NCBI GenBank assembly: GCA_947572235.1
Contig: CANPBB010000001.1
Coordinates: forward strand, 1,620-65,619
Length of the DNA stretch: 64,000 nucleotides
From: an uncultured Clostridia bacterium
GTDB lineage: Bacteria; Bacillota; Clostridia; Oscillospirales; Oscillospiraceae
Reading direction: 5' to 3'
In this document: positions 1 through 64,000 of the stretch, in pieces
Position numbering within the stretch: position 1 is the stretch's first letter
How the letters are laid out: every line of letters begins with the position of its first letter
Position numbers and translations under genes: made by a program
Notes under the pieces: generated by a model
Database searches by the model: none
The model's input: only the letters and a program-made list of their open reading frames with translations
What the model was told of the DNA's origin: nothing

Positions 1-17
1 TAGTATTTTTCTTATTA

Positions 18-905
18 ATGGAGGCGGGGGCTTTGACACTGCGGCATCTGCGGATTTTCCTTGCGGTCTGTCAGGAGGGGGCCGCCACGGCGGCGGCGGA
101 GAAGCTGTATATTGCCCAGCCCACTGTCAGCGTGGCCATTCGGGAACTGGAGCGGCACTACAAGGTCACGCTCTTTGACCGGATCGGGCGGCGGCTGTTT
201 CTTACGGAGGCCGGGGAGCAGATGCGCTCCTATGCCCAGCACATTGTCTCGCTGCTGGAGGAGATGGAGACAAGGGCGCAGGACTGGGAGGAGACCGGGA
301 CGCTCCGCGTGGGCAGCAGCATCACTATAGGCACGGTGGAGCTGCCGGGGATTGTGAAGCGGCTGCAGGAGCAGTATCCCAAGCTGCGCATAGAGGTGCG
401 CATCTGCAACTCCGACACCATTGAGGGGGCCATTTTGGGCAACGAGATTGACCTTGGACTGATCGAGGGACCCCACCGCTCCGGAAAGCTGGCGGCGGCG
501 GAGCTGTGGGGCGACGAGCTGGTTTTCCTCTGTCCTCCGGACCACCCCTTCGCCGGGCGGACCGTAAGCCCCGGGAAGGCGGGGCGGGAGCCCTTCCTCC
601 TCCGGGAGCGGGGCAGCGCCGGCCGGGACTTGGTGGAGTCCAGCCTGAAGTCCCACAACGTGGAGCTGCGCCCGCTGTGGCAGAGCATCAGCAACCACGC
701 CATCCTCAGCGGCGTGGCGGCGGGGCTGGGGCTGGCGGCGCTGCCGCTGTCCCTGGTCCAGCCGGCCATCGACGCCGGGCAGGTCTCCCAATTCTGGATG
801 GAGGGCGTTCGCTGCACCCGGCAGTTCCGGCTGCTCTACCACCAGAACAAGTACCTGACCCGCCCCATGCGGGAGATGATCCGCCTGTGTCAGGAGACCT
901 GGTGA
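18..905 (+). CDS. LysR-family transcriptional regulator
   Basis: 295-aa ORF. N-terminal LysR wHTH signature (LRHLRIFLAV...AAEKLYIAQPTVSVAIRELE) plus a substrate-binding-type C-terminal half. True start may be TTG at 33, just after GGAGG. Confidence 0.9.
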   Translation: MEAGALTLRHLRIFLAVCQEGAATAAAEKLYIAQPTVSVAIRELERHYKVTLFDRIGRRLFLTEAGEQMRSYAQHIVSLLEEMETRAQDWEETGTLRVGSSITIGTVELPGIVKRLQEQYPKLRIEVRICNSDTIEGAILGNEIDLGLIEGPHRSGKLAAAELWGDELVFLCPPDHPFAGRTVSPGKAGREPFLLRERGSAGRDLVESSLKSHNVELRPLWQSISNHAILSGVAAGLGLAALPLSLVQPAIDAGQVSQFWMEGVRCTRQFRLLYHQNKYLTRPMREMIRLCQETW

Positions 906-913
906 GGGAAAAT

Positions 914-952
914 AGCAGGGCCCGCGCTCTTGGAGCGCGGGCCCTGCTTTTG
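914..952 (+). terminator. Rho-independent terminator hairpin after the LysR gene (copy 1 of a duplicated hairpin)
   Basis: AGCAGGGCCCGCGCTC-TTGG-AGCGCGGGCCCTGCT followed by a T-run. Confidence 0.7.
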
Positions 953-958
953 TGCTGA

Positions 959-1141
959 TTAGGTGCGGGTATCCGGCAGGATTTCTGCGGAGGAGGGCTT
1001 GAGAAGAGTGATTTCTGGCTCGGAGGAGCTGATGTACATCTCCTCGCACCGGCGCTGGACTTGAATTAAGATGTTGATAGCGCGCTCGGTTTCGCGGACC
1101 ATCTCCAAATACATCTCTTTGTAATCGACCAATTTCATCAC
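959..1141 (-). CDS. Small hypothetical protein (60 aa) in an AT-rich cassette
   Basis: ORF divergent from the adjacent XRE gene. The SD sits very close to the start (GAGGTG-ATG). No domain recognised. Confidence 0.3.
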   Translation of the reverse strand: MMKLVDYKEMYLEMVRETERAINILIQVQRRCEEMYISSSEPEITLLKPSSAEILPDTRT

Positions 1142-1218
1142 CTCACACGCCTATTATAGTCAATATATTAGGCATAGTCAATAGTTTGATTATGGTAATG
1201 TTATTACAGGTGAATGTG

Positions 1219-1422
1219 ATGATTAGTTACCGGCCTTTTTATGAGACGTTACTTAAACGTGGTATAAGTGAATACCATTTGATATACAAAGAGGGATTTT
1301 CTGCCAATATCCTCCATCGGATGAAACATGGTAAGAATATTACCCTGAAAACATTGGATACTCTGTGCTTTATCCTCGATTGTGATATATCGGATATTAT
1401 TGAGTATGTTAAGGACAAGTGA
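1219..1422 (+). CDS. XRE/Cro-type helix-turn-helix protein (about 67 aa)
   Basis: MISYRPFYETLLKRGISEYHL...LKTLDTLCFILDCDISDIIEY is a typical short HTH protein. AGGTGA SD lies 5 nt before the ATG at 1219; the longer 1186 start lacks an SD. Confidence 0.8.
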   Translation: MISYRPFYETLLKRGISEYHLIYKEGFSANILHRMKHGKNITLKTLDTLCFILDCDISDIIEYVKDK

Positions 1423-1424
1423 GA

Positions 1425-1459
1425 AGCAGGGCCTGCGCTCTTTGAGCGCGGGCCCTGCC
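1425..1459. terminator. Terminator-like hairpin, near-identical copy 2 of the 914-948 hairpin
   Basis: AGCAGGGCCTGCGCTC-TTTG-AGCGCGGGCCCTGCC. About 32 of 35 positions match 914-948. Confidence 0.6.
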
Positions 1460-1462
1460 TTG

Positions 1463-1615
1463 TTACTTTTGATCTGCCGTGGTCACATACACACGGATAA
1501 TCTTTTTGATTTCCTCTACGGTGTAGGTTGTCTGTTCCGGTTTCTCGTCCAGGATGTCAAACAGATCGAATGCCATCGCCTTTCTGGTGTCCTGCCGTTC
1601 CGCTTCGGTTCTCAT
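1463..1615 (-). CDS. Small hypothetical protein (50 aa)
   Basis: MRTEAERQDTRKAMAFDLFDILDEKPEQTTYTVEEIKKIIRVYVTTADQK. GGGGGAGG SD lies 8 nt upstream. The longer 138-aa ORF reads through repeat DNA. Confidence 0.4.
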   Translation of the reverse strand: MRTEAERQDTRKAMAFDLFDILDEKPEQTTYTVEEIKKIIRVYVTTADQK

Positions 1616-1654
1616 AGGATAGACCTCCCCCACACAGATAAAAGCCCTCGGCAG

Positions 1655-1806
1655 AGTTTCGCGTCCGCAGACGCGAAATAAATTAAAATCATTTTTTCCG
1701 GAAACCGCGTTTTCGGAAAAAATTCCTCTCGCGGAGCGGAGTGTGCGAGCGTAGCGAGTGCATGGAGCGCAGCGCAACCCCTTCGATTGAAAGCCCAGCG
1801 AAGCGG
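1655..1806 (+). repeat. Interspersed repeat family B (about 150 bp), copy 1
   Basis: Aligns by eye over its whole length (roughly four fifths of positions) to the reverse complement of 49639-49792. Starts with palindrome TTCGCGTCCGCAGACGCGAA. Confidence 0.8.
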
Positions 1807-1818
1807 GTTTCAATCGAA

Positions 1819-2928
<1,110 letters not shown>

Positions 2929-2931
2929 GGT

Positions 2932-4650
2932 TCAAACCCCCTTTCTGTCCTTGGTGATCTCGGTGACGATGGTGTTGCAGACGATGATGATCACAATGGC
3001 GATGCTTCCCAAGGCGGCGGCCTGGGGGATCATGCCCGCGTCGCGGAGGGCGTAGATCTGCACGCCTAAGGTGCGGGTCTTGGGCCCGTAGAGGAGTACC
3101 GAGGTGGTGACCTCACGCATGGCCGGCAGGAAGATGAGGAAGAAGCCGGAGACCATGGCCGGGCGGATCAGGGGCAGGGTCACGTCCTTTAAGCTCTCCA
3201 TGTGGCTGGCGCCGCAGGTGCGGGCCGCCTCCTCCAAGGAGGGGTGGACCTGCAAGAGGGCGGCGGAGGAGCTCTTCATGGAGAAGGACAGATACCGGGC
3301 GATGTAGGCGATGAGGATGATCCACAGCGTGTTATAGAGGCTGATGCCGAACAGCGCGCCGGACCAGGCCAGAATCACGCCGATGGCCAGCACCGTGCCG
3401 GGGAGGGAGTAGGGCAGCACGGAGAGGATCTCCAGCGCCTCCTTGCCCTTGGGCTTGATCTTCTGCACCACGTAGGCGATGAGGGTGCCGAGGAACATAC
3501 AGATGATGCCCGCGCCTACGGACAGCATCAGGGAGTTGATGATGGAGCCCTTGGTGCCGTCGGCCTTGAAGACCTTGAGGTAATTGTTGATAGTGAAGTT
3601 CTCCGGGATCAGAGGCAGACCGTAGGCCCGGACCAGGCTTACCAAGAAGATCATCACCAGAGGCACCACCACAATGAGGACCAGGGTGGCGATGCACAGC
3701 ACCAGCAGGGGGGCCTTGGCGCCCCGGAGCTTGATGAGGGTGGGGCGCATGCTCTTGCCCTTGATGATGTCGTAGCTGCCGGAGGAGAGGAGCTTCTTCT
3801 GGAGGATCAGGGCCAAACCCACCACCACCACCAGCATGATGGACAGTGCCGCGCCCTGCCGGATGCCCTCAAAGCTGCCGCCGGTACGGGAGATGACGGC
3901 GTAGATCTTGGTGGGCAGGGTGAAGATGTTCTGGGAGAAGCCCAAGATGGAGGGTACGCCGAAGTGGGCCAAAGAAGTGGTCATAATGAGCAGGGCGCCG
4001 GCGGAGATGGCGGGGACCACCAAGGGGAGGGTGATCTTGCGGATGACGGTCATCTGCTTGGCGCCGGCGATGCGGGCGCACTCCTCCAAGGTGGGGTCCA
4101 TCCGCTCCAGAGCGGAGACCACCTGCATAAAGACGAAGGGGAAGTAGTAGGAGATCTCCACGAAGATGATGCCGCCCAAGGAGTTGATGTTTACCGGGGC
4201 GCTCTCCAGGTGGAAGACGCTGACTAAGAGCTTGTTGAGATAGCCGGAGCGGCCGTTGAGCAGCAGGTCCCAGGCCATGGCCCCAAGGAAGGGGGGGAAC
4301 ATGTAGGGGATGTTGAACAGCGCCCGCATGAGGCCCTTGGCCGGGATGTCGCTGCGGCCCAAGAGCCAGGCGTAGAAGGTGCCCAAGATGGTGCCTAAGA
4401 GTGTCACCCAGAAGGCAATCTTGATGGTGTTCCACATGGCCGAGAGGTTCCCGGGGTCGGTGAGCTGTCCGATGAACAGCTGGGGATCAAAGTGGCCCTG
4501 GAAGAAGAAGGAGTTGTAGATGATGGAGGCCACGGGGATGACCACCACGATTAGAAGAAGCACCACGCTGAGAACAGTCAGGGCGCCGTCCATGCTGAAG
4601 CGTTTGCCGTCAATGGCGGCCAAGTCACGGTTTTTGCGGCTGCGGCTCAT
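2932..4650 (-). CDS. ABC transporter permease, fused double MetI-type domain (iron(III)/thiamine-type FbpB-like)
   Basis: 572 aa, many TM segments, two permease repeats. ATGA overlap with the upstream ATPase gene. Confidence 0.9.
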   Translation of the reverse strand: MSRSRKNRDLAAIDGKRFSMDGALTVLSVVLLLIVVVIPVASIIYNSFFFQGHFDPQLFIGQLTDPGNLSAMWNTIKIAFWVTLLGTILGTFYAWLLGRSDIPAKGLMRALFNIPYMFPPFLGAMAWDLLLNGRSGYLNKLLVSVFHLESAPVNINSLGGIIFVEISYYFPFVFMQVVSALERMDPTLEECARIAGAKQMTVIRKITLPLVVPAISAGALLIMTTSLAHFGVPSILGFSQNIFTLPTKIYAVISRTGGSFEGIRQGAALSIMLVVVVGLALILQKKLLSSGSYDIIKGKSMRPTLIKLRGAKAPLLVLCIATLVLIVVVPLVMIFLVSLVRAYGLPLIPENFTINNYLKVFKADGTKGSIINSLMLSVGAGIICMFLGTLIAYVVQKIKPKGKEALEILSVLPYSLPGTVLAIGVILAWSGALFGISLYNTLWIILIAYIARYLSFSMKSSSAALLQVHPSLEEAARTCGASHMESLKDVTLPLIRPAMVSGFFLIFLPAMREVTTSVLLYGPKTRTLGVQIYALRDAGMIPQAAALGSIAIVIIIVCNTIVTEITKDRKGV

Positions 4651-5738
4651 ACCCCGGTCACCTCCTTTTTGGGATAGAAGCGGTAGTTGAGCAGGCGGAT
4701 GCCGGTCTCCGCGCCCTCGCGGACCACGCCGTACTTGGCGGCGTCCAAGGCGTTCTGCTGGACGCGGAGCTCCTTGCCGCCTAAGGTGACGAAGTAGTCG
4801 TACTCGCTGCCTAAGAACACCGAGCGGGTGACGGTGACTTTCAGCGGGGAGTCTGGGTCAAAGACAATATCGTTGGGGCGAACGCCCACCTCTAAGGGTT
4901 CCTTGGTGCTGAGGCCCTGGGGCAGGGAGGCATCGGGCCAAGGGAAGCGCCCCCCCTCGGGCTTCAGGCACAGCGTGCCGCCCTCTGCCTCCACGGGGAT
5001 GAAGTTGGAGATGCCGATAAACTCGAAGGTGAAGCGGTTGGAGGGGCGGAGGATGATGTCCTCGTCGGTGCCGATCTGGCAGAGGGTTCCGTCGGGCTCC
5101 ATAATGGCCATGCGGTCGCAGAGCTGAAGGGCGGACTGCTGGTCGTGGGTGATGTAGAGGATGGTGGTGCCGCTCTTGCGCTGGATCTCCCGGATTTCCT
5201 CCAGCATCTGCTCCCGGAGCTTGGCATCCAGGTTGGTGATGGGTTCGTCTAAGACGATGATGCTGCTGTTGCTCACTAAGGCACGGGCGATGGCCACACG
5301 CTGCTGCTGGCCGCCGGAGAGCTGGCTGGGCAGGTGGTTGGCGTACTCGCTCATGTTGACGAGGGCCAAGGTGTCCTTCACCCGCTGGGCAATCTCCGCC
5401 TTGGCCACCCGCTTTTTCTTCAGGGGGTAGCCCACGTTTTCGCTGACGGTCAGGTGGGGCCACACGGCGTAGTCCTGAAAGACGATGCCGATGTTGCGCC
5501 GCTCCACCGCCATGTTGACGCGGCGGCTGGCGCTGAAGAGGCAGGTGTCACCCACGTAGATCTCGCCGGTCTCGGGCTTGTTCAGGCCCAGAAGGCAGCG
5601 GACCAGCGTGGTCTTGCCGCAGCCCGAGGGGCCCACCAGACAGAGGATCTCGCCGTCGGCGATCTCCAAGCTGAAATCCTTCAGGATCTGGTTGCTGCCG
5701 TAGCGAAAGGAGATGTTTTTGAATGTGACGTTTGCCAA
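4647..5738 (-). CDS. ABC transporter ATP-binding protein (second NBD gene of the operon)
   Basis: GPSGCGKTT, LSGGQQQR, VLDEP motifs. TTG start behind GGAGGG. Confidence 0.92.
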   Translation of the reverse strand: MANVTFKNISFRYGSNQILKDFSLEIADGEILCLVGPSGCGKTTLVRCLLGLNKPETGEIYVGDTCLFSASRRVNMAVERRNIGIVFQDYAVWPHLTVSENVGYPLKKKRVAKAEIAQRVKDTLALVNMSEYANHLPSQLSGGQQQRVAIARALVSNSSIIVLDEPITNLDAKLREQMLEEIREIQRKSGTTILYITHDQQSALQLCDRMAIMEPDGTLCQIGTDEDIILRPSNRFTFEFIGISNFIPVEAEGGTLCLKPEGGRFPWPDASLPQGLSTKEPLEVGVRPNDIVFDPDSPLKVTVTRSVFLGSEYDYFVTLGGKELRVQQNALDAAKYGVVREGAETGIRLLNYRFYPKKEVTGV

Positions 5739-5789
5739 AAGATTCCCTCCTTACTTTGGTGTTTCTCTGGTTGGGGATGGGAGCTTATA

Positions 5790-5935
5790 TACGTCTTGCA
5801 GGGGCGGGTACCACCCGCCCGCTCTGACGCAGCACACGGTACTGTCGTGCGGGCGGATGATATCCGCCCCTACAAGGTGTCGGGTCCCGTATGACAAGGG
5901 TGGGGAAACCAAAGGTTCCCCCACCCTCTGTGGGT
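5790..5935. repeat. REP-like GTAG/GCAG hairpin cluster between the SBP and ATPase genes
   Basis: TGCAGGGGCGGGTACCACCCGCCCGC (5797-5822); GGGCGGATGATATCCGCCCCTACA (5859-5882, opposite orientation); GGGTGGGGAAACCAAAGGTTCCCCCACCC hairpin. Confidence 0.7.
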
Positions 5936-5961
5936 ATCGCGGTTTGGCCTTGGGGATGGGA

Positions 5962-7035
5962 TCAGGACAGGCCGAAGATCTTGTTGAAGTTCTCCAGATT
6001 GCTGCCGCTGTCGCTGGCCAGCTTGGCAAAGTCGCACTCCAGAATGGAGGGGATGGCGCTGAGGTCCACAGACTGCTCCACATCGCTGCGGACGGAGACC
6101 AGATTGTTGGCCACCAGGATCTCCTGACCCTCCTTGGAGAGGATGAAGTCATAGAGCAGCTTGCCGTTCTCCTCGTTGTTGCAGTCCTTCACCAGACCGA
6201 TGGGGCTGGCGATGGAGACGGTGTCCTCCGGGTAGAGGAAGGCGATGGGGGAGCCCTCCGCCACCAAGTTGGCGGTGACGTAGTCAAGGCACACGCCTAC
6301 CTGATAGGCCTGGGCGGCCAGCTGGTTGTGGGTGGCGGTGGTGCCGCTCTCCAAGAGGCAGCCGTTGTCCTTGAGCTTCTGCATGTAGTCGGCGCCGTAC
6401 TTGTCGGAGCACATCATGGCGTTCATCCAGTACTTGGTGGTGCCGGCGGTGCCCGGGTCGGACATGACGATCTGGTCCTTCCACTTGGGATCAAGCAGGT
6501 CGTTCCAAGTCTTGGGGGCGTCCTCAGGCTTTACGGTGACGGTGTTGTAGGCAATGCCCACGCCCACCAGACGGGCGGCGGTGTAGTAGCCCTCCGCGTC
6601 GATGTAGTTGGGGTCAAGGCCGGCGGCCTCGGGAGAGGAGTACTGCTGGAGGATGCCCTCCTCCTTGAAGGAGACGTAGTCGGCGGCGTCGCCCACCCAG
6701 ATCACGTCGGCGTCCACATGGCCGGCCTGGGCCTCGGTGGAGATCTTGGTGACCACCTTGCTGGTGCCGGCGAAGTAGTACTCCATGGTCACGCCGGGGT
6801 ACTTCTTCTCAAAGCCCTCCTTGATGGCCATCAGCTGGTCCTCCTGCATGGAGGAGTACAGCATGACCTTGCCGGAGTAGGTCTGCTCGGTGTTGTTGTT
6901 GCCGGTAGTGCTGTCGCCGGGGGTGCTGGCGTCGTTCTGGTCGTTGTTGCTGCTGTTGTTGTTGCCGCCGGAGCAGCCAACCAAGAGGGACAGCACCATG
7001 ATCATCGCCAGAAAGAGACAAGATAGCTTCTTCAT
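5962..7035 (-). CDS. ABC transporter substrate-binding lipoprotein (Fe3+/polyamine-type SBP)
   Basis: Signal peptide plus lipobox (LLVGCSGG), N/S-rich linker, periplasmic-binding-protein-like body. Confidence 0.88.
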   Translation of the reverse strand: MKKLSCLFLAMIMVLSLLVGCSGGNNNSSNNDQNDASTPGDSTTGNNNTEQTYSGKVMLYSSMQEDQLMAIKEGFEKKYPGVTMEYYFAGTSKVVTKISTEAQAGHVDADVIWVGDAADYVSFKEEGILQQYSSPEAAGLDPNYIDAEGYYTAARLVGVGIAYNTVTVKPEDAPKTWNDLLDPKWKDQIVMSDPGTAGTTKYWMNAMMCSDKYGADYMQKLKDNGCLLESGTTATHNQLAAQAYQVGVCLDYVTANLVAEGSPIAFLYPEDTVSIASPIGLVKDCNNEENGKLLYDFILSKEGQEILVANNLVSVRSDVEQSVDLSAIPSILECDFAKLASDSGSNLENFNKIFGLS

Positions 7036-7222
7036 TTTTTCCCTTACCTTCCTTTACTTAGTGTTGCGGGAGACGGAGAAAAGGCCCGAGGGCCTCCGGG
7101 GCGTCTCCCGTGTCTATCCTAATATATATGCGGAAAAAGTGGTAGTTTGAAATCTGAAAAATGGGAAAAAACAAAATTTCAAACCTGTCTGAGGCCTGTC
7201 CCAAAGGGGGGTGGGAAAAGTG

Positions 7223-7252
7223 TTGACAGATATTTGCCTCCCCAAGTATAAT
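7223..7252 (+). promoter_or_regulatory. Sigma-A-type promoter for the AraC-family gene
   Basis: TTGACA, 18-nt spacer, TATAAT, about 48 nt before the ATG at 7300. Confidence 0.5.
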
Positions 7253-7299
7253 GGTCTCAAAATACCGGGGGAGGCCCGCCGGGGGGAGGAGGATGCGTC

Positions 7300-9390
7300 A
7301 TGAAGCCAGATAGCCGGCCCACAGAGGCCAGTGTCATTCGGCTCCACAGCCGTCTGTTCCACGCGGGGATCTCCATCCTGCTGCTGCTGTCTTTTCTGGC
7401 CGTGTTCCTCTTCCTCTTTTTCCAGTTCCGCACCGCCACCTTCCAGAGCATCACTGCCGCCAACGACAGCTTCGGCAACTATGTGGACTCGGTGCTGGAG
7501 CTGACCAACGCCAACATCCGCACCTCCGCCATGCAGATGTTCTACACCTCCTCCATCCGCAACCTGCGCACCAGCGGGAGCCTCACTTGGAAGGAGCGGA
7601 CCATCGGTCAGCGGGATTTGGGCAGCTTTGTCAGCTCCAGCGCCTTTGTGGACAGTGTGATGGTCTACAACCAGAGGCTGGATATGGTCTTTACCTCCGA
7701 GGACAACTATGCCTCCGCCCCGGCGGGGCAGTTCCACGACCAAGAGGCGGTGGCGCTGCTGTCCCATCCGGAGGGACACTCCTATCTGATGCCCTTCAGA
7801 CGGCAGGAGGGGCAGAGCGTCCACTACGCCTTCCTTTTCTATGCCGAGGAGCCCTCCGGCCCCAGCGCCATGCTGATAGATGTCAACGCCAGGTGGTACG
7901 AGGCGCAGCTTCTGGGCAGCCTCTCCCGGGAGCGGCACATGATCGTGGATGGGGAGGGGCGGGTGGTGCTCCCCTCGGTGGAGGCGGCGGATCTGCCCCC
8001 TTGGGAGCTGTTTGAGGCGGCCATGGCCGATGGCGGCGGCAGCGGCTATGTCCTCCCTGAGGATTCCCTCTTCGTCTCCTCCTGCTGGGTCTATCACCTG
8101 CTGGATCAGACCGGGTGGTACTATTTGGAGCACTTCCGGCTGGAGGAGGCGGCTCCCGGCCTCTTTCAGGTGCAGCGGGTGGTGCTGGTGGTCTTTGCCG
8201 CCGTCAGTGCTGCGGTGCTGGCGCTGCTGCTGTATCTGTTCCTCTACATCCTGCCCCCCTTCTTCCACATCTCCCGCGCCTTGGATACCGCCAATTTGGG
8301 GGGACGGGACTCGGCGGAGAAGTTCAATGAGCTCCTCTCCAGCCATCGGGCCTATGAGGCCACCCGCAAGCTCCAGGAGCTGCAGACAGGGGTGTTTCCG
8401 CCGGACCTCTCCCTGCCGGTGGTGCTGATGACGGCGGAGGGGGAGGCGGGGGAGGTGCTCTCCGCCCATCTGCGGTACGGCTGCGGGACGCGGCAGCCGC
8501 TGGTGTCCCAAGGGGAGCTTCAGACCACACTGATCCTTCCCGCCTGCACCAGTATAGGGCGCAGCCAGATCCTCAGCACCCTGCGGGAGGCAAAGCTCCC
8601 CGCCCCCCTCTTTATCAGCACTCCCTGCTACTCCGGAAAGCAGCTGACGGAGGCCTTTCGGGCCATTGAGGAGCTGCAGCGCTTGGCTTTCCTGTATCCC
8701 GGACAGAGGGTGTTCTGTCAGGAGCTGCTGAAGGAGTGCAATACGCCCAGCGGTTTCTGCCCGGAGACAGTCTCGGCCATGGAGGCCGCGCTGAAGAAGG
8801 GACAGCTGGAGGTGGCGCAGGCCAAGTGGCTGCTGCTGTTGGGGGATATCCGGGGGGACCGGTACAGCGCCTTCACCTTCGCGATTCACTACGTGGACAA
8901 GATGCTCTCCGCCTTGGAGGCGGAGTGCGGGGCGGAGGGGGGCGGATCAATCGACGCCGCCCTCACCAGCCTCGGCGCCTTGCAGGAGCACATAGACGGG
9001 CGCCTGAGGCGGATTGCGGAGGCCCAGGCCGCCTCCCAGCAGCATCTCTCGGACATGCTCTGTGACGCGGTGTGGCGGGAGATTCACAGGCTCTACAACA
9101 ACGAGAACTGCTGCAGCCAGATGATCGCCGACCAGCTGGGGATGAGCCAGAGCTACCTCAGCCGGCAGTTCCGCTCGGGGACGGGGATGTCCATCAACGA
9201 CGCAGTGCAGCATGTGCGCATTGACAAGGTGTGCAAGCTCCTTGGGCAGTCCAGTCAGCCGGTGGAGCAGATCGCCCGGCAGGCGGGGTACAGCAATACC
9301 AAATACTTCTTTGTGCTGTTCAAAAAGTACACCGGAAAGACACCGGCCCAGTTTCGCAGCGAGCTTCCCGCCGCCGAGGGACAGGGATAA
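7300..9390 (+). CDS. AraC-family transcriptional regulator with N-terminal membrane/sensor region
   Basis: 696 aa. TM segments near the N-terminus and mid-protein. C-terminal AraC HTH (QIARQAGYSNTKYFFVLFKKYTGKTPAQFR). GGAGGAGG SD. Confidence 0.85.
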   Translation: MKPDSRPTEASVIRLHSRLFHAGISILLLLSFLAVFLFLFFQFRTATFQSITAANDSFGNYVDSVLELTNANIRTSAMQMFYTSSIRNLRTSGSLTWKERTIGQRDLGSFVSSSAFVDSVMVYNQRLDMVFTSEDNYASAPAGQFHDQEAVALLSHPEGHSYLMPFRRQEGQSVHYAFLFYAEEPSGPSAMLIDVNARWYEAQLLGSLSRERHMIVDGEGRVVLPSVEAADLPPWELFEAAMADGGGSGYVLPEDSLFVSSCWVYHLLDQTGWYYLEHFRLEEAAPGLFQVQRVVLVVFAAVSAAVLALLLYLFLYILPPFFHISRALDTANLGGRDSAEKFNELLSSHRAYEATRKLQELQTGVFPPDLSLPVVLMTAEGEAGEVLSAHLRYGCGTRQPLVSQGELQTTLILPACTSIGRSQILSTLREAKLPAPLFISTPCYSGKQLTEAFRAIEELQRLAFLYPGQRVFCQELLKECNTPSGFCPETVSAMEAALKKGQLEVAQAKWLLLLGDIRGDRYSAFTFAIHYVDKMLSALEAECGAEGGGSIDAALTSLGALQEHIDGRLRRIAEAQAASQQHLSDMLCDAVWREIHRLYNNENCCSQMIADQLGMSQSYLSRQFRSGTGMSINDAVQHVRIDKVCKLLGQSSQPVEQIARQAGYSNTKYFFVLFKKYTGKTPAQFRSELPAAEGQG

Positions 9391-9403
9391 AATAGAGGAT
9401 CGG

Positions 9404-9444
9404 GGGACAGGGCCGCGGCGTATCGGGCTCTGTCCCGTTTTTTT
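9404..9444 (+). terminator. Rho-independent terminator after the AraC-family gene
   Basis: GGGACAGGGCC...GGGCTCTGTCCC hairpin followed by TTTTTTT. Confidence 0.8.
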
Positions 9445-9718
9445 GAGCATCAGGGGGCGCTTGTCGGTTGCTTTTGTCCCGCGTTTGCGGTATAATTGAA
9501 ACCTGTCAATGTTTACGGCTGTGTGTATGGCAGAAGGCCCGCCCGGCGGACGGGGGGAAGGAGAGGTAAATTTAATGGGACGATGGGGTTCTTTGCTGCT
9601 GCTGTTGGCGCTCTGCGCCGCCCTGTGCCCCGGCGCGCCGGCGTCCGGGGGATGGGGGGAGCGGGAGCTGTCCGAATCCGGGCGGTTTGTCTTTGCCCGC
9701 TTCCGGGGGAGGTAGGCC

Positions 9719-10678
9719 GTGGAGGATGTGCAGTACTACTTTGCCCCTATGGAGGGGATCACCGTCTGGCAGTTTCGCCGGCTGCACCGGCAGTTCTTTG
9801 GCGGCGTGGACCGCTACTTCTCCCCCTTCCTCTCCCCCAATCAGCACCATGTATTCTCCCAAAAGGAGCTGGGGGATGTGCTGCCGGAGCACAACGAGGG
9901 GGTGCCTCTGGTGCCCCAGATCCTTACCCGGCGCTGGGAGGACTTTGTCTGGTGCGCCAAGGAGCTGAAGGCTATGGGCTACCAAGAGGTGAATCTCAAC
10001 TGCGGCTGTCCCTCGGGAACGGTGACGGCCAAGGGGAAGGGGGCCGGGATGCTGGTAGATTTGCCGGCGCTGGACCGGTTCTTGGAGGAGGTTTTCTCCC
10101 ATGTCGATGTGGCGGTATCTGTCAAAACGCGGCTGGGGCTGGTGGAGCCGGAGGAGTTTGAGGCGATTTTGGCGGTCTACAACCGCTATCCCCTCAGCGA
10201 GCTGGTGATCCACCCCCGGGTGCAGGCGGAGCTGTACCGGGGGACACCCCACCGGGAGGCCTTTGACGCCTGCGTGCCCCTGTCGAGGGCTCCGCTGTGC
10301 TACAACGGGGATATAGTCTCGGCAGCGGACTGCCGGGAGTTCCGCCGGACCCATCCGGCGGTGGACCGGCTGATGCTGGGCCGGGGGCTGGTGGGAAACC
10401 CCGCGCTGGTCCGGGAGGCCAAGGGAGGGCCCGCCATAGGCCGGGAGGAGCTGAGGGACTTCCATGATGGGCTGTACCAGTCCTGCTGCGAGGCGTTCCA
10501 CAGCGAGAAGAATGCCCTGCGGCCTATGAAGGAGATCTGGTTTTATCTGCTGAACCTCTTTGAGGAGGACCCGGCTCTGGCAAGGGCCCTGCGCCGGTGT
10601 ACGGATCCGGCGGAGTACCGTTTGACGGTGGGGCGGCTGTTTCGGGAGGGGGAGTGGAGGAGTGGAATTAGGAGTTAG
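9719..10678 (+). CDS. dus: tRNA-dihydrouridine synthase family protein
   Basis: YYFAPMEGIT...NLNCGCP...KTRLG motifs of the Dus FMN-binding TIM barrel. GTG start. The last codons (GIRS-stop) lie in repeat family C. Confidence 0.87.
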   Translation: MEDVQYYFAPMEGITVWQFRRLHRQFFGGVDRYFSPFLSPNQHHVFSQKELGDVLPEHNEGVPLVPQILTRRWEDFVWCAKELKAMGYQEVNLNCGCPSGTVTAKGKGAGMLVDLPALDRFLEEVFSHVDVAVSVKTRLGLVEPEEFEAILAVYNRYPLSELVIHPRVQAELYRGTPHREAFDACVPLSRAPLCYNGDIVSAADCREFRRTHPAVDRLMLGRGLVGNPALVREAKGGPAIGREELRDFHDGLYQSCCEAFHSEKNALRPMKEIWFYLLNLFEEDPALARALRRCTDPAEYRLTVGRLFREGEWRSGIRS

Positions 10679-10720
10679 GAGCTGAGGGGGTCCGGCGGAG
10701 CTGGACGGTTTGGATCTGGC
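10664..10720 (+). repeat. Repeat family C (TTAGGAN TIR element), partial copy
   Basis: GGAATTAGGAGTTAGGAGCTGAGGGGGTCCGGCGGAGCTGGACGGTTTGGATC matches the left halves of 13776-13874, 25346-25457 and 53913-54048. Confidence 0.65.
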
Positions 10721-10818
10721 CGCTTGGGCGGCCTCCGGCATCCTTGCTCTCCGCTCTTCACCATAGTCTGTTGGGGTTGTAAAATAATCAGTGGTGGCCT
10801 GAGGGCCGAGGAGGTATT

Positions 10819-12126
10819 ATGTGGTATCATGAAGCTGTGATTTATCAGATCTATCCGTTGGGGCTGTGCGGGGCTCCGGAGGAGAATGATGGGGTGGAGA
10901 GCCACCGCATTCTGCGGGTGCTGGACTGGGTGGAGCACATTAAGGGTATGGGGGCGGATACCGTTCTCTTTAATCCTCTTTTTGAGAGCGACCGCCATGG
11001 GTATGACACGCGGGACTATTTTACCGTGGACAGGCGCCTGGGGACGGAGGAGGATCTGAGGAAGGTCTGTGACGCCCTTCACGCCGCTGGGCTGCGTGTG
11101 CTCTTTGACGGGGTGTTTAACCACGTGGGGCGGGGGTTTTGGGCCTTTCGGGATGTGCAGGAGAAGAGGTGGGACAGCCCCTATAAGGACTGGTTCCATC
11201 TGAGCTTTGACGGCAACAGCAACTATAACGACGGTTTCTGGTACGAGGGGTGGGAGGGGCACTTTGAGCTGGTGAAGCTGAACCTCTGGAATGACGCGGT
11301 GGTGGAGCACCAGTTTGCCGCCATTCGCTCCTGGGTGGAGCGGTTCGGCATCGACGGGCTGCGCTTGGATGTGGCCTACTGCCTGTCCCCGGAGTATCTT
11401 CAGCGGCTGCGCCGCTTCTCGGAGACGGTGAAGCCGGACTTCTGGCTCTTGGGGGAGACCCTTCATGGGGACTACAACCGGTGGATGAACGACAACGCCT
11501 GTCACAGTGTCACCAACTATGAGTGCTATAAGGGGCTGTGGTCGGCGTTTAACTCCATGAACCTCTTTGAGATTGGGCACAGCCTCCAGCGCCAGTTTGG
11601 GCCGGAGCAGTGGTGCCTCTACCGGGGGCGGCATCTGTTGAGCTTCCTCGACAACCACGATGTGGAGCGGATCGCCAGCAAGCTGCAGAACGGCGCCCAT
11701 CTGCTGCCCGCCTATGGGATGCTCTTCGGGATGCCCGGTGTGCCGGCGGTCTACTACGGCAGCGAGTGGGGGATGCAGGGGCGGAAGAGCGACGGAGACG
11801 CCGCCCTGCGTCCGGCGGTGGAGGTCCCTGTCTCCAATGAGATAACGGCGTTTATCGCCTCCTGCGCCGCCGCCCGGCGGCAGAGCCGGGCCTTGCAGTA
11901 CGGCAGCTATCGGAATGTGCTTTTGACCAACCGGCAGATCATTTTTGAGCGGTGCGCAGAGGGGGAGCGGGTTCTGGTGGCTGTCAATGCCGACGGGGAG
12001 CCCTTTACTGCCCACTTTGATGCCCAAGCGGGGCGGGCGCGGGAACTGCTCTCCGGCGGGATGCACGACTTTGGCGGCGGGAGCCTGCTGCCGCCCTACA
12101 GTGTGGCCTACTGGCGCGTGGAGTGA
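10819..12126 (+). CDS. GH13 alpha-amylase-family glycoside hydrolase
   Basis: VIYQIYP, DGVFNHVG, GIDGLRLDVAY, LLGE and FLDNHD conserved regions I-IV. GAGGAGG SD. Confidence 0.9.
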   Translation: MWYHEAVIYQIYPLGLCGAPEENDGVESHRILRVLDWVEHIKGMGADTVLFNPLFESDRHGYDTRDYFTVDRRLGTEEDLRKVCDALHAAGLRVLFDGVFNHVGRGFWAFRDVQEKRWDSPYKDWFHLSFDGNSNYNDGFWYEGWEGHFELVKLNLWNDAVVEHQFAAIRSWVERFGIDGLRLDVAYCLSPEYLQRLRRFSETVKPDFWLLGETLHGDYNRWMNDNACHSVTNYECYKGLWSAFNSMNLFEIGHSLQRQFGPEQWCLYRGRHLLSFLDNHDVERIASKLQNGAHLLPAYGMLFGMPGVPAVYYGSEWGMQGRKSDGDAALRPAVEVPVSNEITAFIASCAAARRQSRALQYGSYRNVLLTNRQIIFERCAEGERVLVAVNADGEPFTAHFDAQAGRARELLSGGMHDFGGGSLLPPYSVAYWRVE

Positions 12127-12198
12127 GAGCATAGGCCTTGCCAGAGGGCTGCAGATGTGGTACGATAGGCAAAAATGATCAAAAGGATGGGTATCGCC

Positions 12199-13017
12199 AT
12201 GAAAAAGCTGCTCTATCTCACCGACCTCTACTACCACGCTGTTGGGCGCAAGTATCGGGAGGAGGATTTGATTGTCACCGAGCATTTGAGAAACTACTTT
12301 GACATCGCCCTCTGCCACCCCCGGCAGAGCCAAGGATTTGAGGCCTCGGCGGATCTGATCGTCTTTCGCAACACCGGCTCGGTGATCTTCTATCAGGAGG
12401 ATTTCAACGCCTTCAAGCGGCGGGTACGGGAGAGGCGGCTCCCCATCTTCAATGAGTTTACCGGCAAGGGCGATATGGCGGGGAAGCAGTATCTGGTGGA
12501 TCTTACCGCCGTCGGCTATCCGGTGATCCCCACCGTGGACACCATGGCGGAGCTGCATAAGCTCCCGGCCTGCGATAGCTACGCCATCAAGCCCAAAAAT
12601 GGGGCGGACTCCATCGGTCTGAAATTTTTGGACCCGGCCCAGCTGGCCCAAGTGCGGCTCCCCGGCCGGGATACCCTGATCCAGCCGACGGTGGACTTCG
12701 TCTATGAGGTCTCCTTCTACTTCATCAACAACAAATTTGAGTACGCCATGTACGCTCCGGACAAGACCCGCCGGTGGGTTCTGGAGCCCTACAGCCCCAC
12801 GGAGGCGGACTTGGCCTTCGCCCGCACCTTCATCGGCTGGAACGACATCCGCTACGGCATCCAGCGCGTTGATGCCTGCCGGACAAGGGAGGGGACGCTG
12901 CTTTTGATGGAGCTGGAGGATCTGAATCCCTACCTCTCCTTCGAGTGCATAGACGAGTCCACCCAGAAGCGGTTCTTGGCGGACTTCACCGCCGCGCTGC
13001 AGGAGGTCGTGGGATAG
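12199..13017 (+). CDS. ATP-grasp-like hypothetical protein
   Basis: 273 aa. YAIKPKNGADSIG and ELEDLNP segments resemble an ATP-grasp fold. Function uncertain. Confidence 0.55.
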   Translation: MKKLLYLTDLYYHAVGRKYREEDLIVTEHLRNYFDIALCHPRQSQGFEASADLIVFRNTGSVIFYQEDFNAFKRRVRERRLPIFNEFTGKGDMAGKQYLVDLTAVGYPVIPTVDTMAELHKLPACDSYAIKPKNGADSIGLKFLDPAQLAQVRLPGRDTLIQPTVDFVYEVSFYFINNKFEYAMYAPDKTRRWVLEPYSPTEADLAFARTFIGWNDIRYGIQRVDACRTREGTLLLMELEDLNPYLSFECIDESTQKRFLADFTAALQEVVG

Positions 13018-13091
13018 GCGAGCTGTAGGGGGCGCCTCTATGGGGCGTTTTCCGGCTGAAAAAGGCCCTCTGCCGCACTTATAGATAGTAC

Positions 13092-13126
13092 AGAGGAGGC
13101 CGGCAGCTCTGCTGCCGGCCTCCTCT
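13092..13126. terminator. Bidirectional terminator between convergent genes
   Basis: AGAGGAGGCCGGCAGC-TCT-GCTGCCGGCCTCCTCT, a perfect 16-bp stem. Confidence 0.75.
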
Positions 13127-13131
13127 TATTG

Positions 13132-13761
13132 CTACCAGAAGAACCCCTTGCCGTTAAAGTACCACTTGGCCCCCTTTTTTACCATCCCCACCATCACCGT
13201 CTCCGCCTCCGTGTTGGGGCCGATCCCCCTGCGCAGAGTGATGGACACATCGGCGAAATCCGAGCCGTAGAATCGCACATAGTTGAGGGTGTAGGACAGG
13301 GGCGGCGAGGGGGATTCGCCGCCGTGCTGGGCGTAATAGAAGGCCATATCCGCTAAACCCGAAAAGGAATCCCTCAGGTCATAGCCGACAGCCTCGCCGA
13401 TAAGGTCCAGCGCCCCTTGGAGCAGCTTGGTGTAGGTCGGGTCAAAGCAGGCCAGCACACCGTTGATATCGCTGCGGTTCGCCGCGTTGACAAACTCCGT
13501 GAGAGTGTGCTCAATCCGCACCTCCGGTTTCAGATACCGCTGATAGACAAAATAACCGCCCACAACCAAAATAACCGCCAGCAGCCAGAGAATGGTCTTC
13601 CTCTCCCACCGCCGGGGGGAGGACGAAGTATCGCTCACCGGCATCTGGATAGCCGGCTGTACCGCCGCGCCCTGCGGCATCCCTTCTTCCGATGCCGCGC
13701 CGCACTTGAAACAAAACCGCGCATCCTCCGCCAGCGGACCCCCGCATTTCACACAGAACAT
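13132..13761 (-). CDS. Zinc-ribbon membrane protein
   Basis: N-terminal CxxC...CxxC ribbon (MFCVKCGGPLAEDARFCFKCG), one TM segment, extracytoplasmic domain. Confidence 0.7.
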   Translation of the reverse strand: MFCVKCGGPLAEDARFCFKCGAASEEGMPQGAAVQPAIQMPVSDTSSSPRRWERKTILWLLAVILVVGGYFVYQRYLKPEVRIEHTLTEFVNAANRSDINGVLACFDPTYTKLLQGALDLIGEAVGYDLRDSFSGLADMAFYYAQHGGESPSPPLSYTLNYVRFYGSDFADVSITLRRGIGPNTEAETVMVGMVKKGAKWYFNGKGFFW

Positions 13762-13775
13762 CTTTCTTCCTCCCT

Positions 13776-13874
13776 TTTTGAATTAGGAATGGTGGTGTCC
13801 AGCGGAGCCGGACAGATTTGAACAGAATGGACGCCTTTCGATGGGGGAAATTCCTAACTCCTAATTCCTAATTG
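13776..13874. repeat. Repeat family C, full copy between mutY and the zinc-ribbon gene
   Basis: Terminal inverted repeats GAATTAGGAAT / ATTCCTAATTC; core GGTGTCCAGCGGAGCCGGACAGATTTGAACAGA. Confidence 0.8.
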
Positions 13875-14912
13875 AGCTTCTATTTCTTCTAAAAACTTCC
13901 CGAACGCGGAGGGGATGGCGTACTGTGCCAGATCCCCTTTCTCCGCAAAGGTCAGTCCCTCTCCCGTCCCCTGTACCTCTGCGAAGTATCCGGTCATGCG
14001 CCACTCCACATGGGTGAAGATGTGCTTGGCCGTCATACGCCGCTGCCAGTCGATGGGGCGCAGTCCCCAAGCTGCCAGCGGGGCGCCGGCCTCCGCCTCG
14101 TCGAGGGTGCCGGGGACATGGGGGAACTCCCACAGGCCCCCTAAAAGGCCCCCTGTTTCCCGCCGCCGCAGGGCCACCCGGTTTTGGGAGAAGAGCAGGT
14201 ATACTGTCAGCTCCTCCACGCGGCGGGGGGGCTTTTTTTTTCGCACCGGCAGCTCCCCCGCTGTGCCGTCTGCCCGGGCGGCGCAGAGGTTCGACAGGGG
14301 GCACTGGGCGCAGAGGGGGGAGCCGTGGGGGAGGCAGACGGTGGCTCCCAGGTCCATCAGGGCCTGATTGAAGGCGCCGGGACGGTCCGGGGGCAGGACG
14401 GCGCAGACCATGGCGCGGATCTGCTTGCGCACCGCCGGGTCCATCACGTCATCCCGCAGCGCCGACAGGCGGGCGGCGATCCGCAGCACGTTGCCGTCCA
14501 CCGCGGGGACCGGCTGGTGAAAGGCGATGGAAGCCACCGCCCCGGCGGTGTAGTCCCCCACGCCGGGGAGGGTCAGAAGTGCCTCATAGGTCCGGGGGAA
14601 GAGGCCGCCGAAGTCGTCCATGATGACCTTGGCGGCCTTTTGCAGGTTCCGGGCCCGGCTGTAGTAGCCAAGGCCCTCCCACAGCTTCATCAGCCGGTCC
14701 TCCTCCACCGCCGACAGGGCGGCCACATCGGGGAGGGCCTCCATCCAGCGGTGGTAGTAGGGGATCACTGCCGCCACGCGGGTCTGTTGGAGCATGATCT
14801 CGGAGACCCAGATCTTGTAGGGGTCTTGAGCGCCGCGCCAAGGCAGCGTGCGCTTGTGGGTGTCGTACCAAGCGAGAAGAGGCGGCGCGATGGGGGGGAG
14901 AGGGAGGGGCAT
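13854..14912 (-). CDS. mutY: A/G-specific adenine DNA glycosylase
   Basis: LLAWYD..RTLPWR, YKIWVSEIMLQQT, HhH-GPD, C-x6-C-x2-C-x5-C cluster, NUDIX-like C-terminus. Start at 14912 behind AAGGAGG; the longer ORF overlaps the rSAM gene. Confidence 0.9.
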   Translation of the reverse strand: MPLPLPPIAPPLLAWYDTHKRTLPWRGAQDPYKIWVSEIMLQQTRVAAVIPYYHRWMEALPDVAALSAVEEDRLMKLWEGLGYYSRARNLQKAAKVIMDDFGGLFPRTYEALLTLPGVGDYTAGAVASIAFHQPVPAVDGNVLRIAARLSALRDDVMDPAVRKQIRAMVCAVLPPDRPGAFNQALMDLGATVCLPHGSPLCAQCPLSNLCAARADGTAGELPVRKKKPPRRVEELTVYLLFSQNRVALRRRETGGLLGGLWEFPHVPGTLDEAEAGAPLAAWGLRPIDWQRRMTAKHIFTHVEWRMTGYFAEVQGTGEGLTFAEKGDLAQYAIPSAFGKFLEEIEAQLGIRS

Positions 14913-14953
14913 GGGGGGCCTCCTTTGTTTGAGAGTGGGGATACCACAAAAAA

Positions 14954-15802
14954 TTATTGGCCGAAGCGGGTGGCGTAGCCGCAGCGGCGGCAGAGCTCCT
15001 CGGTGGGGCAACGGCGGGTGAAGCCGTTGTAGAGAGATTGGGCGCGGGGGGTACGCAGGATTTCCGGGAGGGAGCTGCTGAAGAGACTGCCTAAGGGGAT
15101 GTCGCCCTCGTGATCCAGGCAGCAGGGGACCACGGTGCCGTCTGCCAAGACTGCCGCTTGGTCCCGGAGGGCACGGCAGAAGGAGGCGCCGGAGGCGGGG
15201 GCGGTGAGGTCCGGCCAGTCGAAACGCTCCGCCTGCTCCAAGTAGAGGCCCTGTGAGAGACGCCAGCTCCCTTGGCGGGGCTGGGGGCAGGCGAGGGGGT
15301 GGATGCCGGATTTTTGGGCCAGATAGTCTAATATTTCCCCGTTGCGGGCGTCGGCGCCCCCGATGTTCCACAGGCGCAGGGCGCAGATGATCCCTTGGCG
15401 GGCCGCTTGGGACACAAAGCCCCAGACCCCGGAGAGGTAGGCGGTCAGATCCCCCGCGCCGTTGCCCTCCATACTGTGCAGAGACACACTGAGCTTGTAG
15501 AGGGCGGAGGCGGACAGCAGGGTGTCCCCCTGCCGGGGCAGCAGGACGCCGTTGGTGACGATGATGACCTTGACCCCTAAGTCGGCGCAGATGCTCAAAA
15601 TTTCCCTTAGCTGGGGGTGGAGCAGGGGCTCCCCCATGACGTGGAGGCAGAAGTAGTCCGCGTAGGGGCGCAGACGACCGGCCAGCAGGGCGAACTCCGC
15701 CGCGGTCATGTCCCGGAGGGGACGCCGGGTGCCGGGGCAGAAGGAGCAGCGGAGGTTACAGCGGTTGGTGATCTCCACATAGACGCGCTTCAATCTGTTC
15801 AT
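14954..15802 (-). CDS. Radical SAM / SPASM-domain protein
   Basis: CNLRCSFC (CxxxCxxC) near the N-terminus. C-terminal Cys-rich SPASM-like region (VPCCLDHEGD...CRRCGY). Confidence 0.87.
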   Translation of the reverse strand: MNRLKRVYVEITNRCNLRCSFCPGTRRPLRDMTAAEFALLAGRLRPYADYFCLHVMGEPLLHPQLREILSICADLGVKVIIVTNGVLLPRQGDTLLSASALYKLSVSLHSMEGNGAGDLTAYLSGVWGFVSQAARQGIICALRLWNIGGADARNGEILDYLAQKSGIHPLACPQPRQGSWRLSQGLYLEQAERFDWPDLTAPASGASFCRALRDQAAVLADGTVVPCCLDHEGDIPLGSLFSSSLPEILRTPRAQSLYNGFTRRCPTEELCRRCGYATRFGQ

Positions 15803-16851
15803 AGGACGATGGAGGGATGGACCGTCCGCCTGTGCCAGCGGAAGAGCTCCGCCTCCACGGCCTGGGTGTCCAAGGGGCAGGGGTGCTGGAGGACGCAGGC
15901 TTTGAGGGGCAGGCCGTGGGGGCCGGTCTTCTCCTCGGGCTTGGCCATAAACAGCAGCGCACCGCTGCCGCCGCTTTGCACCGGACCATCCAGCGCCTCT
16001 TGGCTCCAGAGGTCCAAGGAGATGTCCTCCCCGCCGGCAATCTCGTACTCCACCGTGGGCAGGCCCATCCCCTCCGGGCAGACCTCCGGCAGCAGCGCCA
16101 AGAGGTTTTGCTCGCTGCGGTCGATGGCGGCCATATCCGCCGCCGTCAGCCCCTCCCGGCTCCGGTGGGCGCGGAAGAGGGCGCGGTACTCCTCCCAGAC
16201 ATCGGAGATAACCATCCGCCGGAGGTAGGCGGTGTGGGTCCCCCCGTCGCCGCCGAAGGGCAGCGTCAGGTCCATCGTCCCCGCCGTCAGCGTCACGGGG
16301 ACCTCCGATAGGTAGGTCTCGGTGGTCTCACCGGGCTCCAGCGTCACCGCCGCGCCCTCGGGCAGGTCGGGGAGGGCGTCACAGCGCAGCTCCATCCGGC
16401 TGAGGGCGCACCGCTCCAGCGCCGCCTCCTCCAGCGGGGCTTGGGGCCGCCATCCCTCCCGCAGGAAGGCGGACAGGAGGAGAAGGGAGGGCACATCGTT
16501 CTCCGCCATCACCCCGTACTCCGACCCGGCGATCTCCAGCCGTACCTCCCCCCACCGGAGTGCCTTGGCGTGTTCCACCGCCAGCACCGGCGCCACCTCC
16601 CGCCGCTCCTGGCGCATACTCTCCCGCCGGGTGGCCGGCGGCAGCGCCGGCTCCTCCCAGACCGTCTCGTCCGCCTCGGCGAGGCGCTCGCTGTAGGTGC
16701 TGTCATACTGGAGCAGGTGGAGGCACACCGCCTCCCCCCGCCGGGTGAGGGCGATCAGCTCCCCGTCACAGGAGCCGGCGGAGAAGGGCCGGCCAAGGAC
16801 GCGGCACTCGTCATAGGGGCGCAGGTACTCCAGCAAGAGAGCAAGGTTCAT
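15799..16851 (-). CDS. Hypothetical protein (350 aa), translationally coupled to the rSAM/SPASM gene
   Basis: AAGGAGG SD, own promoter upstream, ATGA overlap with the downstream rSAM gene. No motif recognised. Confidence 0.75.
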   Translation of the reverse strand: MNLALLLEYLRPYDECRVLGRPFSAGSCDGELIALTRRGEAVCLHLLQYDSTYSERLAEADETVWEEPALPPATRRESMRQERREVAPVLAVEHAKALRWGEVRLEIAGSEYGVMAENDVPSLLLLSAFLREGWRPQAPLEEAALERCALSRMELRCDALPDLPEGAAVTLEPGETTETYLSEVPVTLTAGTMDLTLPFGGDGGTHTAYLRRMVISDVWEEYRALFRAHRSREGLTAADMAAIDRSEQNLLALLPEVCPEGMGLPTVEYEIAGGEDISLDLWSQEALDGPVQSGGSGALLFMAKPEEKTGPHGLPLKACVLQHPCPLDTQAVEAELFRWHRRTVHPSIVL

Positions 16852-16881
16852 AAGGCGGCCTCCTTAGTACAGCTTTTTCTT

Positions 16882-16910
16882 CATCTTACCACATCCCGCC
16901 CTCGCTGACA
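16882..16910 (-). promoter_or_regulatory. Sigma-A-type promoter for the hypothetical-rSAM-mutY operon
   Basis: Minus strand reads TTGTCA, 17 nt, TAAGAT, about 30 nt before the start codon. Confidence 0.5.
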
Positions 16911-16981
16911 ATGCGCATTTCGATCCCATTTTACTTTTTGTGTTGTGGTATTCTTACGTTGGCGATTTCATTGATTGGAGA

Positions 16982-17010
16982 TTGAACCACAGGATTTTCT
17001 ATGATATAAT
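16982..17010 (+). promoter_or_regulatory. Sigma-A-type promoter for the 168-aa gene
   Basis: TTGAAC, 17 nt, TATAAT. Confidence 0.5.
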
Positions 17011-17045
17011 CAAAGCGGCGGATCGGAAGCTGAGGTGAAAAGCAA

Positions 17046-17552
17046 ATGGCAAAATTTCTGATTGACGCAACAGAATTATATTGGATTGATGGGAGTGCGG
17101 ATAACCCCGAGGATTTATGCTTACACGGTCATGCCGTCGTCTATATTGGCAAAGAAAAGCTGGAATATGATTGTACAGTCAGCGCGACGGCGCTGTATCT
17201 GCTCAAAACATTGACAGAGGATCATATTATCTATGAGGACAATCAGATGCTTCCTTGCTGCGGACACTTTTATGTTCCCGATGCAAAACTTGAAAATGTG
17301 ACAATCAGCGGCTGTGGTAATGGAATAGATTGGACAATCAAGCACAGCGGAAAAGATGTTGTTCTGATTTTGGAAAGCGGAAGAGCGGAGACCGTCCCGC
17401 TGGAGGCGTACAGACAAGAGGTATGTCGGTTTGCAGACAAGATTGAGGGATACTATCAATTGTGTTCGCCCAAAAAGATACCAGAGGATCCCTTCAGCCG
17501 TGATGGCTATATCGCGTTTTGGAATGAGTGGCATCGGCGGAGAAATATATGA
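17046..17552 (+). CDS. Hypothetical protein (168 aa) on an AT-rich islet
   Basis: Clean ORF with promoter, SD (GAGGTGA) and terminator. Composition clearly lower in GC than its neighbours. No domain recognised. Confidence 0.7.
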   Translation: MAKFLIDATELYWIDGSADNPEDLCLHGHAVVYIGKEKLEYDCTVSATALYLLKTLTEDHIIYEDNQMLPCCGHFYVPDAKLENVTISGCGNGIDWTIKHSGKDVVLILESGRAETVPLEAYRQEVCRFADKIEGYYQLCSPKKIPEDPFSRDGYIAFWNEWHRRRNI

Positions 17553-17563
17553 ATTTAGTTCTA

Positions 17564-17606
17564 TCGGGCAGTTATCCACCGTGGATAACTGCCCGAGTAT
17601 TATTTT
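17564..17606 (+). terminator. Rho-independent terminator
   Basis: TCGGGCAGTTATCCAC-C-GTGGATAACTGCCCGA followed by a T-rich tract. Confidence 0.75.
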
Positions 17607-17840
17607 GATGAAGGATCAAGGAATCGTACGCACAGCAGCATAAACGATAAATTGCAAAGTGGGCAAAAGTATGCTATGATAACAAAACGATCCCTGTGGG
17701 AGCGGACCGCTCCGGAAGCCGGAGGACGGTGGGCCGGACACCACCATTCCTGAGGCCTCTCCCCTGATTTTATCGCCGCGTTTTATCTCCACTCTCAGCG
17801 CTTAAAAATATCTCCTATCTCAAAAAAGCGGAGGTGTCCT

Positions 17841-18713
17841 ATGCTCTGCACCCTCTGTCCACGACTCTGTGCCGCGCCGCGCACCGAGACACATGGTGAC
17901 GGCCGCTGTGGTATGCCGTCCCTGCCGGTGGTGGCCCGGGCGGCGCTCCACCACTGGGAGGAGCCCTGCATCAGCGGTACCCAAGGCAGCGGCGCGGTGT
18001 TCTTCTCCGGCTGCCCCTTGGGCTGCGTGTTCTGCCAGAATGGCCGGATCAGCCGCGGCCATTTGGGCAAAATCGTCTCCGTGGAGCGCCTTCGGGAGAT
18101 CTTCCGCTCCCTCATCGCCCAAGGGGCCCACAATATCAATCTGGTTTCCCCCACCCACTTCGCCCACGCCATTGGGGAGGCGCTGCGGGAGCCCCTTGGC
18201 GTGCCGGTGGTCTGGAACACCGGCGGCTACGAACGGGCGGAGACCCTGCGCGCCCTAAAGGGGCGGGTCCAGATCTACCTGCCGGACCTGAAGTATGCCG
18301 ACGGCGCCTTGGCCCGGCGGTACAGCGGCGCGCCGGACTATTTTGCGGTTGCTGCCGCCGCCATTGAGGAGATGGTCCGGCAGACCGGGCCCTATGAGCT
18401 GGGGGAGGACGGCCTCCTCCGGCGGGGGGTGCTGATCCGGCACCTGCTCCTCCCCGGCGCGTTGGAGAACACCAAGGCGGTGCTGGACTACGTGGCCCGC
18501 ACCTTCCCGCCGGGGACGGTGCTCTTCTCCCTGATGGCCCAGTATACCCCCCAGCCGGGGGCGGAGGGCCTTCTCGCCCGGCGGATCACCGGGGCGGAGC
18601 TGAGGGCGGCGCGGGCCTACATGGAGAGCGTAGGCATCACCGCCGGCTACACCCAGGACATCGAGGCCGCCCGCCGGGAGTACACGCCGGACTTCGATTT
18701 GACCGGGGTATAG
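17841..18713 (+). CDS. Radical SAM protein, PflX/YjjW-like activating-enzyme family
   Basis: N-terminal CxxC plus CPLGCVFCQN radical SAM cluster. About 290 aa, as is typical for this family. Confidence 0.87.
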   Translation: MLCTLCPRLCAAPRTETHGDGRCGMPSLPVVARAALHHWEEPCISGTQGSGAVFFSGCPLGCVFCQNGRISRGHLGKIVSVERLREIFRSLIAQGAHNINLVSPTHFAHAIGEALREPLGVPVVWNTGGYERAETLRALKGRVQIYLPDLKYADGALARRYSGAPDYFAVAAAAIEEMVRQTGPYELGEDGLLRRGVLIRHLLLPGALENTKAVLDYVARTFPPGTVLFSLMAQYTPQPGAEGLLARRITGAELRAARAYMESVGITAGYTQDIEAARREYTPDFDLTGV

Positions 18714-18723
18714 ATGAATAGGC

Positions 18724-18765
18724 AAGGCGCCCGGAGAGCGGGATTCTCTCTGGGCGCCTTTTGGC
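18724..18765. terminator. Bidirectional terminator between convergent genes
   Basis: AAGGCGCCCGGAGAG...CTCTCTGGGCGCCTT hairpin followed by TTTGG. Confidence 0.7.
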
Positions 18766-18793
18766 TTTCGTTTTGGTGCGGCGGGCTCCGCTG

Positions 18794-19840
18794 TTATTTG
18801 TCGAGGGCGGCTATCATGGCCTCCGCCTCCGCTGAGGTCACAGCGTCCTTGGGGCCTAAGCGGTCTCCGGCGGGGAGCAGGCCCCGCTGGTGGGCCCAGG
18901 ATAGGGCGGGCTGGGCGAAGCGGGCGATCTCTCCCGCGTCGCTGTAGCCGGTCAGGCCGGGGTAGTCCATCAGCATGGGACTGCCGGAGCGCCGCCATAG
19001 GACGACAGACAGCTGCTCCCGGGTGAGGGGTTTGTCGGGACAGAAGCGGTCGTCGGCATAGCCGCTGAGGAGCTTCTCGCCGGCTGCCCAGCGGATTGCC
19101 TCGGCATAGGGGGCGTCCTGCGGCACGTCGCTGAAACTCATGGCGTAGTCCGCCGCGGGACTGCCCTTGGCGGCGTGGAGGAGGGAGGCGAAGGCGGCGC
19201 GGGTCAGCGGCGCGGCGTCACCGGTCCCCGCCAGCACCATGACGTGGACAGGGCGGGCCTGACCGGGGTAGGACAGGGCTACCACGTCATACCAAGCCAT
19301 GATATGATCCCCGGCCCGGATGTCCGATAGTGCCGCCGGGGCGTCTGTCCCGTAGGCGGAGAGGGGGGTCTGGCTGTCAATAAAGAGGTGCATCCCCCCG
19401 TTGCCTGTGGTGACGCGGAGGGTTCCCTCCTGCTCCGCTAAGGCCTCCACTTTGATATACCGGGCGCAGGAGGTGTCCTCGGGTACGTTGCGCACCACGG
19501 CAAAGGCGGGGGACTGGGGTGGGAGGGAGCGGGTGGAGATGGGGCTATGGTACACATAGACCCGCTCCCCCACCTGCAGGGTGGCCGGGTCGCTGGCGGT
19601 CTGGCGGCCGCTGTCGATCCAGACGGTTTGATCGGATAGGTTCATCACATATTCCCCGCCCTTGGGGGACTTCAGGAGGAGGGCGGTGAGAGAGCCGTCC
19701 TCGTCGGCGCGGCACTCCATCACCTCGCCGTAGCAGAGCTCACTGTCGGGGAGGAGGGTGTTGTCCGCCGCCATCGCGGGGATGCCGAGAGCGCAGAGCA
19801 TCAGGCTGCTCAGAGTCAAAGCTGCCAGTTTCTTTTTCAT
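18794..19840 (-). CDS. Secreted SLH-domain protein
   Basis: Signal peptide MKKKLAALTLSSLMLCALGIPAMA. C-terminal SLH repeats (FSDVPQDAPYAEAIRWA..., YSDAGEIARFAQPALSWA...). Confidence 0.85.
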   Translation of the reverse strand: MKKKLAALTLSSLMLCALGIPAMAADNTLLPDSELCYGEVMECRADEDGSLTALLLKSPKGGEYVMNLSDQTVWIDSGRQTASDPATLQVGERVYVYHSPISTRSLPPQSPAFAVVRNVPEDTSCARYIKVEALAEQEGTLRVTTGNGGMHLFIDSQTPLSAYGTDAPAALSDIRAGDHIMAWYDVVALSYPGQARPVHVMVLAGTGDAAPLTRAAFASLLHAAKGSPAADYAMSFSDVPQDAPYAEAIRWAAGEKLLSGYADDRFCPDKPLTREQLSVVLWRRSGSPMLMDYPGLTGYSDAGEIARFAQPALSWAHQRGLLPAGDRLGPKDAVTSAEAEAMIAALDK

Positions 19841-19953
19841 GCGCGGTTCTCCTTTTCTGTCAGTATTGAGGTCGAGAGGGATGACGGGGCTTCTATGAGA
19901 ATAGACGCATGGGGCCTCTGAAAAGTTTCCTTCCCTATGGGGGATTTTCCGCA

Positions 19954-19998
19954 CAAAAAACGTACACCTCCAGAGAGAATCCGTCTGGAGGTGTACGT
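19954..19998 (-). terminator. Rho-independent terminator of queT
   Basis: Minus strand reads ACGTACACCTCCAGA...TCTGGAGGTGTACGT followed by TTTTTTG. Confidence 0.8.
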
Positions 19999-20033
19999 CG
20001 ATACTGCATTGGCGCCCTGAGGGTCAAAACATC

Positions 20034-20522
20034 TTACGCCAGCTGGGCCGCATGGCGGCGGAGGGACAGGTAGAGCAGAAAGCCCAGCACGCCCACCGAC
20101 AGCACCTCTCCGGCGCCTACGGTGCCCATCATGTACCAGATGGCGTCGGGCATTCCATAGCCGTAGCGGAGCACCCAAGGGACGATGATGGTGTTGGCGG
20201 CGATGGGGGGCAGCAGGGCCAGCAGGGGGCGACGGCGGAGCAGGTAGGTGCCCACGGCCCCGATCAGCGTGGCAATGGCGCCCACGACCACGTCCAGCAC
20301 CACCGCGCCGGTGAGGGCGTTGGCCAAAAGGCACCCCAAGGCCAAGCCGGGAATGGCGGCGGCGGTAAAGATGGGCATGACGCACAGCGCCTCGCTGAGA
20401 CGCAGCTGGATCACGCCGGAGGACAGGCCGAACTGGGCGGCTAAGTACGTCAGCGCCACATACATGGCGGCGATCAGCGCCCCCTGACACAGGGCGCGGG
20501 CGGGGGATTTGGTTTCTCTCAT
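20034..20522 (-). CDS. queT: Queuosine-precursor transporter QueT (ECF S-component-like)
   Basis: 162-aa polytopic protein. LIAAMYVALTY...QLRLSEAL...PWVL pattern typical of QueT. Confidence 0.85.
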   Translation of the reverse strand: MRETKSPARALCQGALIAAMYVALTYLAAQFGLSSGVIQLRLSEALCVMPIFTAAAIPGLALGCLLANALTGAVVLDVVVGAIATLIGAVGTYLLRRRPLLALLPPIAANTIIVPWVLRYGYGMPDAIWYMMGTVGAGEVLSVGVLGFLLYLSLRRHAAQLA

Positions 20523-20531
20523 GTGTGTATT

Positions 20532-20594
20532 CTCCTTAGTTTTGTTTTTTCTCCGCGCGGGGCGGGTGGGTGAGGATGGTTACGAACTCACCGG
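20532..20594 (-). promoter_or_regulatory. Candidate preQ1-I-type riboswitch in the queT leader
   Basis: Minus strand reads GGUGAG-UUCGUAACCAUC-CUCACC hairpin, then AAAAAACAAAACUAAGGAG tail overlapping the SD. An extra 18-nt GC hairpin is inserted between them. Confidence 0.5.
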
Positions 20595-20599
20595 GGGCT

Positions 20600-20628
20600 A
20601 TCATAGCAGAATCGGGGGGAAGATGCAA
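20600..20628 (-). promoter_or_regulatory. Sigma-A-type promoter of the queT leader
   Basis: Minus strand reads TTGCAT, 17 nt, TATGAT. Confidence 0.5.
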
Positions 20629-20760
20629 GACAAAAAGCCGTGACCGATGAAAAATGATTTGAACCCCGTGAAAATCGGTGCTAAAATAGGCGTACCAAGG
20701 CTGACAGAGGAGATCGCGGTTTTGCGGCGGGAATATTACGGTCTTAGGAGGACAGCGGCT

Positions 20761-21396
20761 ATGCTGATGATACGGCGTGAGGAGGAGCGGGACCGCCAAG
20801 CTGTGGAGGGCATGACCCGGCGGGCGTTTTATAACCAATATATGCCGGGATGCTTTGAGCATTATCTAATCCGCGCCATGCGCGGGCACCCGGATTTCCT
20901 CCCGGAACTGAACTTTGTGGCCGAGCTGAACGGCGAGGTCATTGGAAGCATCATGTACACGAGATCCACCCTGACAGATGAGGCCGGGGCGGTACGGGAG
21001 GCTGTCACCTTCGGCCCGGTCTCCATTGCGCCGGAGCACCAGCGGCGGGGCTATGGGCGGCAGCTGATGGAGCACTCCTTCCGCCGGGCGGCGGAGCTGG
21101 GGCACGATGTGATTGTCATATTGGGCAGCCCCGCGAACTATGTGGGCGTGGGGTTTCGGTGCTGTAAGCGGTTCAACGTGTGCGCGGAGGACGGAAGATT
21201 TCCGGCGGCGATGCTGGTCAAGGAGCTTCGCCCCGGCACGCTGGATGGGAGACGGCGGGTCTATCGCCACAGCTTGGCGATGGCCATTGATGAGGAGGCG
21301 GCCCAGCGGTACGATGACACCTTGGAGCCGCTGGAGAAGGCTTGGCGGCCAAGTCAGGAGGAGTTTTTTATTTTGAGCCAGTCATTTGTGGAGTAG
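20761..21396 (+). CDS. GNAT-family N-acetyltransferase
   Basis: Start MLMIRREEERD behind AGGAGG. QRRGYGRQLM acetyl-CoA motif. Confidence 0.85.
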   Translation: MLMIRREEERDRQAVEGMTRRAFYNQYMPGCFEHYLIRAMRGHPDFLPELNFVAELNGEVIGSIMYTRSTLTDEAGAVREAVTFGPVSIAPEHQRRGYGRQLMEHSFRRAAELGHDVIVILGSPANYVGVGFRCCKRFNVCAEDGRFPAAMLVKELRPGTLDGRRRVYRHSLAMAIDEEAAQRYDDTLEPLEKAWRPSQEEFFILSQSFVE

Positions 21397-21511
21397 AGAC
21401 GGTGCGCCCTCTGCGGAGGGGAACCTGCCGGATGAGGGATCTCCGCAGCCTGCCGGCTGTCAAAGGAAAGCCGCACATCCCACTAAAATTGACGGGGAGG
21501 AACGCCCAACT

Positions 21512-24500
21512 ATGGAAAACCATCTGCCGTATACCTCTGAGAGAAGAGAAAAAACGAGTTTCGAGCGCGGGGAGGCCCCCTTGGCGGCGGTCCCTCCGGC
21601 AAAAAAACCTGTCCGGACGGTCCCTCTGACGGAGGGGCCCAATATCTGCGCCGGCCATCCGGCGGTGACTGCCTTTCAAGCCCTCTACAGCGGGAAACAG
21701 AGAAGGGACGCCAAGGCTTGGCTGAACTACTTCACCTCACCGGACTTTCTGTCGGTCTATCGGGAGCGGCGGTTTGCCCAGCTGCTGCTCTCCTGCGCCG
21801 AGAGCTGTGAGCAGCCGCCGCCTCGGGAGATGCTGAACTGGCTCTACGCCGTCTATGGGATTTTCGGCGAGAAGCAGATCTATGCGGGCCCCGACTCCAG
21901 CCGGGAGCGGGAGGAGATCAGCTTTCGGGTCAGCTGGGGGGCGGACTTTGACGGGCTGGGGTACATCCTCTCCTTGGCGGAAAAGGGGGTGGTGCCCAAA
22001 CGGAGCCAAGGGAACGAGCTGGCCATCCGAACCAGCTTTATCGAGTACCGCCGGCTGGTGTATCTGAGCGGGCTGGGGAGCTGGGAGAACGGGGCCGTTG
22101 GGGAGGCCAGCCGCATTTTAGGGCGGTACGTTCTGGCCTATCTGAGGGAGAAGTGCACCGCAAGGGAGCCCACGGACTGTGAGCGGCACCCGGCGGGGCT
22201 GAGACTGATTACCCACTTTTACCAGACACAGGAGCTGCCGGAGGAGCTCTACCGGATCGCTTGGGAGAAACTGGATTTGAAAAGCGCCCTTATGGGCCGG
22301 CCCAAGGTGCTCTATGGGGAGCTGCGGGAGATCGTGCTGGCGCGTCTGCCGGGGATCGCCGGGGAGAGCGCGGAAAACTTCCGCCAGCTCAAGTCCGACT
22401 TTACCCTCTACGCCATCGGCTGCTATAAGCGCTCGGGCAGCGACCCGGAGCGGGATCGGGCGGAGACGGAGGCCTTCTTTGCCCGGGAGGACTTTCAGCG
22501 GGCCCTCTTAAACCGGAAGTTTGTGGAGGAGAACCTGCTGAGCACTTGGGTGGATGAGGACCGGTGCGGCGGCTTCCTCCAAAAGATTATCGGCTTCTAC
22601 ACCGCCCATCCGGAGGCCCCCTGTGCCCAAGAGGTGGTGGAGCGGGCGGAGGCCATGAAGGAGAAGCGGGCCCGGCTGGACCGGGACAACGAGGATCGGA
22701 ACGCCCCGGCTCCGGAGGAGATCCCCGCCCTCTCCTGCCGCCCCTTCTTCCGCCACTGGATCAACACCGCCTTCTACACCGCCCGGGACCGGGAGAGCGG
22801 CATATCCCTACTGGGGCTGCTGAGGCAGGACTTTTCCTACCATATGGAGTGGAGCCGGCGGTTTTTGGGCTCGGAGACGGAGGTCCCCCAGCCCAAGTGC
22901 CTCACCTGCACTGTGGACGGGGAGGAGATCACCCTCCGCTTCCACCTGCGGCATGTGGACTTCCTTCTGAACGGGGAGCTGCTCTGCCGTCCGGTGCTCT
23001 CTTGGGAGCTGCTGCTGGAGGCGGCCGACGGGGACCTATTTCTCCTGCTGCTGCCCATCACTGCGGCCTATGAGGACCAGATTGAGGAGGTTCGAAGGGA
23101 ACTCTCCCGCCGGCTGCGGGACACCGCCGCCCCGGAGGAGCTGCGGGAGCGGATCGCCGCCTGTCTCGCCGGCTCCGTCTGTCGGCTGTGGGTCTGCTAT
23201 GACCAGAACGGGACGCCCATGGACACGGAGACAATGCCCTGCGAGTGGTTCCGGGAGGACGCGGAGCGGCTTTTAGGGTGCAGCTACGGGCCGGAGAACC
23301 GGCTGCTCTGGTTCTTCGAGCAGACCTTCGCCGGGCGCAGGGGCCAAGGGGAGGAGACCTATGAAAACGTCCAGAGTGTGGAGGAGGCGGCGGCGTTGGC
23401 GGAGCAGCTTCTTTCCGATGCCGTCTCCCCTGTTGGCATCCACTTGGACCGCTTGGAGAACCTGCCCGCGGCGGTGTATGCCGATCCGGACTTTATGGCC
23501 ATCGCCAAGGAGCCGGGCCGTCCGGGGACGGATATGCCCCGGGCGCTACTGGAGGCGGAGGTGACAAGGGAGGCCCTGCAGGGGCTCTTCCTCCACTTCG
23601 CCGCCGGGCGGGTGCGGCGTCTGGAGCTGAGCTGGCCCACCAGCTTTGCCTTCAGCGGCCTCTATGGATATGAGGCCCGCCGGTCCTTGGTGTTCCTTCG
23701 GGAGAGCAATGGGTACGCCTGCCTGTACTTCGACGACAAGGACGCCCAGACCTACGCCCTCATCGCTAGGCCGGAGCTGTACTGGGACCTGGATGCCGAC
23801 AGCGCGTCCTTTGTCCCCTTCCGGCAGGGACGGCTCTCCGGCCACGATGTCCATCAAAGCTTTGCCACCATCCGCCGGCACTTGGATACCGTATTCTCCC
23901 AGGCCGGCTGGCCCAACGGCATCCAGCTCCACGCGGGGCGGATCTGGAGTTATGCCGCGGCCATGTGCCACGGGCGGCACAAGTACAACTTGGATAAGCT
24001 CCTATTGGGGGGCTTCCCGCTGGAGCGGTGCCGCAACCGCTTGGGGGACAAATTCTACCTCGCCTGCTACCCGGAGGAGATCGCCTGTTTGGACGCCGCG
24101 GGGGAGGCGGAGCGCCTGCCCATCGGCAATATCAACCGGGATCGGGTGCAGGCGGCCTTGGTGAACGCCGTACAGGGGCGGCTGACCGCCCTGTGCCTCC
24201 GCTGGAGTGAGGGCCGGTATGTGGTTCTCCGGCAGGAGGAGGGGCGCTTCCTCCTATTGTATTTGGACGACCAGCGCCGGCGGGCGGTTTTCCATGTGGC
24301 GGACAAGCGGACCTATATGGATGTGGAGGGGAAGAAGTACCCCAAGGGCGTCTTCCAGGGCCGTGTGACGCCGGCCTATCTGATCCACCATGACGCCATC
24401 GCTCTGCGGACCGCGCTGGAGCAGCTTCTCTCGGCCATGGATGCGCCGGAGCGGTTTGTGGACCAGTTTGCCGAGTTTGCCGGAGAGAGCCCGGTGAAGG

Positions 24501-24544
24501 AGCGGCCGTATGAGGTGGTTCGCGGGGAGATGGTTTTGGAATGA
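21512..24544 (+). CDS. Large hypothetical protein (about 1010 aa), no recognisable domain
   Basis: Uninterrupted ORF with coding-like composition, start MENHLPYTSERRE. Internal repeated modules in the C-terminal third. Confidence 0.8.
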   Translation: MENHLPYTSERREKTSFERGEAPLAAVPPAKKPVRTVPLTEGPNICAGHPAVTAFQALYSGKQRRDAKAWLNYFTSPDFLSVYRERRFAQLLLSCAESCEQPPPREMLNWLYAVYGIFGEKQIYAGPDSSREREEISFRVSWGADFDGLGYILSLAEKGVVPKRSQGNELAIRTSFIEYRRLVYLSGLGSWENGAVGEASRILGRYVLAYLREKCTAREPTDCERHPAGLRLITHFYQTQELPEELYRIAWEKLDLKSALMGRPKVLYGELREIVLARLPGIAGESAENFRQLKSDFTLYAIGCYKRSGSDPERDRAETEAFFAREDFQRALLNRKFVEENLLSTWVDEDRCGGFLQKIIGFYTAHPEAPCAQEVVERAEAMKEKRARLDRDNEDRNAPAPEEIPALSCRPFFRHWINTAFYTARDRESGISLLGLLRQDFSYHMEWSRRFLGSETEVPQPKCLTCTVDGEEITLRFHLRHVDFLLNGELLCRPVLSWELLLEAADGDLFLLLLPITAAYEDQIEEVRRELSRRLRDTAAPEELRERIAACLAGSVCRLWVCYDQNGTPMDTETMPCEWFREDAERLLGCSYGPENRLLWFFEQTFAGRRGQGEETYENVQSVEEAAALAEQLLSDAVSPVGIHLDRLENLPAAVYADPDFMAIAKEPGRPGTDMPRALLEAEVTREALQGLFLHFAAGRVRRLELSWPTSFAFSGLYGYEARRSLVFLRESNGYACLYFDDKDAQTYALIARPELYWDLDADSASFVPFRQGRLSGHDVHQSFATIRRHLDTVFSQAGWPNGIQLHAGRIWSYAAAMCHGRHKYNLDKLLLGGFPLERCRNRLGDKFYLACYPEEIACLDAAGEAERLPIGNINRDRVQAALVNAVQGRLTALCLRWSEGRYVVLRQEEGRFLLLYLDDQRRRAVFHVADKRTYMDVEGKKYPKGVFQGRVTPAYLIHHDAIALRTALEQLLSAMDAPERFVDQFAEFAGESPVKERPYEVVRGEMVLE

Positions 24545-24565
24545 GTGATTAGGAGTGGTTTTTGG

Positions 24566-24608
24566 CAGCAAGGCGGGGCCTTCCTTTGGGGAGGCCCCGC
24601 CTTGCTGC
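24566..24608. terminator. Bidirectional terminator
   Basis: GCAGCAAGGCGGGGCC...GGCCCCGCCTTGCTGC hairpin. Confidence 0.75.
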
Positions 24609-24611
24609 GTC

Positions 24612-25328
24612 CTATTTGGTTTCCATTTTTACCGCGGTTTCCAAGGCGATTTTCATCATGGTGGTGAAAGTGAGCTGGCGGTCCTCGGGGGGGAGCTCCT
24701 CGCCGGTGATCAGGTGGTCACTGATGGAGCACAGGGCCAGGGCCCGCTTGCCGTGGGCGGCGGCCACGCAGTAGAGGCCCGCGGCCTCCATCTCCACCGC
24801 GAGGACCCCCATCCGGCCCCACTCCTTGGTGCGGCCGTCGGCAGCATAGAAGTTGTCGGTGGAGGCCAAGTTGCCCACCGGCATCTCCACGCCGATCTCC
24901 CGGGCGGCGGCTACGGCGGTCTCAAGGAGCGTGAAGTCCGCGATGGGGGCGAAGGTCCCCGGCAGGCGGTACTGTGCGGCAAAGTCGGAGTTGGTGCAGG
25001 CGCCTTGGGCGGCTACCACGTCCCGGAGCTTCAGCCGCTCACTGATGGCCCCGGCGGAGCCGATGCGGATGATGTTCTCCACAGCGTACTGGCTGTACAG
25101 CTCGGTGGAGTAGATGGCCATGGAGGGAATCCCCATCCCCGAGGCCATCACGCTGACGCGCACATCCCGGTAGGTCCCGGTGTAGCCCTGGATCCCCCGG
25201 ACATTGTTCACCAGCACCGGGTCCGTGAGGAACGTCTCCGCGATAAACTTAGCGCGCAGCGGGTCCCCGGGCATGAGGACGGTCTTGGCAAAGTCCCCCA
25301 TCCTGGCGGAGTTGTGAGGAGTTGACAT
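24612..25328 (-). CDS. deoD: Purine nucleoside phosphorylase
   Basis: MSTPHNSA...VLMPGDPLRAKFIAETFL...SVMASGMGIPSMAIY...ISDHL is a typical hexameric DeoD. Confidence 0.93.
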   Translation of the reverse strand: MSTPHNSARMGDFAKTVLMPGDPLRAKFIAETFLTDPVLVNNVRGIQGYTGTYRDVRVSVMASGMGIPSMAIYSTELYSQYAVENIIRIGSAGAISERLKLRDVVAAQGACTNSDFAAQYRLPGTFAPIADFTLLETAVAAAREIGVEMPVGNLASTDNFYAADGRTKEWGRMGVLAVEMEAAGLYCVAAAHGKRALALCSISDHLITGEELPPEDRQLTFTTMMKIALETAVKMETK

Positions 25329-25345
25329 AGTGGCACCTTCCCTTC

Positions 25346-25457
25346 TTTTTGAATTAGGAATTAGATGTTAGGAATTGAGGTGTCGCCTGCGGCGAGAGAT
25401 TTGAATGGAATGGAAAACTATCTATAGGGGAAATTCCCAATTCCTCGTTCCTAATTA
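25346..25457. repeat. Repeat family C, full copy between deoC and deoD
   Basis: Left end GAATTAGGAATTAGATGTTAGGAATTGAGG; right end GGGAAATTCCCAATTCCTCGTTCCTAATT. The core matches other copies. Confidence 0.8.
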
Positions 25458-26125
25458 TGCTGCATAGTGCTGCTTTCTCGGTTTTTGATTTCCCGCACAA
25501 TTCTCGAGGTTCCCAACCGCGCAGCCCCTAAGCGCAGAAAGTCCTCGGCGTCGGTGAGGGAGGCGATGCCGCCGGCGGCCTTGATCTTTACGCGGGGGGC
25601 GATGTGTTTGGCGAACAGAGACACGTCCTCACGGGTGGCCCCGCCGCCGGCGAAGCCGGTGGAGGTCTTGATAAACTCCGCCCCGGAGTCGGACACCACC
25701 TGACATAGGGCGATCTTCTCCTCCTTTGTGAGGAGGCAGGTCTCCACGATAACCTTTAGGATATTGGACCCGCAGACGGCCTTTACGGCGCGGATCTCCT
25801 CCAGCACCCGGTTGTACTGGCCCTCCTTGGCCCAGCCCACCCGGATGACCATGTCAATCTCTTGGGCGCCGTTTTTTAGGGCGTCCTCGGTCTCAAAGCA
25901 CTTGGCGGCGGTGGTGGCGTAGCCGTTGGGGAAGCCGATCACGGTACAGATGGGAAGCTGTCCGTGGAGATAGTCCGCGGCTTGGGCCACAAACCCCGGA
26001 GCGATGCACACGCTGGCGCACCCATAGCGCACCGCGTCGGCGCAGACGGCCTCCACCTGCGGCCAAGCGGCGTCCACTGACAGAAGGGTGTGGTCCACAG
26101 TGGAGAGAATTTTTGAAATTTCCAT
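25451..26125 (-). CDS. deoC: Deoxyribose-phosphate aldolase
   Basis: IDHTLL...ASVCI...KVIVETCLL...FIKTSTGF...KAAGGI motifs. The stop codon lies inside the family C repeat. Confidence 0.93.
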   Translation of the reverse strand: MEISKILSTVDHTLLSVDAAWPQVEAVCADAVRYGCASVCIAPGFVAQAADYLHGQLPICTVIGFPNGYATTAAKCFETEDALKNGAQEIDMVIRVGWAKEGQYNRVLEEIRAVKAVCGSNILKVIVETCLLTKEEKIALCQVVSDSGAEFIKTSTGFAGGGATREDVSLFAKHIAPRVKIKAAGGIASLTDAEDFLRLGAARLGTSRIVREIKNRESSTMQHN

Positions 26126-26198
26126 CGTAGTTTACCTTCCTTTTTGGGGACGGGGGGTCGCCCCGGACCCAGCAGATTTCGAGTGAGAGCGCAAACGC

Positions 26199-27815
26199 CT
26201 ATCCCCACAGAGCCGACAGCAGGGGGACTACCTGCTTTTTGCGGGACATGACGCCGGGGAGGAAGGCCTCGCTGTTTTTGAGCTCGGTGTGGAAGGCGTG
26301 GTTGAACAGGTCCTCGTCTCCGCAGTAGAGGAGCTTGGAGCCCTCTAAGAGTACGTCGGTGAGAATCAGCAGCATCATGATATAGCCCCGCTCCTGACGG
26401 GTTTTCTCCATCAGCTCCAAAAACTCCTTCTTCCGCTGGAGGTGGCGCTGGGAGTCCACGCAGGTGATCTGGCTGATGCCGAAGTCGTGGCCGGCGATGT
26501 GGAACTCCTTGAAGTCCGTGAACAGCAGCTCCTCCACCGGCTTGTCCTCGCTGACGGAGGCCCGGAAGATGTCTTGGCCCAGCTCGTCTAAGGACAGATC
26601 CGCAAGGCTCGCCAGCCGCTGGGCGATGGTCCGGTCCCGGTTGGTGCAGGTGGGGGATTTGAACATCACCGTGTCCGACACAATGGCCGCCGCCATCAGG
26701 CCCGCCAGCTTCTTGGAGGGCATCAGGCCCCGCTCCTGAAACATCCCCGCCACGATGGTGGTGGTACTGCCTACAGGCTCGTTGCGGAAGTAGATGGGGC
26801 CCGCGGTCTGGATGTCCGCCAAGCGGTGGTGGTCGATGATCTCCAAAATGTCCGCCTGATCCAGACCGGGGACGGACTGGGCGGCCTCGTTGTGGTCCAC
26901 CAGCACCACCTTTTTCCGCCGGGGGCGGATCAGGTGAAAGCGGGAGAGGAGCCCCACCACCTTGTTCTCCCGGTTCAAAACCGGGTAGCTCCGGTAGCGG
27001 CTCTGAAGCACCACCTCCTGCACGTCATCCAAGTAGTCGTCCAAGAAGAAGTATTGCAGATCCTCCCGCCGGCAGATCCGGGAGATGGGCAGGGCCTGAA
27101 AGATGCGCCGCACCGTCTGGTAGGCGTCGTAGGGGGTGGAGATGATGCAGGTATCCGTGTCCTCGCGGCGCAGATCCTCGGGGAGCTCTGCCTGACAGAG
27201 GACAACGCAGTGGACGCCGGAGGCCACCGCCGAGCGGATGATGTCCGGCTGTTGGCCGCAGATCAGCACTGTGTTCTCCCCCTTGAAGGGGATCTGGTCG
27301 ATGGCCAAGGGCTGGGCGATGACCACCCGGCCGGAGATGGCGTTGATCACGTGGGCCGTTTCGTTGAGCAGCTCCCCCTCCAGGACGCCAAGGATGTTGA
27401 AGATGGGCACATCCTCTAAAACGGGGTTGGTGATGGTGCGCATGTCGTACTCCGCCACATCCCCCGCCGTCAGCATCCCCACCAAGTGCCCGTCGTCGTC
27501 GGCGATGGGGATGGAGGACAGGTGCCGGTCTGTCTCCATCACCGACCAAGCCCGGTTGATGGTGAGGGCCTCGTGGAGGATGGGGGGTGTGTCGAAGTCC
27601 AAGTCCTGCACCTGGGTGCGGATGTTGGTGAGAAAGAGGGGCGGCTCAAAGCCAAAGCGCTTTAAGATGAGCTTCGTCTCGTCGCTGATGTGGCCCAGCC
27701 GGGCGGCGGTGTACTCCCGGTCGCCTACGGCGTTGCGCAGAGCGGCGTAGGCCATGGCGGAGACAATGGAGTCGGTATCCGGGTTCCGGTGGCCGGTGAC
27801 GTAGATTTTTTCCAA
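26199..27815 (-). CDS. CBS-domain family II (DHH/DHHA2) inorganic pyrophosphatase-like protein
   Basis: YVTGHRNPDTDSI, CBS pair, DRTGG-like insert, LVDHNE, IIDHHRL, DHHA2 C-terminus. TTG start at 27815 behind AAAGGAGGT. Confidence 0.87.
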   Translation of the reverse strand: MEKIYVTGHRNPDTDSIVSAMAYAALRNAVGDREYTAARLGHISDETKLILKRFGFEPPLFLTNIRTQVQDLDFDTPPILHEALTINRAWSVMETDRHLSSIPIADDDGHLVGMLTAGDVAEYDMRTITNPVLEDVPIFNILGVLEGELLNETAHVINAISGRVVIAQPLAIDQIPFKGENTVLICGQQPDIIRSAVASGVHCVVLCQAELPEDLRREDTDTCIISTPYDAYQTVRRIFQALPISRICRREDLQYFFLDDYLDDVQEVVLQSRYRSYPVLNRENKVVGLLSRFHLIRPRRKKVVLVDHNEAAQSVPGLDQADILEIIDHHRLADIQTAGPIYFRNEPVGSTTTIVAGMFQERGLMPSKKLAGLMAAAIVSDTVMFKSPTCTNRDRTIAQRLASLADLSLDELGQDIFRASVSEDKPVEELLFTDFKEFHIAGHDFGISQITCVDSQRHLQRKKEFLELMEKTRQERGYIMMLLILTDVLLEGSKLLYCGDEDLFNHAFHTELKNSEAFLPGVMSRKKQVVPLLSALWG

Positions 27816-28243
27816 AGAGGGGACCTCCTTTTTTATCGCGGCAGAGCGGCGCTCTGACAAGGACAGGCTTCTGCTGATGATAATAAGAGTATAGCATTCC
27901 CTTTTCCCTGCCGCAAGGCGCAAATGCGTTTTATTTTTGTGCCGGCAGCCATGGATGGGGGCACTTTTGGCCCCTTTGACAGGGGGAGGCCCCCGGCGGC
28001 GGCGGGGTGTCGAATCCGGCTGGCGGGACCATCAGGGGCATTTGGAGGCGAAAAATGGACCAATGGGTGCAAAAAAACCCGGCAAGCCAAAAAGAAAGAC
28101 TTGCTTTTCTCGCCTTTTTGTGGTAAGCTACCTGTAGTTCGGAGCATTGGAAGCGAGAGTGGGCCATGGGTCCGCTCTTTTTCTTGACTTGAAACGACGG
28201 CACAAATTTTCCTAATTTTGGAAAGACAGATCGGAGGACATCT

Positions 28244-28699
28244 ATGGCGAAGGTCACAGAGCTGGTTGCGGACCTTGCGGCAAAGGCCGTGGAGGAGGCT
28301 GGCTGTACGCTGTGGGACGTGGAGTATGTCCGGGAGGCGGGGCAGTGGTATCTGCGGCTCTATTTGGATAAGGAGGGCGGCGTGGACATCCGGGACTGTG
28401 AGGCGGTGAGCCGGGTGGTCAGCGATCTCTTGGACGCGGCGGACCCCATCGAGGGGAGCTACACCTTCGAGGTCTCCTCCGCTGGGGCGGAGCGGGCGCT
28501 GAAGCGGCCCGGGGACTTTGAGAAGTTTATGGGCAGCCCCGTGCTGGTAAAGCTCTACAAGGCGCAGGATGGCCGGAAGGAGTTTGCCGGCGTGCTGCGG
28601 GGCTATCAGGGGGGGGACATCACCATCGCCATAGGGGACACGGAGCGCACCTTCCCCAAGGCTCAGGTGGCCCTCTGCCGGCTGCGGATTGAGTTTTGA
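28244..28699 (+). CDS. rimP: Ribosome maturation factor RimP
   Basis: 151 aa. LWDVEYVREAGQWYLRLYLDKEGGV is a typical RimP N-domain. First gene of the nusA-infB block. Confidence 0.9.
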   Translation: MAKVTELVADLAAKAVEEAGCTLWDVEYVREAGQWYLRLYLDKEGGVDIRDCEAVSRVVSDLLDAADPIEGSYTFEVSSAGAERALKRPGDFEKFMGSPVLVKLYKAQDGRKEFAGVLRGYQGGDITIAIGDTERTFPKAQVALCRLRIEF

Positions 28700-28891
28700 C
28701 AGATGACCGGGCACTGTCAGTCCGGCCCGCAGGCGTCTTGCCGGAGGCGGAGCCGTGGAAATGGCCGGATTTCCCGATTTGTATCGGCGATTTGGGCGGA
28801 TATGAAGGAGATAAAAGAGCTTCCGCCGGGTGGGGACCATTCGGCGGACCGGTAGTATAGATGGAGATTCAGATGGAGGCAAAGGGCAGAC

Positions 28892-29953
28892 ATGAAATGT
28901 GACGAGATTTTTGCGGCGCTGGCAATGCTGGAGAAGGAGCGGGGGATTCCCCAGTCCTTCATGATGGAGAAGATCGTGCAGGCGCTGACCACCGCCTACA
29001 AGCGGGACCACGAGGGTGTGGAGAACGTAGTGGTGGACGTGAATGAGGAGCGCAAGGACCTTCGGATGTATGTGCAGAAGGAGGTCGTGGAGGAGGTGGA
29101 GAACCCCGGTTCCCAGATGTCCATAGAGGAGGCCAAGGCCAAGTACGGCCGGGCCGAGGTGGGGGACTTTGTGAAGATCCCTGTGGACAACGTGGAGTTT
29201 GGCCGCATCGCCGCCGGAAACGGCAAGCAGGTGATCATTCAGGGCCTCCGGGAGGCGGAGCGGGGTATGGTCTACGACGAATTCAACTCCAAACAGCATG
29301 AGATCCTCACCGGTGTTGTTACCCGCACCGATCCCCGCAACGGCAACGTATCCCTGCGCATCGGCAACGGCGCGGAGAGCACCGAGGCGGTGCTCCTCCC
29401 CGGCGAGCAGGTGCCCAGCGAGACGCTGGTGGAGAATATGCATGTGAAGGTCTATGTGGTGGAGGTCCGCCGGGCCACCAAGGGTCCCCAAGTGCTGATT
29501 TCCCGGACTCACCCGGGCCTTGTGAAGCGGCTCTTTGAGCTGGAGGTGCCGGAGATCTTTGACGGGACGGTGGAGGTGAAGTCCATCGCCCGGGAGGCGG
29601 GCAGCCGCACCAAGATGGCCGTCTGGTCCAACGACGAGGCGGTGGATCCCATCGGCGCCTGCGTAGGTCCCAAGGGCCAGCGGGTCGGCGCCATTGTGGA
29701 GGAGCTTCGCGGGGAGAAGATCGACATTGTAAAGTACAGCGAGGACCCAGCGGAGTTCATCGCCGCGGCGCTGGCCCCGGCGGAGGTACTGGATGTCTAT
29801 ATGGCGGAGGAGGGCAAGGCCTGCCGCTGCATCGTCCCTGACGACCAATTGTCCCTCGCCATCGGCAAGGAGGGGCAGAATGCCCGCTTGGCCGCCCGGC
29901 TGACAGGGTATAAGATTGATATTAAGCCGAAGTCCAGCGAGAGTGCTGTCTGA
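28892..29953 (+). CDS. nusA: Transcription termination/antitermination factor NusA
   Basis: N-terminal domain, S1 and two KH domains ([11 protein letters not shown]; [12 protein letters not shown]). Confidence 0.94.
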
Positions 29954-30084
29954 GGGCCGTGCCGCCCGATGCGCCCTGCGCAAAAATTTGTGGGGCATGG
30001 CAGCGGCGTCCTGCCGCGCATACACATAAAGTAAAAGCTGAAATCCAAAGAAAGGGTTCCTGTGAAGGCTGCGGGCTTTGCGGG

Positions 30085-30372
30085 ATGCAATCTATGCAGA
30101 AGGTTCGAAAGGTTCCCCAGCGGCAGTGTGTAGGCTGTCGGGAGATGAAGAATAAGAAGGACCTGATCCGTGTGGTCCGGTCCCCGGAGGGGGAGATCTC
30201 TCTGGATTTTAAGGGGAAGAAGCCCGGTCGGGGGGCCTATGTGTGCCCCGACGCCGCCTGCCTGAAGCGGGCCCGGAAGAGCCGGGCGCTGGAGCGGGCC
30301 TTTGAGACCGCCATCCCCGCCGAGGTTTATGATCAGCTGGAGCAGCAGATGGAGGTGGGCGGCGATGGATGA
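30085..30372 (+). CDS. ylxR: YlxR/RnpM-family (DUF448) RNA-binding protein
   Basis: [21 protein letters not shown]...GRGAYVC signature. Start may be 30085 or 30094. Confidence 0.85.
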
Positions 30373-30835
30373 TGTACTGCACCTCATTGGCCTTGCCAAC
30401 CGGGCCGGGGCGCTGGCTGTCGGGGAGGAGCCGGCGGGGGCGGCCTGCCGGGCCAGGGCCTGCCGTCTGCTCCTGATCGCTCAGGACGCCGCGGAGAACA
30501 CCCTCCGCCGGGCCAGACACTTTGCCGAGACCGGACAGTGCCTGTGGCTGGTCCTCCCCTACTCCCGGGAGGAGCTGGGGGCAGTCTCCGGGCGAAGGGC
30601 CTGCGCCTTGGCCGCGCTGACGGACATCGGCTTTGCCTGCGCCGCAGTCCGGCGCCTCAGCCAGCGGGACGAGGAGCGGTACGGGGAAACGGCCCGGCGC
30701 CTCTCGGAGAAGGCGGAGCGGGCCAAGCGCCGGCGGGAGGAGAGCCGTTCCCACGAGCGGAACCTTCGCCGGGGGGGCAAGAAGCCCCGGCCTTACGTCC
30801 CCACCCGCGTCAAGCGGGCCCAGAAGGAAAGCTGA
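30365..30835 (+). CDS. ylxQ: L7Ae-family protein YlxQ with Lys/Arg-rich C-terminal extension
   Basis: [16 protein letters not shown]...[12 protein letters not shown] core. 8-nt overlap with ylxR. About 55 extra basic residues at the C-terminus. Confidence 0.8.
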
Positions 30836-30921
30836 TTCCCTCCGTCCCCCCGCTGGGGTGCGCTCGGAGCTTGATATAGATACCGCGGAACGACATTGTG
30901 TAAAAACCTACCCTTTCTACT

Positions 30922-33384
30922 ATGGAGGTGGCTCTATTGGGTAATATCATCAACAAATACAGAGTGCACGAGGTGGCCAAGGATTTCGGCCTGCCCACCA
31001 AGACCATCACGGAGATCCTCACCAAGTATGCCACGGCGCCGAAAAACCACATGCAGGTACTGGAGGCCGGTGAGCTGGCGGTGATTTTCGACTGCCTCAC
31101 CCAGAAGTACCCGGCGTCCAGCATTGAGGCAATCTTCGCCGAGGTCTATCAGGAGGAGAAAAAGCAGCCCGTCCAGCAGCAGGGTCAGCCCCACCAGACC
31201 CAAGGCGGTCAGGGCGGACGCCAAGGCGGCGGCCAGCAGCGCCAGCAGGGCGGTCAGCCCCAGCAGCGTCAGGGCGGTCAGCAGGGCGGACGGCCCCAGC
31301 AGCCCGCTCAGAGCGGCCAGCAGCGCCAGCAGGGCCAGCCCCAGCAGGGTGCGCAGCAGCCTCAGCAGCCGGCCAAGCCCATGAGCCGCGTCCCGGAGAA
31401 AAAGGTGGTGGACACCCGGAAGGCCACCAACGTGAATCTGGAGAAGTACGACGAGCGTCTGCAGGACATCGCTGACCGGTCCACCCAGGGACGCAGCGCC
31501 ATGCAGCAGCAGGGCAAGGAGAAGTTCCGCAACGCCGGCAGCAAAAAGCGGGGCCAGCAAACCTTCTCCAACAAGCGCCGTCAGGAGGAGCAGGAGAAGA
31601 TGCGCCGGCTCCAGCTGGAGATCGCCAAAAAGGCCCCCGTCAAGGTTCTGATCCCCGACGAGATCAGCGTGGGGGAGCTGGCCAGCCGCATGAAAAAGAC
31701 CGCCGCCGAGGTGGTCAAGTGCCTGATGAAGAACGGCGTCATGGCCGGTGTCAGCCAGTTTATCGACTTTGACACCGCCGCCATCATCGCCGAGGAGATG
31801 GGCTGCAAGGTGGAGCGCGAGGTGGTAATTACCATCGAGGAGAAGCTCATCGACACCGCCGAGGACAAGGCCGAGGATCTGAAGTACCGGGCCCCTGTGG
31901 TGGTGGTCATGGGCCACGTGGATCACGGCAAGACCTCCCTCCTTGACTATATCCGCAACGCCCACGTGGCCAAGGGCGAGGCCGGCGGCATTACCCAGCA
32001 CATCGGCGCCTACCAAGTGGAGATCAATGGGAAGCCCATCACCTTCCTTGATACCCCCGGCCACGAGGCCTTTACCTCTATGCGCGCCCGTGGCGCCATG
32101 GTCACCGATATCGCCATCTTGGTGGTGGCCGCCGAGGACGGCATCAAGCCCCAGACCGTGGAGTCAATCAACCACGCCAAGGCCGCCGGCATCCCCATCA
32201 TTGTGGCCATCAACAAGATGGATAAGCCAGAGGCCAACCCGGAGCGGATCAAGCAGCAGCTCACCGAGTACGAGCTGGTGGCCGAGGACTGGGGCGGCGA
32301 GACCATCATCTGTCCCATCTCCGCCAAGACCGGCATGGGGATCGACAACCTTTTGGAGATGGTCACGCTCACCGCCGAGATGGCGGATCTGAAGGCCAAC
32401 CCCAATCGGGCCGCCCAAGGTACCGTGATCGAGGCCCGTCTTGACAAGGGCCGCGGCCCGGTGGCCACCCTCTTGGTGCAGAACGGGACCCTGAAGCAAG
32501 GCGATATCATCATCGCCGGCACCGCCGTGGGCCGTGTCCGGGCCATGGTGGACGACAAGGGCAGCCGCCTCACCGAGGCCGGACCCTCCGTGCCTGTGGA
32601 GATCACCGGCCTTGGGGAGGTCCCCGGCGCGGGCAACACCTTCAACGCCGTGGCCGACGAGCGTCTGGCCCGTGAGCTGGTGGAGCAGCGGAAGGCCGAG
32701 GAGAAGGCCAAGGCCAACGCCCCCATCCAGAAGGTCAGCCTAGAGGACCTGTTCAGCCAGATCCAGGCCGGCGAGGTGAAGGATCTCAACATCATCGTCA
32801 AGGCCGACGTGCAGGGCAGCGCCGAGGCGGTGAAGGCCAGTCTGGAGAAGCTCTCTAACGAGGAGGTCCGGGTCCGGGTGATCCACTCCGGCGTGGGTGC
32901 CATCAGCGAGAGCGATGTGATGCTGGCCAGCACCTCCAAGGCCATCGTCGTGGGCTTCAACGTCCGCCCCGATGCCGCCGCCCGGGACAGCGCCGCCCGC
33001 AGCAACGTGGATATGCGGATGTACCGCGTGATCTACGACGCCATCGGCGAGGTGGAGGCCGCCATGAAGGGCATGCTCTCCCCCAAATTCCGGGAGGTTC
33101 TTATCGGCCACGCGGAGGTGCGCCAAACCTACAAAGTCACAGGCGTGGGCACCATCGGCGGCAGCTACGTGCAGGACGGCAAGATCCAGAGGGGCTGTCA
33201 GGTGCGTATCGTCCGGGACGGCATTGTCATCCACGAGGGTGAGCTCAGCTCCCTCCAGCGGTTTAAGGACGCTGTCCGGGAGGTGGCCAGCGGCTACGAG
33301 TGCGGAATCGGCATCGAGAAGTTCAACGACATCAAAGAGGGCGATATCATCGAGTGCTTCGTCATGGAGCAGATCGAGGTATAA
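30922..33384 (+). CDS. infB: Translation initiation factor IF-2
   Basis: G-domain [28 protein letters not shown]. Conserved C-terminal domains. True start may be TTG at 30937, 6 nt after GGAGGTG. Confidence 0.95.
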
Positions 33385-33431
33385 TAGATCTCGGCAAAGG
33401 CTTTTACTTGCGCGGAAAGGAGATAACAGCT

Positions 33432-33578
33432 ATGGAAATGACAGACAGTCAATTCAAGGGGTTTATCCGGTTTGTTCTGGATGCCTTGGCAGAGATGAAG
33501 GCAGAGCATGACACGGCAAAACGGGAAGAAAAGCTTGAGAAGGCCATGGCAAATCTCCAAAAAACCTTAGAGGATTAA
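33432..33578 (+). CDS. Small hypothetical protein (48 aa)
   Basis: MEMTDSQFKGFIRFVLDALAEMKAEHDTAKREEKLEKAMANLQKTLED. AAAGGAG SD 8 nt upstream, terminator directly downstream, lower GC. Confidence 0.45.
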   Translation: MEMTDSQFKGFIRFVLDALAEMKAEHDTAKREEKLEKAMANLQKTLED

Positions 33579-33805
33579 GCCAAAGGGGCAGGCGTTTTCG
33601 CCCGCCCCTCCTTTATTTGCGCCCCAGATGGCACAGCATATTCCGCCTCAAAGCAGGTGAAGGCAATCTGTATCCCCAGAGCCCCCCGCTGAAAGGCGTA
33701 CTGGGTGCGGGCCCTCATCGGATCATCGCGCAGATACTCCGGCACCATGTACGGGCTGCGGCGGGTGCGGGAGGCGTTGTATAATTCCTCAAAAACAGCA
33801 CGCAT
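33575..33805 (-). CDS. Questionable hypothetical ORF (76 aa)
   Basis: Open frame only. Weak SD, and the 3' end is encoded by the terminator hairpin. May be a gene remnant. Confidence 0.25.
   Translation of the reverse strand: MRAVFEELYNASRTRRSPYMVPEYLRDDPMRARTQYAFQRGALGIQIAFTCFEAEYAVPSGAQIKEGRAKTPAPLA
33584..33618 (+). terminator. Rho-independent terminator
   Basis: AGGGGCAGGCG-TTTT-CGCCCGCCCCT followed by CCTTTATTT. Confidence 0.65.
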
Positions 33806-33825
33806 CGTGTTACCGCCCTAAGATA

Positions 33826-33900
33826 GGATATCCAGTGCTGCTGGCTAAATTCTTTCATGTCTCCACAGACTATCTGGTGGGCCTAAAGGACGAGCCATAA
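33826..33900 (+). pseudogene. 3' fragment of an XRE-family HTH gene
   Basis: Frame reads ...GYPVLLAKFFHVSTDYLVGLKDEP-stop, the characteristic last helix and tail of Cro/C1 HTH proteins. There is no N-terminal part or start. Confidence 0.55.
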
Positions 33901-34075
33901 TGCAGGGGCGGTCATTCCGCCTGCCGTCCCCTGGCCGAGCGCTTGTAGGGCGGCCCCGGCCCGCCGTCTCCCATGGTTCTGCCGCGTTTCGATCGGCCAA
34001 GCGGACGATATCCGCCCCTACGGACGGTCTGCTGGGCCGTCGCGCCCTTCAATGGGGCGGGGACGGATACCTTAG
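33901..34075. repeat. REP-like GTAG/GCAG hairpin cluster upstream of rbfA
   Basis: TGCAGGGGCGGTCATTCCGCC; TGTAGGGCGGCCCCGGCCCGCC (33944-33965); GCGGACGATATCCGCCCCTACGG (34001-34023). Confidence 0.7.
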
Positions 34076-34088
34076 AAAGGAGCAACTC

Positions 34089-34481
34089 ATGCCAAGCAAC
34101 CGAATTTCCCGCATCAATGAGGAGATCCAGCGGGAGCTCTCCGCCCTTATACGGACCCTCAAGGACCCCCGCCTTCAAGGCGGGCTTCTCACCATCACCC
34201 ATGTGGAGGCCACCAGCGACCTCCGCTACGCTAAGATCCATGTCTCCGCCTTGGACAAGTCCCAGGAGAAGGAGATGCTGAAGGGCCTCAAGTCCGCGGC
34301 GGGCTACCTCCGCCGGGAGATGGGGGCCTCCTTGGGCCTCCGGTACACCCCGGAGCTCCAGTTTGTCGCCGACGACTCCATCGAGAAAGGGGCCAAGATC
34401 TTGGAGATGCTCCGGGACCCGGAGGTGGTAAAGCCGGCCAACCCGGCCAACGCCCACATCATCTTAGATGAGGAGGAGTAA
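34089..34481 (+). CDS. rbfA: Ribosome-binding factor A
   Basis: RISRINEEIQRELSALI...ITHVEATSDLRYAKIHVS is typical RbfA. The longer ORF start reads through repeat DNA. Confidence 0.9.
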   Translation: MPSNRISRINEEIQRELSALIRTLKDPRLQGGLLTITHVEATSDLRYAKIHVSALDKSQEKEMLKGLKSAAGYLRREMGASLGLRYTPELQFVADDSIEKGAKILEMLRDPEVVKPANPANAHIILDEEE

Positions 34482-34485
34482 CCTT

Positions 34486-35442
34486 ATGACCCCACAAGAA
34501 ACCGCCGCCCTCCTGCAAGCGAGGGATCACATCCTAATCCTCACCCACCGCCGACCCGACGGGGATACCATCGGTTCTGCGGCGGGCCTCTGCGCCGCCC
34601 TGCGCCAGCGGGGCAAAGAGGCGTATGTCCTCTATAACGAGGAGATTACAGAGTCTACCCGCCCCTACGCCGCGCCCTACTGGGCCCCGGAGGGCTATGA
34701 GCCGGCCTTCGTGGTCTCTGTGGACATCGCCGCCCGCCAGCTCTTCCATGGAGCCTCAGAGGCGTATATAGACCGGGTGGACTTGGCCGTTGATCACCAC
34801 CCGTCCCAAGAGTTTTTCGCCCAAGAGACCTGCTTGGATGCCCGTCGGGCGGCCTGCGGGGAGATCGTCTATGAGATCTGCGCCGCCTTGGGGGAGATCA
34901 CCCCGGCGGTGGCCCTGCCCCTCTACGCGGCGGTGTCCACAGACACCGGCTGCTTTGTCTACGCCAATACCGACGCCAATACCCACCGGACGGCGGCGGC
35001 GCTGCTGGACACGGGCATCGACTTTTTCGCCGTCAATAAGCGGCATTTCCGCACAAAAACCAGAAAACGCCTCCAATTGGAGGCGGATCTGATCGCCAAC
35101 ATGGAGTTCTTCCATGGCGGCCGGGGCGTTTTTATGACGGTTCCCCAGTCCCTGATGGCGCGCATAGGAGCCACAGAGGACGACGCGGAGGACCTGTCCG
35201 CGCTGGCCACCATCATAGAGGGTGTGGACTGCGGCGCGGTGCTCCGAGAGCTGCGTCCCGATGAGTGGAAGCTGAGCCTCCGCACCGGAGCCAACGGCCG
35301 CGTCAATGCCAGCAGGGCCTGCAAGCTGTTAAACGGCGGCGGCCATGCCATGGCCGCCGGCGCCACCTTGGAGGGCGATTTGGAGAGCGTCAAGGAGAGA
35401 GTTTTGGCGGCCATCAACAGTGTGTGCGGAGAGCCGTTGTAA
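34486..35442 (+). CDS. nrnA: DHH-family phosphoesterase (NrnA-like oligoribonuclease/pAp phosphatase)
   Basis: THRRPDGDTIGS, VDHH, GGGHAMAAG motifs. GAGGAGGAG SD. Confidence 0.85.
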   Translation: MTPQETAALLQARDHILILTHRRPDGDTIGSAAGLCAALRQRGKEAYVLYNEEITESTRPYAAPYWAPEGYEPAFVVSVDIAARQLFHGASEAYIDRVDLAVDHHPSQEFFAQETCLDARRAACGEIVYEICAALGEITPAVALPLYAAVSTDTGCFVYANTDANTHRTAAALLDTGIDFFAVNKRHFRTKTRKRLQLEADLIANMEFFHGGRGVFMTVPQSLMARIGATEDDAEDLSALATIIEGVDCGAVLRELRPDEWKLSLRTGANGRVNASRACKLLNGGGHAMAAGATLEGDLESVKERVLAAINSVCGEPL

Positions 35443-35594
35443 AGGCAGCTGATGGTTCCCGCCTTCTAAGCGGCCTTTTGCTGGCTTTTGGGCTGCGCCA
35501 AAGGTCAGCCGTCCCCAAAAGCGATCCCCCGTTCCGCGCCGCCGCGGCGCAAAAAAGCACCGTGCCTCACCGGGGCACCACAAGGAGAACCACC

Positions 35595-36467
35595 ATGCCC
35601 ACCGGAATCCTTATCATTGACAAAGAAAAAACTTGGACCAGTATGGACGTCTGCGCTAAACTCCGGGGCCTTTTGAAGGAGCGCCGTATCGGCCACGCCG
35701 GTACCTTGGATCCCATGGCCACCGGCGTCCTGCCGGTCTTTGTGGGCCGGGCCACCCGAGCGGTGGAGTTTGCGGAGAAGGGAGACAAGGAGTACATCGC
35801 CACCCTTCTTCTGGGCCGGGAGACCAACACGCAGGACACCACCGGCGAGACCATCGAGGAGCGGCCTGTCCACGTCACCGAGGCCCAGCTCCGCGCCGTC
35901 CTTCCCCAGTTCACCGGGGAGATCCAGCAAATCCCGCCTATGTACTCCGCCATCAAGGTGAACGGGAAACGGCTCTACGCCTTGGCCCGTGCCGGACGGG
36001 AGGTGGAGCGTCCCGCCCGGCGGATCACCGTGCGCCAGATTGATCTTTTGGAGCGTGTGGGGGAGGGGGAGTATACCCTGCGCATCCTCTGCTCCAAGGG
36101 CACCTATGTGCGGACGCTGTGCCACGACATCGGACAGGCCTTGGGCTGCGGCGGCTGCATGAGCGGCCTGCGGCGGACCATGGCGGCGGGCTTTACCATA
36201 GGGCAGGCGGTGACGCTCCAGCAGGTCCAGCAGGGGGACTATACGCTGCTGCCCATGGACACGCTGTTTGCCCAGTACCCGGCCTGCTCGCTGAACCCGG
36301 CGCAGGAACGGCGGTGCCGCGCAGGGGCGGCGGTGGAGGCCCCGGAGCTCTCAGAGGGGCTCTACCGGCTCTACGGCGCTGACGGGTCCTTTCTGAGCCT
36401 GAGCCAGTGGGAGGCGGGGGTGCTGCGCGCCCGGAAAAATTTCTTCGGCGGTGAGGAGCCGTCGTGA
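35595..36467 (+). CDS. truB: tRNA pseudouridine(55) synthase
   Basis: GILIIDKEKTWTSMDV...GHAGTLDPMATGVL...PPMYSAIKVNGKRLY motifs. Confidence 0.92.
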   Translation: MPTGILIIDKEKTWTSMDVCAKLRGLLKERRIGHAGTLDPMATGVLPVFVGRATRAVEFAEKGDKEYIATLLLGRETNTQDTTGETIEERPVHVTEAQLRAVLPQFTGEIQQIPPMYSAIKVNGKRLYALARAGREVERPARRITVRQIDLLERVGEGEYTLRILCSKGTYVRTLCHDIGQALGCGGCMSGLRRTMAAGFTIGQAVTLQQVQQGDYTLLPMDTLFAQYPACSLNPAQERRCRAGAAVEAPELSEGLYRLYGADGSFLSLSQWEAGVLRARKNFFGGEEPS

Positions 36468-36481
36468 CAGGAGGGGCAGAG

Positions 36482-37018
36482 ATGCGGGAGGAGACGGTAA
36501 TCGCCTTGGGATTTTTTGACGGCGTCCACTTGGGCCACCAAGCCCTGCTGCGCCGGACGGCGGAGCGGGGGGCGGAGCGGGGGCTCACCCCGGCGGTGTT
36601 CACCTTTGACCGCTCCCCGAGGGCAGTTGTTACCGGTGTCCCGGTGCCTTTGCTCACCACGCCGGAGGAGCGGGCGGCGGTAATCCGGGGGCTGTTTCCC
36701 ATTGACCGGGTAATTGTGGCGCCCTTCGACCAGAGGATGATGACCATGCCCTGGCGGGGGTTTTTGGATATGCTGCGGGAGGACTACCATGCCCGCTGGC
36801 TGGTGGCGGGGCACGATTTCCGCTTCGGACATCAAAACGAGGGCACGCCGGCGCTGCTGATGGACTACGCCAAGGAGATGGGGATCGGGTGCGATGTGAT
36901 CCCTGCGGTGACAGTGGACGGCCGGACTGTGAGCTCCACCTATATCCGGCGGCTGGTGGAAGAGGGACGGCAGGCGGAGGCCCGCCGGCTCTTGGGCCAT
37001 GACCGGCTGAGGCTTTGA
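36482..37018 (+). CDS. ribF: FMN adenylyltransferase (FAD synthetase) domain only; riboflavin kinase half absent
   Basis: ALGFFDGVHLGHQAL...GHDFRFG...SSTYIRRL motifs. The ORF stops at about 178 aa, where the kinase domain normally begins. Confidence 0.85.
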   Translation: MREETVIALGFFDGVHLGHQALLRRTAERGAERGLTPAVFTFDRSPRAVVTGVPVPLLTTPEERAAVIRGLFPIDRVIVAPFDQRMMTMPWRGFLDMLREDYHARWLVAGHDFRFGHQNEGTPALLMDYAKEMGIGCDVIPAVTVDGRTVSSTYIRRLVEEGRQAEARRLLGHDRLRL

Positions 37019-37112
37019 GCCCTTGGCGGCGCCTGTCCGCCCTTTGCTTGGCGCACAGCGAACTTATCGTTAGACCGTGGGGACAGCACCCCGCCTGAGA
37101 GGAGGGCCATTT

Positions 37113-37676
37113 ATGGGCACCATTCGCTTTGCCGCCATCGCCGACGCGCCGGCGCTTTTGGCGATCTATACCCCCTATGTGGAGGAAACCAGCATCTCTT
37201 TTGAGTACACCGCCCCTTCCCTAGCCGAGTTTGAGGGACGTATTCGGGAGATCATCGGCGAATACCCCTACATAGTCTATCAGGAGGGGGACGCCATTTT
37301 GGGCTATGCCTACGGACACCGGGCCATGGAGCGGGCGGCCTACGGGTGGAATGCGGAGCTGTCGGTGTACGTGGACCGCAGCTGCACAGGCCGGGGGATC
37401 GGGAGCCGATTGTACCGGTGCTTGGTGGATCTGCTCCAGCTTCAGGGGGTGCGCAATGTCTACGGTGTGGTCACCCACCCCAACCCGCCCAGCGAGGCCC
37501 TCCACAGGCGCTTGGGCTTTCAGATCACTGCCCGCTTTCCCGCCGCAGGCTACAAGCAGGGCCGCTGGCGGGATGTGCTGTGGTTCGGGAAGGTTCTCAG
37601 CGCTGGCCCTCCCCAGCCCCTGCGCCCCATCGGCGCGGTGGACGGGGAGACGGTTTTAAGGCGGTACAGTCAATAG
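37113..37676 (+). CDS. GNAT-family N-acetyltransferase (phosphinothricin-acetyltransferase-like)
   Basis: IRFAAIADAPALLAIYTPYVEETSISFEY...GRGIGSRLY motif. Confidence 0.85.
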   Translation: MGTIRFAAIADAPALLAIYTPYVEETSISFEYTAPSLAEFEGRIREIIGEYPYIVYQEGDAILGYAYGHRAMERAAYGWNAELSVYVDRSCTGRGIGSRLYRCLVDLLQLQGVRNVYGVVTHPNPPSEALHRRLGFQITARFPAAGYKQGRWRDVLWFGKVLSAGPPQPLRPIGAVDGETVLRRYSQ

Positions 37677-37677
37677 G

Positions 37678-37709
37678 GAACAGGCTCCGTCCTCAGACGG
37701 AGCCTGTTC
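37678..37709. terminator. Bidirectional terminator
   Basis: GAACAGGCTCCGTC-CTCA-GACGGAGCCTGTTC, a perfect stem. Confidence 0.75.
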
Positions 37710-37745
37710 TGTTTCGCATCATTTTCGATAACAGTACCAGAAAAC

Positions 37746-38918
37746 TCAGCCGCCGGAGAGGGCGGTGAAATAGGAGGTGTTGTCCCGCAGGACGATCACC
37801 ACCTCCGGCTGGTGGAGGGCGATATAGTCAGCGATGCTGCCCTGATAGCTCCGAGGGTCAATGCTGCGCATCTCGTCGAAGGAGGCATAGAGCAGCGTCT
37901 CCATGGCGTTGGTGTAGGACTCACCGATAATCAGCACGCTGGGCAGATCCGGCCGGTCGGTGTCCACCACCGTCTCTCCCTTGTCGCCGCCCATAAACAC
38001 CGTGTAGCTCACTGTCTCCTCCGCCGTCTCCGGCAGGAGGAACAGCTCCGCCGCCACCTCTGTCCCGTTGTCCCACCGGCGGAAGGGAACCGTCTGCCGG
38101 TACTGGGCGATGGTCAGCGCATCCCCCATGGGGCGGAGGCAGAAGAGCTTCCGGTTCCGGGAGCCCAGAAAAGGGTTGGGCAGCGTGGTAAAGGCGAGGT
38201 CCTCCTCCGCGGGCACATGGAGGCTGAGCCCCTGCCGGTCGTTGACGGTACGGAGGAGCTTCTGACAGACCGCCAGCGCGCCATAGACGGTGTAGTGGTG
38301 GTCACTGGCGAAGTACAGCGCCTCCGGGCACCCCTCGGCCCGAAACCTCTCGTAGAAGGACAGGTAGGGGATGTCCGCTTGGGCGAAGGCCTTCTCCATG
38401 GCTGCCTCAGTGGGGTCGTAGAGCCACTGCCGGTCCCTCCAGTAGTCCGGGTAGCGGTCCACAAAGTAGGCGGTCTGCTCCGGCAGGCCCACGTAGTAGA
38501 GCTGTCCGCCGCCCGCCGCCGCCGCGTCAGCCCACTGGCCGATCCCCGCGGCGCACTCTTGGGCGGAAGCGGACAGATAGGCGGTGTCCCAGTCGTTGTA
38601 GCTGTGGCTGCCCAAGAGTACATCGCTGTCCGTCAGCACGTCGCTGACCACCGGCTGGCGGAGGACCTCCAGCTGCAGGAGCGTCTGAAGCTTCAAAAGG
38701 TAGCTGCGAAAGGGAACGTGGTCGGTGAGATAGGACTCCAAGCTGTCAAAGTAGTCCCCGGAGAGAAAACTCTCCGCCGTAAGCGTCGGCATTTGGGTCA
38801 GAGAGCGGTTCTCGTAGTAGGAGCTCCACGCCTTGGGCATCAGCAGCGTCAGCGCCGCCACGCCGAAGAGGAAGGTGAGAAAGCAGGTGACAAAAAAGAG
38901 TTGCGCGGTACGTTTCAT
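37746..38918 (-). CDS. DHHW-family / AlgX-AlgJ-like SGNH protein, partner of the MBOAT acyltransferase
   Basis: N-terminal TM anchor. ASDHHYT (DHHW-type) motif. Lies directly downstream of the MBOAT gene. Confidence 0.8.
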   Translation of the reverse strand: MKRTAQLFFVTCFLTFLFGVAALTLLMPKAWSSYYENRSLTQMPTLTAESFLSGDYFDSLESYLTDHVPFRSYLLKLQTLLQLEVLRQPVVSDVLTDSDVLLGSHSYNDWDTAYLSASAQECAAGIGQWADAAAAGGGQLYYVGLPEQTAYFVDRYPDYWRDRQWLYDPTEAAMEKAFAQADIPYLSFYERFRAEGCPEALYFASDHHYTVYGALAVCQKLLRTVNDRQGLSLHVPAEEDLAFTTLPNPFLGSRNRKLFCLRPMGDALTIAQYRQTVPFRRWDNGTEVAAELFLLPETAEETVSYTVFMGGDKGETVVDTDRPDLPSVLIIGESYTNAMETLLYASFDEMRSIDPRSYQGSIADYIALHQPEVVIVLRDNTSYFTALSGG

Positions 38919-38985
38919 CCGTATACCCTCACAGAAATATTCCTATTGGAAAGATGCGCCTTCGATACAAAGCCGCCCTTTTTCC

Positions 38986-40371
38986 TTAAAAGCGGTAGTA
39001 GATAAAGGGGTTAAAGGAGGAGCTGATCAGCTGCAGAAAGGACAGCCCCAGCAGCACCAGCCCCAGAACCACCGGACCCCAGCAGAGCAGGGCCTCTTGG
39101 TTTTGGCGGCGGAGGGCGGCCTCCGCCCAGCCCTTCACCGGCAGGGAGGCGAGGAGCCCCGCCAGGAGAAAGAAGCCGTACTGCTTCAGAAGGTAGATGC
39201 TCTGTCCGGGGATTCCCTGTCCCAGCGTAAACATGGCGGCGAGATAGGTTCCCAGTGCCGTCAGACTCTCGCAGCGGAAGAGCACCCAGCCCAGGATCAC
39301 CAGCAGCATGGCATACAGATGCCGCGCCCACCCCGGCGCCCGGTCCAGCGCCCGCCGCCAGACAAACCGCTCCCCCAGAAGCAGGACTCCGAAGTAGGCC
39401 CCCCAGAGGACGAAGTTCCAAGCCGCCCCGTGCCAGAGTCCTGTGAGCAGCCACACCACCGCCACGTTACGGATCTGCTTGGCCGTCCCGCAGCGGCTGC
39501 CCCCCAAGGGGATGTACACATAGTCCCGGAACCACCCGGAGAGGGACATGTGCCAGCGCCGCCAGAACTCGGTGATGGACCGGGAGAGGTAGGGGTAGTT
39601 AAAGTTCTCCTCAAAGTGGAAGCCGAACATCCGCCCCAGGCCGATGGCCATATCGGAGTAGCCGGAGAAGTCGAAGTAGATCTGCCCGGTGTAAGCCAAG
39701 GCCCCCAGCCAAGCGGCGGAGGCGGAGAGGGACAGTGTCCCAAAGACATCGTCGGCCATCAGCCCTAAATTGTTGGCAAGAAGCATCTTCTTGCCAAGAC
39801 CGAAGGTGAAGCGCAGAGCCCCGGCGGCAAAGTCGTCCAAGCTCTCCCGCCGCTGGGAGAGCTCGCCGGCCACGGCGGTGTAGCGGACGATGGGCCCCGC
39901 CACCAGCTGGGGAAAGAGGGAGATGTAGAGGGCCACCCGCAGGAGGCTCCGCTCTGCCGCCGCCTCTCCCCGGTAGACGTCGATGACGTAGCTGAGTCCC
40001 TGAAAGGTGAAAAATGAGATCCCCACCGGCAGAACAATCTCCGGCACCGGTACGGGGAGGCGCAGGCTGTTTAGGAGCTGGGCAAAGAAGGCGGCGTACT
40101 TGAACCAGCCCAGCAGCAGCAGGTTGGCCGCCGCCGCGGCCCAGAGGGTCCAAGGACGCCGGCCGGCGCAGAGGAGGCCGAAGGCGTAGTTGACGGCGAT
40201 GGAGAGGAGCATGAGCAGGAGGTACTTCGGCCCGCCGCAGAGGTAGAAAAACAGGCTGAAGGCCAGCAAGAGGGCATTCCTCCCCCCCCGGCAGCGGGGG
40301 GGAAGGAGGAAGTACAGGGCCAGCAGGAGGGTGAGAAAGAAGAAGAGAAACAGGTAGCTGGAAAATACCAT
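38986..40371 (-). CDS. MBOAT-family membrane O-acyltransferase (AlgI/DltB-like)
   Basis: Polytopic. RRWHMSLSGWFRDYVYIPLGG and LWHGA motifs. Start MVFSSYLF. Confidence 0.9.
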   Translation of the reverse strand: MVFSSYLFLFFFLTLLLALYFLLPPRCRGGRNALLLAFSLFFYLCGGPKYLLLMLLSIAVNYAFGLLCAGRRPWTLWAAAAANLLLLGWFKYAAFFAQLLNSLRLPVPVPEIVLPVGISFFTFQGLSYVIDVYRGEAAAERSLLRVALYISLFPQLVAGPIVRYTAVAGELSQRRESLDDFAAGALRFTFGLGKKMLLANNLGLMADDVFGTLSLSASAAWLGALAYTGQIYFDFSGYSDMAIGLGRMFGFHFEENFNYPYLSRSITEFWRRWHMSLSGWFRDYVYIPLGGSRCGTAKQIRNVAVVWLLTGLWHGAAWNFVLWGAYFGVLLLGERFVWRRALDRAPGWARHLYAMLLVILGWVLFRCESLTALGTYLAAMFTLGQGIPGQSIYLLKQYGFFLLAGLLASLPVKGWAEAALRRQNQEALLCWGPVVLGLVLLGLSFLQLISSSFNPFIYYRF

Positions 40372-40579
40372 AAGCGTTTTTCGTTTCCTTTTTTGGGATT
40401 TTTGTTTCCCATAGTATAGCGCAAAGGAATGCACTTTGCAAGAGCGCCCCCGCGGTGAAGGTGTTCAGCCGCGCATTTTCAAGGGAAAAGGATAACGGCG
40501 CCGCGGCAGGGAGGATGAGGGCGAACAGTCCCGGCAGCTTATGCTGCCGGGACTGTTTCTGAGAGCGGACAAGCCGCCG

Positions 40580-40903
40580 CTATGCCGATATGCTGTTCAG
40601 CGCTTGGAGCAGCTGCGCCTTGTCCTGCCCGCCCACCAGCCGCAGGGCCTCCCGACCCTCGCTGACGATGAGCACGGTGGGGACGCTCATAATGCGAAAC
40701 TGCTGTACCAGACCCGGCGCCGCATTTACGTCCACCTTACAGACCTTGTATCGCCCCTCGCTCTCCGCCGCCAGCTCCTCCACCGTGGGGGCGAAGCGCT
40801 GACAGGGGACACACCAAGTGCCGAAGAAGTCCAATAGAACGGGGACTTCGCTGCACTGTACCTCAGGAATAAAATTCCTGTCATTCACCTCGATTACAGA
40901 CAT
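40580..40903 (-). CDS. trxA: Thioredoxin
   Basis: WCVPC active site, about 107 aa. GGGAGGA SD. Confidence 0.92.
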   Translation of the reverse strand: MSVIEVNDRNFIPEVQCSEVPVLLDFFGTWCVPCQRFAPTVEELAAESEGRYKVCKVDVNAAPGLVQQFRIMSVPTVLIVSEGREALRLVGGQDKAQLLQALNSISA

Positions 40904-40989
40904 GGATGATCCTCCCTTCAATTGTCCCGCAGATAGTGTCTCCTATTTTACCAGAACCTATGTAAAAATCAAGACAGAATTTGCGCTCC

Positions 40990-41018
40990 TTGCACAAAAC
41001 GGAAAAATAGGGTATACT
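40990..41018 (+). promoter_or_regulatory. Sigma-A-type promoter for trxB
   Basis: TTGCAC, 17 nt, TATACT. Confidence 0.5.
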
Positions 41019-41063
41019 GTGGCATGAGGGCCAATAGGCCTAAGACTGGGAGGAGGTAGCAGC

Positions 41064-41990
41064 ATGACATATGATGTCATCATCATTGGCGCGGGTCCCG
41101 CGGGGCTCACCGCCGCCATCTACGCCGTCCGGGCGGGACTCAGCACACTGATTCTGGAGGCACAGCAGGTGGGGGGGCAGGTGGCCATTTCCGCGGAGAT
41201 CGAGAACTACCCCGGCGCGCCCCGGACCACCGGCTGGCAGCTGGCCAGCGCCATGGACCGGCAGGTCCGGGACATGGACGTGCCCATCCGGCACGAGGCC
41301 GTCACCGCCATCGCCGATTTGGGGCGGACAAAGCAGGTGATCACCACCGCCGGCACCTACACCGCCGGGGCGCTGATCTTGGCCAATGGGGCCAAGCGGC
41401 GCAAGATAGGCATCCCCGGGGAGGAGGCGCTTTTTGGCCGGGGCGTCTCCTATTGTGCCACCTGTGACGGGAACTTTTTCCGCGGCCGGGACGTGGCGGT
41501 GGTGGGCGGCGGAAACACCGCTGTAGAGGACGCGGTGTACCTCTCCGGCCTCTGCGCCCATGTCCACCTGATCTACCGACGGGAGGTGCTTACCGCCCAG
41601 AAGCCCCTGATTGCGGCGGCCCGGAGCCGGGAGAACCTGCACCTGCACCCCGGCGCCCGGGTGACAGCCATCCAAGGCGGCGGGACAGTGGAGGCGGTGG
41701 AGGTGGCCGGCGTCCGAGGCGGGGAGCCGTTGCTCCTGCCGGTGTCCGGTGTGTTTATCGCTATCGGCTTGGAGCCGGACAACGGCATCTTCGCACCCAC
41801 CGTGGCTCTGGACCAAGGGGGATACCTACAGGCGGGAGAGGACTGCAAGACCAGCTGTCCCGGTATCTTCTGCGCCGGGGATGCCCGCACCAAACCCCTG
41901 CGCCAGATCGTCACCGCCGCCTCCGACGGCGCGGTGGCCGCCATGCAGGCGGAGCGGTACCTGTCCGCCTTAGGCGGCGCGGAGGGGTAG
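41064..41990 (+). CDS. trxB: Thioredoxin-disulfide reductase
   Basis: IIIGAGPAGLTAA, CATCDG redox centre, GGGNTA, GDA motifs. Confidence 0.93.
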   Translation: MTYDVIIIGAGPAGLTAAIYAVRAGLSTLILEAQQVGGQVAISAEIENYPGAPRTTGWQLASAMDRQVRDMDVPIRHEAVTAIADLGRTKQVITTAGTYTAGALILANGAKRRKIGIPGEEALFGRGVSYCATCDGNFFRGRDVAVVGGGNTAVEDAVYLSGLCAHVHLIYRREVLTAQKPLIAAARSRENLHLHPGARVTAIQGGGTVEAVEVAGVRGGEPLLLPVSGVFIAIGLEPDNGIFAPTVALDQGGYLQAGEDCKTSCPGIFCAGDARTKPLRQIVTAASDGAVAAMQAERYLSALGGAEG

Positions 41991-42024
41991 AAAAAAGGGG
42001 GGCCGCTCCCATAGGGTACAGAGA

Positions 42025-42061
42025 AGCAGAGGAGAAGGCAGATGCTGCCTCCTCCTCTGCT
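42025..42061. terminator. Terminator hairpin between convergent genes
   Basis: AGCAGAGGAGAAGGCAG-ATG-CTGCCTCCTCCTCTGCT. Confidence 0.6.
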
Positions 42062-42070
42062 CGTTCTCGT

Positions 42071-42313
42071 TTACGCCTCCAAACTCCGCTTTTTTCTCCG
42101 ATAGAACACCCAGCTGAGCAGTACACAGAGGGCAATGGCGGCGCCGTAGGGGATGGCCAAGAGGAAGGCCACGCTGGCCGGGGCGCTCCCGCCGGCCACC
42201 TGACCGCTCCACCAGAGGTTGGCGTAGCTGTAGGCCACCTCTGCGCACATCACATCACTGAGCAGTACAGCCAGGGCCCCAAAGCCCATATACAAAAATC
42301 GGTATTGACGCAT
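42071..42313 (-). CDS. Small membrane protein (80 aa)
   Basis: Two hydrophobic segments. 11 nt downstream of the XRE-TM gene, so probably co-transcribed. Confidence 0.55.
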   Translation of the reverse strand: MRQYRFLYMGFGALAVLLSDVMCAEVAYSYANLWWSGQVAGGSAPASVAFLLAIPYGAAIALCVLLSWVFYRRKKRSLEA

Positions 42314-42324
42314 AAAATATCCTC

Positions 42325-42771
42325 CTATTTCCGGCGGTCCCGCAGGACCAGAATCGCCCCCGCCCCCATGATCAGGAGGAGGAGCAGCAGCAAAAGCCCG
42401 GAGCCGTTCAGCGTGACCATGGAGGAGGCGTCTGCCGCCGCCATGAAGTCAGGGCGCAGGAGCATCGCCGTCCCGAGCCCCAGAACGCCCAGAGCGCCTC
42501 CAGCGCAGAGCGCCGCCCCCAAACAGCTGCGGCGGGTCAGCGTCTCCCTTGGCGGCAGGAGGGGTGGGGGCGGTACCTCCTCCGCCCCGGTGAGCTGATC
42601 CATCGTCACCTGAAAGCAGCGGCACATAGCTTGGAGCTTCTCCAAACCCGGCGTGGCGCTGCCGTTCTCCCACCGGGAGACAGCCTGCCGGGAGACGCCC
42701 AAGAGCTCCGCCAGCTGGTCCTGGCTGAGTCCGGCCCGCCGCCGGAGGGTATAGATTCGATTGGAGAGCAT
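42325..42771 (-). CDS. XRE-family HTH protein with C-terminal transmembrane segments
   Basis: MLSNRIYTLRRRAGLSQDQLAELLGVSRQAVSRWENG HTH, then two hydrophobic stretches. Confidence 0.8.
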   Translation of the reverse strand: MLSNRIYTLRRRAGLSQDQLAELLGVSRQAVSRWENGSATPGLEKLQAMCRCFQVTMDQLTGAEEVPPPPLLPPRETLTRRSCLGAALCAGGALGVLGLGTAMLLRPDFMAAADASSMVTLNGSGLLLLLLLLIMGAGAILVLRDRRK

Positions 42772-43112
42772 GGCTGGCCACTCCTTTCCATGTGTTTGTA
42801 CCGGCCCGCGCAATAGGCCGATCCTGTCCGGCGGCGCCTCCCGTGGGTCCGCCAGATCCTGAGGAGACTATACCACAGATCTCCCTCGTTGGCTATCCAC
42901 TTCAGGCGGAAATTCCGCAACCGGCTGTTGCGAAAGCGCAATTAGAGGGTTTTTGCCCCCCTTTTTGGTGCCGTCCCCCTGCACCGTCGCCGGCGGAGCA
43001 GGGGCGGGGGACACAGTTCCCCTTGCGGCGGGCGGAGGTCTGTGATAGAATAGCTGCTGTGTGACCGCCGCTGGGGGCAGTCTCCGACAGGGCGGCCGAG
43101 CCGGGAAAGGAT

Positions 43113-43673
43113 GTGGGGGCTATCGTGACACATGAACAAAAAACAGGGTGGCTTCGCGGTGCGCTGCGGAGTATCTTGACCGATCTGCCCCATGTCCTGT
43201 TTTTCTTTTTGGTCCTGCCCATGGTTCTGCTGCTTCTGCTGATCCCCGCCTCTTGGTATGAGGCGGAGGGCTACGCGGATTTGGGCGTGGTGGATTTTGT
43301 GGCCAGCGAGGTGGCCATGCGGGTCCGGCAGCACAAGGTCAATGACCATGACATCATTTACCGCGCCACTGACGGCAGCGGCCTGTCCTTTTTGGAGGCG
43401 GCTACCCGACAGTCTGCCCGCGCCGCCGTGAGAGAGCAGCGGCATATTCAGCGGCATGTGTATATCTCCCATCAAAAGCCCACTGGAATTCTCCGTCTGT
43501 TTCGTCTGACCACAGGGCAGGTGTTTCTGCCTGTGGGAGAGGATTTGCAGGACTACTTGGACACCGGGCGGCGGATTACGGCGGCTGCCTACGCGGCGGG
43601 GTTCTGCTACACCGTGGTCTACCTTTCCGGCGTTGTCCGCTGCCGGCGCAAAAGGCGGGAGAATGGGACATAG
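43113..43673 (+). CDS. Hypothetical membrane protein
   Basis: GTG start. TM segments near the N- and C-termini. No motif recognised. Confidence 0.5.
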   Translation: MGAIVTHEQKTGWLRGALRSILTDLPHVLFFFLVLPMVLLLLLIPASWYEAEGYADLGVVDFVASEVAMRVRQHKVNDHDIIYRATDGSGLSFLEAATRQSARAAVREQRHIQRHVYISHQKPTGILRLFRLTTGQVFLPVGEDLQDYLDTGRRITAAAYAAGFCYTVVYLSGVVRCRRKRRENGT

Positions 43674-43724
43674 GAGACGCCCGCCGCGCCTGCGGGGGCG
43701 TACTACAGCAAAAAGGAGCCAGCC

Positions 43725-43943
43725 ATGGAGAACATCTACACCATCACCCACCTAAAATGCCAGTCCTGCACCTGCAAGACCCACTGTGCCCAGTGCAGCG
43801 CCGAGGCGGAGGAGGCCCTCCTTCAATTCCCCGGCGTGGACTTCGCCGCTGTGGATCTGAGCCAGAAGCGCCTCTGCGTCAGCGGCCCCGATGAGGACAC
43901 GATCTTAGACGCCATCGACGACGCCGGCCTCCTGCTTGGCTGA
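43725..43943 (+). CDS. Small Cys-rich (HMA-like?) protein
   Basis: 72 aa with LKCQSCTCKTHCAQC. AAAGGAG SD. The 3' end overlaps the convergent ParB-like gene. Confidence 0.5.
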   Translation: MENIYTITHLKCQSCTCKTHCAQCSAEAEEALLQFPGVDFAAVDLSQKRLCVSGPDEDTILDAIDDAGLLLG

Positions 43944-44765
43944 TGTGGCCGCGGCTGCCGCCGCCTTCTTCCCCCGCTTGGGGATCTGCACCGTCACCGT
44001 GATGGTCTCCTCGTCCTCCTCCCGGGAGACGCAGGCGTCCACGCCGGCCTGCTGCATGATCTCCACACTGCGGCGGATGCTGTTGAGGAACAATCGAACG
44101 TCCTTGATAATGTAACTGGGCCGCCGGGGCGGCGGCATCATCTGCACCTCCGACAGCAGCGCCTCGATGTACTCCTCTGTCTGGGCCACGTTCAAGTGCT
44201 GCTCTCCGATGTGCCGCAGGGCCGTCAGGCGCTGCTCCTCGTCGGTGAGGCGCAGCAGCGCGCGGGCGTGTCGCTCTGTAAGCTGATACTGCCGCAAAAG
44301 TGCCGCGCAGGGCTCCGAGAGCCGCAGGAGGCGCAGCTTGTTGGCCACGGCGGACTGGGATTTGCCCAGCTTGGCCGCCGCCTCCTCCTGCGAGAGGCCG
44401 AAGGTGGCGATCAGCCGGGCGATGGCCTCCGCCTCCTCCAGATAGTGCAGTCCGCTGCGCTGGAGGTTTTCGATCAAGGCCAGCACCGCCCGGCTCTCCT
44501 CGTCGATGTTCAAGATCACGCAGGGCACCGTGTCCAGCCCCGCCATCCCCGCTGCCCGGAGCCGGCGCTCGCCAGCTACCAGTGTGTAGGTGTAGTGCCC
44601 CTTCTGCACCGTCAGGGGCTGAAGAATGCCGTGGAGGCGGATGGAGTCCGCCAGCTCCCTCAGGGACTGGGGGTCGAAATGCCGCCGGGGCTGGGCCGGA
44701 TTGGGCGCGATGTGGTTGATGGGTATGTAGTGAATCCTGCGGGATGCCAGCTTCACCGTCTCCAT
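43905..44765 (-). CDS. ParB/Spo0J/Noc-family protein (Noc-like)
   Basis: IAPNPAQPRRHFD, GILQPLTV, AGERRLRAA ParB box, HTH LSQEEAAAKLGKSQSAVANKLRLLRL. Start METVK behind AAGGAGG. Confidence 0.85.
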   Translation of the reverse strand: METVKLASRRIHYIPINHIAPNPAQPRRHFDPQSLRELADSIRLHGILQPLTVQKGHYTYTLVAGERRLRAAGMAGLDTVPCVILNIDEESRAVLALIENLQRSGLHYLEEAEAIARLIATFGLSQEEAAAKLGKSQSAVANKLRLLRLSEPCAALLRQYQLTERHARALLRLTDEEQRLTALRHIGEQHLNVAQTEEYIEALLSEVQMMPPPRRPSYIIKDVRLFLNSIRRSVEIMQQAGVDACVSREEDEETITVTVQIPKRGKKAAAAAATSAKQEAGVVDGV

Positions 44766-44959
44766 AGCTTGTCCTCCTTGCCGTTTCCACAAGATGTTGG
44801 GGGAGTATACCCCCTTAGCATAGCAGATATAGAGGGCGAAAAAGGTCAAAGGAGCGGGAAGCCTGCCCTCCTTTGACCACAGAAAGTTTTTTCCGTTGAC
44901 CATCCAAGAAAAATACACTATATTAAAAGACAGAAAAGGGCGCCTGCCAGTACAGACGG

Positions 44960-45103
44960 TCAGCTCCCGAGATAGTTACAGAAGATGTACCCGCAGCTTG
45001 AGGAAAGCTGCGGGTACATCTTCTTATTGGCGTTCATAAAGAGGCCAATGATGCCAACAATCAAAATCCCGACCTGAATCAGTTCGGGATATGTAGTCAT
45101 CAT
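44960..45103 (-). CDS. Candidate holin-like type I toxin peptide (47 aa)
   Basis: MMTTYPELIQVGILIVGIIGLFMNANKK...; GGAGGG SD 6 nt upstream. Single TM followed by KK. Below the ORF-track size cut-off. Confidence 0.55.
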   Translation of the reverse strand: MMTTYPELIQVGILIVGIIGLFMNANKKMYPQLSSSCGYIFCNYLGS

Positions 45104-45250
45104 AATCAGCCCTCCTTTTTATGGATCGGGGGGCGAAGAAGTGTGCCCCTGCCGGGGCCAACCGCCCTTATCGTTGTACTGGCAGACGCCTTGTCCCCAC
45201 GATACCACGCTATACGGCAGAATATAACAAAATATTTCAAATTTTGACAA

Positions 45251-45290
45251 AAAGGGAAGGGATACTCCTACAGAGTGTCCCTTCCCTTTT
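45251..45290 (-). terminator. Rho-independent terminator of the lspA-rluD-orf93 transcript
   Basis: Minus strand reads AAGGGAAGGGA...TCCCTTCCCTT followed by TTTTG. Confidence 0.7.
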
Positions 45291-45327
45291 CATACAGGGA
45301 GATTCCGCCTGCGCACCTCTGGTGGTT

Positions 45328-45609
45328 CTATCTTCCCCAAGGGGAGTCTTTCGCCGCCTCCTCATCAAAGTCCCAGCGGCCGCCCTTGTTGCGGTCACAG
45401 AGGATCGGGCGGGACAAAATCTCCATCACCTTATCGTCCTCCAAAACCCATTGCTCCGCTGCCTCGTACTCCTCCCGGGTGATCTGATGGTACTCCGGAG
45501 TGTCGCAGGCGCCGGTGAGCTGCTCGAAGGCGTAGATGTGTGCCCCGAACATCCCCACGCTGCAGGTGGAATAAAAGCTCCTCATACGGCGGTACTCATT
45601 GGCGTTCAT
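45328..45609 (-). CDS. Hypothetical protein (93 aa)
   Basis: GGAGGGG SD 7 nt upstream. Overlaps the rluD stop by 14 nt. No motif recognised. Confidence 0.55.
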   Translation of the reverse strand: MNANEYRRMRSFYSTCSVGMFGAHIYAFEQLTGACDTPEYHQITREEYEAAEQWVLEDDKVMEILSRPILCDRNKGGRWDFDEEAAKDSPWGR

Positions 45610-46522
45610 GGGACTGCCCCTCCATCCGCTCCAGCTTCTCCAGCAGCCGCCGGAACTCCTCCGGCAGGGGGCACGTCAGCGTCATCCGCTCCATTGTGCG
45701 GGGGTGGACGAAGGTCAGCGCCGCCGCGTGGAGGCACTGGCCGGTGAGATCCCCCCGCGCCCGCCCGTAGACCGGGTCGCCATAGACCGGGTGGCCTAAG
45801 TAGGCCATGTGCACCCGGATCTGGTGGGTGCGGCCGGTCTCCAAACGGCAGCGGACATGGGTGCAGCCCCGGTAGGGCCGGATCACCTCGTAGTGCGTCA
45901 CCGCCCGGCGGCCGTCAGGGACCACCGCCATCTTCTTCCGGTCGCCGCGGCTGCGGCCGATGGGGGCATCCACGGTGCCGCTGTCCTCCCGCAGGTGCCC
46001 CTCCACCACCGCCTCATAGGTCCGGGACAGGGAGTGGTCCTCCAACTGGGCGGAGAGGGCCAAGTGGGCGGCGTCATTTTTCGCCGCGATGATCAGGCCG
46101 CTGGTGTCCCGGTCGATGCGGTGGACGATCCCCGGCCGCACCGCGCCGCCCACGCCGCTGAGGCTGTCCCCGCAGTGGTGGAGCAGGGCATTGACCAATG
46201 TGCCGCCGCTGTGCCCCGGAGCGGGATGGACCACCATGCCCGCGCGCTTGTTCACCACGATAATATCCCCGTCCTCATAGACAATATCAAGGGGGATATC
46301 CTCCGGCTGGGCATCCAGGGGGACAGGATCCGGCAGGGTGACGGCGATGGCCTCCCCGCCTGTCACGCGATAGCTCTTGGGGGGGCGTCTGCCGTTACAG
46401 AGGACCTGACCGGCCTCGACCAGCCGGGCGGCGGCGGAGCGGGTCAGCTCCGGCAGAGCTTGGGTGAGGTACACGTCCAAGCGCAGGCCGGCCTCCTCAC
46501 TGGCGGGATGCAGAATCTCCAT
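45596..46522 (-). CDS. rluD: RluA-family 23S rRNA pseudouridine synthase (RluD-like)
   Basis: S4 domain (RLDVYL), HRIDRDTSGL catalytic motif, THQIRVH. Confidence 0.9.
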   Translation of the reverse strand: MEILHPASEEAGLRLDVYLTQALPELTRSAAARLVEAGQVLCNGRRPPKSYRVTGGEAIAVTLPDPVPLDAQPEDIPLDIVYEDGDIIVVNKRAGMVVHPAPGHSGGTLVNALLHHCGDSLSGVGGAVRPGIVHRIDRDTSGLIIAAKNDAAHLALSAQLEDHSLSRTYEAVVEGHLREDSGTVDAPIGRSRGDRKKMAVVPDGRRAVTHYEVIRPYRGCTHVRCRLETGRTHQIRVHMAYLGHPVYGDPVYGRARGDLTGQCLHAAALTFVHPRTMERMTLTCPLPEEFRRLLEKLERMEGQSHERQ

Positions 46523-46991
46523 GGCGGTCCCCCCTCTCCGGTCCGTCGTGCTTCTCATAGAGGAACAGATAGTACACCGCCGCCAGAATCATCCCGATCA
46601 CCACGGCAATGTCGGCCACATTGAACACCGGGTAGCTGATAAACTGGAAGTTGAACATGTCCACCACGTATCCCAGACGCAGCCGGTCGATCAGATTCCC
46701 GCAGCCGCCGGCGAGGAGCAGCACGCAGGCGGTGCGCCCCAGCGGGTGCCGGACAATCCGCCGCAGCAGCAGGTACAGCAGCACCAGCATGATGAGGGCC
46801 GTCAGGATGGAGAGCAGCCAAGTGTAATCGGAGAGTACGGACCACCCGCCGCCGGTATTGCGGATATACCGAAGCTCCAAAAACCCGGGCAGCAGCGGTG
46901 CGCTCTCATAGAGGTCGAGGTGCTGCACCACCCACAGCTTTACCGCCTGATCGGCGGCCAGAAAGACAAGAAAGAGGGCTATATACCACAT
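46497..46991 (-). CDS. lspA: Lipoprotein signal peptidase II
   Basis: NTGGGWS, GNLIDR, FNVAD motifs, four TM segments. AAGGAG SD before MWYIALF. Confidence 0.9.
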   Translation of the reverse strand: MWYIALFLVFLAADQAVKLWVVQHLDLYESAPLLPGFLELRYIRNTGGGWSVLSDYTWLLSILTALIMLVLLYLLLRRIVRHPLGRTACVLLLAGGCGNLIDRLRLGYVVDMFNFQFISYPVFNVADIAVVIGMILAAVYYLFLYEKHDGPERGDRHGDSASRQ

Positions 46992-47142
46992 AGAGGACTC
47001 CTTTTTGACCGTGCGCAAACCGCGCAGCGGGGTTGGGGACTACTATATCACAGATCATAAAAAAAGGCAAATCCTACCGCGGCGCCGGGGCATTTTCCGC
47101 GCCGGCGGCCCAACCGCTTTCTGTCGGGGGACGGTACCGCGC

Positions 47143-49605
47143 CTACCGCTTCAGCCCCAGCCTCTCCACGGCTTCCTCCCGCATCTTGTACTTCAAGATC
47201 TTCCCCGCCGCGTTCATGGGGAAGCTCTCCACAAACTCCACATAGCGGGGCACCTTGTGCTTGGCCATGTGGGAGAGGACAAACGCCTTCATCTCCTGCT
47301 CCGTCAGGGTCTCCCCCTCCTTCAAAATGACGCAGGCCATGATCTCCTCGCCGTACTGCTCATCGGGCACGCCGATGACCTGCACGTCCCGGACCTTGGG
47401 GTGGGTGTAGATGAACTCCTCGATCTCACGGGGGTAGATGTTCTCCCCCCCGCGGATGATCATGTCCTTCAGCCGTCCTGTGACCTTGAAATTCCCGTTC
47501 TCATCCTCGCAGCACAGGTCCCCGCTGTGGAGCCAGCCGTCGGCGTCGATGGTCTCGGCGGTGGCCTTGGGCATCTTGTAGTAGCCCTTCATGATGTTGT
47601 ACCCTCTGGCCACAAACTCACCGCTGACGCCCACGGGGCACTCCTCCCCGGTGTTGGGGTCGATGATCCTGCACTCCACATTGGCAAACCGGCTGCCCAC
47701 GGTCTCCGTGCGTACGTCCAATGGGTCGTCAAAGCTGCTCATGGTGCACCCCGGGCTGGCCTCGGTCTGCCCGAACACGCTGATGATCTGCTTCATATTC
47801 ATCACATCCGCCGCCTTGCGCATCAGCTCCGGAGGACAGTTGGCCCCGGCCATGATCCCGGTGCGGATATGGGAGAAGTCGGTGTTGGGGAAGTCGGGGT
47901 GGTTCATCATGGCGATAAACATGGTGGGCACGCCGTTAAACGTGGTGATCCGCTCCTGATGGATGCAGGCGAGGGCCGGCTTGGGGGAGAAGTAGGGCAG
48001 CGGGCACATGGTGGCGCCGTGGGTCATGGAGGCGGTCATGGACAGCACCATGCCGAAGCAGTGGAACATGGGCACCTGGATCATCATCCGGTCGGCGGTG
48101 GAGAGGTCCATGTGGTCGCCGATATATTTGCCGTTGTTGACCACGTTGTAGTGGGTGAGCATGACGCCCTTGGGGAAGCCGGTGGTGCCGGAGGTGTACT
48201 GCATATTGGCCACGTCGTGGACCCGCACCGCCGCGGCCCGGCGGCGGACCTCCTGGGGGGACACCCGCCCGGACAGGGCCACGGCCTCGTCCCAGGTCAG
48301 GCACCCCGCCTGCCGGTAGCCCACGGTGACCACGTTGCGCAGGAAGGGCAGGCGCTTGCAGTGCAGGGGCTTGCCGGGCTGGGCGGTGGAGAGCTCGGGG
48401 CACAGCTCGGCGATGATCTCCGCGTAGTGGCTGTCCCGGTAGCTCTCGATCATCACCAGGGTGTGGGTGTCGGACTGGCGCAGCAGGTACTCCGCCTCGT
48501 GGATCTTATAGGCGGTATTCACCGTCACCAGCACCGCGCCGATCTTGGTGGCGGCCCAGAAGGTGATGAACCAAGCGGGCACGTTGGTGGCCCAGATGGC
48601 CACCTTGTCCCCCGGCTTCACCCCCAAGGCGATAAGGCTCCGGGCAAACTGGTCCACGTCGTCCCTAAACTGGGCGTAGGTCCGGGTGTAGTCCAAGGTG
48701 GTGTACTTGAAGGCGTACTGGTCCGGGAACTCCTCCACCATCCGGTCCAGCACCTGCGGGAAGGTGTACTCAATCACCGTGTCCTTCTTCCACACATACT
48801 GCCCTTGGCCCCGTGTGTCATAGTAGAGGTGTTTCTTCCGCCGCTCCCGCTCGAAGCGGGACATGGTCACGGCAAAATGGGTGAGGATCATCTCCAAGTC
48901 CTCCAGCCCGGAAATCCAAGCCGGCTCCCAGAGGAGGGAGAGGTACCCGTCATAGTTGACGCTGCGCAGGGCGTCCATCAGCTCCCGCAGGGGCAGCGCC
49001 CCCTCGCTCAGGAGCTTGTGGTCCCCGCTGTTGTCGGCGTCGGTGAGGCGCACATGGCGGACATAGGCCCCCAAGTTGGTGATGGTCTCCTCCGCCGTCT
49101 CCTTCTGCAGGAGGCAGGTCTCCTGCATATCCCAGCAGGCGGCCAGCTCGTCGCTGGCGAAGTGGTTGAGCACATCCCGGAGCCGCCCGGTGTCCCGCAG
49201 CCCCCCGGCGGTGGAGAGCAGCAGGGTGACGCCGGTGCCCGCGGCCTGTGCCATGGCGCTCCCCACGCCGTCAATCACCTGCCGGATATCCTCGCAGGCG
49301 GTGGAGAGCACCACATAGGGCACCAGCAGGTCCCGCGCGGCCCGTATGGTCTCCGCCACGTCTCCGGCCCCGCCGTTGAGGAAGTCCCCGGCCACAGCGA
49401 TGCAGGGGATCTCCAACCCCTGCCGGCTGAGGCTCCGCCGGGCGGAGAGGGCCATCTCGGGGTTGATGGGGCTGGTCTTAGCCTGGAGCGCTGGGTTGTG
49501 GACAGAGTCGATCTCCACGCCTTGGACACGTGTCTCCGCCGCCGCGGCACAGAAGCCGGCCCAGTCCCCGCTGGACCAGCCGTGGATGGAATAGGAAAGT
49601 TTCAT
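47143..49605 (-). CDS. Fusion protein: xylose-isomerase-like TIM barrel (N-terminus, about 270 aa) plus acyl/aryl-CoA synthetase (AMP-forming) domain
   Basis: The N-terminal part ends in NYDGYLSLLWEP. The C-terminal part has YTSGTTGFPKGV, GWLHSGDL and GRLKDMIIRGGENIYP adenylation motifs. Start MKLSYS behind GGAGG. Confidence 0.88.
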   Translation of the reverse strand: MKLSYSIHGWSSGDWAGFCAAAAETRVQGVEIDSVHNPALQAKTSPINPEMALSARRSLSRQGLEIPCIAVAGDFLNGGAGDVAETIRAARDLLVPYVVLSTACEDIRQVIDGVGSAMAQAAGTGVTLLLSTAGGLRDTGRLRDVLNHFASDELAACWDMQETCLLQKETAEETITNLGAYVRHVRLTDADNSGDHKLLSEGALPLRELMDALRSVNYDGYLSLLWEPAWISGLEDLEMILTHFAVTMSRFERERRKKHLYYDTRGQGQYVWKKDTVIEYTFPQVLDRMVEEFPDQYAFKYTTLDYTRTYAQFRDDVDQFARSLIALGVKPGDKVAIWATNVPAWFITFWAATKIGAVLVTVNTAYKIHEAEYLLRQSDTHTLVMIESYRDSHYAEIIAELCPELSTAQPGKPLHCKRLPFLRNVVTVGYRQAGCLTWDEAVALSGRVSPQEVRRRAAAVRVHDVANMQYTSGTTGFPKGVMLTHYNVVNNGKYIGDHMDLSTADRMMIQVPMFHCFGMVLSMTASMTHGATMCPLPYFSPKPALACIHQERITTFNGVPTMFIAMMNHPDFPNTDFSHIRTGIMAGANCPPELMRKAADVMNMKQIISVFGQTEASPGCTMSSFDDPLDVRTETVGSRFANVECRIIDPNTGEECPVGVSGEFVARGYNIMKGYYKMPKATAETIDADGWLHSGDLCCEDENGNFKVTGRLKDMIIRGGENIYPREIEEFIYTHPKVRDVQVIGVPDEQYGEEIMACVILKEGETLTEQEMKAFVLSHMAKHKVPRYVEFVESFPMNAAGKILKYKMREEAVERLGLKR

Positions 49606-49638
49606 ATTGATAAACCTCCAAGGAGTTTCGCCTGAGGG

Positions 49639-49792
49639 CCGCTTCGCCGGGTCCTCAAGCGAGAAGGATTTGCGCCCTGCTCCGCGCACTCGCTTCGCTC
49701 GCACACTGCGCAGGGCGAGAGGATTTTTTGCCGAAAACGCGGTTTCCGGTAAAAATGATTTCCGTTTATTCCGCGTCCGCGGACGCGAACCC
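49639..49792 (-). repeat. Interspersed repeat family B, copy 2
   Basis: The reverse complement aligns to 1655-1806. Palindrome TTCGCGTCCGCGGACGCGGAA at the 49771-49792 end. Confidence 0.8.
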
Positions 49793-49827
49793 CTGCCGGG
49801 GCTTTTCTTTTTCCTCTGGAAAAAGTG

Positions 49828-51243
49828 TTAAAGGCTCTCATAGACAATTTTGTTCAGGGCGCTGATGTAGGCGCGGATGGAGGCGCCGATGATGTCGGTG
49901 GAGATGCCGTTGCCGGAGTAGAGCCGGCCGCCGGAGCGGAGCTTCACCAGCGCGGAGCCCATAGCCTCCCGGCCCTCGGTGACAGTCTGGATCTGGAAGT
50001 CATCCAGCTCGTAGTGGTGGCCGATGATCTGCTCGATGGCCAAAAACGCCGCGTCCACCGGGCCGTCCCCCATGCTGACGCCCTGGAGCTTCTTCCCGTC
50101 CCGCTCCAAGGTGATATTGGCCATGGCGGCCACCCGGTTGCCGTTAGTCACCACATACTGGTCGATCCGATAGGTGGACGGCACTTGGAAAGCGGAGGTG
50201 GCGACGATGGCCTCCAGCTCCTTCACCCCCACAAAGTGCTTCTTGTCGGCGATACGGCGGAAGGCCTCGTAGACCTTGGCGGTGTCCTCCTCACCGAGGT
50301 CATAGCCCATCTGCTTGACCACCTTGGCCACCTCGCCGATGTCGTCCCCGGCGCTGAGGCAGACCCCTGCCATCTCCTCCTGGACGCCGCTGTCGAAGGG
50401 GGAGGTGCTTGACCGCTCGTTCTGCATCCGCCACTGGAGCTGTTTGGCCACCCGCACCAGCTCCGTGGTGCGAAGGCGCGTCCGGATACCGCAGCTCTCC
50501 CCCCGCGCGGTGACGAAGGCGGCAAAGTCCTCCAGCAGCACCGTGTGCAGGGGACTGACGGTGGTCTTGACCACCTCGGCCCCGGCGGCCACCGCGGCGG
50601 CGGCGCAGGCCACGGACATCTTCAGCTCGTCGCTGAGCTCCACGCCGAGGCGCACCCGCTCCAGCGCCGGCGTGCTCTCCCGGAGGGTGCTGAGGAAGGC
50701 CTCCCACTCGAAGGGGGTCATCACCCCGGCGGTGTCACAGAGGGTGATCTCCTCGGCCCCGGCCTCCACCGCAGCGGTGAGGACCTCGCTGAGGAAGGCG
50801 CCCTCCGCCCGGGTGGCGTCCAAGGCGGAGAGGGCCACATGCTCGGTGTAGTACCGGGCCTTCCGCACCAGAGCGGCGGTGAGCTCCACAACGGCGGGCC
50901 CCTTCCTGTGGCAGAGGTACTCCATCTGGATGGCGGAGACGGGCATCAGCACCTGAAGGGCGGGGGACTTGGCGGCCTTCACGCTCTCCCAGGCCTCGGT
51001 GACGCTGTCCTCGCTCATCCCCACGCTGGCCATCACGGCGGCGGAGGCAACCACAGAGGCAATGGTCTTGTTGGTGAGCACATCGGCCTCCTGGCCGTCG
51101 GAGATGGGGGGCAGCTCGATCCGGTCCACGCGGAGCCGGTCCAAGGACCGGGCCAGCTCAATGCGCTCCTTAAAGCTCAGCGCCGCGGCGGACTGATTGG
51201 CCACCTCTCGGAGCGTGATGTCTGCAATTTGAATGGTTTTCAT
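49828..51243 (-). CDS. LeuA/CimA-family (HMGL-like TIM barrel plus LeuA allosteric domain) protein lacking canonical catalytic motifs
   Basis: Start MKTIQIADITLREV behind GAAGGAGA. DTAGVMTP. C-terminal LeuA-dimer-like GDGPVDAAF...GISTDIIGASIRAYISALNK. RDGEQ and HxHNDxG are not present. Confidence 0.85.
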   Translation of the reverse strand: MKTIQIADITLREVANQSAAALSFKERIELARSLDRLRVDRIELPPISDGQEADVLTNKTIASVVASAAVMASVGMSEDSVTEAWESVKAAKSPALQVLMPVSAIQMEYLCHRKGPAVVELTAALVRKARYYTEHVALSALDATRAEGAFLSEVLTAAVEAGAEEITLCDTAGVMTPFEWEAFLSTLRESTPALERVRLGVELSDELKMSVACAAAAVAAGAEVVKTTVSPLHTVLLEDFAAFVTARGESCGIRTRLRTTELVRVAKQLQWRMQNERSSTSPFDSGVQEEMAGVCLSAGDDIGEVAKVVKQMGYDLGEEDTAKVYEAFRRIADKKHFVGVKELEAIVATSAFQVPSTYRIDQYVVTNGNRVAAMANITLERDGKKLQGVSMGDGPVDAAFLAIEQIIGHHYELDDFQIQTVTEGREAMGSALVKLRSGGRLYSGNGISTDIIGASIRAYISALNKIVYESL

Positions 51244-51264
51244 AGGGTGTTCTCCTTCTCTGAT

Positions 51265-51581
51265 GAAAAATAAAAGCGTCCCAAAGACAGAACATACTGT
51301 CTCTGGGACGATAATGGACATTACCGCGGTACCACCCGGATTTGCGCCAAAGGGCGCACACTTATGGGACTCCAGCAAGTCCCTGCCTCTGATAACGGGG
51401 GCCTCCGTGGCCGCCTACTCGCTGGGCGCGCCGCGCCCGCTTTGGGGGACCCTGCTCCAGTGCCAGCCGCCAGACTGCCGCTCCCGGCTCGCACCACCCG
51501 CCGGTTCTCTGAAAGCTGACAAACGTCTGACATAACACCTTCTAAGCATGATATCTTTATTATTTCGGGTTTTGAGGGAAT
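51265..51581 (-). promoter_or_regulatory. T-box riboswitch leader
   Basis: Minus strand has AGAGA, GGGUGGUGCGAGCC, CCCGUUAUC (F-box-like), AAAUCCGGGUGGUACCGCGG (T-box core, 51343-51324), and terminator hairpin CGUCCCAGAGACAG...CUGUCUUUGGGACG plus a U-run. Confidence 0.8.
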
Positions 51582-51587
51582 GTAGGG

Positions 51588-51616
51588 ATTTTACCACACG
51601 GGGTGGAGGCTGTCAA
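51588..51616 (-). promoter_or_regulatory. Sigma-A-type promoter of the T-box leader
   Basis: Minus strand reads TTGACA, 17 nt, TAAAAT. Confidence 0.6.
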
Positions 51617-52345
51617 GAGGGTTTTTTGTGGGGGGGGAGGTGCCCGGCAGGGCACGGTGCTTTTTTCGCGCCGCCGCGGCGCGATTTGGGGACGGGGGTT
51701 TCGCCCCCCGGGGCGACCTGCTTTTCTCGCACGAGAAAAGTAGGCAAAAGCGCGCTTAGGTGTCCGCTCAGGCGGGCTTTAGCCCCCCGCAGGGGGGCAC
51801 AGCCCTGATTCGCGTCCCCCTAAGAACCCCAAGACGCGGCGCAGCTTCGGTAGACTGGTGCGTAGGTTTACTGCGAGCTTCGGACGCGGCGGCGGTAGCT
51901 CTCGCAAAGCAGATGGTACTGGCGAGCGTCCCCCCGTCTTTAGTCCTGCTATAAACCGCCGCTGCCGCTCTGCCTGCCTCGCTTCGACTTGCCTCCGAAA
52001 CTTGAAGGTGGTTTCGCTGTTCGTTGTGCGGCAAATGCCGCCGTACTTGCCGATAATTGTTGTTGTTACGCAAATCTCCGTAGGGCGCGGCAACCCGGCG
52101 CGCCGTTCTTCGTCCACCGGGATGCTCCAACAAACCACCCGTAGGGGCCGGTGTCCTCACCGGTTCACCCCCTAACACCCACCGCACCTCCAATACACCG
52201 TCCCCCGTTAATCGGAATGCTTCGGTAAAACGTGTGTAGGGGCGCACATTGTGCGCCCGCTCTATCGACGCCCGCCGCACTGGGAAGGACAGGCGCACTG
52301 TCCCCGCCGGCTGGGGTGCTCCGATAAGCCGTCCCATATGGCCGT
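51617..52345. repeat. Gene-free array of GC-rich hairpins / REP-like units, including a roughly 300-bp mosaic element
   Basis: CGTAGGGCGCGGCAACCCGGCGCGCC (52079-52104), CGTAGGGGCCGGTGTCCTCACCGG (52140-52163), TGTAGGGGCGCACATTGTGCGCCCGC (52235-52260). 51745-52050 matches 59591-59893 in inverse orientation. Confidence 0.75.
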
Positions 52346-52357
52346 CCCCCGTCCGCT

Positions 52358-53875
52358 CTATCGCTCCAGCAAATCCGTATTTCGATACTGCACCGCCTCG
52401 GCGATGTGGCCCGCCGTAATCCGCTCCTCGCCGTCTAAATCAGCGATGGTCCGGGCTACGCGGAGGACCCGGTCGTGACTTCGGGCCGTGAGCCCCAGCC
52501 GGTCGAAGGCAGCGTGGAGCACCCGCTCGCCGGCGCTGTCCAGGGCGCAGAACTCCCCCACCATGGCCGGGGGCATGTGGGCGTTGCAGGGCACGCCCGT
52601 CCCCTGAAACCGCACCCCCTGTACCCGACGGGCGGCGTCCACACGGGCTTTCACGCCGCTGGAGCGCTCCGGCGCCTCCCGGCGGCGCATGGCCTCAAAC
52701 TCCACCGAGGGTACCTGCACGTGGAGGTCCATCCGGTCCAGCATGGGGCCGCTGATTTTGTCGATATATTTGCGCACCTGCTCCGGCGTACAGCGGCACC
52801 GTCCCGAGGGGTGGCCGTACCAGCCGCAGCGGCAGGGGTTCATGGCGCACACCAGCATAAACCGGCTGGGCAGGCGGATGGAGCCCGCCGCCCGCGTCAC
52901 CGTCACCTCCCCGTCCTCGATAGGCTGGCGCAGGGCCTCCAGCACGTCCCGCTGGAACTCCGGCAGCTCGTCCATAAACAGCACCCCATTGTGGGCCAAG
53001 GAGATCTCCCCCGGCTTGGGGATGCTGCCCCCGCCGATCATAGCCACCGCTGACAGCGTGTGGTGGGGGGCGCGGAAGGGCCGCTGGAGCAGCAGGGGGC
53101 GCTTGGGATCGGTGAGACCCGCCACGGACCAGACCTCTGTGGCCTCTAAGGACTCCTGCCGCGTCATATCCGGCAGTATGGAGGGCAGCCGCCGGGCCAG
53201 CATGGACTTTCCCGCCCCGGGACTGCCGATGAGCAGCACATTATGCCCTCCGGCGGCGGCAATCTCCAGCGCCCGCTTCACATTCTCCTGCCCCATCACC
53301 TCGGAGAAGTCCGGCAGGCTGGGAGGTGCCGCCGTGTCCTGCGCCGGTACCGCCTCCATCAGCGCCGACTCCCCCCGGAGGTGACGCACCAAAGACGCTG
53401 CGTCCGACACCGGATAGACCGCCACTCCCTCCGCCAAGGACGCCTCGGCGGCGTTTTCCTCCGGCACAAAGAGCCTGCGCACCCCCAGCCGGCCGGCGGC
53501 CATGGCCATGGGCAGCATCCCCCTTACCGGCCGCAGGGCCCCGGTGAGGGACAGCTCCCCCAAGAAGGCGCAGTCCTCCCCCGGCGGCTCGATCTCTCCG
53601 CCGGCGGCCAGCAGTCCCAGAAGGATGGGCAGATCATAGATGGTCCCCTCCTTTTTCAGCGCCGCCGGCGCCAGATTCACGGTGATCCGGCTGACGGGAA
53701 ACTTCAAGCCGCAGGCCTTCACCGCGGCGCGCACCCGCTCCCGGGACTCCCGCACCGCCGCGTCGGGCAGCCCCACCACATCAAAGGCCGGCAGCCCCCC
53801 GGAGAGGGCACACTCCACAACCACGCCATACCCAGCAATCCCGCTGAGGCCAAGAGAACGGATGCTGACAACCAT
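52358..53875 (-). CDS. comM: Mg-chelatase-like AAA+ protein YifB/ComM
   Basis: Lon-like N-domain, Walker A GSPGAGKS, VLFMDELPEF, C-terminal ChlI-type domain. Start MVVSIRS behind GAGGTGG. Confidence 0.9.
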   Translation of the reverse strand: MVVSIRSLGLSGIAGYGVVVECALSGGLPAFDVVGLPDAAVRESRERVRAAVKACGLKFPVSRITVNLAPAALKKEGTIYDLPILLGLLAAGGEIEPPGEDCAFLGELSLTGALRPVRGMLPMAMAAGRLGVRRLFVPEENAAEASLAEGVAVYPVSDAASLVRHLRGESALMEAVPAQDTAAPPSLPDFSEVMGQENVKRALEIAAAGGHNVLLIGSPGAGKSMLARRLPSILPDMTRQESLEATEVWSVAGLTDPKRPLLLQRPFRAPHHTLSAVAMIGGGSIPKPGEISLAHNGVLFMDELPEFQRDVLEALRQPIEDGEVTVTRAAGSIRLPSRFMLVCAMNPCRCGWYGHPSGRCRCTPEQVRKYIDKISGPMLDRMDLHVQVPSVEFEAMRRREAPERSSGVKARVDAARRVQGVRFQGTGVPCNAHMPPAMVGEFCALDSAGERVLHAAFDRLGLTARSHDRVLRVARTIADLDGEERITAGHIAEAVQYRNTDLLER

Positions 53876-53912
53876 GTTGGCCACCTCACTCGTATCATAT
53901 ATCATAATAAGG

Positions 53913-54048
53913 GGTTAGGAATTGAGGTGTTCAGCGGAGCTGGACAGGATTTGAACAGAGCCGGCGGAAATTCACTGTGGCCGCTATCAGCGGCTAAATC
54001 CAAATCGTTCAGCTTTGCTGGATACATTCATTCCTAAATTCCTCATTC
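53913..54048. repeat. Repeat family C, longer copy between the 247-aa gene and comM
   Basis: GGTTAGGAATTGAGGTGTTCAGCGGAGCTGGACAGGATTTGAACAGAGCCGGCGGAAATTC ... CATTCCTAAATTCCTCATT. Confidence 0.75.
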
Positions 54049-54051
54049 GTC

Positions 54052-54795
54052 TCAGTACAGTGACAAATCACACATCGCCTTCCAATAGCTTTTTCGCTTT
54101 TTAGCCGCCTCCGGGTCCAAGGCCTGGAGGGTGTCCCAGAAGGGGGCGTAGAGAGATTTTTCGTGCTTGAAGATGAAGTCCAGGTCGATCTTGCCCGGGT
54201 GCCGGGCACAGAAGTCCTGCACCTTCCGGGCGAAGCCGGGATAGAAGGCGCGCCAGCAGGCCATGCTGAGCAGGTACTGGGACAGACTGGTGTTTACATA
54301 GGTGAGAATATCCCCGAAGGAGTCATGGAGCCATTTCCACACCGCGCCGGTTTTCAGCTCCACGGCGATATAGGCCACATCCTCGCGTTTCAGCCACTCC
54401 CAGCGCTCATCGGGCGTGCCGGCGCCGCTGATCACGCAGCCGCGGTCCAAGCTCCGGCTCTCGCCGATCACAAGGAGCTTTTTCTTCTTGGCCTGCTCCA
54501 CCCTGAGACAGCTCAGCCAAAAGACCACGCCGGGATACAGGCCGCGCTCCCGCTCCTCATCCGGGCAGCGATAGTCCGCGAAGCAGTCCGGAAGCCCCAC
54601 CTGCGTCAAAAACGCGCAGACTCCCTCCGGCAGCTCCAGCTTCCTGAGCTGAAACCCGACATACCGCCCCAGCGCCGGGTCCGCGAGAAAGTCCGCATCG
54701 GGCTCCAGCCCCGTCCCCGCCGCCTGCGCTTGCTCATAAAACCGAAGCATCTCGGGAAAATCCATCCAATTAGCCCGCCCTGCCTGCTGCCCCAC
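54052..54795 (-). CDS. Hypothetical protein (247 aa), possibly SUKH/SMI1-type immunity-like
   Basis: GTG start behind AGAGGG. My impression of a SUKH-like pattern is weak and unverified. Confidence 0.65.
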   Translation of the reverse strand: MGQQAGRANWMDFPEMLRFYEQAQAAGTGLEPDADFLADPALGRYVGFQLRKLELPEGVCAFLTQVGLPDCFADYRCPDEERERGLYPGVVFWLSCLRVEQAKKKKLLVIGESRSLDRGCVISGAGTPDERWEWLKREDVAYIAVELKTGAVWKWLHDSFGDILTYVNTSLSQYLLSMACWRAFYPGFARKVQDFCARHPGKIDLDFIFKHEKSLYAPFWDTLQALDPEAAKKRKSYWKAMCDLSLY

Positions 54796-55025
54796 AAAAA
54801 CACCCTCTTTTTTAATGAGAAATCAGACATGAATATGTCCGCCCGCACCGGACAATTCATAATCCGTTCGCCAAAGGCGAATACCATCACTCCAAACGCT
54901 TAACTCCTAATTTCTCATTGTACCACAAACCCGGCGCCGCGCAAGGCAAAAATCGACTGGATGGGGACAAGCTGCTGATAAATCGACAAAATTTTTGCCA
55001 AGTGCGAAAAATTTGAAAAGGGACA

Positions 55026-55054
55026 TTTACACCGCCGGGAAATCATGATATAGT
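55026..55054 (+). promoter_or_regulatory. Sigma-A-type promoter for nifJ
   Basis: TTTACA, 17 nt, TATAGT. Confidence 0.55.
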
Positions 55055-55130
55055 ATAGGACGTATGAGCACATGCTTTGAGATCGAGGGAACCCAGAGCA
55101 GTATCAATAAAACAGGAGGATGACAAATCT

Positions 55131-58100
55131 ATGGCAAGAAAGTTCAAGTCCATGGACGGCAACAATGCCGCGGCGCACGTATCCTATGCGTTCAGCGAGG
55201 TTGCGGCGATCTATCCGATCACCCCGTCCAGCCCCATGGCCGACCTGGTGGACCAGTGGTCCGCCAACGGCCTGAAGAACATCTTCGGCACCCAGGTGAA
55301 GGTGGTTGAGATGCAGTCCGAGGCCGGCGCCGCCGGTGCGGTCCACGGCTCCCTGGGCGCCGGCGCCCTCACCAGCACCTACACCGCTTCCCAGGGCCTG
55401 CTGCTCATGATCCCCAATATGTACAAGATCGCGGCCGAGCAGCTGCCCACCGTGTTCCATGTCTCCGCCCGTACCGTGTCCACCCACGCGCTGAACATCT
55501 TCGGCGACCACTCCGACGTGATGGCCTGCCGCCAGACCGGCTTCGCCATGCTGGCCGAGGGCAACGTGCAGGAGGTCATGGACCTCTCCCCGGTGGCCCA
55601 CCTCTCCGCCATCAGCGGCAAGGTGCCCTTCATCAACTTCTTCGACGGCTTCCGCACCAGCCACGAGATCCAGAAGGTGGCCGTGTGGGACTTCGAGGAT
55701 CTGAAGGAGATGTGCGACATGGAGGCCGTGGAGGCCTTCCGCAGGCACGCCCTCAACCCCGAGCACCCCAACACCCGGGGCTCCCATGAGAACGGCGACA
55801 TCTTCTTCCAGCACCGCGAGGCCTGCAACAAGTACTACGACGAGCTGCCCGCAGTGGTCGAGAAGTACATGGGCAAGATCAATGAGAAGCTGGGCACCAA
55901 CTACAAGCTCTTCAACTACTACGGCGCTCCCGACGCGGACCGCGTCATCATCGCCATGGGCTCCATCTGCGACGTGGCCGAGGAGGTCATCGACTACATG
56001 AACGCCCGCGGCGAGAAGGTGGGTCTGGTCAAGGTCCGCCTGTACCGCCCCTTCGCCGCCGACAAGCTCATCGCCGCCATCCCCGCCTCCACCAAGAAGA
56101 TCGCGGTCCTCGACCGCACCAAGGAGCCCGGCGCGCTGGGCGAGCCCCTGTATCTGGACGTGGTTTCCGCCCTGGCCAACGCCGGGAAGAACGACGTGAA
56201 GGTCATCGGCGGCCGCTACGGCCTGGGCTCCAAGGACACTCCCCCGGCCAGCGTGTTCGCTGTCTATGAGGAGCTGAAGCTGGACAACCCCCGCCGTCAG
56301 TTCACCATCGGCATCGTGGACGATGTCACCAATCTGTCCCTGCCCGAGAAGGAGGCCCCCAACACCGCCGCGGAGGGCACCATCGAGTGCAAGTTCTGGG
56401 GTCTGGGCGGCGACGGCACCGTGGGCGCCAACAAGAACTCCATCAAGATTATCGGCGACCACACCGACAAGTATATCCAAGCCTATTTCCAGTACGACTC
56501 CAAGAAGACCGGCGGCGTCACCATCAGCCACCTGCGCTTCGGCGACAAGCCCATCCGGTCCCCCTACTATATCAATAAGGCCGACTTCGTGGCCTGCCAC
56601 AACCCCAGCTATGTCACCAAGGGCTTCAAGATGGTCAACGATGTCAAGCCCGGCGGCGTGTTCATGATCAACTGCCAGTGGGATTTTGACGAGCTGTGCC
56701 ACCACCTCAACGCCGAGGCCAAGCAGTATATCGCCAAGAACAACATCCAGCTCTACACCATCAACGCCATTGACCTGGCCGCTCAGATCGGCATGGGCAA
56801 GCGCACCAACACCATCCTCCAGAGCGCCTTCTTCACTCTGGCCAAGGTGATGCCCCAGGCCGAGGCCATCCAGTACATGAAGGACGCCGCCACCAAGTCC
56901 TATTCCAAGAAGGGCATGGACGTTGTGGAGATGAACCACAAGGCCATCGACGCCGGCGCCACCGCCTTTGTGAAGATCGACGTGCCCGCCGACTGGGCCA
57001 ACGCCGTGGACGAGAAGAAGGGCCACGACTTGGAGGGCAAGCCGGAGCTCGTGAAGATGGTCAAGGACATCTTGGAGCCCATCGGCCGCATGGACGGCGA
57101 CAGCCTGCCTGTCAGCGTCTTTATGCCCCACGTGGACGGCCAGTTCGAGCAGGGCGCCAGCGCCTATGAGAAGCGCGGCGTAGCCGTGGCGGTGCCTGTG
57201 TGGGATGCCTCCAAGTGCATCCAGTGCAACACCTGCGCCTATGTCTGCCCCCATGCCACCATCCGCGCCTTCGCCCTCACTGAGGAGGAGGTCAAAAACG
57301 CCCCCGCGGGTCTCAGCGCCGTGGACATCAAGGCCGGCAAGGGCAAGGGCGTCTACCAGTACGCCATCGGCGTCAGCCCCTTGGACTGCATGGGCTGCGG
57401 CGTCTGCGTCGAGGCGTGCCTCGCCAAGGATAAGGCCATCGTCATGGCCCCGCAGGAGAGCCAGGCCGGCCAGCAGGCGGTCTGGAACTATCTGGTCAAG
57501 ACCAGCAAGAAGGCCGACATGCAGGATACCACTGTCAAGGGCAGCCAGTTCATGCAGCCCATGCTGGAGTTCTCCGGCTCCTGCGCCGGCTGCGCCGAGA
57601 CCAGCTATGCCCGTCTTGTGACCCAGCTGTTTGGCGAGCGGATGTACGTCTCCAACGCCACCGGCTGTTCCTCCATCTGGGGCGGTCCCGCCGCCACCAG
57701 CCCCTACTGCACCGATGCGGACGGCCGCGGCCCCGCTTGGTGCAACAGCCTCTTCGAGGACAACGCCGAGCACGGCTTGGGCATGTACACCGGCCAGAAG
57801 ACCATCCGCAACAATCTGGCCGCCAAGACCAAGGCTCTGATCGCTATCGACTGGGCCCTCCCCGCTTTGAAGGAGGCCGCCCAGAAGTGGCTGGACACCA
57901 TGGATGACGGCGCCGCCAACCAAGAGGCCGCCAAGGCCTACATCGCCGCCTTGGAGCAGAGCATCTGCACCATCGACGAGGTGACCGCCTTTGTCAGCAG
58001 CCCCGCCGCCAAGGACACTTTTGGCGACAAGCTGGGCGAGATGCAGGCCCACGCCAAGGCTCTGAAGGAGTCCGGCGCCAAGTTCTGTGACTGCGACGCC

Positions 58101-58799
58101 TGCAAGCTGGTGGCAGAGATTCTGGCCCAGAAGGAGTACCTGAACAAGAAGTCTGTGTGGATCTTCGGCGGCGACGGCTGGGCCTACGACATCGGCTACG
58201 GCGGTCTGGACCACGTGCTCGCCAGCGGCGAGGATGTGAACGTCTTCGTCTTTGACACCGAGGTCTACTCCAACACCGGCGGCCAGGCCTCCAAGGCCTC
58301 CAACATCGGCCAGGTGGCCCAGTTCGCCGCGGCCGGCAAGGAGATGAAGAAGAAGAGCCTCAGCGAGATCGCCATGCAGTACGGCTACGTGTACGTGGCC
58401 CAGGTGGCCATGGGTGCCAACCCCGCCCAGACCATTAAGGCCATCACCGAGGCCGAGGCCTACCACGGCCCGTCCCTGATCATCGGCTACGCCCCCTGTG
58501 AGATGCACTCCATCAAGGGTGGCATGATGAACTGCCAGAAGGAGATGAAGCGTGCGGTTGAGTGCGGCTACTGGAACATGTTCCGCTTCAACCCCGCCGC
58601 CGAGGGCGACAAGAAGTTCATCCTTGACAGCAAGGCCCCCGCCGGCGGCTACCGCGAGTTCCTGCTCAACGAGGCCCGCTATGCCCGCCTGACCCGGGAG
58701 TTCCCGGAGCGTGCCGAGGTTCTGTTCGCCAGAAACGAGGAGGCGGCCAAGGAGCGCTACGAGCATCTGATGAAGCTCACCGAGCTGTATAAGGGCTAA
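55131..58799 (+). CDS. nifJ: Pyruvate:ferredoxin (flavodoxin) oxidoreductase
   Basis: About 1222 aa. MDGNNAAAHVSYAFSEVAAIYPITPSS; two 4Fe-4S ferredoxin motifs (CIQCNTCAYVCP, CMGCGVCVEAC); TPP-binding GGDGWAYDIG. AGGAGGA SD. Confidence 0.96.
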   Translation: MARKFKSMDGNNAAAHVSYAFSEVAAIYPITPSSPMADLVDQWSANGLKNIFGTQVKVVEMQSEAGAAGAVHGSLGAGALTSTYTASQGLLLMIPNMYKIAAEQLPTVFHVSARTVSTHALNIFGDHSDVMACRQTGFAMLAEGNVQEVMDLSPVAHLSAISGKVPFINFFDGFRTSHEIQKVAVWDFEDLKEMCDMEAVEAFRRHALNPEHPNTRGSHENGDIFFQHREACNKYYDELPAVVEKYMGKINEKLGTNYKLFNYYGAPDADRVIIAMGSICDVAEEVIDYMNARGEKVGLVKVRLYRPFAADKLIAAIPASTKKIAVLDRTKEPGALGEPLYLDVVSALANAGKNDVKVIGGRYGLGSKDTPPASVFAVYEELKLDNPRRQFTIGIVDDVTNLSLPEKEAPNTAAEGTIECKFWGLGGDGTVGANKNSIKIIGDHTDKYIQAYFQYDSKKTGGVTISHLRFGDKPIRSPYYINKADFVACHNPSYVTKGFKMVNDVKPGGVFMINCQWDFDELCHHLNAEAKQYIAKNNIQLYTINAIDLAAQIGMGKRTNTILQSAFFTLAKVMPQAEAIQYMKDAATKSYSKKGMDVVEMNHKAIDAGATAFVKIDVPADWANAVDEKKGHDLEGKPELVKMVKDILEPIGRMDGDSLPVSVFMPHVDGQFEQGASAYEKRGVAVAVPVWDASKCIQCNTCAYVCPHATIRAFALTEEEVKNAPAGLSAVDIKAGKGKGVYQYAIGVSPLDCMGCGVCVEACLAKDKAIVMAPQESQAGQQAVWNYLVKTSKKADMQDTTVKGSQFMQPMLEFSGSCAGCAETSYARLVTQLFGERMYVSNATGCSSIWGGPAATSPYCTDADGRGPAWCNSLFEDNAEHGLGMYTGQKTIRNNLAAKTKALIAIDWALPALKEAAQKWLDTMDDGAANQEAAKAYIAALEQSICTIDEVTAFVSSPAAKDTFGDKLGEMQAHAKALKESGAKFCDCDACKLVAEILAQKEYLNKKSVWIFGGDGWAYDIGYGGLDHVLASGEDVNVFVFDTEVYSNTGGQASKASNIGQVAQFAAAGKEMKKKSLSEIAMQYGYVYVAQVAMGANPAQTIKAITEAEAYHGPSLIIGYAPCEMHSIKGGMMNCQKEMKRAVECGYWNMFRFNPAAEGDKKFILDSKAPAGGYREFLLNEARYARLTREFPERAEVLFARNEEAAKERYEHLMKLTELYKG

Positions 58800-58830
58800 G
58801 CGCAGCGCGAAATTAAAAACCGGTCCCATG

Positions 58831-58870
58831 GGATCCCCGTGTGCTGTGCACACGGGGGTCCGTTTCCTTC
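58831..58870 (+). terminator. Terminator-like hairpin after nifJ
   Basis: GGATCCCCGTGTGC-TGT-GCACACGGGGGTCC. The T-tract is weak. Confidence 0.5.
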
Positions 58871-60190
58871 AAAAAAGAGCGTTGTTTTCGCGTGTTTTTT
58901 GATAAAAAACGGGGGAATTCCCCTGTTTTTGAGGAATATGTTTGCATCGAAACAGGCAACTTGTTGCACGCTCCCCCGCCGGAGAAGCGGGGGGAGGAGC
59001 GTGAGATCCGCCCCTACGATGGTTGATCGGGCCATCCCGGTGGACGGGGGACGGCGCGCCGGGGGATATGCCCTGCCGGTTGACGGGGAGCGGCACGCCG
59101 GGGGTGGGGAACGGGCCGGTGAGGATACCAGCCCCTGCGGGTGGGCTATCGGGAGTGCCTGCGAGGAATCCCGCCACCGCCGTTCGGCGGCCCCCTCATC
59201 TCGGCCTAAGAGCCTGTTTAAAATCTTCCTGCGCATGTCTTGGCGGCGTATTTTCCGCCCTGACTGCGTTAAAAATCCTTGCCATCCGTCAGGATGCCTG
59301 CGGATTTTTGCCTTGCAGGGCAAAAAATCCACTCGCCAATCCATACACGTCGAGATATTAAACAGGCTCTTAGAGCCGCCCTTTGGGGCGGTTGGCCTCG
59401 AAACGTGCCTGTGGGCGCCGCCTTCAGCAAGGGAGCCAGGGGGCGAAACGCCATAATCGCCCAGCCCCGGTGCGGTGGGTGTCCAGAGAGCGGACGCACA
59501 ATACCCGCAGGGATACGCCGCATCTGTAAGGGGCAGAGCCGCCAACGGCTGCGCTGTGTGCGCCCCTACAGACGGTATACTGACAGTACCGGAAGGCACG
59601 GCGGCATTTGCTGCACTGGGCCGGAGGTTTGACCTCTAAGTTTCTAAAACAAGTCGGGCAACGGAGGCAGAGCGGCAGCGGACGCCTACAGCATGGCCAT
59701 AGACGGAGGGACGCTCGCCAGTACCGTCCCGCTGAGCGGGAGCAACCGCCGCCGCGCGGGGTGCGCTGAGGTTGGATGAGCGCCGGGCTGTCGAGGGGGC
59801 TATGGTTCTTAGGGAGGGAGCGAATAAGGGCTGCGTCCCACCGCGGGTGGGGCTAAAGCCCGCCTGAGCGGACTCCCAAGCGCGCTTTTGCAGGCTTGGT
59901 CAGAGAGCCAAAAAGGAAAGGATGTGTGAAGGAAAACCATTCGGTTTTCCTTCATGTTCAATCAACCCGCCCCAGCGACAGATTTTGGCATCCCGCCAAA
60001 ATCTGTTGGGTCTGGGGGCCCTGTCCCCAGACCCAGTCGCTTGGGGCGAAACCTCCGTTCCCAAACCGCGCGGAAAAGTCTTGGTACTGCGCCGCAGTAC
60101 CCCCCGCCGCGGGACGCGACGGCAGAAGGGGGCCAGCCCCGCCCTGCCCCGGCCCCGCCCTACCCCAACCCAACTCTTCTGCCAAAAAGA
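58871..60190. repeat. 1.3-kb gene-free array of consecutive GC-rich hairpins / REP-like units plus a mosaic element
   Basis: Dozens of short palindromes, e.g. GAAGGAAAACCATTCGGTTTTCCTTC, CAGATTTTGGCATCCCGCCAAAATCTG, GGTACTGCGCCGCAGTACC. GTAG/GCAG-GGGC units near 59010, 59140 and 59565. Confidence 0.75.
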
Positions 60191-60203
60191 AAGGAGCACC
60201 ACT

Positions 60204-60821
60204 ATGCCATCCTGTCAAGACCATCTGAAAACCGAGCGCCGTGCCGCCGGCGGAGGGATCGGCCTGCTGATTGCAGGCGTCCTCCTCCTTCTCTTGGGCG
60301 CCGCAGGCATCACCTACGCCGCCACCCACTACACCCCTGAGGCCACCGCCGCCGCGATATGGGGCTTTCCCGGCGCTGTTTTAGGCGTCATATTTGTCGT
60401 GATCGGCGCCCTGCGCCGGCGCCGGCGGGCCGCTATGGACCGGGATGCGGAGCAGAGCCCGCTGGTGGCCAGTATACGGCGGAGCCTGCCGCCGGAGCAG
60501 GCGGGACTGCCGGTGGGACAGCTCTTTGCGCTGGTGGATCGGGATATCGCCTCGGGAGAGGCCTTTGGCGGCGTCACCGTGGGCCGGGAGTGGGTGATCA
60601 TGGTCAACTGCGCACTCCGGACGGAACGCATCCGGGGGATAGCCCTGAAAAAGAAGCAAAACCGCACCAGCCATGTGCGGATGAACACCTATGTGGTGGC
60701 CGTCACCGACGGCTCCGTGCAGGCGGAGGCGGAGTTTGCCACCAGAGAGCACGCCTCGGAGTGCTTGGCCGCGCTGCAAAAAATCTGTCCCGCCGCCCAA
60801 GCGGCGGCGGCCGACGAGTAG
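60204..60821 (+). CDS. Hypothetical two-TM membrane protein (205 aa)
   Basis: AAAGGAG SD. TM hairpin, then a soluble domain. The longer ORF-track start reads through repeat DNA. Confidence 0.65.
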   Translation: MPSCQDHLKTERRAAGGGIGLLIAGVLLLLLGAAGITYAATHYTPEATAAAIWGFPGAVLGVIFVVIGALRRRRRAAMDRDAEQSPLVASIRRSLPPEQAGLPVGQLFALVDRDIASGEAFGGVTVGREWVIMVNCALRTERIRGIALKKKQNRTSHVRMNTYVVAVTDGSVQAEAEFATREHASECLAALQKICPAAQAAAADE

Positions 60822-60833
60822 GGAGGAAAGGAT

Positions 60834-61478
60834 ATGTACCCCAATATTCAAAAAGCGATGACACGAAATCTGAAGAAGAGCCAGAAACTGGTTGTGTTTG
60901 TAGGACCGGTACTGTTTCTCTACCTCTTTTGGTGGATCTGGTACTCCAACGGCAGGGTGATTGACGAGAACAACCGGGGGATGCTGCTGCTGTTTGCCGG
61001 CATGGCGCTGTTCCTGATCCTCTCCATCCCCCTGGGGCAGTGGAGCCAGAAGAAGGTGATGCGGCGGCAGTCTGCCCGGTTTTCCGAGGCGGAGCTGGCG
61101 CGGATTGACCGCTTCCTCGAGACGGCGGAGCCCATCCGGGGGATCACCGTCACCCCCGACGCCCTGATCGGGGCGGGGGTTATGGTGCCTGTACAGCATT
61201 TGGTGTGGATCTTCATCCGCTCCCGCACCCAGCAGATGGCGGCCACCATTCAGGAGATGATCGCCGTCACAGACGACAAGGCGGAGCACAGCGTGTACCT
61301 CGGGATCCGGCCCGGGCCCTTCCGGCAGGCGGATCAGGAGGCTGTTCGGGAGATCACCCGGCAGCTGCTCCAGCACCGGCCGGGCCTGTTTGTGGGCCAC
61401 AGTGAGGAGAATCAGCGGCTGTATCGGGAGAACTTTGCCGGGATGGCCGCCGCGGCGGGGAGGAGCGCGGCGCAGTAG
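60834..61478 (+). CDS. Hypothetical two-TM membrane protein (214 aa), architecture paralogous to the preceding gene
   Basis: GGGAGGAAAGG SD. TM hairpin, then a soluble domain with similar motif order (GITV...IAVTDD versus GVTV...VAVTDG). Confidence 0.65.
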   Translation: MYPNIQKAMTRNLKKSQKLVVFVGPVLFLYLFWWIWYSNGRVIDENNRGMLLLFAGMALFLILSIPLGQWSQKKVMRRQSARFSEAELARIDRFLETAEPIRGITVTPDALIGAGVMVPVQHLVWIFIRSRTQQMAATIQEMIAVTDDKAEHSVYLGIRPGPFRQADQEAVREITRQLLQHRPGLFVGHSEENQRLYRENFAGMAAAAGRSAAQ

Positions 61479-61489
61479 GAAGCGGAGGG

Positions 61490-61700
61490 CGTCCCTTGGG
61501 GCGGGCGGACGGCCTGCCGGAGCGTTTTGTCCGGCGGGGACGGCGCGCCCTACGGGCGGGCTATCGGGAGTGCGGTGGATATCGGGGAACAGGCCGGTGA
61601 GGACACCGGCCCCTACGGGTGGGTTTGACGGACCATCCCGGCGCCGGGAGAACGGTGCCCTGCCGGGCGCTTTTCGCGCTGCCCCAGCGGCGGAATCCCC
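61490..61700. repeat. REP-like hairpin cluster upstream of the mfd promoter
   Basis: GGACGGCGCGCCCTACGGGCGGGCTATCGGGAGTGC and GGCCGGTGAGGACACCGGCCCCTACGGGTGGG match modules at 59050-59170 and 52080-52165. Confidence 0.7.
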
Positions 61701-61711
61701 CCTTCTTCCCC

Positions 61712-61740
61712 TTGACAAATCGGGAAAAAACCGGTACCAT
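61712..61740 (+). promoter_or_regulatory. Sigma-A-type promoter for mfd
   Basis: TTGACA, 17 nt, TACCAT. Confidence 0.45.
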
Positions 61741-61829
61741 GTCTCCCGGAATAGAGAGAACAGGCACACTCCCCCGTAAGGCGGAGTGCGCCTATTACCC
61801 TTTGGTGAGAGAGAAAGAGGAGGTGCGTG

Positions 61830-64000
61830 ATGCGGGAGTTGCTCAGACGGATCGCGGCGCTGCCCGAGGCGGCGGAGACCATCGAGGCCATCGGAGAGGG
61901 ACGCTCCCCGGTGGCCCTCACCGGGCTGGCCCCGGTGCACAGAGCCACGCTGGCCGCCGCCCTGCGTCAGGCGCTGGGACGGCCTCTGACAGTGATTTGC
62001 AGCGACGAGAGCGAGGCGGAGCGGATGGCGGCGGACCTCTCCGTCCTCACCGGGGAGACGCCGCTGAAGCTCTACAGCCGGGAGCTCTATGTCCCACAAG
62101 GGGCGGTGACATCCCGGGAGTGGGAGTACCGGCGGATCGAGGCTCTTTACCGGCTGGACCGAGGGGAGGGCTCGGTGCTGGTGGCCACGGCGGAGGGGCT
62201 TCTCCAGCGCACCGGGGAGGCCTCGGCACTGCGGGAGAGCGCCATCCCCCTCTCCGTCGGGGCGCAGGTGGACCTGACCGCCCTGCCGGAGAGGCTGGTG
62301 GCCGCCGGGTACACCCGGACGGAGCAGGTGGAGGGCGTGGGTCAGTTCGCCCTGCGGGGGGGCATCCTCGACGTGTTCTCCCCCCGGATGGAGCAGGCGG
62401 TGCGCTGTGACTTCTTTGACGACGAGATCGACGCCATGGGGGAGTTCGATCTGACCACCCAGCGGCGTATCCGCAACATCGACACCGCCCTGCTCCTGCC
62501 GGCCCGGGAGCTGATCGGGGCACGGACCGCCTGCGCCTTCGATTTTCTGCCGGAGAACACCCTGCTGGTCCTCTGTGAGAGCGGGCGGGTGGCCGAGCGG
62601 GTGAAGGGGGCGCTCTTCCAGACCAAGGAGGACACGGAGGCCCTGCTGGAGCGGGGGGAGAGCGTGGATCTCACCGCCCTGCTCCTGAGCCAGCGGGAGT
62701 GGGAGGCGGCGCTGTCGGACTTCCCGCTGTGCGTGATGGAGTCTCTGCCCACCTCCCGGTATATCCTGCCGCCCAAGGTGCTGCTGTCGGTAAGCGCCAA
62801 GCAGCTGAGCAGCTACGGCGGGAGCTTGGACACCGCGGCGGGGGACATGGAGCACTATCTCTCCACCGGCAGCGGCGTGCTCCTCCTCTGCGGCAACGAG
62901 ACCCGGGCCAAGAATTTGCAGCGGATCCTCCAGGAGCGGGAGATCCCCGCGGCGCTGGACTTTCAGGGGGCGTCCATGCCTGCGGTCGGGGAGGTCCGGA
63001 TCGCCTTGGGCAGCCTCTCCGCCGGGGCGGAGTGGCCCCAGCTGAAGCTGGCGGTCCTCACCGAGGGGCAGCTCACCGCCCCGGTCAGCGGGAAGAAGGG
63101 GCGGAACAAGACACATAGGGGCGACAGCAATCGGAAGAAGATCCAGTCCTACACCGATCTGACTCCCGGCGATCTGGTGGTCCACACCCACCACGGCATC
63201 GGCCGGTTTGTGGGGATGCAGCGGATGCCGGTGGACGGGGTGGAGAAGGACTATATCAAGATCGCTTACGCCGGCAGCGACTGCCTCTATGTACCCGCCA
63301 CCCAGCTGGATTTAGTGTCCAAGTACATCGGCGGCGGCGCGGATGAGGAGGGGCGCCGGACCAAGCTCAGCAAACTGGGGGGCACCGACTGGGCCAAGCA
63401 GAAGAGCCGGGCCAAGGCCGCCGCCAAGGACCTGGCCCAAGGCCTGATCGCCCTCTATGCCCAGCGCCAGCGCCAGCCGGGGTTCGCCTTCTCCCCGGAC
63501 AGCCCCTGGCAGCAGGAGTTTGAAGCGGCCTTCGACTATGAGGAGACCGAGGATCAGCTCCGGTGTATCGCGGACATCAAGCGGGATATGGAGCGAAAGA
63601 CACCCATGGACCGGCTCCTCTGCGGCGATGTGGGCTACGGCAAAACCGAGGTGGCGCTGCGGGCGGTGATGAAGTGCATTTTGGATGGGAAGCAGGCGGC
63701 GATTCTGGTGCCCACCACCGTTCTGGCCCAGCAGCACTATGCCACCGCGGTGAGCCGCTTCCGCAGCTTCCCGGTGACGGTGCGGGTACTGAGCCGCTTT
63801 CAGACACCGGGGCAGAGCCGGCAGATCCTGCGGGAGCTGAGCGCGGGGAAGATTGATCTGCTCATCGGCACCCACAGGCTGCTCCAGAAGGACATCTGCT
63901 TTAAGGATTTGGGGCTCCTTATTATTGACGAGGAGCAGCGCTTCGGCGTCAGCCACAAGGAGAAGCTGAAGGAGCTCAGCCGGCAGGTGGACGTGCTGAC
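61830..64000 (+). CDS. mfd: Transcription-repair coupling factor Mfd (5' part; continues beyond the window)
   Basis: Frame open from ATG 61830 (AGAGGAGGTG SD) to the window end. LTPGDLVVHTHHGIGRF, YAGSDCLYVPATQLDLVSKY, DVGYGKTEVALRA and LIIDEEQRFGV motifs. Absent from the ORF track because it has no stop in the window. Confidence 0.93.
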   Translation, partial: MRELLRRIAALPEAAETIEAIGEGRSPVALTGLAPVHRATLAAALRQALGRPLTVICSDESEAERMAADLSVLTGETPLKLYSRELYVPQGAVTSREWEYRRIEALYRLDRGEGSVLVATAEGLLQRTGEASALRESAIPLSVGAQVDLTALPERLVAAGYTRTEQVEGVGQFALRGGILDVFSPRMEQAVRCDFFDDEIDAMGEFDLTTQRRIRNIDTALLLPARELIGARTACAFDFLPENTLLVLCESGRVAERVKGALFQTKEDTEALLERGESVDLTALLLSQREWEAALSDFPLCVMESLPTSRYILPPKVLLSVSAKQLSSYGGSLDTAAGDMEHYLSTGSGVLLLCGNETRAKNLQRILQEREIPAALDFQGASMPAVGEVRIALGSLSAGAEWPQLKLAVLTEGQLTAPVSGKKGRNKTHRGDSNRKKIQSYTDLTPGDLVVHTHHGIGRFVGMQRMPVDGVEKDYIKIAYAGSDCLYVPATQLDLVSKYIGGGADEEGRRTKLSKLGGTDWAKQKSRAKAAAKDLAQGLIALYAQRQRQPGFAFSPDSPWQQEFEAAFDYEETEDQLRCIADIKRDMERKTPMDRLLCGDVGYGKTEVALRAVMKCILDGKQAAILVPTTVLAQQHYATAVSRFRSFPVTVRVLSRFQTPGQSRQILRELSAGKIDLLIGTHRLLQKDICFKDLGLLIIDEEQRFGVSHKEKLKELSRQVDVL

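Follow-up and report, generated by a model that had tools for sequence, protein, structure and literature searches.

The REP/BIME-RAYT system of the Proteobacteria is among the closest known parallels to the repeats described in this work. As in that system, a GTAG stands directly 5′ of a GC-rich imperfect palindrome of 19-22 nt, the units fall into several classes with a common head, they appear to be mostly extragenic and form mosaics with other short motifs, they lack both terminal inverted repeats (TIRs) and target duplications (TSDs), and they persist across related species. There are also clear differences. The host is a member of the Bacillota (Clostridia), the units mostly form same-orientation tandems whereas REPs are found as alternating BIMEs or inverted REPIN doublets, and they are coupled, with a fixed polarity, to a structured core of ~330 nt that has no counterpart in REP systems. 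Furthermore, no RAYT gene was found in the ~0.4 Mb covered here. Bacillota are not among the phyla listed in a 2013 survey of GTAG repeats (PMC3733652).

Other described systems share part of this picture. PATEs, which are derived from IS200/IS605 elements, and stand-alone copies of omega-RNA/HEARO also have hairpin-defined ends without TIRs or TSDs. Such units are non-coding, multi-copy and a few hundred nucleotides long, their secondary structure is conserved, and orphan copies lie distant from any transposase. However, our element matches neither HEARO nor another Rfam family, by sequence or by covariance model, and shows no recognizable guide-like variable end, and its copies have housekeeping genes for neighbours, with tnpA, tnpB or iscB beside none of them. 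The pneumococcal BOX, the Correia, the ERIC and the bcr (Bacillus cereus group) elements likewise combine a few types of box in variable number, have strong predicted folding, are intergenic and often co-oriented with their neighbours, are confined to one lineage and have no known mobilising enzyme. The element may be counted as a modular repeat of the BOX-like kind, a resemblance that does not extend to sequence homology; its core is much larger, and it is built of GTAG-tagged hairpin modules in a high-GC Clostridia host. Finally, there are IS elements that target REPs (IS621 and other members of IS110; IS1397 of the IS3 family). IS110-type elements have no TIRs and carry a structured non-coding RNA. 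The core described here closely follows a REP head, with a constant relative orientation, a likeness that extends as far as the position statistics; here no recombinase gene was found, and both the CTAC-to-core distance and the linker vary.

Our window is a 64,000-nt stretch of DNA from an uncultured bacterium, which an earlier sequence-only reading had placed among the Firmicutes and which is confirmed as a member of the Oscillospiraceae. The same reading had described a 1.3-kb gene-free tract at 58871-60190, downstream of nifJ. The tract is gene-free and slightly longer than had been thought: the window ORFs leave 1404 nt (58800-60203) between the nifJ stop and an ATG at 60204. It is a nest of several dispersed repeat families, non-coding and specific to this uncultured Oscillospiraceae (Bacillota) lineage, and is neither a gene nor a regulator specific to the nifJ locus. 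The proposal that it is an array of REPs does not hold for the most part, as ~540 nt of it (59585-60125) are a single copy of a larger element. This segment folds better than shuffled sequence on both strands (z = -4.2 and -4.9). The seven palindromes that had been listed are all exact and in place (58908-58927, 59242-59259, 59305-59326, 59928-59953, 59979-60005, 60008-60034 and 60083-60101). Four of them are part of the 3′ tail of the multi-copy element, two sit within a separate 154-nt insertion and one is a terminator-like hairpin within single-copy spacer DNA.

The lack of coding signal had also been noted, and this is borne out by composition and by protein families. ORFs inside the tract have flat GC1/2/3 values of 0.58-0.65, in contrast to the flanking genes (GC2 0.40-0.51, GC3 0.79-0.92), and six-frame fragments of the tract match no Pfam family at its cut-off; one fragment gave a sub-threshold match, to BiPBP_C (E = 0.061; 13.7 bits, where the family cut-off is 26.8). 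Could the tract still be a degraded protein-coding gene? Public gene callers place a 205-aa ORF at 58839-59456, and both strands hold ORFs of 100-267 aa. However, codon-position GC is flat, no frame has a Pfam match at cut-off, a search of 5.8 billion proteins with the translated core brings up just 4 hypothetical ORFs, all of them short, and the copies differ by frame-breaking indels of 1 nt and by stem changes that come in pairs. We consider a decayed gene hardly credible. A tRNA/tmRNA search found none, and a promoter scan of the tract gave 0 sites.

The tract begins with an intrinsic-terminator-like hairpin on the plus strand (58831-58861; a 14-bp stem, then a T-rich tail), directly 3′ of the nifJ/PFOR stop (58797-58799), that is kept in a related MAG and in the sister species. 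A single-copy spacer follows (58862-58975), with 92-93% identity to MAG locus L003 and no other copy found; within it, a terminator scan marks the palindrome AAAAACGGGGGAATTCCCCTGTTTTT (58905-58930) as a second terminator-like hairpin, potentially bidirectional. The first cluster of REP-like modules lies on the minus strand (58976-59201) and resembles modules at 52094-52163 and 61548-61623 of the window and at many MAG loci. Motif matches place a GTAG head here, starting at 59017 (59009-59017), and a degenerate GCAG head starting at 59139 (59131-59139), both on the minus strand; the cluster also holds a 39-nt tandem (59031-59104). The MAG orthologue is without ~140 nt of this cluster.

The next part, which ends at 59377, consists of a 154-nt palindromic insertion (59215-59368) and the second copy of the 9-bp duplication that flanks it, CTAAGAGCC at 59206-59214 and CTTAGAGCC at 59369-59377, with one mismatch. 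The palindromes GGCGGCGTATTTTCCGCC and TTTTTGCCTTGCAGGGCAAAAA are contained in the insertion, and its inverted 40-nt arms (59206-59245 and 59334-59373) are 78% complementary. The insertion is absent from the MAG orthologue, and L004 and L006 carry an uninterrupted version of its target module, CTCGGCCTAAGAGCC followed by GCCCC. With its long arms and duplication, this insertion speaks for reading the elements at large as classical MITEs, moved by the cut-and-paste action of a DDE transposase that recognizes terminal inverted repeats. We find this improbable: no second copy of the insertion turns up in the window or in the loci examined from other strains, terminal inverted repeats and target duplications are both lacking in the core element and in the REP-like modules, and the units are stacked head to tail in a single orientation.

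A second cluster of REP-like modules (59379-59584, minus strand) has 88-92% identity to modules that lie upstream of cores in L001, L028, L016, L008, L010, L007 and L011. It includes a split class-1 REP with its arms, GGACGCACA (59492-59500) and TGTGCGCCC (59557-59565), ~56 nt apart; the CTAC that follows (59566-59569) is a GTAG head on the minus strand (motif at 59561-59569). Then comes copy B (59585-59913, plus strand), one instance of the core that is conserved across this multi-copy structured element, with 71% identity to window 52055-51744 and with the boxes CACGGCGGCATTTGC, GGCAGAGCGGCAGCGG, ACCGCCGCCGCG and GGGGCTAAAGCCCGCCTGAGCGGAC. No other full-length copy is as degenerate: it scores 221 nhmmer bits vs 277-410 for the others. 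Its 3′ modules are of the long variant (59914-60071, plus strand), with hairpins at 59928-59953, 59979-60005 and 60008-60034 and a box, GGGGCGAAACCTCCGTTCCCAAACCGCGC (60043-60071), that is common to copy A at 51707-51679. The same long-variant chain is found in L013, L001, L006, L003, L011, L014 and L028. The terminal hairpins of the element (60072-60125, plus strand) are formed by GGTACTGCGCCGCAGTACC (60083-60101) and then a CCCCCCGCCGCGGGACGC segment, and this 3′ end is common to L004, L008, L013, L016, L009 and L032. A C-rich spacer (60126-60203, plus strand; 72% identity to MAG orthologue L014:201-295) closes the tract; it holds a tandem of 16 nt (60133-60164) and, for the ORF that starts at 60204, a ribosome-binding site, AAAGGAG.

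The folded element, of ~0.35-0.55 kb, is previously undescribed and present in dozens of copies per genome. The window contains two full copies and one partial copy, and just outside it, 6 kb downstream, is another full copy, the third. Copy A (51671-52350, minus strand) is of the short variant and is accompanied on its upstream side by REP modules of class 1 (52240-52258), class 3 (~52141-52165) and class 2 (52084-52104); it has 96% identity to MAG L003:7104-7713 and is flanked by a comM-like gene on one side and the promoter of a leuA-like gene on the other. The partial copy (35465-35535, plus strand) has the 3′ hairpins only (nhmmer E = 7.8e-09, model positions 312-382). At least 16 further copies are found in the related MAG, an Oscillospiraceae genome that accounts for all 16 matches of an exact 20-mer search; a metagenome scan with a three-box pattern gave 5 loci, including L038, which is a chance match inside a gene. 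About 25 copies adjoin unrelated housekeeping genes. Short, long and internal-deletion variants occur, the sets of upstream modules vary, and it is common for copies to be decayed, truncated or missing internal parts. Metagenome contigs end within copies of the element.

The core has no match in Rfam or Pfam, and the whole window has 0 matches to Rfam 15 at the gathering threshold, with a best sub-threshold match of 23.6 bits against a cut-off of 40. Searches of the tract, copy A and a sister-species copy at E values up to 10 gave nothing credible from Rfam, HEARO and transposon-linked motifs included. Copy A has no blastn match in phage and plasmid collections, and two pattern scans of viral contigs for the element gave none. 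We also considered whether its orientation is tied to replication. This idea was dropped, as most of the window has a positive GC skew, no switch of the origin or terminus type is seen, and the strands of copies A and B are opposite.

Is the tract a locus-specific structured UTR, i.e. a nifJ 3′ UTR or a 5′ leader of the downstream operon, acting as a regulator or a source of small RNAs? The genes on both sides are on the same strand, the tract ends 8 nt before the ribosome-binding site and its folding far exceeds that of shuffled sequence. However, two terminator-like hairpins separate nifJ from the start of the repeats, the sequences of the tract recur at no fewer than 25 unrelated loci, the spacers at the same locus in sister species are only 143 and 233 nt long and coreless, and copy B is the most degenerate of the copies. 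The multi-locus distribution largely refutes this explanation, which we regard as very improbable.

The element turns over, being present or absent at orthologous sites among close relatives. The spacer from nifJ to the next ORF is 143 nt in L033, with one REP only, and 233 nt in L031, with no core; where a core is present it is 706 nt (L032) or, here, 1404 nt. The MAG orthologue of the tract is without several of its modules. A second spacer shows the opposite arrangement: window 61479-61826 has no core, and its MAG orthologue L014 is ~700 nt longer and includes a full core, with a CAC(G/T)GTG microhomology shared by the junctions. All of the observed presence/absence differences can be explained by deletion, and no fresh insertion was caught. 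Among full copies, the lowest nhmmer score belongs to copy B, which suggests that this individual copy is not under constraint.

The GTAG-headed units form a repeated family in their own right, as had been proposed. The 9-mer GTAGGGGCG was rightly suspected of being enriched: it occurs 7 times in the window vs 0.83 expected, a count reached by 0 of 100 shuffles, and 5 of the 7 sites are intergenic, although intergenic bases make up just 15.7% of the window. When the window and 16 loci of the related MAG are taken together, no tetranucleotide is more enriched than GTAG immediately 5′ of hairpins of at least 7 bp (40 units, 4.06x). This enrichment appears only under strict criteria, either a hairpin of at least 7 bp directly after GTAG or the 9-mer; when hairpins are defined more loosely and only the window is scanned, GTAG is not above other tetranucleotides. 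There are at least three sequence classes, mostly intergenic and all starting GTAGGG. The two examples that the sequence-only reading gave are real and lie outside the tract, at 52235-52258 (plus strand) and 5851-5874 (minus strand), the latter being a lone intergenic unit, TGTAGGGGCGGATATCATCCGCCC. A GTAG directly before an imperfect palindrome is thus found here as it is in REPs, with the units inside the tract itself degenerate: they have minus-strand heads, and each palindrome is either split or degenerate. REP-like modules also occur without a core, e.g. at 61532-61641 (minus strand), where a solitary terminal hairpin, ACGGTGCCCTGCCGGGCGC, follows at ~61650-61670, and they are carried by the sister-species loci L032 and L033.

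A total of 58 GTAG units were found in 184 kb, a biased sample, as the loci were picked around core copies. Adjacent units (at most 250 nt apart) have the same orientation in 20 pairs and opposite orientations in 6. The suggested REP/BIME layout therefore fails in one respect, as these are mostly same-orientation tandems, neither inverted REPIN doublets nor alternating BIMEs. Within 700 nt upstream of cores, 30 of 34 REP-like units are in the opposite orientation to the core and 4 in the same, and there are none downstream.

The helices of the core are maintained through compensatory changes. Over 31 hand-picked pairs, 96.9% of cells are paired, compared with 42-56% in slid controls, and 6 of the 31 pairs show compensatory changes, a number that 0 of 500 shuffles reach; the terminal hairpin adds 5 more compensated pairs. 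In the sister-species copy L032 whole helices have been swapped for different sequences with pairing retained. A long-range helix suggested by the covariation scan (A5 columns 59-66 with 234-241) was rejected, as it shows U-G to C-G changes only and competes with a local hairpin.

Such covariation invites another reading, in which the ~330-nt core is a functional structured RNA family whose DNA copies spread because the RNA mobilises itself or serves the host. It might be a stand-alone guide or scaffold for a transposon-encoded enzyme, by analogy with the omega-RNAs of IscB/TnpB or the bridge RNAs of IS110 elements that target REPs, or a new large cis-acting RNA. Compensatory changes are seen both within and between species, and one hairpin loop alternates between UGCG, GCAA and GUAA, which are stable RNA tetraloop types in the core orientation only. 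There is a mild same-strand bias with the upstream gene (17 same vs 6 opposite, from crude gene calls), and the core has no TIR or TSD. The fixed placement beside REP heads is reminiscent of IS elements that target REPs. However, the tract has 0 promoter-like sites, and a reading of the copy alignments revealed no conserved promoter-like motif. There is no Rfam match, HEARO and transposon-linked motifs included; IscB, TnpB and IS110 genes are absent near every copy examined; and many copies are decayed, truncated or internally deleted. The strands fold about equally well (-98 vs -94 kcal/mol for the alignment), and G.U vs A.C mismatches in supported helices number 13 vs 8, which is not significant, so there is no strand asymmetry. 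We view a functional RNA as possible and rather doubtful. That the core is a new large structured RNA class, amplified to dozens of copies, which aids its own spread is in our judgement unlikely. Such a guide- or bridge-type RNA might steer an enzyme, a recombinase or a nuclease, to REPs by way of their GTAG/CTAC head, and this targeting would account for the placement of cores, always a short way downstream of REPs and in a single orientation.

The explanation that we favour, with a probability of roughly 0.6, is that these are non-coding, non-autonomous interspersed repeats, spread as hairpin-ended single-stranded DNA by a Y1 transposase (RAYT/IS200-type) acting in trans. The repeats lie in safe space, from the terminators of nifJ to the ribosome-binding site of the next gene, and the largest piece of the tract is a decaying copy of a lineage-specific composite element. 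This make-up is shown, as are the multiple copies of the element, its folding and its turnover among relatives. In element orientation, the composite consists of one or more modules of 60-125 nt, each ending in a GC hairpin plus CTAC (that is, GTAG plus palindrome on the opposite strand), then the ~330-nt core, then a terminal chain of hairpins. Units would move as single-stranded DNA through an HUH Y1 enzyme of the RAYT or IS200/IS605 type. Enzymes of this type recognize ends made up of a hairpin and a tetranucleotide, and their insertions, placed 3′ of a short target, come with neither inverted terminal repeats nor a target duplication; indeed, both are absent from the core element and the REP-like modules. 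The same mechanism would yield head-to-tail stacks in one orientation with the core always last, and later recombination or slippage between modules may delete or reshuffle parts. The hairpins would then be there for the needs of the spreading mechanism and not for those of the nifJ locus, and transcriptional read-through would merely yield structured RNA.

Group 1 RAYTs and IS200-type TnpA have been reported from Clostridia (PMC5581495, PMC6006769). Here, Pfam searches of called genes (the window up to roughly 43 kb and from roughly 50 kb on, the 10-kb 3′ flank, and 10 neighbour genes for the MAG copies) found no Y1, RAYT or other transposase in the window, in the downstream flank or beside any copy (38 loci). 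A tblastn search of ~0.4 Mb also found nothing, a weak test because its IS200 TnpA query was only approximate. Since no such transposase gene was found, the Y1 step is one that we infer. On its 5′ side the core has no sharp boundary, with a blurred stretch of ~10 nt, and its linker to the closest CTAC differs according to which class of REP comes before it, so no exact cleavage or insertion site can be defined; furthermore, GTAC or GCAC, not CTAC, follows the hairpin at the core's own 3′ end. A selected RNA would account just as well for the conserved helices and the UNCG/GNRA-type loop switches.

The composite element is a new repeat family of modest interest. It adds a large, folded, multi-copy non-coding unit with a strict polarity to REP heads, a case that makes the growth of such repeat mosaics directly testable. 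Its repeats break metagenome assemblies of this Oscillospiraceae lineage and seed spurious "hypothetical proteins" in public databases, e.g. the 205-aa and 189-aa calls here. If the RNA-guided reading were true, a REP-targeting mobile system would exist in Bacillota in which non-autonomous, RNA-only copies far outnumber the enzyme gene. If the GTAG hairpins are true REPs, they would extend REP-type repeats to Bacillota, a phylum unlisted in the 2013 survey (PMC3733652), and would allow a test of whether REP populations in Clostridia are maintained by Y1 transposases, as they are in Proteobacteria.

The tract consists of nested, non-coding interspersed repeats specific to one lineage, and a single degenerate copy of a new composite element dominates it. 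The tract runs from the end of the nifJ/PFOR gene (58799) to the ATG of the next gene at 60204, slightly longer than the sequence-only reading had proposed. That reading listed seven palindromes, all of which are exact and in their listed positions, and its claim that coding-like composition is absent also holds. The ORFs of the tract show flat GC at the three codon positions (0.58-0.65), compared with GC2 of 0.40-0.51 and GC3 of 0.79-0.92 in the flanking genes, and the longest six-frame fragments give no Pfam match at or above any family cut-off (one sub-threshold match, E = 0.061). A decayed gene is effectively excluded as an account of the tract. Public assemblies carry gene calls on the repeats, of 205 aa at 58839-59456 (+) and 189 aa at 51768-52337 (-). 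These are almost certainly spurious; both ORFs lie wholly within repeats, neither scores at or above the cut-off of a Pfam family, and codon-position GC of the 205-aa ORF is flat. Across the full window there are no Rfam families at the gathering threshold and no tRNAs; with permissive settings, Rfam gives only sub-threshold noise in the tract. On either strand, predicted folding of the tract is stronger than that of shuffled sequence (z = -4.2 and -4.9).

Single-copy spacer DNA, 92-93% conserved in the MAG of a relative (Oscillospiraceae bacterium ABMPRH_162_1_1), holds two terminator-like hairpins at 58831-58861 and 58905-58930. A first cluster of short repeated modules follows (58976-59201), then a palindromic insertion of 154 nt (59215-59368), a second module cluster (59379-59584), the core of the element (copy B, 59585-59913), its chain of tail hairpins (59914-60125), which contains four of the seven palindromes, and a C-rich spacer with a ribosome-binding site (60126-60203). 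There are also two tandem duplications, of a 39-nt unit (59031-59104, 83% identical) and of a 16-nt C-rich unit (60133-60164, 88% identical). The 154-nt insertion splits one module, which is intact in two other loci (L004 and L006), and has a 9-bp duplication either side. A classical MITE model would apply to this insertion only, and against it the insertion has no second copy among the sequences compared.

Self-comparison of the window matches 59587-59891 with 52055-51744 in reverse orientation at 71% identity; the match sits in another long intergenic gap (copy A), and shorter collinear matches flank both sides. Near copy A, a putative near-consensus sigma-70 promoter (TTGACA, 17 nt, TAAAAT; 51380-51620, - strand) precedes the GC-rich leader, about 200 nt, of a leuA-like gene (49828-51378), where Rfam finds no T-box or leader family at threshold. 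A 20-mer common to both copies occurs 16 times in the MAG and in none of the remaining genomes of the species-representative collection. The MAG comes from a close relative of the window's organism; contig L003 (7.8 kb) aligns collinearly to 52.3-59.0 kb of the window at 90-96% identity, and both contig ends break within repeat copies. Metagenome and MAG contigs frequently end inside copies (L003, L006, L012, L019, L024). MAG-based copy counts are underestimates, because the repeats fragment assemblies.

Profile searches recovered about 25 copies, full or partial, among the sequences compared. A partial copy consisting of the 3' hairpins only lies at 35465-35535 (+), in a spacer of the infB-rbfA-truB region. 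A third full copy is found just outside the window (L017:16321-16673, about 6.3 kb downstream of 60204), flanked by genes for a prsA-like rotamase and an SLH-domain protein, giving three full copies within 15 kb. The core has no matches in phage records, plasmid records or viral contigs, and a three-box pattern run against the metagenome collection yielded just four true copies. The element family is restricted to a rare lineage. The genes adjoining copies are unrelated housekeeping genes, and include those for a radical SAM enzyme, a pseudouridine synthase, a GH3 glycosidase, a MerR regulator, a class II aminoacyl-tRNA synthetase, an Fe-only hydrogenase, RecD2, mfd and a peptidase.

Core copies share five invariant boxes (CACGGCGGCATTTGC, GGCAGAGCGGCAGCGG, ACCGCCGCCGCG, GGGGTTCTTAGGGGG and GGGGCTAAAGCCCGCCTGAGCGGAC) separated by variable stretches. 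The core is non-coding; single-base indels distinguish copies from one another, as do paired changes within stems. The element has short and long 3' variants, and some copies carry clean internal deletions. Several results support the fold of the core. Of 77 pairs predicted by alignment folding, 7 show compensatory changes, mostly in the terminal hairpin, which has two fully complementary versions. Across 23 distinct copies, 31 hand-picked pairs are formed in 96.9% of cells, against 42-56% when the partner is slid by 1-3 columns, and double changes occur in 6 of the 31, a level reached by 0 of 500 shuffles. The copy of a sister species (L032) has CAAGG/CCTTG in place of CTTAGG/CCTAAG, and one long hairpin of unrelated sequence in place of the bulged two-helix stem. 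The terminal-hairpin loop (alignment A2, columns 317-362, e.g. 51745-51700, - strand) is CGCGCG or GCTGTG and is complementary to the segment immediately upstream (GCGCGC or CAGCC); the two covary, which points to a pseudoknot or to alternative, mutually exclusive pairings. The folded form may be RNA or single-stranded DNA, of either strand. Alignment folding is about equal for both strands, and G.U and A.C mismatches number 13 and 8. A loop that switches between UGCG, GCAA and GUAA is the sole pointer, and a hint only, to RNA in the core orientation. We consider a functional RNA unlikely.

The repeats turn over between relatives. The downstream ORF is present on ten metagenome contigs of the same species. 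Seven of them extend across the gap to nifJ, and in all seven the two genes lie 1404 nt apart, as in the window. In sister species the downstream protein is 74-79% identical and the locus is sharply different: the spacer is 143 nt with one GTAG unit in L033, 233 nt without a core in L031, and 706 nt in L032, where it includes REP modules and a core of the short variant. A locus-specific UTR is effectively excluded. Missing from the MAG orthologue of the tract are about 140 nt of modules, the 154-nt insertion and one further module; identity is just about 80% in the core, compared with 93% in the flanking spacer. Among the full-length copies, copy B scores lowest against the profile, as expected of an unconstrained, decaying copy. 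The spacer between a 214-aa ORF and mfd (61479-61826) holds REP-like modules and a lone terminal hairpin, while its MAG orthologue (L014:1606-2550) is about 700 nt longer and includes a complete core. A CAC(G/T)GTG microhomology common to the junctions suggests that slippage caused a deletion. Every difference observed between relatives can be explained as a deletion.

The tract had been read as back-to-back GC hairpins with GTAG-headed units of the kind found in REP elements, which are mobilised by RAYTs. The REP reading is right in part for the small modules and misses the composite element that is the main component. The window has 7 occurrences of GTAGGGGCG (0.83 expected), 5 of them at intergenic sites. 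Directly 5' of hairpins of at least 7 bp, GTAG is the most enriched tetranucleotide (4.06x, window and 16 MAG loci); with looser criteria the window alone shows no enrichment. Three classes of unit can be told apart, GTAG-GGGCGCACAyyGTGCGCCC, GTAG-GGCGCGACGACCyCGGCGCGCC and GTAG-GGGCCGGTGTCCTCACCGGCCC. Within 700 nt upstream of cores 30 units are opposite to the core orientation and 4 the same, none lie downstream, and 20 of 26 neighbouring pairs share an orientation. Read in the core orientation, a module ends in "hairpin-CTAC", followed by the next module or the core. The lone unit of L033 (225-248, TGTAGGGGCGCGCACAGCGCGCCC, plus strand) is opposite to the window's units at the same locus.

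We propose that these repeats may spread through an HUH Y1 transposase that acts on hairpin ends in single-stranded form, as in the IS200/IS605 and REP/RAYT systems. Four features fit this model: hairpin-plus-tetranucleotide ends, no terminal inverted repeats or target duplications, head-to-tail stacks in one orientation, and a core that is always last in the stack. No transposase, reverse transcriptase, TnpB or IscB adjoins any copy or appears in Pfam tables of the window (up to roughly 43 kb and from roughly 50 kb) or in the 10-kb downstream flank, and a Y1 enzyme gene was not found in these same places. Group 1 RAYTs and IS200-type TnpA have been reported in Clostridia (PMC5581495, PMC6006769). 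A survey of GTAG- and CGTC-tagged repeats placed GTAG in Proteobacteria, Cyanobacteria, Chloroflexi and the PVC group, with Firmicutes absent (PMC3733652). The element is a new family of a known kind, modular interspersed repeats with REP-like heads, here in a phylum where such heads had not been documented.
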